Positions 1-32,000 of a stretch of DNA of 32,000 bases are shown here, one piece after another. Source of the DNA: Candidatus Saccharimonadota bacterium. Lineage in GTDB: Bacteria > Bacteroidota > Bacteroidia > Cytophagales > Amoebophilaceae. A program made the position numbers and the translations under genes. The stretch lies in the NCBI RefSeq assembly GCF_964030745.1, contig NZ_OZ034918.1, positions 630,001 to 662,000 on the forward strand. Direction: 5' to 3'. The notes beneath the pieces are model-generated. The model was not told the origin of the DNA and made no database searches. It saw only the letters and a list, made by a program, of their open reading frames with translations. Position 1 is the stretch's first letter; each line of letters starts with the position of its first letter.

Positions 1-9354: not shown

Positions 9355-9646
9355 TGGCTATTCCCGGGTATCCATTCATCACTATGGCTACGTTTTTCTG
9401 AAAAAGTAAATGGCTGACCAATTAACAGCCCCGCGTCTCCTTCGATAAAAAATGGCGCTCTAGTAAAACGCTAACACCTGAGCGATATGTTTTTTCAGCG
9501 GATTAGAAAATCGTTTGTTTGAAGCCCGCTTGCGGGCTGAGTTCACGATTTTCCCGCTGAAAAACATATCGATTCAGCTATTTACTATCGGGCCAGACTT
9601 TTTATCGAAGGAGATAAGTGGACCAGCCACAGGCGTGAATAGATAC
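9355..9646. repeat. Composite repeat cluster 1: T(rev) + L + P1-A + flank + T(fwd)
   Basis: Matches modules found again at 14331-15240 and 30026-30423. T motifs lie at 9368-9387 (reverse) and 9627-9646 (forward). Confidence 0.85.
9437..9613 (+). repeat. P1 palindromic element, copy A (about 177 bp)
   Basis: Terminal inverted repeats are CTCCTTCGATAAAAA...TTTTTATCGAAGGAG. The centre is GAAGCCCGCTTGCGGGCT. The two arms are imperfectly complementary over about 85 nt. Copy C differs from it at about 7 positions by eye. Confidence 0.9.
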
Positions 9647-9746
9647 ATTCCCAACTTAAGCACTACAAAAGTTTATAACAACAGTTTAATAAATTAGATA
9701 AATATAAATTTATTTTTACCATAAAATAGCTGTAATTTAGTCCCCT

Positions 9747-10400
9747 ATGAGGAGGATGATCATTTTAGCTTTGTATTTTTTAATTGGGCAGGGTAGTGCT
9801 ATGGCATTGCCTGGCCGTTTTAGTGCTGAATGTTCTCCTGCTTACGCTACCAATAGGGTCTATAGCCAAATGCATCCCCCCCCCTATGATAAAGGAGGCG
9901 CACTAAGGATACACTTTGGCGGTGCCTATCATTTCGCACTACAGGAGCATTGTAGTCTTAGTGTAGGCCTTTCTTATGCCTTAGGTCATATTGCATTAGG
10001 GCGTGACGTTGATGGGGCAGGCCCCTCTACATATGAGGCCTATTTTTTACCCTATGTATGGGTACCTGTTTTATGTAGACTGTATACCAGCGAGTTGATG
10101 ATTGATACCAGTATCTATTTTAAGCTAGGCATCATACCCTCTATCAATCTTCCTGTTAGAGCTACTGCACCATCCTCTTCCATTCGATCCGCTTTTTTAA
10201 CTAAGCGGCCGTTGGGCTGTTTTATTCTTTTGGGTGGGGGGGTAAAATATGATTTTAGTCTAACCAATAGCCTTGCTTTGGGGCTCAGTTATTGTTGGGA
10301 TTTGCCTGGTGTCATGTATAAAAAAGATCCAAATAATGAACTGATAGCGTGTTATTGTCACAATAACTTTATTTGCCTGGATATCTGTTGCTTATTTTAA
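9747..10400 (+). CDS. Hypothetical porin-like outer-membrane beta-barrel protein (PorT/OMP_b-brl_2-like)
   Basis: 217 aa with a signal peptide (MRRMIILALYFLIGQGSAMA). Gly/aromatic-rich amphipathic strands are present (RIHFGGAYHF, SVGLSYALGHI, GGGVKYDFSL, ALGLSYCW), and the last residue is Phe. The family assignment is tentative. Confidence 0.5.
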   Translation: MRRMIILALYFLIGQGSAMALPGRFSAECSPAYATNRVYSQMHPPPYDKGGALRIHFGGAYHFALQEHCSLSVGLSYALGHIALGRDVDGAGPSTYEAYFLPYVWVPVLCRLYTSELMIDTSIYFKLGIIPSINLPVRATAPSSSIRSAFLTKRPLGCFILLGGGVKYDFSLTNSLALGLSYCWDLPGVMYKKDPNNELIACYCHNNFICLDICCLF

Positions 10401-10535
10401 TAGCATATGTATGTAGCATGATGCTAAACATCAACAGATCTCTATGGCTCAAGGCTCACTATAGTAGATAGCAAGCCTGTAGCATATGCCAAAGCAGCCT
10501 GAAAAAATGGCTAAATCTTTTTTAAATTATATATT

Positions 10536-11582
10536 ATGAAGTTATCCAATTTTAAGTTTGAGCTACCAGCGAGCAGCATTGCACAATATCCGATAGAGGA
10601 AAAGGAAGATGCGCGTTTAATGGTTGTACATAAAGATAGTGGCAAAATAGAGCATAAAACCTTTAAAGACCTTCCTGCTTATTTTAGTGAAGGGGATACT
10701 TTAGTGGTCAACGATTCTAAGGTATTGCCTTGTAAGCTTTATGGCTGTAAAGAAAAAACAAATGCACAAGTAGAAGTGCTTTTATTGCGGAAATTGAACG
10801 ATGAGCATGGCTTATGGGATACTATTGTCGAGCCAGCACGTAAAATCCGTATAGGGAATAAAATTTACTTTGGAGATGGCGAGTTGGTAGCTGAAATTAT
10901 AGACAATACGACTTCCAGGGGTCGCACCCTTAAATTGTTGTTTGACAGGACAGAAGAGGAATTTTATGCACTGATTAATGAAATTGGTCATATGCCTTTA
11001 CCCCATCAGATAGGGCGCCCATCCAAAGCGGAAGACCGGGAATACTATCAGACCATATTTGCGCAAAACATAGGTAGTATTGTGTTACCAGCTGCTGGGC
11101 TCCACTTTACCCCTTATTTGTTGAAGTATTTAGCCTTGCAGAACATTTCGGTTGTACCGATTACGCTCCATATTGGTTTGGGTGAACTCAGTATCATTGA
11201 TATGGAAGACTTAACCAAGGTAAGGGCTTCCTCTGAACGTTTTGTGATTACCAAGGAAGCTACACAAGTAGTCAATCAGAGCTTGCATCATCATAAAAAA
11301 GTTTGTGCTGTAGGCACTTCAGTGTTAAGGGCTATGGAATCTTCTGTTTCCGTTTCTTGCCAACTCAAAGAAGCCAGTGACTGGACTAATAAATTTATTT
11401 TACCTTCTTATACTTTTAAAGTTTGCAATGCATTATTGACCACATTTCATCTTCCTTCTTCTATTTCTTTAGTCAGCGTAGCTGCTTTTGGAGGAGAGGA
11501 GTTGATCTTAACTGCTTATGCCGAAGCTATAAAAGAAGGGTATCGGTTTTTCTTGTATGGCGACTCTATGTTGATTATATAA
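10536..11582 (+). CDS. queA: S-adenosylmethionine:tRNA ribosyltransferase-isomerase
   Basis: 348 aa. N-terminus MKLSNFKFELPASSIAQYP...R(E/D)DARLMV, plus ...LVVNDSKVLP..., ...GHMPLP..., AAGLHFT, AVGTSVLRAMES and YRFFLYGDSMLI, all typical of QueA. Confidence 0.95.
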   Translation: MKLSNFKFELPASSIAQYPIEEKEDARLMVVHKDSGKIEHKTFKDLPAYFSEGDTLVVNDSKVLPCKLYGCKEKTNAQVEVLLLRKLNDEHGLWDTIVEPARKIRIGNKIYFGDGELVAEIIDNTTSRGRTLKLLFDRTEEEFYALINEIGHMPLPHQIGRPSKAEDREYYQTIFAQNIGSIVLPAAGLHFTPYLLKYLALQNISVVPITLHIGLGELSIIDMEDLTKVRASSERFVITKEATQVVNQSLHHHKKVCAVGTSVLRAMESSVSVSCQLKEASDWTNKFILPSYTFKVCNALLTTFHLPSSISLVSVAAFGGEELILTAYAEAIKEGYRFFLYGDSMLII

Positions 11583-11641
11583 ATGGCAATATGTTGGAAG
11601 GGATCTCAAGCAGCCGATCAAGTTATAAGTTTATTCTATTT

Positions 11642-14278
11642 ATGATGATAATGGTAGATACAAATATCAAAAAAGTTAAGCGTTGGTTATGCCTCTTCTG
11701 TTTATGTATAGGATGGGCACAGCCTATCTTTGGTGCAACGGGTTATACTGTACGCAACATTCAGGTAGTGGGTAATGCGTGGGTAGCTTCTGACCGGTTG
11801 ATTGCGCTTTCTGGTTTGCAAGAAGGCGCAATGGTTGATCCATCAACTGGACAAATTCGTAATGCTATTTTAAAAATAGCCAAACAGGAGGGTGTTAAAT
11901 CTGCTTCCATTTATCTGTCTGAGGTTGACCAAGCAAATGGTTTAGCCACTTTTGTTATTCATGTAGAGGAATATCCCCGACTAACCAGCTATCTTTTAGA
12001 AGGTTTAACTAAAAAAGAGCAAAAAATGCTGCTTGAAAAAGTCACCATAGGTGATTGTGTGGCGCTATCTCCGATTTTTCTTCAAAAAACTACTGATAAG
12101 ATTAAAAACATATTTCTAGAGAAAGGGTTTAGAGAGGTAGAGGTTGCTACAGAGTTGATGCCAAGTCAGAAAATGGATCATCAAGCTGCTTTAAAGATTA
12201 AGGTCAATAAAGGGCAAAAAAGCAGGGTGCAGAAAATTATTTTTGAGGGGAATGACCATTTAGATGCTGATTGCTTGATATATCATATGAAAGAATTGCA
12301 AGAAGCGCCTCATTGTACACTTTTCCAGGATATTTTTAAGAAAATCATTACGCTTGCACCCATCCGAAAAGGTGGTATTCTGTTGCAGTTGCCTAAAAAG
12401 ATGGATGATATCAAACAGTATCTTTGTAGCCATGTTTCTTTTTTCTCATCTGTTTTTACAGAAGAAAAATACTTAAAAGCCAAAGAGAACTTAATGCTTT
12501 TTTATCGATCACAAGGGTTTCGAGATGCATATATTGCAGCAGAGCGTTTGCAACCATCTACCGATGGAAAGCTGGATATTTATTTAAAGATTAATGAGGG
12601 GAAACCATACATGATTCGCCATGTTAAATGGGTTGGCAATTATCTCTATAGTGACGAAACACTCAATAGGTTGTTAAACTTGCAGGAAGGAAAAATATAT
12701 GACCCTTGCTATATTAAAAGTCGATTGAGTCCTGGGATTACAGATGTAACGATTAGTGATTTGTATACCAATAATGGGTATCTTTTTTTCCGAGCTGAAG
12801 TTGTTGAGTCTAGTATAGAAGATAATCAGATAGATCTAGAAATTAGAATCCAAGAGGGGAAGCAGGCTACTATTCGTCAAATAGATATTGTAGGCAATAC
12901 TTTGACCCATGATTATGTTATTCGTCGTGCACTACTCACATTACCTGGGGAGCAATATAACCAAGGTCTTGTACGAGAGTCTTTACGAAACTTAGCCATG
13001 TTAAACTTATTTAAGCCGGAAAAATTAATCCCAGATATACACCCAGATGAATCTAAAGGGCAAGTAGATATTATTTATTCGGTAGAGGAGCAACCTCGGT
13101 TCGATCTTAAGCTTAATGCCCATTATAGCAATGGGATTGTAGCTGGGATTGAGCTTGGCTCTAATAATGTTTCTTTAAAAAACTTATTTTCAGGTAAAAT
13201 GCCTATAGGAGCTGCTCAGGAATTGCACTTATCAGCTGAACTGAGTGGTAAGCATTATAAAAATTTTAGTTTCTCTTTTCAAGAACCTTGGTTCTGGTTG
13301 CAGGAAAATCATTATATATTTTCCGTAAGCTTCAATAGTGCCTATCAACAAGCATCTTATACGAGAAAGAGTGTATTAGATGACTGGGTCTTCTTAAACA
13401 TATTCCCAATCTGGAAACAAAATAGAAAAGGTAAAATTTGCTCAATAGGTGGTCGAGTAAGTTTGGGGAAGCATATTGCTAGATATTGGGAGGTTCATTT
13501 GGGCATAGATTACCACCACCATACTTACCAATACTATGAGCTATTAGCAGATCATAGTAAAAGGTCTGGGGGCTTGCATGATCTTACTTTAGACGTTGCA
13601 TTGAATTATTCTAGTATCAATAATCCAAATTACCCTACTAGTGGAGCTTCTTGGTCTAATTTTTTAACCTTGACACCTCCCTATACTTTGTGTGGTTATC
13701 TACCTTCGGTAGCAACAGCCATACCACGTTTTAAGGAGTTTGGAAAGTTTATAACAGATGTATATTATTTTAAACGTTTGGTAGGTAATTGTGTTTTACA
13801 TTTTCGTGGCCATGCTGGATTTTTACATAGTCTGTCTAAACATGAAATAGGCCCTTTTGAGCGATTTTATCTAGGTGGAACATCAAATATTCCCACTAAA
13901 CTATTAGGTGTTAATTTTGTTTCGTTGCGTGGTTATCCAGATGACAGCCTTACGCCAGAAGATTACGCTAAAAAGATAAAAGGGGGCGTTTTATTTAATA
14001 AGTTTGTTTCAGAGTTGCGTTATCCACTTATGCTTGCACCTATTTGTTGCTATCTATTGGGATTTGTAGAGGTAGGAGATAGTTGGCTGCACTATGACCA
14101 TTTCAACCTATCTAATTTAAAAAAATCTATAGGTGGTGGTGTGCGTATTATTTTGCCTATTCCTATTATACCTATGCTTGGGCTTGACTTTGCCTATAGA
14201 TTGGATCCTGTAAAAGAGATCCGTAGTGCTAAAAGTTCTTTTGAATGTCATTTCACCCTTGGGCCTAGTATGCGCTAG
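11642..14278 (+). CDS. bamA: Outer membrane protein assembly factor BamA
   Basis: Track ORF 11423..14278. The 5' part overlaps the queA 3' end and begins at TTG. In-frame ATGs at 11591 and 11642 precede a signal peptide (KKVKRWLCLFCLCIGWAQPIFG). POTRA-like repeats follow (RNIQVVGN..., IIFEGNDHL, VKWVGNYLYSDETL, IDIVGNTLTHDYVIRR), then a C-terminal Omp85 barrel (FYLGG..., LRGY..., GGGVRI). Confidence 0.9.
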   Translation: MMIMVDTNIKKVKRWLCLFCLCIGWAQPIFGATGYTVRNIQVVGNAWVASDRLIALSGLQEGAMVDPSTGQIRNAILKIAKQEGVKSASIYLSEVDQANGLATFVIHVEEYPRLTSYLLEGLTKKEQKMLLEKVTIGDCVALSPIFLQKTTDKIKNIFLEKGFREVEVATELMPSQKMDHQAALKIKVNKGQKSRVQKIIFEGNDHLDADCLIYHMKELQEAPHCTLFQDIFKKIITLAPIRKGGILLQLPKKMDDIKQYLCSHVSFFSSVFTEEKYLKAKENLMLFYRSQGFRDAYIAAERLQPSTDGKLDIYLKINEGKPYMIRHVKWVGNYLYSDETLNRLLNLQEGKIYDPCYIKSRLSPGITDVTISDLYTNNGYLFFRAEVVESSIEDNQIDLEIRIQEGKQATIRQIDIVGNTLTHDYVIRRALLTLPGEQYNQGLVRESLRNLAMLNLFKPEKLIPDIHPDESKGQVDIIYSVEEQPRFDLKLNAHYSNGIVAGIELGSNNVSLKNLFSGKMPIGAAQELHLSAELSGKHYKNFSFSFQEPWFWLQENHYIFSVSFNSAYQQASYTRKSVLDDWVFLNIFPIWKQNRKGKICSIGGRVSLGKHIARYWEVHLGIDYHHHTYQYYELLADHSKRSGGLHDLTLDVALNYSSINNPNYPTSGASWSNFLTLTPPYTLCGYLPSVATAIPRFKEFGKFITDVYYFKRLVGNCVLHFRGHAGFLHSLSKHEIGPFERFYLGGTSNIPTKLLGVNFVSLRGYPDDSLTPEDYAKKIKGGVLFNKFVSELRYPLMLAPICCYLLGFVEVGDSWLHYDHFNLSNLKKSIGGGVRIILPIPIIPMLGLDFAYRLDPVKEIRSAKSSFECHFTLGPSMR

Positions 14279-14358
14279 GAGAGGGGGGAGATTATAACTA
14301 TTCGATACCTATATTATATGCAATCAAATGGCTGGCCGCCTGTGGCTGGTCCCCTTAT

Positions 14359-14525
14359 CTCCTTCGATAAAAAGTCTGGCCCGATAGTAAATAGCTGCAT
14401 CGATATCTTTTTCAGCGGGAAAATCGTGAACTCAGCCCGCTTCGCGTGCTTCACACAGACGATTTTCTAATCCGCTGAAAAAGATATCGCTCAGGTGTTC
14501 GTGTTTTACTAGAGCGCCATTTTTT
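14359..14525 (-). repeat. P1 palindromic element, copy B (reverse orientation; one terminus truncated, centre diverged)
   Basis: Begins CTCCTTCGATAAAAAGTCTGGCCCGATAGTAAATAGCTG..., which is the reverse complement of the right arm of copy A. It ends ...TAGAGCGCCATTTTTT without the ATCGAAGGAG terminus and abuts a reverse T motif (14526-14545). Confidence 0.85.
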
Positions 14526-14563
14526 GTATCTATTCACGTCACTGGTTAATAATGAATTGTATT

Positions 14564-14589
14564 CCACTTTTTTCTTGATAAAAAAGTGG
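14564..14589. repeat. Module H hairpin (10-bp stem CCACTTTTTT/AAAAAAGTGG, 6-nt loop)
   Basis: Perfect inverted repeat, read directly. The same module in reverse lies at 20533-20558, with identical flanks (GAATTGTATT / ACAAAAAATCAAG). Confidence 0.85.
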
Positions 14590-14602
14590 ACAAAAAATCA
14601 AG

Positions 14603-14738
14603 CCCTCGGTAAAAAGTTGGGGACCTCATCCCTTACAGATGGAAAAACAGAAGTCGCCCGCTGCGCGGGCTTCAAAGGAATCTGTTTTTCCTAATCATCT
14701 GCAAGGGATGAGGCCTATTTCCCCACTTTTTACAGGGG
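14603..14738 (+). repeat. P2 palindromic element, copy 1 (about 136 bp)
   Basis: CCCTCGGTAAAAAGTTGG...CAGAAGTCGCCCGCTGCGCGGGCTTCAAAGG...CCACTTTTTACAGGGG. The arms are complementary with a few bulges. The central stem is GCCCGC-TGC-GCGGGC. Confidence 0.9.
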
Positions 14739-14825
14739 CATTTTTCTACTATGGACATAGCGTTAAACGCATACGCTACGTTTGGCTGAAAAAGCAAGTG
14801 GCTAGTCCATTACCAGCCCCCGCGT

Positions 14826-15002
14826 CTCCTTCGATAAAAAAATGGCGCTCTAGTAAAACACTAACACCTGAGCGATATCTTTTTCAGCGGATTAGAAAAT
14901 CGTCTGTTTGAAGCCCGCTTGCGGGCTGAGTTCACGATTTTCCCGCTGAAAAATGTATCGATTCAGCTATTTACTATCGGGCCAGACTTTTTATCGAAGG
15001 AG
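14826..15002 (+). repeat. P1 palindromic element, copy C
   Basis: Full-length with both termini (CTCCTTCGATAAAAAAA ... TTTTTATCGAAGGAG). It is preceded by module L (14775-14825) and followed by ATAAGGCGGCCAGCCAGAGG plus T (15016-15035). Confidence 0.9.
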
Positions 15003-15044
15003 ATAAGGCGGCCAGCCAGAGGCGTGAATGGATACAAAATCAAG

Positions 15045-15180
15045 CCCTCGGTAAAAAGTTCCGGAACCCACCCCTTGCAGATGAAAAAACAGAAGTCGCC
15101 CGCTGCGCGGGCTTCAAAGGAATCTGTTTTTCCTAATCATCTGCAAGGGGTGGGTTCTATTTCGAAACTTTTTACAGGGG
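15045..15180 (+). repeat. P2 palindromic element, copy 2
   Basis: Same termini and centre as copy 1. It contains a perfect 20-bp stem, GAACCCACCCCTTGCAGATG / CATCTGCAAGGGGTGGGTTC. A T motif (15197-15216) and a P1 terminal fragment (15216-15235) follow. Confidence 0.9.
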
Positions 15181-15425
15181 CATTTTATCACTATGGCCAT
15201 AGTGTTGAACAGATACCATTTTTTTATCGAAGGAGATAAGGGGCTGATAATGATCAGAAAAGCTATTGTGGCCGCCGATAAAGGAATGCGGCGCTTCAGT
15301 AAAGCGGAAGTCTTTAAACAATCTATTTTCAGGGAAGAAAAGTAAGCAAAAAATCTCCAAAAAATGCAGTCCATTATACCTGTAAACACCAGAAACAAGG
15401 AATCCACACTATATAGCCTTCAAGT

Positions 15426-16520
15426 TTAAACCAAATCAACAATTATTTTAGCTATTTTATCCTGGGCATTAGCATGTAATGTAGTAAAAGGTGCCATGCG
15501 TTTGACAAGTTCTAGTTGTTGCGTTTCATCATTAAGTAATTCTATTACCTTGGGGATCAGTAAAAATGGACACTCCTGGTCTGTAATATGCACCACCGCT
15601 CCCTGAGCAGCCAATGGTAAGCTATTCTTAGTTTGATGGTCTCCTACTACATTGGATGATGGTACTAAAATGGTTGGCTTGCCTCTTACACAAAGCTCTG
15701 CAATAGATAAAGCACCAGCTCTAGAAATCACAATATCTGCTGCCGCATAAGCCATTTCCATATTGCTTAAAAATGGATAACATTTTATATGGCGATAGTC
15801 TTTCATCGCCTTTTTAATAGGCGCAAAATAGCGCTCGCCGGTTACCCATATCACTTGTATATCTAGGGAAGACAACTGCGCACTCCATTCTAAAAAGGTT
15901 GTGTTCAACATGCTTGCGCCCCCACTTCCACCTACCACTAGTAGACACTTTTTGTTCTGAAAGGCAGAAAAACTAAAATATTCAAGCGCATCCATTCGGT
16001 CTTCTTGGAAGGTACAAAGCGATGATCGTATGGGATTGCCTGTAAAGATTATTTTTTCTTTTGCACAAGGCAAAAAAACATCTTGATAGCCTGTACAAAC
16101 CTTATCCACAAACCTAGCCAGTAGCTTATTAGCCAACCCAGCAACGCTATTTTGTTCTTGAATCAAGGTGGGGATCCGCTGCATAGCAGCTACAAAGAGG
16201 GTGGGAAAAGAGGCATACCCCCCTGTTCCAATAACCACATCGGGTTTAAATGATTTAATAATAGATCTTGCTTGATAGAAGCTTTTTAGAAGCAGAAAGG
16301 GCAACAATAGATTTTTAAAGATTTTACGTCTTTGAAATCCCTTTATACTAATCCGCTGAATCGGATAACCAGCAGCAACTACTAATCCTACCTCCTTTCC
16401 CCCTTTGGCTCCTACAAACAAGAACACTGCATCGGGAGCCCTTCGCTTAATGCCATCAGCAATAGCTATAGCAGGATAAATATGTCCCCCAGTACCGCCA
16501 CAACCTATTAAAACACGCAT
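15426..16520 (-). CDS. murG: UDP-N-acetylglucosamine--N-acetylmuramyl-(pentapeptide) pyrophosphoryl-undecaprenol GlcNAc transferase
   Basis: 364 aa. MRVLIGCGGTGGHIYPAIAIA (G-loop), GTGGYASFP, LLVVGGSGGA and ISRAGALSIAEL are classic MurG motifs. Confidence 0.95.
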   Translation of the reverse strand: MRVLIGCGGTGGHIYPAIAIADGIKRRAPDAVFLFVGAKGGKEVGLVVAAGYPIQRISIKGFQRRKIFKNLLLPFLLLKSFYQARSIIKSFKPDVVIGTGGYASFPTLFVAAMQRIPTLIQEQNSVAGLANKLLARFVDKVCTGYQDVFLPCAKEKIIFTGNPIRSSLCTFQEDRMDALEYFSFSAFQNKKCLLVVGGSGGASMLNTTFLEWSAQLSSLDIQVIWVTGERYFAPIKKAMKDYRHIKCYPFLSNMEMAYAAADIVISRAGALSIAELCVRGKPTILVPSSNVVGDHQTKNSLPLAAQGAVVHITDQECPFLLIPKVIELLNDETQQLELVKRMAPFTTLHANAQDKIAKIIVDLV

Positions 16521-16526
16521 AAAGTA

Positions 16527-17093
16527 TTATAATGGATTAGCCCCTAAAGCTGGCTCTTGCTTGATCTCTACTGTTCCATTAGGCGCAGCAACGGTATACT
16601 TGGTTAAATCCCTTGTAGCACGAAACCCACTTCCTTTTAACACATGCTCTTTATCTGTTATTACAATGGGCAATTCTGTAAATATTATTTCTTGCTTTGT
16701 ATCGTACCATAATTGCTCTGTTTGAATAGTTAAGGAGTGTTCTGGCTTACAAATCAGGACATTGCCTGCTAGCATGCAAAGATTCTGTGCTTTGTTGTAA
16801 GAAAGCTTATCAGCTTGGATCTTTATAGGTCCCGCCTCTTTGTCAAATGTATTGCCCAATAAAACAATGGTGACGCTGCCTGCCAATGTTACATTGCCAT
16901 TCTTGTATTGGCGCATCTCACCTGCCTGAATGGTTATATCTAACCTACCCCTTTCTGTACCCAATAACTCAAATTGAGTCGTCTCTAATAAGGGAACCTC
17001 GTCTTGATCATCTGCATATAGTGGGGTATACCAACCTATTACCATAAAGCAAAATAACCCTATAAGCCCATTACATCTATACATACACTTCAA
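16527..17093 (-). CDS. LptC/OstA-like periplasmic LPS-export protein (tentative)
   Basis: 188 aa with an N-terminal anchor (GLIGLFCFMVIGWY). The repetitive beta-jellyroll pattern is typical of LptC: ...AGEMRQYKNGNVTLAGSVTI...IQADKLSYNKAQNLCMLAGNVLI...TEQLWYDTKQEIIFT...VLKGSGFRATRDLTKYTV. It ends 6 nt upstream of the murG start, so the two are probably co-transcribed. Confidence 0.5.
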   Translation of the reverse strand: MKCMYRCNGLIGLFCFMVIGWYTPLYADDQDEVPLLETTQFELLGTERGRLDITIQAGEMRQYKNGNVTLAGSVTIVLLGNTFDKEAGPIKIQADKLSYNKAQNLCMLAGNVLICKPEHSLTIQTEQLWYDTKQEIIFTELPIVITDKEHVLKGSGFRATRDLTKYTVAAPNGTVEIKQEPALGANPL

Positions 17094-17169
17094 AAACGAG
17101 GTTCTTGCTAATCTATACTATTCTATTCAAGAATAGTATAGATCAGCCAACAGAAGAGTTAAAAAGGAC

Positions 17170-18729
17170 TTATTGCTTAGCATGAGGGGTGCTACCCAAT
17201 TGAACTGCCAAATAACCAATAGTCCCTTTACTAGGTTCCATAACCTGCATCAAAACAGGTTCTCTAGTACGTCGAATCATTTCAGCTAAATCAGCTATGC
17301 TAGCAACAGGTTGCTTATCAAAAGCAAGTAAAATATAACCTTTTTTAAGGCCAGCATCCTGAAACTTTCCTTTGGAAACTTCCTGAACCAGCACTCCGTT
17401 AGTAAGCTTTAGCTTTGCTTTTGTTTTCTTATCAATATTTTGAAATACAGCACCTTCCACCTTCAGGATATCATCTTGTTGTACAATCTGTATCACATCA
17501 GGCTGCTTTTTCAATACTATTTCTATTGTTTTTACTTTACCTTTGCGGTATAATGTAATGGCTACCTTGTCACCTGGCTTAGCACAACAGATTATTTCTT
17601 GTAAATCTGGACATTTATTAACTTTTCGGCCATTGATTTGGGTAATCACATCTTCTTTTTGGAATTCCTTCCCACAAGGACTATTGTCTTGCACGCCATC
17701 GACATAGACACCGCTAATTGCTTGTAAGCCCAATTTCTGAGCCAATGCAGCATCAACATCTCGAATGGTTATACCCAATAATACCCGCTGTATAGCACCA
17801 TGTTGAATGAAATCATTGGCTACCTTTTTTACTATAGATGAAGGAATGGCAAAGCCATATCCTATAAATGTCAATGAAGAGGATCTTCCAGGACAAATAG
17901 CTGTATTAATGCCTACCAATTCTCCATATAAATTGACCAACGCGCCACCACTATTACCTGGATTAATGGCTGCATCAGTTTGAATAAAAGATTGAATCCC
18001 TAATTGCCCGTTACCAACATGATCTAGCCATCTAGATTTAGCACTTACAATTCCTTTGGTAACAGTAGAGTGGAGGTTAAAGGGGTTTCCAACTGCTAAA
18101 ACCCACTCACCTACTTCTAGTTTATCTGAACTGCCTAACGCCAAAACAGGTAGGTCAGATGCTTCAATTTTTAAAATTGCCAAATCAGTGCAGGCATCTG
18201 ACCCAACTAGTTTTGCCTTATAAGATCGATTATCATTTAAGATGACCTCTATCTGATCAGCACCCTCCACCACATGGTTATTGGTAATAATATAGCCATT
18301 GCTGGTGTAAATAACCCCAGAACCATAAGAATCTTCAGGAGGCCGTTCAGATGTTTTAGGCACCAACAATCTTTCTCCAAAAAATTCTTTAAAAAACTGC
18401 TCTAGAGGGTGGTTCGACCCCTGTTTGAGCAACTTAGGATTTTTATATATCTTTACATGCACTACTGCTCGTGTAGCCACTTTAGCTGCATAGGTAAAGT
18501 CGGGCAAGGCTGTGGGCAAAGGCTTATCCTCTGGTGCTACGATGGTTTGTTCCAGCGGTTTATGCTGCTCCACAGTAGCAACCTGCTGTAGAGCGCCAAC
18601 AGCTGTTAGGTTGCTGTTGTTACCCCGTGAATAAGGACCCACAAACCATAAACATAAGCCAAATGCAGCTACAATAACCGTATTAAACAGCTTTTTACAT
18701 ATACCCTGTTTACTAAATTGTTCGTACAT
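17170..18729 (-). CDS. htrA: Do/DegP/HtrA family periplasmic serine endoprotease with two PDZ domains
   Basis: 519 aa. Trypsin-like triad context: ITNNHVV (His), TDLAILKI (Asp), GNSGGALVN (Ser). Two PDZ-like segments follow. Confidence 0.9.
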   Translation of the reverse strand: MYEQFSKQGICKKLFNTVIVAAFGLCLWFVGPYSRGNNSNLTAVGALQQVATVEQHKPLEQTIVAPEDKPLPTALPDFTYAAKVATRAVVHVKIYKNPKLLKQGSNHPLEQFFKEFFGERLLVPKTSERPPEDSYGSGVIYTSNGYIITNNHVVEGADQIEVILNDNRSYKAKLVGSDACTDLAILKIEASDLPVLALGSSDKLEVGEWVLAVGNPFNLHSTVTKGIVSAKSRWLDHVGNGQLGIQSFIQTDAAINPGNSGGALVNLYGELVGINTAICPGRSSSLTFIGYGFAIPSSIVKKVANDFIQHGAIQRVLLGITIRDVDAALAQKLGLQAISGVYVDGVQDNSPCGKEFQKEDVITQINGRKVNKCPDLQEIICCAKPGDKVAITLYRKGKVKTIEIVLKKQPDVIQIVQQDDILKVEGAVFQNIDKKTKAKLKLTNGVLVQEVSKGKFQDAGLKKGYILLAFDKQPVASIADLAEMIRRTREPVLMQVMEPSKGTIGYLAVQLGSTPHAKQ

Positions 18730-18867
18730 AGCGATTTTATTTTTGTATTTTTACAGTCATCTTTCCATTGAGCCATAAAGGCGATTGGTGTAGGTACTAT
18801 TGGCCTATTAGGGCCATACGTACAAGCACGTTAGCAAAAATCTAAAATATTTTTCACCTATACAAAG

Positions 18868-20373
18868 ATGCATCAAATATTACGGATCTACAACAGCTTA
18901 ACCAGACAAAAAGAGGTATTTGAGCCACTTAGGCCGCCTTTTGTGGGCATCTATTTATGTGGCCCTACGGTTTATGGAAAGGCTCATCTAGGCCATGCAC
19001 GTGCAGCTATTACCTTTGATATCCTCTTTCGTTATTTACAACATCTGAACTATACCGTGCGTTATGTGCGCAACATTACAGATGTAGGCCATTTGGAACG
19101 AGACTTGGATGATGGTAAGGACAAAATAGCGCAACAGGCCAAGCTGGAGGAAATAAGCCCTATGGAGGTAGCACAACGTTACACCAATAGCTATCGGAAA
19201 AATATGGAAGTACTGAATGTATTACCTCCTAGCATTGAGCCCTGTGCAAGCGGACATATTCTAGAGCAAATTGCCATGATTGAAAAGATTCTTGAATATG
19301 GTTTGGCGTATATAATAGATGGGTCTGTCTATTTTGACGTAGCCAAATACAATCAAATGCATCATTATGGCAAGCTGTCTGGCAGGAGCATAGAAACCAC
19401 TCGTTCGGGCACACGTTCATTGACCAAACAAACCGATAAAAAACAACCGGAAGATTTTGCCTTATGGAAAAAGGCAACCCCTATGCATATCATGCGTTGG
19501 CCTTCTCCCTGGGGAGAAGGTTTTCCTGGTTGGCATATTGAGTGCTCTGCAATGGCTACAAAATATCTAGGCAATCAGTTTGACATACACGGGGGGGGAA
19601 TGGATTTGCTTTTTCCCCACCATGAATGTGAAATTGCACAGGCACAAGCTGCAGTACAAACAAATTTAGCTACTTATTGGATGCATAATAATTTGGTTAC
19701 GATTGATGGGGTAAAAATGGGTAAATCATTGGGTAATTTTATTACACTAGACGCACTGTTTTCAGGAGACCATCCTGCCCTAGATCAGCCCTATAGTCCT
19801 ATGACATTGCGGTTTTTTATGCTACAGGCCCATTATAGAAGCACCCTTTCTATTACCATAGAGGGGTTAAAAGCAGCCCATCAGGGCTATCGTAAGCTAA
19901 TGAATGGTCTCCATCTCTTGGCTAAGCTTCATCAAGAAACGGTAGCCACAACAAGCGGAAGGTTAGATGAAGCCATTTATGCAGATTGCACAGCTTGTTA
20001 CAGTGCTATAAATGACGATTTCAATACGGCAAAAGTTTTAGCCCATTTATTTAATTTGCTCAAAAAAATAAATGGATGGCACAATGGCACACTGGAGCAT
20101 GACTCCATTTCAAAAGCTGCATTGGATCAATTGCGCACTACTTATACTACCTTTACGGTAGCGCTATTAGGTCTAAAAGAGGAGCATCAACTCACTACTG
20201 ATCAAATGGTAGCAACATTTCTAAAAATTTACCAAGAGGCCAAAGCAGAGAAGCGGTACGATCAAATTGATTACATACGTACTGCACTCCATAAAATGGG
20301 TATTGCGATCAAAGACCATTCCAGTGGTGTGCGATGGGAATACCAGTGTAAGCATTCAACACTATGTCCATAG
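18868..20373 (+). CDS. cysS: Cysteine--tRNA ligase
   Basis: 501 aa. It has the class I HIGH motif (HLGHAR), KMSKS motif (KMGKS) and zinc-binding Cys/His context (CGPTVYG, HIECS, HHECE). The last 8 codons or so and the stop lie inside repeat cluster 3. Confidence 0.95.
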   Translation: MHQILRIYNSLTRQKEVFEPLRPPFVGIYLCGPTVYGKAHLGHARAAITFDILFRYLQHLNYTVRYVRNITDVGHLERDLDDGKDKIAQQAKLEEISPMEVAQRYTNSYRKNMEVLNVLPPSIEPCASGHILEQIAMIEKILEYGLAYIIDGSVYFDVAKYNQMHHYGKLSGRSIETTRSGTRSLTKQTDKKQPEDFALWKKATPMHIMRWPSPWGEGFPGWHIECSAMATKYLGNQFDIHGGGMDLLFPHHECEIAQAQAAVQTNLATYWMHNNLVTIDGVKMGKSLGNFITLDALFSGDHPALDQPYSPMTLRFFMLQAHYRSTLSITIEGLKAAHQGYRKLMNGLHLLAKLHQETVATTSGRLDEAIYADCTACYSAINDDFNTAKVLAHLFNLLKKINGWHNGTLEHDSISKAALDQLRTTYTTFTVALLGLKEEHQLTTDQMVATFLKIYQEAKAEKRYDQIDYIRTALHKMGIAIKDHSSGVRWEYQCKHSTLCP

Positions 20374-20596
20374 TAGTAAAATGCCCCTGTAAAAAGTTGG
20401 GAAATAGGCCTCACTCCTTACAGATGATTAGGAAAAACAGATTCCTTTAAAGCCCGCTTAGCGGGCGATTTCTGTTTTTCTATCTGTAAGGAGTGAGGTC
20501 CTCAACTTTTTACCGAGGGCTTGATTTTTTGTCCACTTTTTTATCAAGAAAAAAGTGGAATACAATTCATTATTAACCAGTGACGTGAACAGACAC
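20348..20596. repeat. Composite repeat cluster 3: T(rev) + P2-3(rev) + H(rev) + T(fwd). It occupies the entire convergent cysS/E2 spacer.
   Basis: Reverse-complement match to 14527-14774. The P2 core is 20384-20519, the H hairpin is 20533-20558, and T motifs lie at 20348-20367 and 20577-20596. Confidence 0.9.
20384..20519 (-). repeat. P2 palindromic element, copy 3 (reverse orientation)
   Basis: CCCCTGTAAAAAGTTGGGAAATAGGCCTCACTCCTTACAGATG...AAGCCCGCTTAGCGGGCG...ATCTGTAAGGAGTGAGGTCCTCAACTTTTTACCGAGGG. Confidence 0.9.
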
Positions 20597-20606
20597 ATAC
20601 CAGTAG

Positions 20607-21896
20607 TTATGTAAATGGATACTGATCTATATTCTCTACAAAAGATGTCAATTCCTTGGCTAAATGTTTTAAAAACCCTCCTCCCAAGGCTCCATCTATA
20701 ATTCGGTGGTCGTAGGTATGGGATAGAAACAGCTCATCGCGAATAGCAATGGTTTCTTTTCCCTGAACATAGACCACAGCAGGCCGTTTTTCAATAAGCC
20801 CCAATGCAAGAATAGCTACTTGTGGTTGTACAATAATAGGTGTGCCCATTAGGTTATCAAAACAACCAATATTAGAAATGGTATAGCTGGCGCCGGTTAG
20901 TGCATCAGGCATAATGGTGCCGCTGCGTGCTTTATGGATCAACACATCAATCTGCCTGGCCAATGATACCAAACCAAGCTGTTCTACTCTATGGACCACA
21001 GGAACCAATACATTACCATCTGGTAATGCCACTGCAAAACCTATATTAACATGCTTGCGCTTAATAATTCGATCTGCTGCTACTACTGCATTGAGCAGTG
21101 GAAATTGTTGTAAGGCACGTGCAATCACTGTCATAAAAATAGGATTATAGGTCAACTTAATCCCATACTTTTCCTCAAAAGAAGCCTTATATTGATTCCT
21201 CCAAGCAACAATGGAGGTTACATCCGCACGTATAAAAGAGGTAACATGCGGTGCAATTTGCTTAGATGCAACCATACGATCGGCAATGAGTTTGCGCACA
21301 CGGTCCATTTGGACTACCTCATCCCCCTCTAAAGGGGTAACGGCTTCATGAAACAAATGGCGATCGGAAGGGGGAGTATGGTTGGGCATTCGCTTGCTTA
21401 AATAAGCCAAAAGGGCTGCTTTGGTCACCCAATGATCGGTAGCACAACCAGCCAATCTGGATAGCTCATCTGCTGAAATACCATGCTGCTTCGCAATATG
21501 CCTGGCTACGGGGGTGAGTTTTGCTTTGCTAAAAGCTTGCAAAGCAAAGGATCTATCTCCCACATTAGGTGGTGGGAGGGTGGCTGCTACAGCGGCTACA
21601 GTGGATTGTACCCCTATAGAAGATTGTTCATGGGCCACAGTAGGTAGCACAATATTTTCGACTTCTAATAAAGCAATAGGCGCTCCAATGGCCACTACCG
21701 CTCCTTTGCTTACTAATAATTTTTTAACCTTACCAGTATAAGCAGCGGGAATTTCTGCATCAACCTTATCTGTGGCAACCTCCAATAGAGGCGCACCTTC
21801 CACAATAGTTGCTCCCTCGCTTACACACCAATGCAATACTATTGCTTCCATCACACTTTCACCCATCTTAGGTAAGTAGAGTGTTATTAAGGACAT
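20607..21896 (-). CDS. 2-oxoacid dehydrogenase complex E2 component (dihydrolipoamide acyltransferase); substrate class not assignable
   Basis: Lipoyl domain with the lipoyl-Lys context (LEVATDKVDAEIPA), an E3-binding domain (LTPVARHIAKQHGISADEL) and the catalytic motif SHTYDHRIIDGA. The track ORF starts at GTG 21905; the ATG at 21896 gives the usual MSLITLYLPKMGESV N-terminus. Confidence 0.9.
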   Translation of the reverse strand: MSLITLYLPKMGESVMEAIVLHWCVSEGATIVEGAPLLEVATDKVDAEIPAAYTGKVKKLLVSKGAVVAIGAPIALLEVENIVLPTVAHEQSSIGVQSTVAAVAATLPPPNVGDRSFALQAFSKAKLTPVARHIAKQHGISADELSRLAGCATDHWVTKAALLAYLSKRMPNHTPPSDRHLFHEAVTPLEGDEVVQMDRVRKLIADRMVASKQIAPHVTSFIRADVTSIVAWRNQYKASFEEKYGIKLTYNPIFMTVIARALQQFPLLNAVVAADRIIKRKHVNIGFAVALPDGNVLVPVVHRVEQLGLVSLARQIDVLIHKARSGTIMPDALTGASYTISNIGCFDNLMGTPIIVQPQVAILALGLIEKRPAVVYVQGKETIAIRDELFLSHTYDHRIIDGALGGGFLKHLAKELTSFVENIDQYPFT

Positions 21897-21962
21897 ATTC
21901 ACCACGCTTTAAAAAACTACCCTCTACCACTAGCCTGCTGGCCTATGACCGGCAGTGGATCT

Positions 21963-22421
21963 TTATGACTCATTTTTTTGGGCCATTATTAAAGAAGATA
22001 TACAGTCATATAACTGCGTATATTCTCGTTCAAACTGATTTTTTTCCTGGCCATCAGGAAGATTTGCTATATCCTGTTTGAGCTCATTTAATATTGCCTG
22101 AAGTTCCTTTAATAGGCTGCTTGCAATCGGATACCTTATAATAGATGGGTATTCTTTTAACTTCTTGAGTACCTCTAAGAATAGTTCATGTGCCTTTGCA
22201 TAATTTTTTTCACAAGGTGTTACACCAAGTATATTGCCATTATCATCTACCTCTTTTTGTTCTCCCGTAATATAAGCAGATATATCCATGAGCGGAGCAA
22301 GCAAATCATCCCGTACCAAGCGTATATCTTCCGAATTGCCCCCTATACATGAGGTAAAAGAAAAGCCCAATGCAATTAGAAAAGTCCAGTATTTAATTAA
22401 ACCAATTAGTCTGATAATCAT
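21963..22421 (-). CDS. Hypothetical small lipoprotein
   Basis: 152 aa with a signal peptide and lipobox (LIALGFSFTSC). The remainder is helical and charged, with no recognisable family. Confidence 0.5.
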   Translation of the reverse strand: MIIRLIGLIKYWTFLIALGFSFTSCIGGNSEDIRLVRDDLLAPLMDISAYITGEQKEVDDNGNILGVTPCEKNYAKAHELFLEVLKKLKEYPSIIRYPIASSLLKELQAILNELKQDIANLPDGQEKNQFEREYTQLYDCISSLIMAQKNES

Positions 22422-22549
22422 TTCATATAGTGCGAAAACTACGCAAAAAGTAGTAGCATACTATAACTACCATTGTATATTATTTATTGTATTGTATAAT
22501 GTTCCTAAAAATTTTAAACCTCCTTCCATAGCTTACCTTTTGCAGCAGG

Positions 22550-24037
22550 CTAACAGCTACCAACTGGATTAATGATCCAACAGATTACAACATAATAAAT
22601 AATCACGCCCAATAGTTCTACAGTTGTATTAATCGCAGGATTGGCCGCTACTGCAGGATCTCCATTAAAATACTTAGCAGCCAACGGAAAAGCCGCTCCT
22701 ATAAAAGCAGAAAAAATAACTTGTAAAACAATACTCAGTGCCACTACAAACATCACCTGATAGTGCCTGTTGGTCTCTGGATCCAGACTGGAGGTAAAAA
22801 ACACTTTAATATATGCAAGAAAAAACAAAACAGAAGCCAACATAATGGCAATCCTCAATTCCTTTAAAATAATCCTGGCCCAATCAGCCAACGTTACTTG
22901 GCCGCGGTTCAATGCTTGCAATACTACTGAAGCCACTTGACTGCCTACATTGCCTCCTGTGTCCGTAATCATACTCAAGTAGAAAATCAGATTAAAGGGG
23001 GTGAAAAAAGCGCTTTTGGAATGGGTAAAGGCGTGGCCCACAATACTGGCCATAAATACGACTACGATCCATTTGATTCTTTTCTTAAGATGTTGTAGGC
23101 TGGATACCTTGAGATAGTCTGGTGCATCTTCTTCTGAAGTAATACCCATAAATTTATCCATATCCTCAACTTGTTCAGCTCTGATAATATCTATGGCATC
23201 GTCATAACTGACAATACCTACAATTTGTTCTTCTTGATTGAGAATAGGAATGGCTACCAAATCATATTGTTCAATTTTTTTGGCCACAACTTCCTGGTCT
23301 TCATCTACCGTAGCATAGACAAAGTTTACATTGAGAATAGTCTCTATTTTCTCTTCAGGAGAGCGCATGACCAAATCCTTTAAAGAAATAAAGCCAACCA
23401 ACTTCATCTTTTCATCTACTACATAGATATAGTACAGCATCTTTTTTGAAGGGGCATCCTCACGGATTTTAGCGATCGCTTCTTGTACAGTCATTGAATT
23501 TAAAACCGTCGCAAAGTCTGTATTCATAATACCTCCTGCCGTATCTGGTAAATAGGCATTGAGCATAATCACATCTTCTCGAACCTTTCTGCTTAAATAG
23601 GGTAATAAATGAGCATGCTCCTTACTACTCAATCGCTGGTAAAAATCCACCCGCAAATCAGAAGGCATACAGGAAAAAATCTTTGCAAAGCTACTTTTAG
23701 GGATACTATGGTAGATTTGCATCTGCAAAGCATTATCATTCAGTAAGGCAAATATTTCTCCTTGTTTGGCAATAGACAAGGCTCTAAATATTTTGATAAC
23801 CAACTCACAAGACTGCGCTTCTAAGAAACTGGCCACCTCTATGGGCGATGCACGCTCCAAATAATAGGCCAACCGCTTCTCCTGCTGCTGCTTGAGCAAG
23901 CGCATCCACTTAAAAAACTTATTTTCCCCTTTTAGTTTCATAATCGTAGTTTTTTGGTTCCATATGGTATAACCATGCTCAGCAAGCCTAGATGAGAAAA
24001 TAGATTTGAAAAACCCTAAAAGCATGAACGCAGCCAA
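22550..24037 (-). CDS. mgtE: Magnesium transporter MgtE
   Basis: It has an MgtE N-domain, a CBS pair (...TVQEAIAKIRE..., LVAIPILNQEEQIVGIVSYDDAIDII) and a TM domain with DTGGNVGSQ. The track start is TTG; the true start may be an internal Met (MLLGF or MKLKGE). Confidence 0.9.
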   Translation of the reverse strand: MAAFMLLGFFKSIFSSRLAEHGYTIWNQKTTIMKLKGENKFFKWMRLLKQQQEKRLAYYLERASPIEVASFLEAQSCELVIKIFRALSIAKQGEIFALLNDNALQMQIYHSIPKSSFAKIFSCMPSDLRVDFYQRLSSKEHAHLLPYLSRKVREDVIMLNAYLPDTAGGIMNTDFATVLNSMTVQEAIAKIREDAPSKKMLYYIYVVDEKMKLVGFISLKDLVMRSPEEKIETILNVNFVYATVDEDQEVVAKKIEQYDLVAIPILNQEEQIVGIVSYDDAIDIIRAEQVEDMDKFMGITSEEDAPDYLKVSSLQHLKKRIKWIVVVFMASIVGHAFTHSKSAFFTPFNLIFYLSMITDTGGNVGSQVASVVLQALNRGQVTLADWARIILKELRIAIMLASVLFFLAYIKVFFTSSLDPETNRHYQVMFVVALSIVLQVIFSAFIGAAFPLAAKYFNGDPAVAANPAINTTVELLGVIIYYVVICWIINPVGSC

Positions 24038-24348
24038 GGGTTTGCTACCATGAACAAAAAAGATATAGTTTTCAGACTAAAACATAGCCCCCACATATTC
24101 TAGCCACAAGTAGAGTCAAGAAGAAGGCTTAACGAAAAGTAAATTTAAGAGAATCTGAAGTAAATTACCAATAAGTAGCCCTAAATCTATACCCAATTAT
24201 TATGGAATAGAAAGAAATTTTTATCTTTCCATTGATTGGATCAAATAAGCAGGTAAAAAGCAAGTCTCTGCAAAAAGTTTTTGTATGGAGCCCCCTTTTG
24301 TGCACCAGAAGGCTGCCATTGTAATTTGGTTTAATAAACGAAAGAAAA

Positions 24349-24356
24349 TATATTTG
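24349..24356 (+). promoter_or_regulatory. Candidate Bacteroidota-type -7 promoter box (TAnnTTTG) for secDF
   Basis: TATATTTG at 24349-24356, about 30 nt upstream of the secDF ATG. A TTTG lies about 20 nt further upstream (about 24325). This is a pattern match only. Confidence 0.3.
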
Positions 24357-24386
24357 CCCTAATCCATATAAAGCCCTTTAAAGCCA

Positions 24387-27272
24387 ATGAAATCTAAAAA
24401 AATAGTCCTTTTTCTAACCATTGTTACTACTTTACTCTCGCTCTACTATCTTTCTTTTACCTTTGTAGACTATCGAGTGCAGCGCCAAGCGGCACAACAG
24501 TCAATGGATCAACAGGGCAGAATAGACTTTGATAAAAGCCAGGCTTATTTAAGGAATATGTGGAAAAAGCCTGTTTATAATCTGCTTGGCGGGGTCTATA
24601 CCTACGAAGAGGTAAAAGAACGTTCGCTTAAACTAGGGCTAGATCTGCAAGGTGGTATGCATGTAACCATGGAGCTTGTTCCTGTGGAACTTGTAAAAAG
24701 ATTGGCTGCCTATTCTACAGATGCTGATTTTTTAGCAGCCCTTCAATCGGCGCAACAAGAACGGGAAAAAGGTAACACAACCTCTTTTGGAAAGCTTTTT
24801 GTAGCTACCTATACAAAGCTTGCGCCAAAGGGAAATTTGGTAGAGCTTTTTGCTACTGCTGGAGTAGGGACTTACCATTTTGCCAGTGAGGGTGATGTTA
24901 TAAAGGCAATTGACCAAGAAATTGCACATGCATTGGATTGTTCACTTACCATCATAGGAGCCCGGTTAGATCGCTTTGGCGCTACACAAACCAGTATTCA
25001 AAAACTACCTGGAAGTGAAAGGATTCAAATAGCGCTACCAGGTGTTACCCATCCGGAACGGGTTAGAAAATTGCTGCAGGGTGTGGCGCAATTGCGTTTT
25101 TGGTCAGTAGCAGAAGCCAGTACTTATGGTTCAGCGCTAGAGGCTGCAAACAACCTTTTGCTAAAAAAAGAAAGGGAAACCATAGCAGCTAAATTGCCAA
25201 AAGGGCTTACAGATGCAGAAAAAATGGAACGCATGCCTACGGAATCCATACTCAAAAGGCTTTGCAAAGCCCCTTTCCCTTATGCATTAGCCTATGCGTC
25301 TGAAGAAATGAACCAAATAGAGGCCATCTTATCTAGCAAGAAAGTTAAAGCGTTATTGCCTAAAGGGATTACTTGGATGTGGGAAAAAAAAGCACAAATG
25401 CTAAGCGATGGCAGCCAGGCAGTTGCCCTTTATGCAATCAACCAGCCCAAGCCGCATCAACCCCTTTTAGAAGGAGACATTATTACCTACGCGGCCCAAA
25501 CCTTTTCCGAAAATGGCAAACCAGCTGTAACGTTAAAAATGAATCAAAAAGGGGCACAAGCCTGGAGGCGCATTACGGCAGATCATATTGGCAAACGTAT
25601 AGCAATAGCGCTAGATGATCGGGTTTATTCCGCACCAGCCGTCCATCAAGAAATTCCAAATGGCGACTCGCAGATATCTGGCCATTTTACTGTAGAAGAA
25701 GCAAAAGACCTAGCCAGCGTACTGGCAACAGGCTCTTTGCCAGCGCCGCTTAGAATTGTTGAAGAAGCCATTATGGGGCCAAGTTTAGGTAAGATGGCCC
25801 AAAACCAAGGGCTCATGGCCACAGCAGTAGGTTTAGGCCTGGTATTGCTTTTTATGTGCATCTATTATGCCAAAGGGGGCATTATAGCCAATGTAGCGCT
25901 CTTATTTAATTTACTCTTTATTGTAGGCATTTTAGCAGAACTAGATGCTACCTTAACCCTGCCCGGTATTGCTGGCCTAGTCTTGACAATTGGTATGTCG
26001 ATCGATGCCAATGTTTTGATATTTGAACGGATACGAGAAGAACTGGCACAAAAAGTCCATATCAAAGAAGCCATTCAGCGTGGGTATGCCAAGTCATATA
26101 GCTCTATTTTTGATGCCAATATTACTACCTTTCTTACTGGAGCCATACTCTATTACCTAGGGCAAGGGCCAGTTCGTAGCTTTGCCCTGATCTTAATGAT
26201 CGGTATCATCAGCTCTATATTTGCTTCGATATTTATTACAAGGTTGATTTTTTGCTGCTTAATGGAGCGGTGCCGCACCCCAAACTTAACCTTTTCTTAT
26301 CCATTTATACCTATGCTTTTTAAAAAGGTACAGATTGATTTTATTAAGCATCGTTACCGTTTTTACGCATGCTCTTTAGCATTTATAGCAGTGGGTGCTT
26401 GCTATTTTTACCACTGTAAAGGACTTGCTTTGGGAGTGGATTTTGCGGGTGGTCGTTCCTATACTGTCCACTTTGCTCAACCTATAGATGCTTCGCTACT
26501 TAAAGATGGCCTATCTGCACAACTTCAACAAGGAGTAGCGGTGCGTACCTATGGTGCCAATAATGTGATGCAAATCACTACCAGCTATTTGCATAATGAG
26601 GATAAGGCTACATCCGATGAAAAGATTCGCAATAAGCTGGTTACTGCCTTGAAAGCGTGCACACAATTGAAAGGAAATAATCAGGTTGCAGCTAATAATG
26701 ATTTTCATATTACAAGCAGTACCAAAGTGAGTGCTACCGTGGCACATGATGTCCAAAAAAGTGCAAAAAAATCAATGGCACTTGCCATATTGGGTATATT
26801 TGTTTACATTGCATTGCGCTTTAGAAGATGGGGATTTGGTTTAGCAGCTGTAATAGCGCTTATACATGATGCTTTAGCTGTCATAGCTGGGTTTAGTATA
26901 GCACGTGCTTTAGGCATAAGCTATGAAGTGAATGAAGTATTCTTAGCTGCTATGCTCACAGTGATTGGTTATTCCATAAATGATACAGTGGTTATCTTTG
27001 ACCGTATAAGGGAAAGAGTAGCTGGTAAGGCTGCGGATATATCCAGGGGCATGATTAATGATGCGATTGGAGAAACATTAAGCAGAACGGTTATCACCTC
27101 CTTTACAACATTACTAACTGTTGCTGTGCTCTTCTTTTTTGGAGGGGAAGCATTACGGAACTTCTCTTTTGCATTATTATTAGGTGTATTGTTTGGCACT
27201 TATTCTTCTATCTGCATTGCAGCCCCTCTTTTAGCAGATTTTGGTCGTAAACTTGCTACTGACAAGCAGTAG
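24387..27272 (+). CDS. secDF: Fused protein-export membrane protein SecD/SecF
   Basis: 961 aa. The SecD part contains LKLGLDLQGGMHV, a periplasmic domain and GPSLG. The TM bundle contains GIAGLVLTIGMSIDANVLIFERIREE. The SecF part contains LGVDFAGG and TVIGYSINDTVVIFDRIRE. Confidence 0.95.
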   Translation: MKSKKIVLFLTIVTTLLSLYYLSFTFVDYRVQRQAAQQSMDQQGRIDFDKSQAYLRNMWKKPVYNLLGGVYTYEEVKERSLKLGLDLQGGMHVTMELVPVELVKRLAAYSTDADFLAALQSAQQEREKGNTTSFGKLFVATYTKLAPKGNLVELFATAGVGTYHFASEGDVIKAIDQEIAHALDCSLTIIGARLDRFGATQTSIQKLPGSERIQIALPGVTHPERVRKLLQGVAQLRFWSVAEASTYGSALEAANNLLLKKERETIAAKLPKGLTDAEKMERMPTESILKRLCKAPFPYALAYASEEMNQIEAILSSKKVKALLPKGITWMWEKKAQMLSDGSQAVALYAINQPKPHQPLLEGDIITYAAQTFSENGKPAVTLKMNQKGAQAWRRITADHIGKRIAIALDDRVYSAPAVHQEIPNGDSQISGHFTVEEAKDLASVLATGSLPAPLRIVEEAIMGPSLGKMAQNQGLMATAVGLGLVLLFMCIYYAKGGIIANVALLFNLLFIVGILAELDATLTLPGIAGLVLTIGMSIDANVLIFERIREELAQKVHIKEAIQRGYAKSYSSIFDANITTFLTGAILYYLGQGPVRSFALILMIGIISSIFASIFITRLIFCCLMERCRTPNLTFSYPFIPMLFKKVQIDFIKHRYRFYACSLAFIAVGACYFYHCKGLALGVDFAGGRSYTVHFAQPIDASLLKDGLSAQLQQGVAVRTYGANNVMQITTSYLHNEDKATSDEKIRNKLVTALKACTQLKGNNQVAANNDFHITSSTKVSATVAHDVQKSAKKSMALAILGIFVYIALRFRRWGFGLAAVIALIHDALAVIAGFSIARALGISYEVNEVFLAAMLTVIGYSINDTVVIFDRIRERVAGKAADISRGMINDAIGETLSRTVITSFTTLLTVAVLFFFGGEALRNFSFALLLGVLFGTYSSICIAAPLLADFGRKLATDKQ

Positions 27273-32000: not shown

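What the first reader, a model, noticed from the sequence alone, without database searches (positions are those of the whole stretch)
14331..15240. About 0.9-kb mosaic nest of repeat modules between convergent bamA and murG
The spacer is built almost entirely from modules in a fixed grammar: P1(rev) - T - H - P2 - T-like - L - P1 - T - P2 - T - P1 fragment. The same modules appear in other combinations and orientations at 9355-9646, 20348-20596 and 30026-30423. This resembles the enterobacterial BIME/REP organisation, but the units here are much longer. Nested or abutting insertions imply either a preferred target inside the element itself or recombination at the junction motif.
Basis: seen in the sequence. 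Interest (0 to 1): 0.7.

Follow-up and report, generated by a model that had tools for sequence, protein, structure and literature searches.

The report
Nested palindromic MITEs in Cardinium
The 0.9-kb gap between bamA and murG in this insect-symbiont (Cardinium) genome is a pile-up of small non-coding "jumping" DNA elements inserted into and next to one another: an ordinary kind of selfish DNA, although I found no published description of this family.

Summary
The spacer is almost entirely repeat modules that recur at 9368-9646, 20348-20596 and 29912-30423 (BLAST E 1e-59 to 1e-104; 200 shuffles never exceed 34 bits against 367 observed).

The window comes from the Cardinium endosymbiont of the beetle Philonthus spinipes. 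The modules are not REP/BIME units. They are two families of 250-280-bp non-coding, almost fully palindromic elements, A and B. Both share the same roughly 20-nt terminal inverted repeat (GTATCYATTCAYCACTATGG) and are flanked by 8-bp target-site duplications, so they are MITE-like.

The nest is an old, eroded A copy split by a 691-bp block (B, then A without its left end, then B without its left end). That block is flanked by a perfect CATTTTTT duplication, and removing it restores the A sequence exactly. A related strain has an empty site where another B copy sits on the cysS stop codon.

The B-to-A junction recurs in at least 10 annotated ORFs of this genome, so the B-A composite is itself multi-copy. 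B occurs in five Cardinium lineages, and its long hairpin is kept by compensatory changes. The transposase is unidentified; an IS256-family enzyme is the best candidate.

Verdict: new member of a known kind, modest interest.

The parts
14337..14525 (-). Old A-family copy, part 1 (inverted). Its outer terminal repeat is lost. It ends at the insertion point.
   Evidence: 93% identical to 9635-9447. Aligns to the other A copies continuously across the excision junction.
14518..14525 (.). Target-site duplication, copy 1: CATTTTTT.
   Evidence: Identical 8-mer at 15217-15224. It flanks a block that starts with a left TIR and ends with a right TIR.
14526..14774 (+). Complete B-family element (B_long, 249 bp). 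Left TIR GTATCTATTCACGTCACTGG, a small 'H' hairpin, a long core hairpin, and a degenerate right TIR ...GTTAAACGCATAC.
   Evidence: 92% identical over 253 nt to 20597-20345. DNA fold -62.1 kcal/mol, z = -11.3.
14775..15035 (+). A-family element lacking its 19-nt left TIR (A'). It abuts the right end of B_long, and together they form the 511-bp B-A composite (14526-15035).
   Evidence: 91.6% identical to 9387-9647. The same B-to-A junction (..GHSVKRI|RYVWLKKQ..) is present in at least 10 distinct annotated ORFs of this genome.
15036..15216 (+). B-family element lacking its left TIR and H hairpin (B'). It has an intact right TIR ...CCATAGTGTTGAACAGATAC and abuts the right TIR of A'.
   Evidence: 87% identical to 14587-14774 and to 20535-20355.
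15217..15257 (-). Old A-family copy, part 2. It begins with target-site duplication copy 2 (CATTTTTT, 15217-15224), followed by the 'T' motif and arm remnant.
   Evidence: Joining 14525 to 15225 restores ...GAGCGCCATTTTTTTATCGAAGGAGA..., the canonical A sequence.
9368..9646 (+). Solo, complete A-family element (279 bp) with both TIRs, flanked by ATTCCCGG / ATTCCCAA.
   Evidence: TIR matches with 0 and 1 mismatches. Strain cSfur (L002) has a single ATTCCC and a spacer about 283 bp shorter at the orthologous site. DNA fold -66.2 kcal/mol, z = -10.3.
20348..20596 (-). Solo, complete B-family element (249 bp) inserted on the cysS stop codon. It is flanked by a perfect 8-bp duplication, ATACCAGT (20340-20347 and 20597-20604).
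   Evidence: Empty site in L003, where cysS and the E2 gene abut. cysS ends WEYQ* in L002 and L004 and WEYLT* in L003, and excision in silico restores WEYQ*. Here the ORF runs 8 codons into the element.
29912..30063 (+). Third, short TIR-bearing element (X, 152 bp): GGATCCGTTCATGACTGTGG ... CCATAGCCGTGAACGGGTAT.
   Evidence: Read from the sequence and TIR scan. No second full copy in the window, so this is the least certain part.
30064..30095 (+). 32-nt fragment of the B left arm (GCCCTCGGAAAAAAGTTGTGGCCCCACTCCTT). It abuts the right TIR of X.
   Evidence: B profile hit at 30062-30106, E = 4.6e-5. Sequence read.
30096..30372 (+). A-family element lacking its left end. It has the long, symmetric right arm and an intact right TIR.
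   Evidence: 92% identical to 14796-15003. TIR match with 0 mismatches at 30358-30372.
30373..30423 (+). Right-end fragment of an X- or A-type element, ending in the TIR ...GTGAATAGATAC.
   Evidence: TIR match with 0 mismatches at 30409-30423. Similar to 30026-30063.

Best explanation

Shown:
- Two families, A (about 280 bp) and B (about 250 bp), are each almost a perfect long hairpin with a GC-rich tip. They share the same roughly 20-nt terminal inverted repeat and encode nothing.
- Insertion duplicates 8 bp of target.
- The nest's final structure has a 691-bp block (B, 5'-truncated A, 5'-truncated B, bounded by one left and one right TIR) sitting in the A/T run of an older A copy.
- B plus truncated A is itself a multi-copy composite whose internal end has degenerated.

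Inferred:
- The elements are moved in trans by a DDE-type transposase encoded elsewhere. The best candidate is an IS256-family enzyme.
- The nest formed because convergent-gene spacers and pre-existing copies are harmless landing sites.
- The junctions where a right TIR directly abuts a 5'-truncated neighbour arose by end-adjacent deletion or illegitimate recombination at the hairpins.
- The long hairpin is under constraint, either for transposition or because it acts as a two-way terminator.
For: - Significance of the repeats.
- Shared TIR: scan gives 20 matches against 6.2 expected, including 0-1-mismatch hits at every element end.
- 8-bp duplications: CATTTTTT, ATACCAGT, and ATTCCCGG/ATTCCCAA in the window; CAAACTGA around a B copy on a Cardinium plasmid; CTCCAACT/TCCCAACT in cOegib.
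- Empty sites in related strains at cysS/E2 and at the 9.4-kb site.
- Seamless in-silico excision restores the split A copy.
- No transposase or any protein family in the elements or the window.
- 25 annotated 'hypothetical' ORFs of the same genome lie in A or B copies. At least 9 B copies end exactly at the TIR and then diverge into different flanking sequence. At least 10 share the B-to-A junction, several with identical sequence, which suggests recent spread.
- B copies occur in cSfur, cOegib, cBcalN2 and a D. farinae Cardinium plasmid.
- Hairpin: z of about -10 to -11. 87% of cells are paired against 41-56% in slid controls. 14 pairs change on both sides against 5-8 in controls.
- The IS256-family IS of cOegib makes an 8-bp duplication, and its ends share 8-12 of 20 positions in register with the MITE TIRs (null mean 5.3).
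- 3 of 4 convergent gene junctions carry elements against 1 of 19 other junctions (P = 0.009).
Against: - No autonomous parent element with the same ends was found. The TIR similarity to IS256-type ends is modest and was chosen after the fact.
- The source genome beyond the window could not be read, so copy number, target preference and the presence of any active transposase are untested.
- Only one nesting event has a clean duplication. The four or five junctions of the form 'right TIR | truncated element' have no duplication and are not explained by simple insertion.
- Copies within the window differ by 5-13%, so some are old.
- The covariation rests on 8 related sequences, and the structure was derived from the same alignment.
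Confidence: 0.82

Rival explanations
1. REP/BIME-type organisation: short extragenic palindromes arranged in a fixed grammar and spread by a RAYT (REP-associated tyrosine transposase).
For: The elements are intergenic, palindromic, clustered in mosaics and have a GC-rich stem-loop at their centre.
Against: Units are 250-280 bp, not 20-40 nt. They have 20-nt terminal inverted repeats and 8-bp target duplications, which REPs lack. No RAYT or IS200-like gene is in the window. There is no GTAG/CGTC head on a short palindrome.
Confidence: 0.03
2. The mosaic was made mainly by homologous or illegitimate recombination and local duplication among pre-existing repeats at a rearrangement breakpoint, not by successive insertions.
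For: The bamA|murG adjacency is unique to this strain: three relatives have different genes after murG. Four or five junctions join a right TIR directly to a truncated element with no duplication. A(rev) and A' form a 189-nt inverted pair that is 94-96% alike. The B-fragment/A junction at 30095/30096 shows only microhomology.
Against: The 691-bp block has a perfect 8-bp duplication, and its removal restores the host A copy exactly. Solo copies have duplications and empty sites. Recombination therefore explains some internal junctions but not the origin of the elements or the nesting event.
Confidence: 0.1
3. The modules are primarily functional host elements, such as two-way transcription terminators or structured RNAs, duplicated for that role. 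Mobility would be secondary or absent.
For: The B hairpin is conserved by compensatory change in five Cardinium lineages. On both strands it is preceded by an A-run and followed by a U-rich run. Elements are enriched between convergent genes.
Against: No Rfam family matches. G-U and A-C mismatches are equally frequent (18 against 18, my count), so no transcribed strand is favoured. TIRs, duplications, strain-specific positions and a recent multi-copy burst are transposon features. Enrichment at convergent junctions is also what purifying selection against harmful insertions would give. The simple terminator scan gave 4 sites against 1.6 expected.
Confidence: 0.05

Closest known systems
MITECca01 / MITECca02 of Cardinium cOegib (Halter et al. 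2022, PMC9769881)
   Same: Same genus. About 240-bp non-coding element with terminal inverted repeats, high copy number, mostly intergenic, and nesting in other mobile elements.
   Different: MITECca01 has the ends of the IS982-family ISCca4 (...CTAATCCCGAACT..; seen in L004 and L032) and is reported to be unique to cOegib. The elements here end in GTATCYATTCA, are near-complete palindromes, and family B is present in five lineages, including cOegib itself.
Correia elements (CREE/NEMIS) of Neisseria
   Same: Roughly 100-155-bp MITE-like repeats with TIRs and no known parent transposase. They fold as hairpins and influence transcript ends. (From my own knowledge.)
   Different: Correia elements duplicate TA, have 26-bp TIRs and are half the size. 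Here the duplication is 8 bp.
ERIC/IRU and Rickettsia palindromic elements (RPE)
   Same: Long imperfect palindromes of 100-170 bp dispersed in the genome, including in an obligate intracellular bacterium (RPE). Variants exist with internal insertions. (From my own knowledge.)
   Different: No clear TIR-plus-8-bp-duplication signature is described for them. RPEs often sit in frame inside genes; here only a stop codon is displaced (cysS).
REP/BIME of enterobacteria
   Same: Extragenic palindromes arranged in mosaics between genes.
   Different: REP units are 20-40 nt, lack TIRs and target duplications, and are linked to RAYT genes. None of that fits.
IS256-family insertion sequences (ISCca9/10 type)
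   Same: 8-bp target duplication (TATACGGC in L004). Terminal repeat GGAAGTGTTCTATAAACTG shares the core TGTTC.A.A in register with the MITE ends.
   Different: Only 8-12 of 20 positions match, there is no sub-terminal similarity, and presence of such a transposase in this genome is untested.

Membership tests
MITE (miniature inverted-repeat transposable element) | Short (about 100-500 bp) and without coding capacity | tested here: met
   Elements are 152-279 bp. ORFs inside them hit no NCBIfam family. The homologues of the one ORF searched are confined to this genome's repeat copies.
MITE (miniature inverted-repeat transposable element) | Terminal inverted repeats | tested here: met
   About 20-nt TIR GTATCYATTCAYCACTATGG / CCATAGTGWTGAAYRGATAC at the ends of A, B and X. 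20 matches against 6.2 expected.
MITE (miniature inverted-repeat transposable element) | Target-site duplication of fixed length, and empty sites in relatives | tested here: met
   Three perfect 8-bp duplications (CATTTTTT, ATACCAGT, CAAACTGA) and two with 6 of 8 matching. Empty cysS/E2 site in L003. In-silico excision restores both host sequences.
MITE (miniature inverted-repeat transposable element) | Multi-copy, dispersed | tested here: met
   7 full or partial A and B copies plus fragments in 32 kb. 25 annotated ORFs in other copies of the same genome. The full genome count was not obtainable.
MITE (miniature inverted-repeat transposable element) | A parent IS with the same ends that supplies the transposase | tested here: inconclusive
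   No transposase in the window. No IS in L002-L004, L031 or L032 carries these ends. The IS256-type end gives 8-12 of 20 in register and the IS6-type end 7 of 20.
REP/BIME | 20-40-nt imperfect palindrome units | tested here: not met
   Units are 250-280 bp.
REP/BIME | No TIR and no target duplication; associated RAYT gene | tested here: not met
   TIRs and 8-bp duplications are present. No RAYT in the window. Genome-wide absence is not testable here.
MITECca01 (IS982-derived, cOegib) | Ends identical to ISCca4 (..CTAATCCCGAACT..) followed by AGMTTGTW | tested here: not met
   ISCca4 and MITECca01 ends read in L004 and L032 differ completely from GTATCYATTCA. No IS982 transposase of this genome appears among the top hits.
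Correia element | TA target duplication, 26-bp TIR, 100-155 bp | tested here: not met
   Duplication is 8 bp and size is 250-280 bp. The Correia features are cited from my own knowledge.
IS256-family-mobilised element | 8-9-bp duplication and ends recognised by an IS256-family transposase | tested here: inconclusive
   The 8-bp duplication matches that of the cOegib IS256-family copy. End similarity is modest: the best comparisons reach 11-12 of 20, a level met by 0.6% of random 20-mers, before correcting for several comparisons. Activity is not testable with these tools.

The most novel reading that the evidence does not exclude
Family B is not just tolerated junk. It would be a genus-wide mobile hairpin cassette kept by selection because it works as a two-way intrinsic terminator or insulator between convergent genes in these gene-dense symbiont genomes. 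That would explain why its roughly 130-nt stem is preserved by compensatory changes in five Cardinium lineages, and why A/T runs flank it on both strands. A further possibility is that end-abutting arrays reflect a transposase that targets existing element ends.
Probability: 0.2. Interest if true: 0.55.

Novelty: new member of a known kind. Interest (0 to 1): 0.35.

Why it matters
Cardinium genomes are hard to assemble and annotate because of repeats. The only MITE described for the genus was said to be strain-specific.

This family (or superfamily: A, B, X and the B-A composite) is a second, unrelated one. Its B branch is shared across the genus, including a plasmid. It breaks short-read assemblies exactly at its copies (L001). 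It generates at least two dozen spurious 'hypothetical protein' annotations in this genome. It rewrites a gene end (cysS gains 8 codons). It also sits at a lineage-specific synteny breakpoint.

A consensus for it would improve annotation. It would also give markers for strain typing and for dating bursts of transposition in a reproductive manipulator of arthropods. The conserved hairpin offers a testable case of a mobile element doubling as a terminator.

Tried and rejected
- Rfam at gathering thresholds and a tRNA scan of the window found nothing.
- A scan of species-representative genomes with the 'T' motif gave only chance hits plus one site in Cardinium cBcalN2. This shows that the source genome is not in that collection and that family A is lineage-restricted.
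- Metagenome scans with the B core (0 hits) and the TIR (10 hits, all in unrelated, mostly higher-GC contigs in which the motif lies in an open reading frame) led nowhere. Two viral-contig scans gave 0 hits.
- Exact-protein look-ups could not reach the source genome. murG returned only a 5.1-kb Logan contig, and a repeat ORF was not on record.
- Plasmid search gave one weak B hit on a D. farinae Cardinium plasmid. That plasmid has no classical transposase. Accession HE983996 is not held.
- Parent-IS hunt: the ends of IS982, IS256, IS5/IS4 and a partial IS6 in cOegib loci were compared, and none is a convincing match.
- Supplementary IS tables of the cBtQ1 paper are not held.
- The simple promoter and terminator scan was uninformative because its stem limit is far below these hairpins.
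- I considered parsing the 691-bp block as one B split by an insertion. This was rejected because the insert would lack a left end and a duplication.
- I considered reading P0123 as a second hit in the same A/T-run target. It was left open because the protein-level evidence is too weak.

Full report
**Source and genes.** The window (39.7% G+C) comes from a Cardinium endosymbiont. Its murG is 100% identical to a protein on a 1,093,165-bp NCBI contig. Small ORFs inside the repeats are annotated as hypothetical proteins of 'Cardinium endosymbiont of Philonthus spinipes'. A 2025 review lists this closed genome as strain icPhiSpin1 (PMC12342168). NCBIfam confirms bamA (11423-14278, +) and murG (15426-16520, -). 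It also names the neighbours queA, lptC, an HtrA-type protease, cysS, an E2 acyltransferase, mgtE, secDF, uvrA and two lspA genes. No transposase is encoded in the window.

- Self-comparison finds two repeat families.
- Family A lies at 9387-9647, 14337-14525 (inverted), 14775-15036 and 30098-30351.
- Family B lies at 14525-14777, 15029-15216 and 20345-20597 (inverted).
- Identities are 87-93% over 180-263 nt, with E-values of 1e-59 to 1e-104.
- In 200 dinucleotide-preserving shuffles of 14331-15240, no hit to the rest of the window exceeded 33.7 bits, against 367 bits observed.

**True ends of the elements.** It is a roughly 20-nt terminal inverted repeat shared by both families: left GTATC[C/T]ATTCA[T/C]CACTATGG, right CCATAGTG[A/T]TGAA[T/C][G/A]GATAC.
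- A scan for it gives 20 matches against 6.2 expected. The matches with 0-2 mismatches fall at the element ends.
- The solo A copy is 9368-9646 (279 bp).
- The solo B copy is 20348-20596 (249 bp).
- A third, short element (X, 29912-30063) has similar ends.
- 'T' (TTTTTATCGAAGGAGA and its complement) is the sub-terminal inverted repeat inside A.

**Evidence of transposition.**
- The solo B copy is flanked by a perfect 8-bp direct repeat, ATACCAGT (20340-20347 and 20597-20604).
- In a related strain (L003) cysS and the E2 gene abut with no spacer. cysS ends WEYQ* in L002 and L004 and WEYLT* in L003. Removing the element and one repeat copy from the window restores TGG GAA TAC CAG TAG. In the window the reading frame runs 8 extra codons into the element.
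- The solo A copy is flanked by ATTCCCGG / ATTCCCAA. Strain cSfur (L002) has a single ATTCCC there and a spacer about 283 bp shorter.
- A complete B copy on plasmid p_A of a Dermatophagoides farinae Cardinium has a perfect CAAACTGA duplication. A 159-bp miniature B in cOegib has CTCCAACT / TCCCAACT.
- The elements therefore insert with an 8-bp target duplication.

**Anatomy of the nest.**
- An old A copy in inverted orientation occupies 14337-14525 and continues at 15217-15257. Both of its outer TIRs have eroded.
- Between the two parts lies a 691-bp block (14526-15216). It begins with a left TIR (GTATCTATTCACG) and ends with a right TIR (GAACAGATAC). It is flanked by a perfect CATTTTTT on each side.
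- Deleting the block and one CATTTTTT gives ...GAGCGCCATTTTTTTATCGAAGGAGA.... This aligns without a break to the three other A copies. One nested insertion is thus demonstrated, and its target was the A/T run of A's 'T' region.
- Inside the block are a complete B (14526-14774), an A lacking its 19-nt left TIR (14775-15035) and a B lacking its left TIR and 'H' hairpin (15036-15216). Each abuts the right TIR of the element before it, with no duplication.
- The nest at 29912-30423 has the same style of junction: X | B fragment | A without its left end | right-end fragment.

**Genome-wide hints without the genome.** The source genome is absent from the species-representative collection and from the gene-position index. 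I therefore used ORFs that annotators called inside the repeats. One such ORF recovered 14 clusters (25 proteins), all from this genome.
- Nine loci carry a B reading frame that ends exactly at ...GHSVEQI (= GAACAGATAC) and then diverges into different flanking sequence. This confirms the right terminus in independent contexts.
- Five A-derived ORFs read through ...GVNRY/GVNGY or, in one case, GVNRH (= GTGAATRGATAC) and then diverge.
- Ten distinct proteins carry the same B-to-A junction (..GHSVKRI|RYVWLKKQVASPLP..), and several are identical over 60 or more residues. One of them (P0135) is the window's own ORF 14639-14911.
- The 511-bp B-A composite (14526-15035) is therefore itself a multi-copy unit that appears to have spread recently.
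- Its internal B end (GTTAAACGCATAC) is the most degenerate right TIR seen. That is what one expects if loss of an internal end forces the pair to move together (inference).
- The A'-to-B' junction was not seen elsewhere.

**Distribution.** Family B occurs at 73-80% identity in cSfur (three copies in L002), cOegib (L004, L032), cBcalN2 (L018) and the D. farinae plasmid. Family A was found only in this genome. The exact 'T'-motif scan of 185,579 species-representative genomes gave only chance hits plus a single site in cBcalN2. The A and B profiles weakly detect each other (E 1e-5 to 1e-8), and both share TIRs and a central GCCCGC...GCGGGC stem. They are probably diverged relatives.

**The hairpin.**
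- Both families fold into one long hairpin: DNA -62 and -66 kcal/mol, z = -11.3 and -10.3.
- On an alignment of eight B copies from four strains plus a plasmid, 87% of cells pair, against 41-56% when partners are slid by 1-3 columns.
- 14 of 47 pairs change on both sides, against 5-8 in slid controls and 7.0 ± 1.7 in shuffles.
- G-U and A-C mismatches are equally common (18 each, counted). No single transcribed strand is therefore favoured, and the constraint acts on DNA or on both strands.
- Caveats: there are few, related sequences, and the structure was predicted from the same alignment.
- As RNA, either strand of the solo B gives a roughly 130-nt stem followed by a U-rich run (UUGAUUUUUU or AUUUU). 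The flanking A/T runs are conserved across strains. A two-way terminator role is therefore possible but unproven.
- Elements occupy 3 of the 4 convergent gene junctions in the window and 1 of 19 other junctions (hypergeometric P = 0.009). This fits either a terminator role or simple purging of harmful insertions.

**Which transposase?** Unknown.
- The published Cardinium MITE (MITECca01, PMC9769881) derives from the IS982-family ISCca4. Its ends (..CTAATCCCGAACT..), visible in L004 and L032, are unrelated. No IS982 transposase of this genome appears among close hits.
- Among IS ends I could read, the IS256-family copy in cOegib (L004 16587-17933) is the nearest. It has an 8-bp duplication (TATACGGC). 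Its 24-bp ends share 8-12 of the first 20 positions in register with the ten MITE TIRs. The null mean is 5.3, P(at least 11) = 0.006, and shifted registers give 2-7.
- An IS6-type end gives 7 of 20 (my count on the sequence).
- I therefore name an IS256-family enzyme as the leading candidate, at perhaps 35-40% confidence. Other families that make 8-bp duplications (IS6, IS66, IS1, from my own knowledge) remain open.

**Context.** The bamA|murG adjacency is specific to this strain. Downstream of murG, cSfur has an ankyrin gene, OZ239769 has small ORFs and cOegib has IS982 copies. In cSfur the bamA block lies on the other side of the murG-cysS block. The nest thus sits at a synteny breakpoint. 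Whether the repeats caused the rearrangement or merely accumulated there cannot be told. A Logan short-read contig from a 99.7%-identical strain (L001) covers window 15298-20397; one end lies inside the solo B copy and the other about 40 nt beyond the last recognisable remnant of the nest.

**Verdict.** The finding is a real and correctly located repeat nest. Its nature is MITE-like transposons of a family I did not find described, not REP/BIME. It is a new member of a known kind. It has two mildly unusual features: a propagating composite, and a genus-wide hairpin kept by compensatory change.

Noticed in passing
window 20335-20373: The B insertion displaced the cysS stop codon. The ORF now ends WEYQCKHSTLCP* instead of WEYQ*, so 8 codons are supplied by the element.
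   Followed up: yes
window 20608-20622 and 30428-30440: TIR-like sequences sit in native gene ends next to elements. TGTAAATGGATAC is in the last codons of the E2 gene, 4 nt from the B duplication, and is also present (ACGTAAACGGATAC) in the uninterrupted strain L003. GTATCTATATCAC contains the stop codon of the carboxylesterase gene. This could be chance or could hint at end-like target preference.
   Followed up: partly
window 5846-6457 and 6471-7055: Two tandem lspA (signal peptidase II) paralogues, 72-77% identical at the DNA level (repeat families D3 and D4, spacing 625).
   Followed up: no
window 29195-29391: An 81-bp tandem repeat inside ORF 28962-29900: two perfect copies plus a third partial one, in frame (27 aa each). 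The ORF has no family match.
   Followed up: no
window 11423-11582: The mechanical bamA ORF (TTG start at 11423) overlaps queA by 160 nt. The real start is probably further downstream.
   Followed up: no
L018 5546-5810 (Cardinium cBcalN2): Next to a B copy lies another inverted-repeat pair (5546-5574 / 5752-5780) and then the 'T' motif TTTTTTTATCGAAGGAGATAAG just upstream of a gene. So cBcalN2 also has a small nest, and possibly an A-related relic.
   Followed up: partly
L004 6047-6106 (cOegib): An independent B left end (TIR plus H hairpin) lies about 70 nt downstream of cysS in cOegib, in the opposite orientation to the window's copy. The 3' flank of cysS has therefore been hit twice in different lineages.
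   Followed up: partly
L002 15300-15660 and L004 14940-15000: B copies in cSfur and cOegib lie beside tRNA genes. Three right flanks read TCCCAAC or TCCCACG (also window 9647, ATTCCCAAC), a possible weak target motif.
   Followed up: no
L032 8200-9900 (cOegib): An IS6-family transposase gene is chopped up by several MITECca01 copies, as the 2022 paper describes. A B copy without recognisable TIRs lies at 4366-4561, inside a called 113-aa 'gene' among phage-tail-like (afp/T6SS-type) genes.
   Followed up: no
L021-L030 (metagenome contigs): The 20-nt TIR pattern hit ten metagenome contigs with only two sequence variants. In most of them the motif lies in an open reading frame (..VSVHHCG..) in contigs of 38-59% G+C. 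This looks like a conserved gene motif unrelated to the MITEs.
   Followed up: partly
window 14639-14911 and other loci of the genome: At least 25 RefSeq/GenBank 'hypothetical proteins' of this genome (for example WP_342264990.1) are reading frames inside A or B repeats, so they are almost certainly annotation artefacts.
   Followed up: yes

Follow-up and report, generated by a model that had tools for sequence, protein, structure and literature searches.

A MITE family of Cardinium endosymbionts with compensatory substitutions between the arms of a long internal hairpin

Results

P2 hairpins form the interior of elements with terminal inverted repeats

The DNA analysed here is a 32-kb stretch (hereafter the window) from the Cardinium endosymbiont of the beetle Philonthus spinipes. 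The assignment is based on QueA, which is identical to WP_342264988.1, an entry in a protein cluster attributed to this endosymbiont. It represents housekeeping chromosome, with uvrA, two lspA genes, a tsaC-like gene, queA, bamA, murG, lptC, htrA, cysS, sucB, mgtE and secDF, and it carries three copies of a palindromic repeat, P2, and four of a sister element, P1. The initial annotation had described P2 as a palindrome; the palindrome is real, but the enclosing MITE, with terminal inverted repeats (TIRs) and 8-bp target duplications, had been overlooked. Comparison of the flanks across many copies revealed that the P2 hairpin is the interior of an element of ~249 bp rather than a free-standing repeat. 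The element reads, in order, left TIR (GTATCTGTTCAnGnCAnTGG, ~20 bp), spacer, small A/T hairpin (CCACTTTTTT-CTTGAT-AAAAAAGTGG), A-run, large hairpin, variable tail and right TIR (...CCAnTGnnnTGAACAGATAC), and its termini are inverted repeats of the form GTATCTGTTCA... The TIR motif is found at the ends of both P2 and P1, and the same TIRs delimit the copies in cBcalN2, cSfur, cBtQ1 and on a plasmid. In the window, the motif occurs 17 times, compared with 7.7 +/- 2.9 expected occurrences.

Copy 1 of P2 is a complete MITE of 249 bp on the forward strand (14526-14774), delineated by an inverted repeat, the TIR motif, the predicted fold and the alignment. Its left TIR lies at 14526-14545, the small A/T hairpin at 14563-14590, the large hairpin, annotated earlier as 14603-14738, at 14602-14739 (forward strand) and the right TIR at approximately 14754-14774. 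There is no target-site duplication (TSD) at this copy, both flanks of which consist of P1 sequence. Copy 2 (15036-15216, forward strand) is a truncated MITE with neither a left TIR nor a small hairpin. It begins immediately past the right TIR of one of the P1 elements (P1b) and retains the large hairpin (approximately 15044-15181, with a perfect stem of 21 bp) and the right TIR (15196-15216). Copy 3, again complete and 249 bp long, is located on the reverse strand (20348-20596), where it is inserted at the 3' end of cysS; its right TIR is at 20348-20368, the large hairpin at 20383-20520, the small hairpin at 20532-20559 and the left TIR at 20577-20596. This copy is bracketed by an 8-bp TSD, ATACCAGT, of which the first copy (20340-20347) is within cysS and the second occupies 20597-20604. 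Copies 1 and 3 share 253 bp, forming an inverted repeat (14525-14777 and 20345-20597) with 92% identity. No further full copy of P2 was found in the 32-kb window, although a 32-nt fragment of the P2 5' arm lies at 30063-30094.

One of the P1 elements, P1a, is 279 bp long (9368-9646, forward strand) and is flanked by ATTCCCGG and ATTCCCAA, which match at 6 of 8 positions. P1d (14337-14525, reverse strand) is a partial, inverted P1 that abuts the left end of P2 copy 1, and P1b (14775-15035, forward strand; right TIR at 15015-15035) lacks a left TIR of its own and is located between P2 copies 1 and 2. The segment 14337-15216 is a mosaic of the form P1 (inverted, partial)-P2-P1-P2, in which adjoining units share one terminal repeat; this head-to-tail arrangement is the only trait reminiscent of BIMEs. 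The fourth P1 region, P1c (30098-30423, forward strand), is preceded by the P2 5'-arm fragment and has rearranged ends, with two right-TIR motifs (30362-30372 and 30413-30423). The TIRs of P1 are those of P2, and P1 also shares the apical GCCCGC..GCGGGC hairpin of P2, albeit in the opposite orientation. A third, short family with the same ends is present in cBcalN2. Given that P1 and the short element carry the ends of P2, the three can be grouped into a superfamily.

Insertion sites and the search for a parent element

P2 is an ordinary MITE, a non-autonomous DNA transposon: it is small and non-coding, has TIRs and target duplications, is present in multiple copies and is polymorphic for insertion. 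The duplications are identical at all 8 positions in copy 3 (ACTGGTAT in the orientation of the element), in copy L017 of cBcalN2 (GTTTTTTA) and in the plasmid copy L001 (CAAACTGA), and are absent at nested or rearranged copies, namely, copy 1 of the window, L018 and cSfur_c.

Insertion polymorphism is best seen at cysS (18868-20373, forward strand), the last 8 codons of which, together with the stop codon (CKHSTLCP*), are MITE sequence. The window carries the insertion, whereas the site is empty in all four other Cardinium genomes examined, those of the endosymbionts of Nabis limbatus, Sogatella furcifera, Dermatophagoides farinae (DF) and Encarsia (cEper1), in which the cysS neighbourhoods were reached via CysRS homologs. 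The CysRS encoded in the window is 501 aa long, has an identical 501-aa entry among its database homologs and ends in ...RWEYQCKHSTLCP*, compared with 495-496 aa for the orthologs, which end in ...WEYQ*, ...WEYLT*, ...WAYQ* and ...WAYK*. When the MITE and one copy of the TSD are deleted in silico, the protein of the window ends in ...RWEYQ*, as in cSfur. Similarly, a single ATTCCC in the corresponding intergenic region of cSfur suggests that the P1a site is empty in that genome.

Three open reading frames (14639-14911, 14919-15239 and 15114-15407) overlap the elements and cross their borders. No transposase domain was detected in the 20 other window ORFs that were scanned, and the neighbouring loci contain no transposase either. 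Likewise, no parent insertion sequence (IS) with the TIRs of the MITEs was found in the window, in the 17 cBcalN2 and cBtQ1 loci, in the four orthologous loci of 21 kb, or on plasmids CP101109 and pCher. Parentage by an IS6 element, which the 8-bp duplication had suggested, was rejected because the ends of the IS6 element of pCher, GGYTCTGTCGCATCTGTA, differ from the TIR of the MITE; they have only the TCTGT core in common with GTATCTGTTCAC. Another candidate, GGCGTCAACTTAAGG, considered as an IS231-like end, proved to be internal sequence beside the left TIR of the third, short family.

Relatives of P2 in other Cardinium genomes

Genomes, one per species, were scanned with the conserved core AAACAGAANNNGCCCGCN{2,6}CGGGCTT. 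In Candidatus Cardinium sp. cBcalN2, 17 loci gave 19 occurrences of the core, and cBtQ1 gave a single one; approximately 30 of the 48 loci returned by the genome scan were chance matches in unrelated bacteria and were discarded. Six matches to the core in metagenomes were also discarded, all being GC-hairpin terminators or coding sequence and none a relative of P2. In cSfur, three P2-related copies are located within 21 kb, one of them downstream of bamA, where it is oppositely oriented and set in another context. The plasmid collection yielded a single relative, on Cardinium plasmid CP101109, a mobilisable-looking replicon encoding a relaxase and a TraM-recognition protein; no P2 relative was found on pCher. 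Identity between the relatives in cBcalN2, cBtQ1 and cSfur and the window copies ranges from 75 to 84%. We found no orthologous P2 insertion in another strain, and the insertion at cysS is private to the strain of the window. The cBcalN2 genome is available as a fragmented draft, and its contigs end within the element. Two of its copies, L014a and L033, appear to combine a left half from one subfamily with the abundant right half, and their arm mismatches may stem from chimeric assemblies.

Paired substitutions among the three copies of the window

For the comparison of the window copies, the segments 14585-14780 (forward), 15027-15222 (forward) and 20342-20537 (reverse) were aligned, which was unproblematic at a mean column identity of 93%. 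Each copy folds into a single long, slightly imperfect hairpin of ~140 nt capped by a small GC-rich stem-loop. The predicted energies of the three copies are -74 to -83.5 kcal/mol for RNA (z of -9.2 to -12.1, on either strand) and -46.5 to -52.1 kcal/mol for DNA (z of -10.7 to -12.7). The most perfect stem is that of copy 2, in which 39 of 40 pairs are Watson-Crick.

Within the stem, a variable box reads TCATCCC/GGGATGA in copy 1 (14626-14632 and 14705-14711, forward strand), CCACCCC/GGGGTGG in copy 2 (15068-15074 and 15147-15153, forward strand) and TCACTCC/GGAGTGA in copy 3 (20411-20417 and 20490-20496). The adjoining stem of copy 1 contains an A.C mismatch, where copies 2 and 3 are paired as CTTGCAG/CTGCAAG and CTTACAG/CTGTAAG, respectively. 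All P2 coordinates and strings given in the initial annotation are correct to the base upon re-reading in the window, and its estimate of about five covarying pairs among the three copies is borne out by the full-element alignment, in which five pairs carry changes on both sides: 99/188 (C-G<->A-T), 101/186 (T-A<->C-G), 104/183 (T-A<->C-G), 105/182 (C-G<->T-A) and 110/177 (G-C<->A-T, with copy 1 providing the A.C intermediate). In addition, copy 2 has a differently paired CCGG/TCGA in place of the outer GGGG/CCCC segment. Even among the window copies alone, both partners of a pair are hit more often than expected by chance. Between copies 1 and 2, 22 of 181 positions differ and 6 pairs are hit on both sides, a count matched by none of 20,000 random placements of the differences. 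By permutation, the number of pairs hit on both sides has P = 0.018 for copies 2 and 3, and P = 0.066 for copies 1 and 3, where two pairs are hit and complementarity is not yet demanded.

Covariation and uneven conservation across 20 copies

When 17 copies were aligned with MAFFT in an unbiased manner, two-sided changes were seen at 13 of 40 pairs, compared with 5.6 +/- 1.4 in column shuffles (0/500 shuffles reached the observed value). The larger set comprised 20 copies from four genomes and a plasmid, to which the genome of the window contributed only three, and 51 pairs, including those of the small hairpin. Two kinds of controls, neither of them tree-aware, were applied to this set: column shuffles, which ignore relatedness, and slid partners, which keep relatedness. 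Paired cells made up 94.4% of the stem (86.3 +/- 0.6% in column shuffles; 39-58% with partners slid), 19 of the 51 pairs were changed on both sides (11.0 +/- 1.6, 0/500; 3-9 when slid), and the number of cells changed on both sides was 79 (22.9 +/- 4.0, 0/500; 4-18 when slid). All five covariation measures exceeded every shuffle, and up to four different Watson-Crick pair types were found at a single position. Covariation is not confined to the large hairpin but extends to the small hairpin and to the apical stem, and P1 displays G-C<->C-G exchanges.

Conservation along the element is uneven. In the outer and inner stems, the entropy per column is 0.25-0.36 bits, compared with 0.9-1.0 bits in the box and the tail. 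Near-invariant blocks include the outer stem, the inner stem CTTACAG(C/A)TGGAAAAACAG, the apical stem, CTGTTTTTC and TTTTACA(A)GGGGC. The mid-stem box of ~10 nt is as variable as the tail, and pairing is nonetheless kept: it differs in nearly every copy (TCATCCC, CCACCCC, TCACTCC, TCGCCCC, GCAGCCC, GCACAGC, GCTCGGC), and most copies carry its complement on the opposite arm. Asymmetric bulges and two G.T pairs are retained in 18 of the 20 copies from the four genomes and the plasmid. By contrast with these conserved parts, the intergenic DNA around the copies does not visibly align between strains, which, together with the uneven conservation, argues for purifying selection on much of the element. 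Conservation across strains could also partly reflect recent horizontal spread, one copy being on a plasmid.

Mispairing, loop inversions and the level of the process

Excluding the two consensus G.T pairs, the sporadic mismatches comprise 13 A.C, 7 G.T and 25 others. Thus, G.U is not in excess on either strand, whereas an excess would be expected if an RNA of one polarity were under selection. Furthermore, the double changes are mostly transversions (A-T<->C-G, G-C<->T-A, C-G<->G-C), for which there is no route through a G.U wobble intermediate. Two rearrangements of the loops were also recognized. In copy L018, the whole apical segment of ~55 nt, bounded by GAAAAACAG and CTGTTTTTC, is inverted with respect to the arms, and an additional AAATAG in the left arm mirrors the bulge of the right arm; in L009, inversion has turned the 6-nt loop of the small hairpin from CTTGAT into ATCAAG. 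These inversions show that the arms do undergo templated events at the level of DNA, and, taken together, the lack of a wobble excess, the transversions and the two inverted loops point to a process at the DNA level.

The mismatches are also informative with respect to the pace of this process. In the box, the same C.C and C.A mismatches stand uncorrected in all three cSfur copies, which implies that imperfect hairpins were propagated, and the close cBcalN2 relatives L038 and L018 differ by uncompensated changes, so that correction is evidently not fast.

A search of the window against Rfam 15, a check that the initial annotation had recommended, produced no match at the gathering score; at a relaxed threshold, there were only two chance matches to miRNA hairpins (E > 0.5). 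Promoter and terminator scans returned a borderline terminator-like call at the apical stem only.

Discussion

Probable selection on the hairpin and copying between its arms

The initial annotation had offered two alternatives, selection on the hairpin and copying of one arm from the other, neither being expected of inert DNA. Both find support: the former in the covariation of 20 copies above the controls, the conserved blocks, the bulges and the G.T pairs, and the latter in the loop inversions of L018 and L009. Bulges and sequence blocks that are conserved across strains point to a constraint on the element itself. However, frequent template switching should wipe out conserved bulges, and hence selection and switching must be balanced. 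Because the elements have TIRs and 8-bp duplications, selection most plausibly acts on propagation of the element rather than on a function for the host.

On balance, we favour the view that P2 is a structure-constrained MITE, the compensations in which are supplied by template switching within the hairpin. Under this scenario, the shape of the hairpin, including the conserved bulges and the two G.T pairs, would be needed for propagation of the element, possibly because extruded or single-stranded hairpin DNA is recognised by a putative transposase or a host factor, and lineages losing the pairing would leave no daughters. The paired changes, in turn, would arise by template switching during replication (quasi-palindrome correction), whereby a mutation in one arm is copied to its partner, rather than from two independent point mutations via G.U intermediates. 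The part of the fold in propagation is a conjecture, and we know of no internal hairpin requirement in transposons with TIRs and target duplications. A bolder version, which we regard as quite unlikely, holds that P2, in spite of its TIRs and 8-bp TSD, would transpose only by way of the folded long hairpin, complete with the conserved bulges and G.T pairs, be it an extruded cruciform, single-stranded DNA or RNA. If true, this would represent a structure-dependent mode of transposition, undescribed for such elements and driven by a putative Cardinium transposase.

Several other readings of the same data have to be weighed against the structure-constrained MITE. That the paired differences are due to chance or to shared ancestry among a few related copies could be entertained for the three window copies, given the marginal comparison of copies 1 and 3 (P = 0.066) and shuffles that ignore relatedness. 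This reading is effectively refuted by the count for copies 1 and 2, unreached in 20,000 permutations, by the 20-copy set, in which all five measures beat every shuffle and the slid controls give 4-18 cells versus 79, and by positions with up to four Watson-Crick pair types, leaving it with a negligible probability. A more serious contender is neutral concerted evolution only, with a functionless hairpin, the arms of which are kept complementary in place by template switching or short-patch conversion, so that the paired substitutions would be a by-product of mutation. The loop inversions, the transversion-type double changes without wobble bias and adjacent multi-base compensations, such as TCATCCC to TCACTCC, are all consistent with it, as is copy 2, which is immobile without a left TIR and yet has the most perfect stem. 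Selection should, moreover, be weak in an endosymbiont with a small population. The mechanism itself is documented (PMC8794818). Nevertheless, unrestricted copying between the arms should symmetrise the asymmetric bulges and the two G.T pairs, which are nevertheless kept in 18 of 20 copies across strains, the degree of conservation varies strongly along the element (0.25 versus 1.0 bits), and correction is slow, judging from the shared cSfur and private L038 mismatches; we therefore consider neutral conversion on its own to be rather unlikely.

A function at the level of host RNA, with the hairpin transcribed along with the neighbouring genes, maintained by selection on that RNA and acting to terminate transcription, to stabilise mRNA as a 3' structure or as a small RNA, appears improbable to us, although the window copies are all located at gene 3' ends, mostly between convergent genes. 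The apical GCCCGC..GCGGGC stem is followed by GAYTTCTGTTTTT and has a terminator-like score on one strand, and is compatible with a terminator effect; the two G.T pairs are conserved in the orientation from left to right TIR, and the compensatory changes of bcr1, a mobile repeat discussed below, have been interpreted at the RNA level (PMC3184786). Against such a function, G.U is not in excess on that strand (7 G.T versus 13 A.C), the covariation consists mostly of transversions, an inverted loop is tolerated in L018, some cBcalN2 copies lie upstream of genes or between divergent genes, and there is no match to an Rfam family. Furthermore, the insertions are lineage-specific, so that any role for the host would be secondary.

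Finally, P2 might belong to a known class of structured single-strand sites, such as integron attC sites, REP/BIME sequences mobilised by RAYT or palindrome elements of the IS200/IS605 type. attC sites and the hairpins of HUH transposases combine a conserved structure and extrahelical bases with a freely varying paired segment, a pattern that P2 resembles. However, P2 copies have TIRs and 8-bp target duplications, which, to our knowledge, none of the three systems produces; the genes between the copies are housekeeping genes rather than cassettes, no integrase or HUH gene is present in the window, and the hairpin of ~140 nt is far longer than a REP unit, which measures 20-40 nt. We accordingly see very little room for this assignment.

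Significance of the P1/P2 superfamily

P1, P2 and the short form constitute an apparently unreported superfamily of MITEs that is common to several Cardinium strains and is also plasmid-borne, and a single insertion of P2 rewrites the C-terminus of an essential enzyme, CysRS. For genome annotation, the elements matter in that they interrupt assemblies made from short reads and give rise to spurious ORFs. The main interest of P2 is as a clean natural data set on the co-evolution of hairpin arms. It is a compact one, bearing on the open question of whether compensatory substitutions result from selection on two mutations or from a single template switch. Many independently inserted copies can, in principle, be ordered on a tree, and the family could allow arm-to-arm template switching to be counted directly on dozens of dated insertions.

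Comparison with known systems

Integron attC sites are free in sequence, keep their fold and conserve unpaired bases, and P2 is like them in that one respect. Unlike attC sites, P2 has neither R'/R'' cores (no RYYYAAC ... GTTRRRY was found at the base of the P2 hairpin) nor an integrase or cassette context, its neighbours being bamA, murG, cysS and sucB, and it does have TIRs and target duplications. Identity with REP/BIME elements was likewise rejected, given the hairpin of ~140 nt in a 249-bp unit with TIRs and 8-bp duplications, and the window contains no RAYT-like gene.

Rickettsia palindromic elements, the Correia/NEMIS repeats of Neisseria and the enterobacterial ERIC can alter coding ends. 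They are repeats of 100-170 bp that fold end to end into long hairpins and are found at gene ends (see also PMC3184786), but differ from P2 in their hosts, sequences, termini and duplications.

Two MITEs, and no others, have been described in Cardinium: MITECca01 and MITECca02 of strain cOegib, which are derived from an IS982-family element and reported to be missing from all other strains (PMC9769881). MITECca01, which originates from ISCca4 (IS982 family), is ~240 bp long and mostly intergenic, and was absent from all other sequenced Cardinium strains in the blastn searches of the authors (PMC9769881). In size and mostly intergenic location, MITECca01 is similar to P2, whereas the P2/P1 superfamily is present in at least five strains or replicons. 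The occurrence of P2 relatives in several strains suggests, indirectly, that P2 and MITECca01/02 are different elements. P2 elements are not described in the cBtQ1 genome paper or in the 2025 paper on the Cardinium of Tyrophagus putrescentiae.

In a template switch, a single replication event copies one half of a stem from its partner and thereby generates instantaneous multi-base compensations and, occasionally, an inverted loop (PMC8794818, PMC5453318). Both loop inversion and multi-base compensation are recognised footprints of such switches, as described by Monttinen and Loytynoja (PMC8794818), and both are seen in P2. The published work (PMC8794818, PMC5453318) concerns rRNA and microRNA genes, whereas P2 is a dispersed transposon family, in which switch events were deduced by comparison of copies rather than by ancestral reconstruction.

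The closest precedent is bcr1 of the Bacillus cereus group, a non-autonomous mobile repeat of ~155 bp flanked by short direct repeats, the distribution of which is not conserved between related strains and in which compensatory changes maintain the double-stranded structure (PMC3184786). According to the initial annotation, a match to an already characterised family would remove the novelty of P2. We found no published description of the P2 family, so that the family itself stands as new to the literature that we searched; the phenomenon, however, is known from a few families of bacterial repeats, with bcr1 as the case on record, and compensatory change among copies of a small mobile repeat is therefore not a new kind of system. 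P2 and bcr1 share mobility and compensatory changes among copies, but no sequence relationship. The repeats of bcr1, a Firmicutes element, adopt a cruciform-like fold of two stems between 5-bp direct repeats, and their covariation was interpreted in terms of RNA. In P2, by contrast, the duplications measure 8 bp, the fold is one long hairpin topped by an apical GC stem, the wobble signal is not strand-specific, and loop inversions occur.

Rearranged hairpins in other Cardinium strains

Two P2 copies of Cardinium cBcalN2 differ from the remainder of the family in the orientation of a hairpin segment. At locus L018 (91-299), the large hairpin has its apical ~55 nt inverted with respect to the arms, and AAATAG, the mirror of the right-arm bulge, has been added to the left arm. 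At locus L009 (3966-4184), the inversion affects the small left hairpin: its loop is reverse-complemented, reading ATCAAG instead of CTTGAT, and the stem is retained. In Cardinium cSfur, a full P2 copy downstream of bamA is adjoined by a deletion derivative (L059, about 17930-18000), from which the hairpin interior is missing between two TTACAG repeats, the outcome to be expected if replication slipped across a palindrome.

A short family and a plasmid-borne copy

The cBcalN2 strain also carries a third, short (~130-bp) family that shares the terminal repeats of the other families and has the internal motif ATGGCGTCAACTTAAGG; its copies are located at L009 (about 263-400), L014 (about 2705-2830), L046 (2835-2870) and L026 (1650-1681). 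Outside cBcalN2, relics of this family were found in the Nabis limbatus strain (L058, 21146) and in cEper1 (L061, 19547). Furthermore, a P2-type copy resides on plasmid CP101109 of Cardinium DF (L001/L056, 17647-17868), where the 8-bp target duplication, CAAACTGA, is perfect. Genes for a relaxase and for a TraM-recognition protein are present on the plasmid, which is a possible vehicle for the transfer of P2 between strains.

Genes of the window

The stop codon of cysS (18868-20373) has been replaced through a MITE insertion, the MITE-derived end spanning 20348-20373. The encoded CysRS is 501 aa long, compared with 495-496 aa in all orthologs, and its C-terminal CKHSTLCP* is MITE sequence. The mechanical bamA ORF (11423-14278) covers 951 aa from a TTG start and overlaps queA by 160 nt; because the gene is called from a later start on the Logan contig (895 aa), the start of the long ORF is probably not real. 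Two adjacent lspA genes for signal peptidase II (5846-6457 and 6471-7055) form a diverged tandem duplication with 72-77% identity (repeat families D3/D4). Another ORF (28962-29900), encoding a 312-aa protein without a Pfam match, contains a tandem repeat (29195-29391) in which two identical 81-nt units are followed by the beginning of another, and which translates into 27-residue repeats.

A further unit and a mosaic array

Beyond this ORF, an additional ~150-bp unit (within 29910-30094) has TIR-like motifs at its ends, GGATCCGTTCATGACTGTGG and GCCATAGCCGTGAACGGGTAT, and is followed by a 32-nt piece of the P2 5' arm (GCCCTCGGAAAAAAGTTGTGGCCCCACTCCTT) joined to P1c, the P1 copy with rearranged ends. 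The bamA-murG intergenic region is occupied by a four-element mosaic (14337-15216), consisting of an inverted, partial P1 followed by P2, P1 and P2, in which one terminal repeat is common to both neighbours at each junction. The arrangement of this P1/P2 array is BIME-like.
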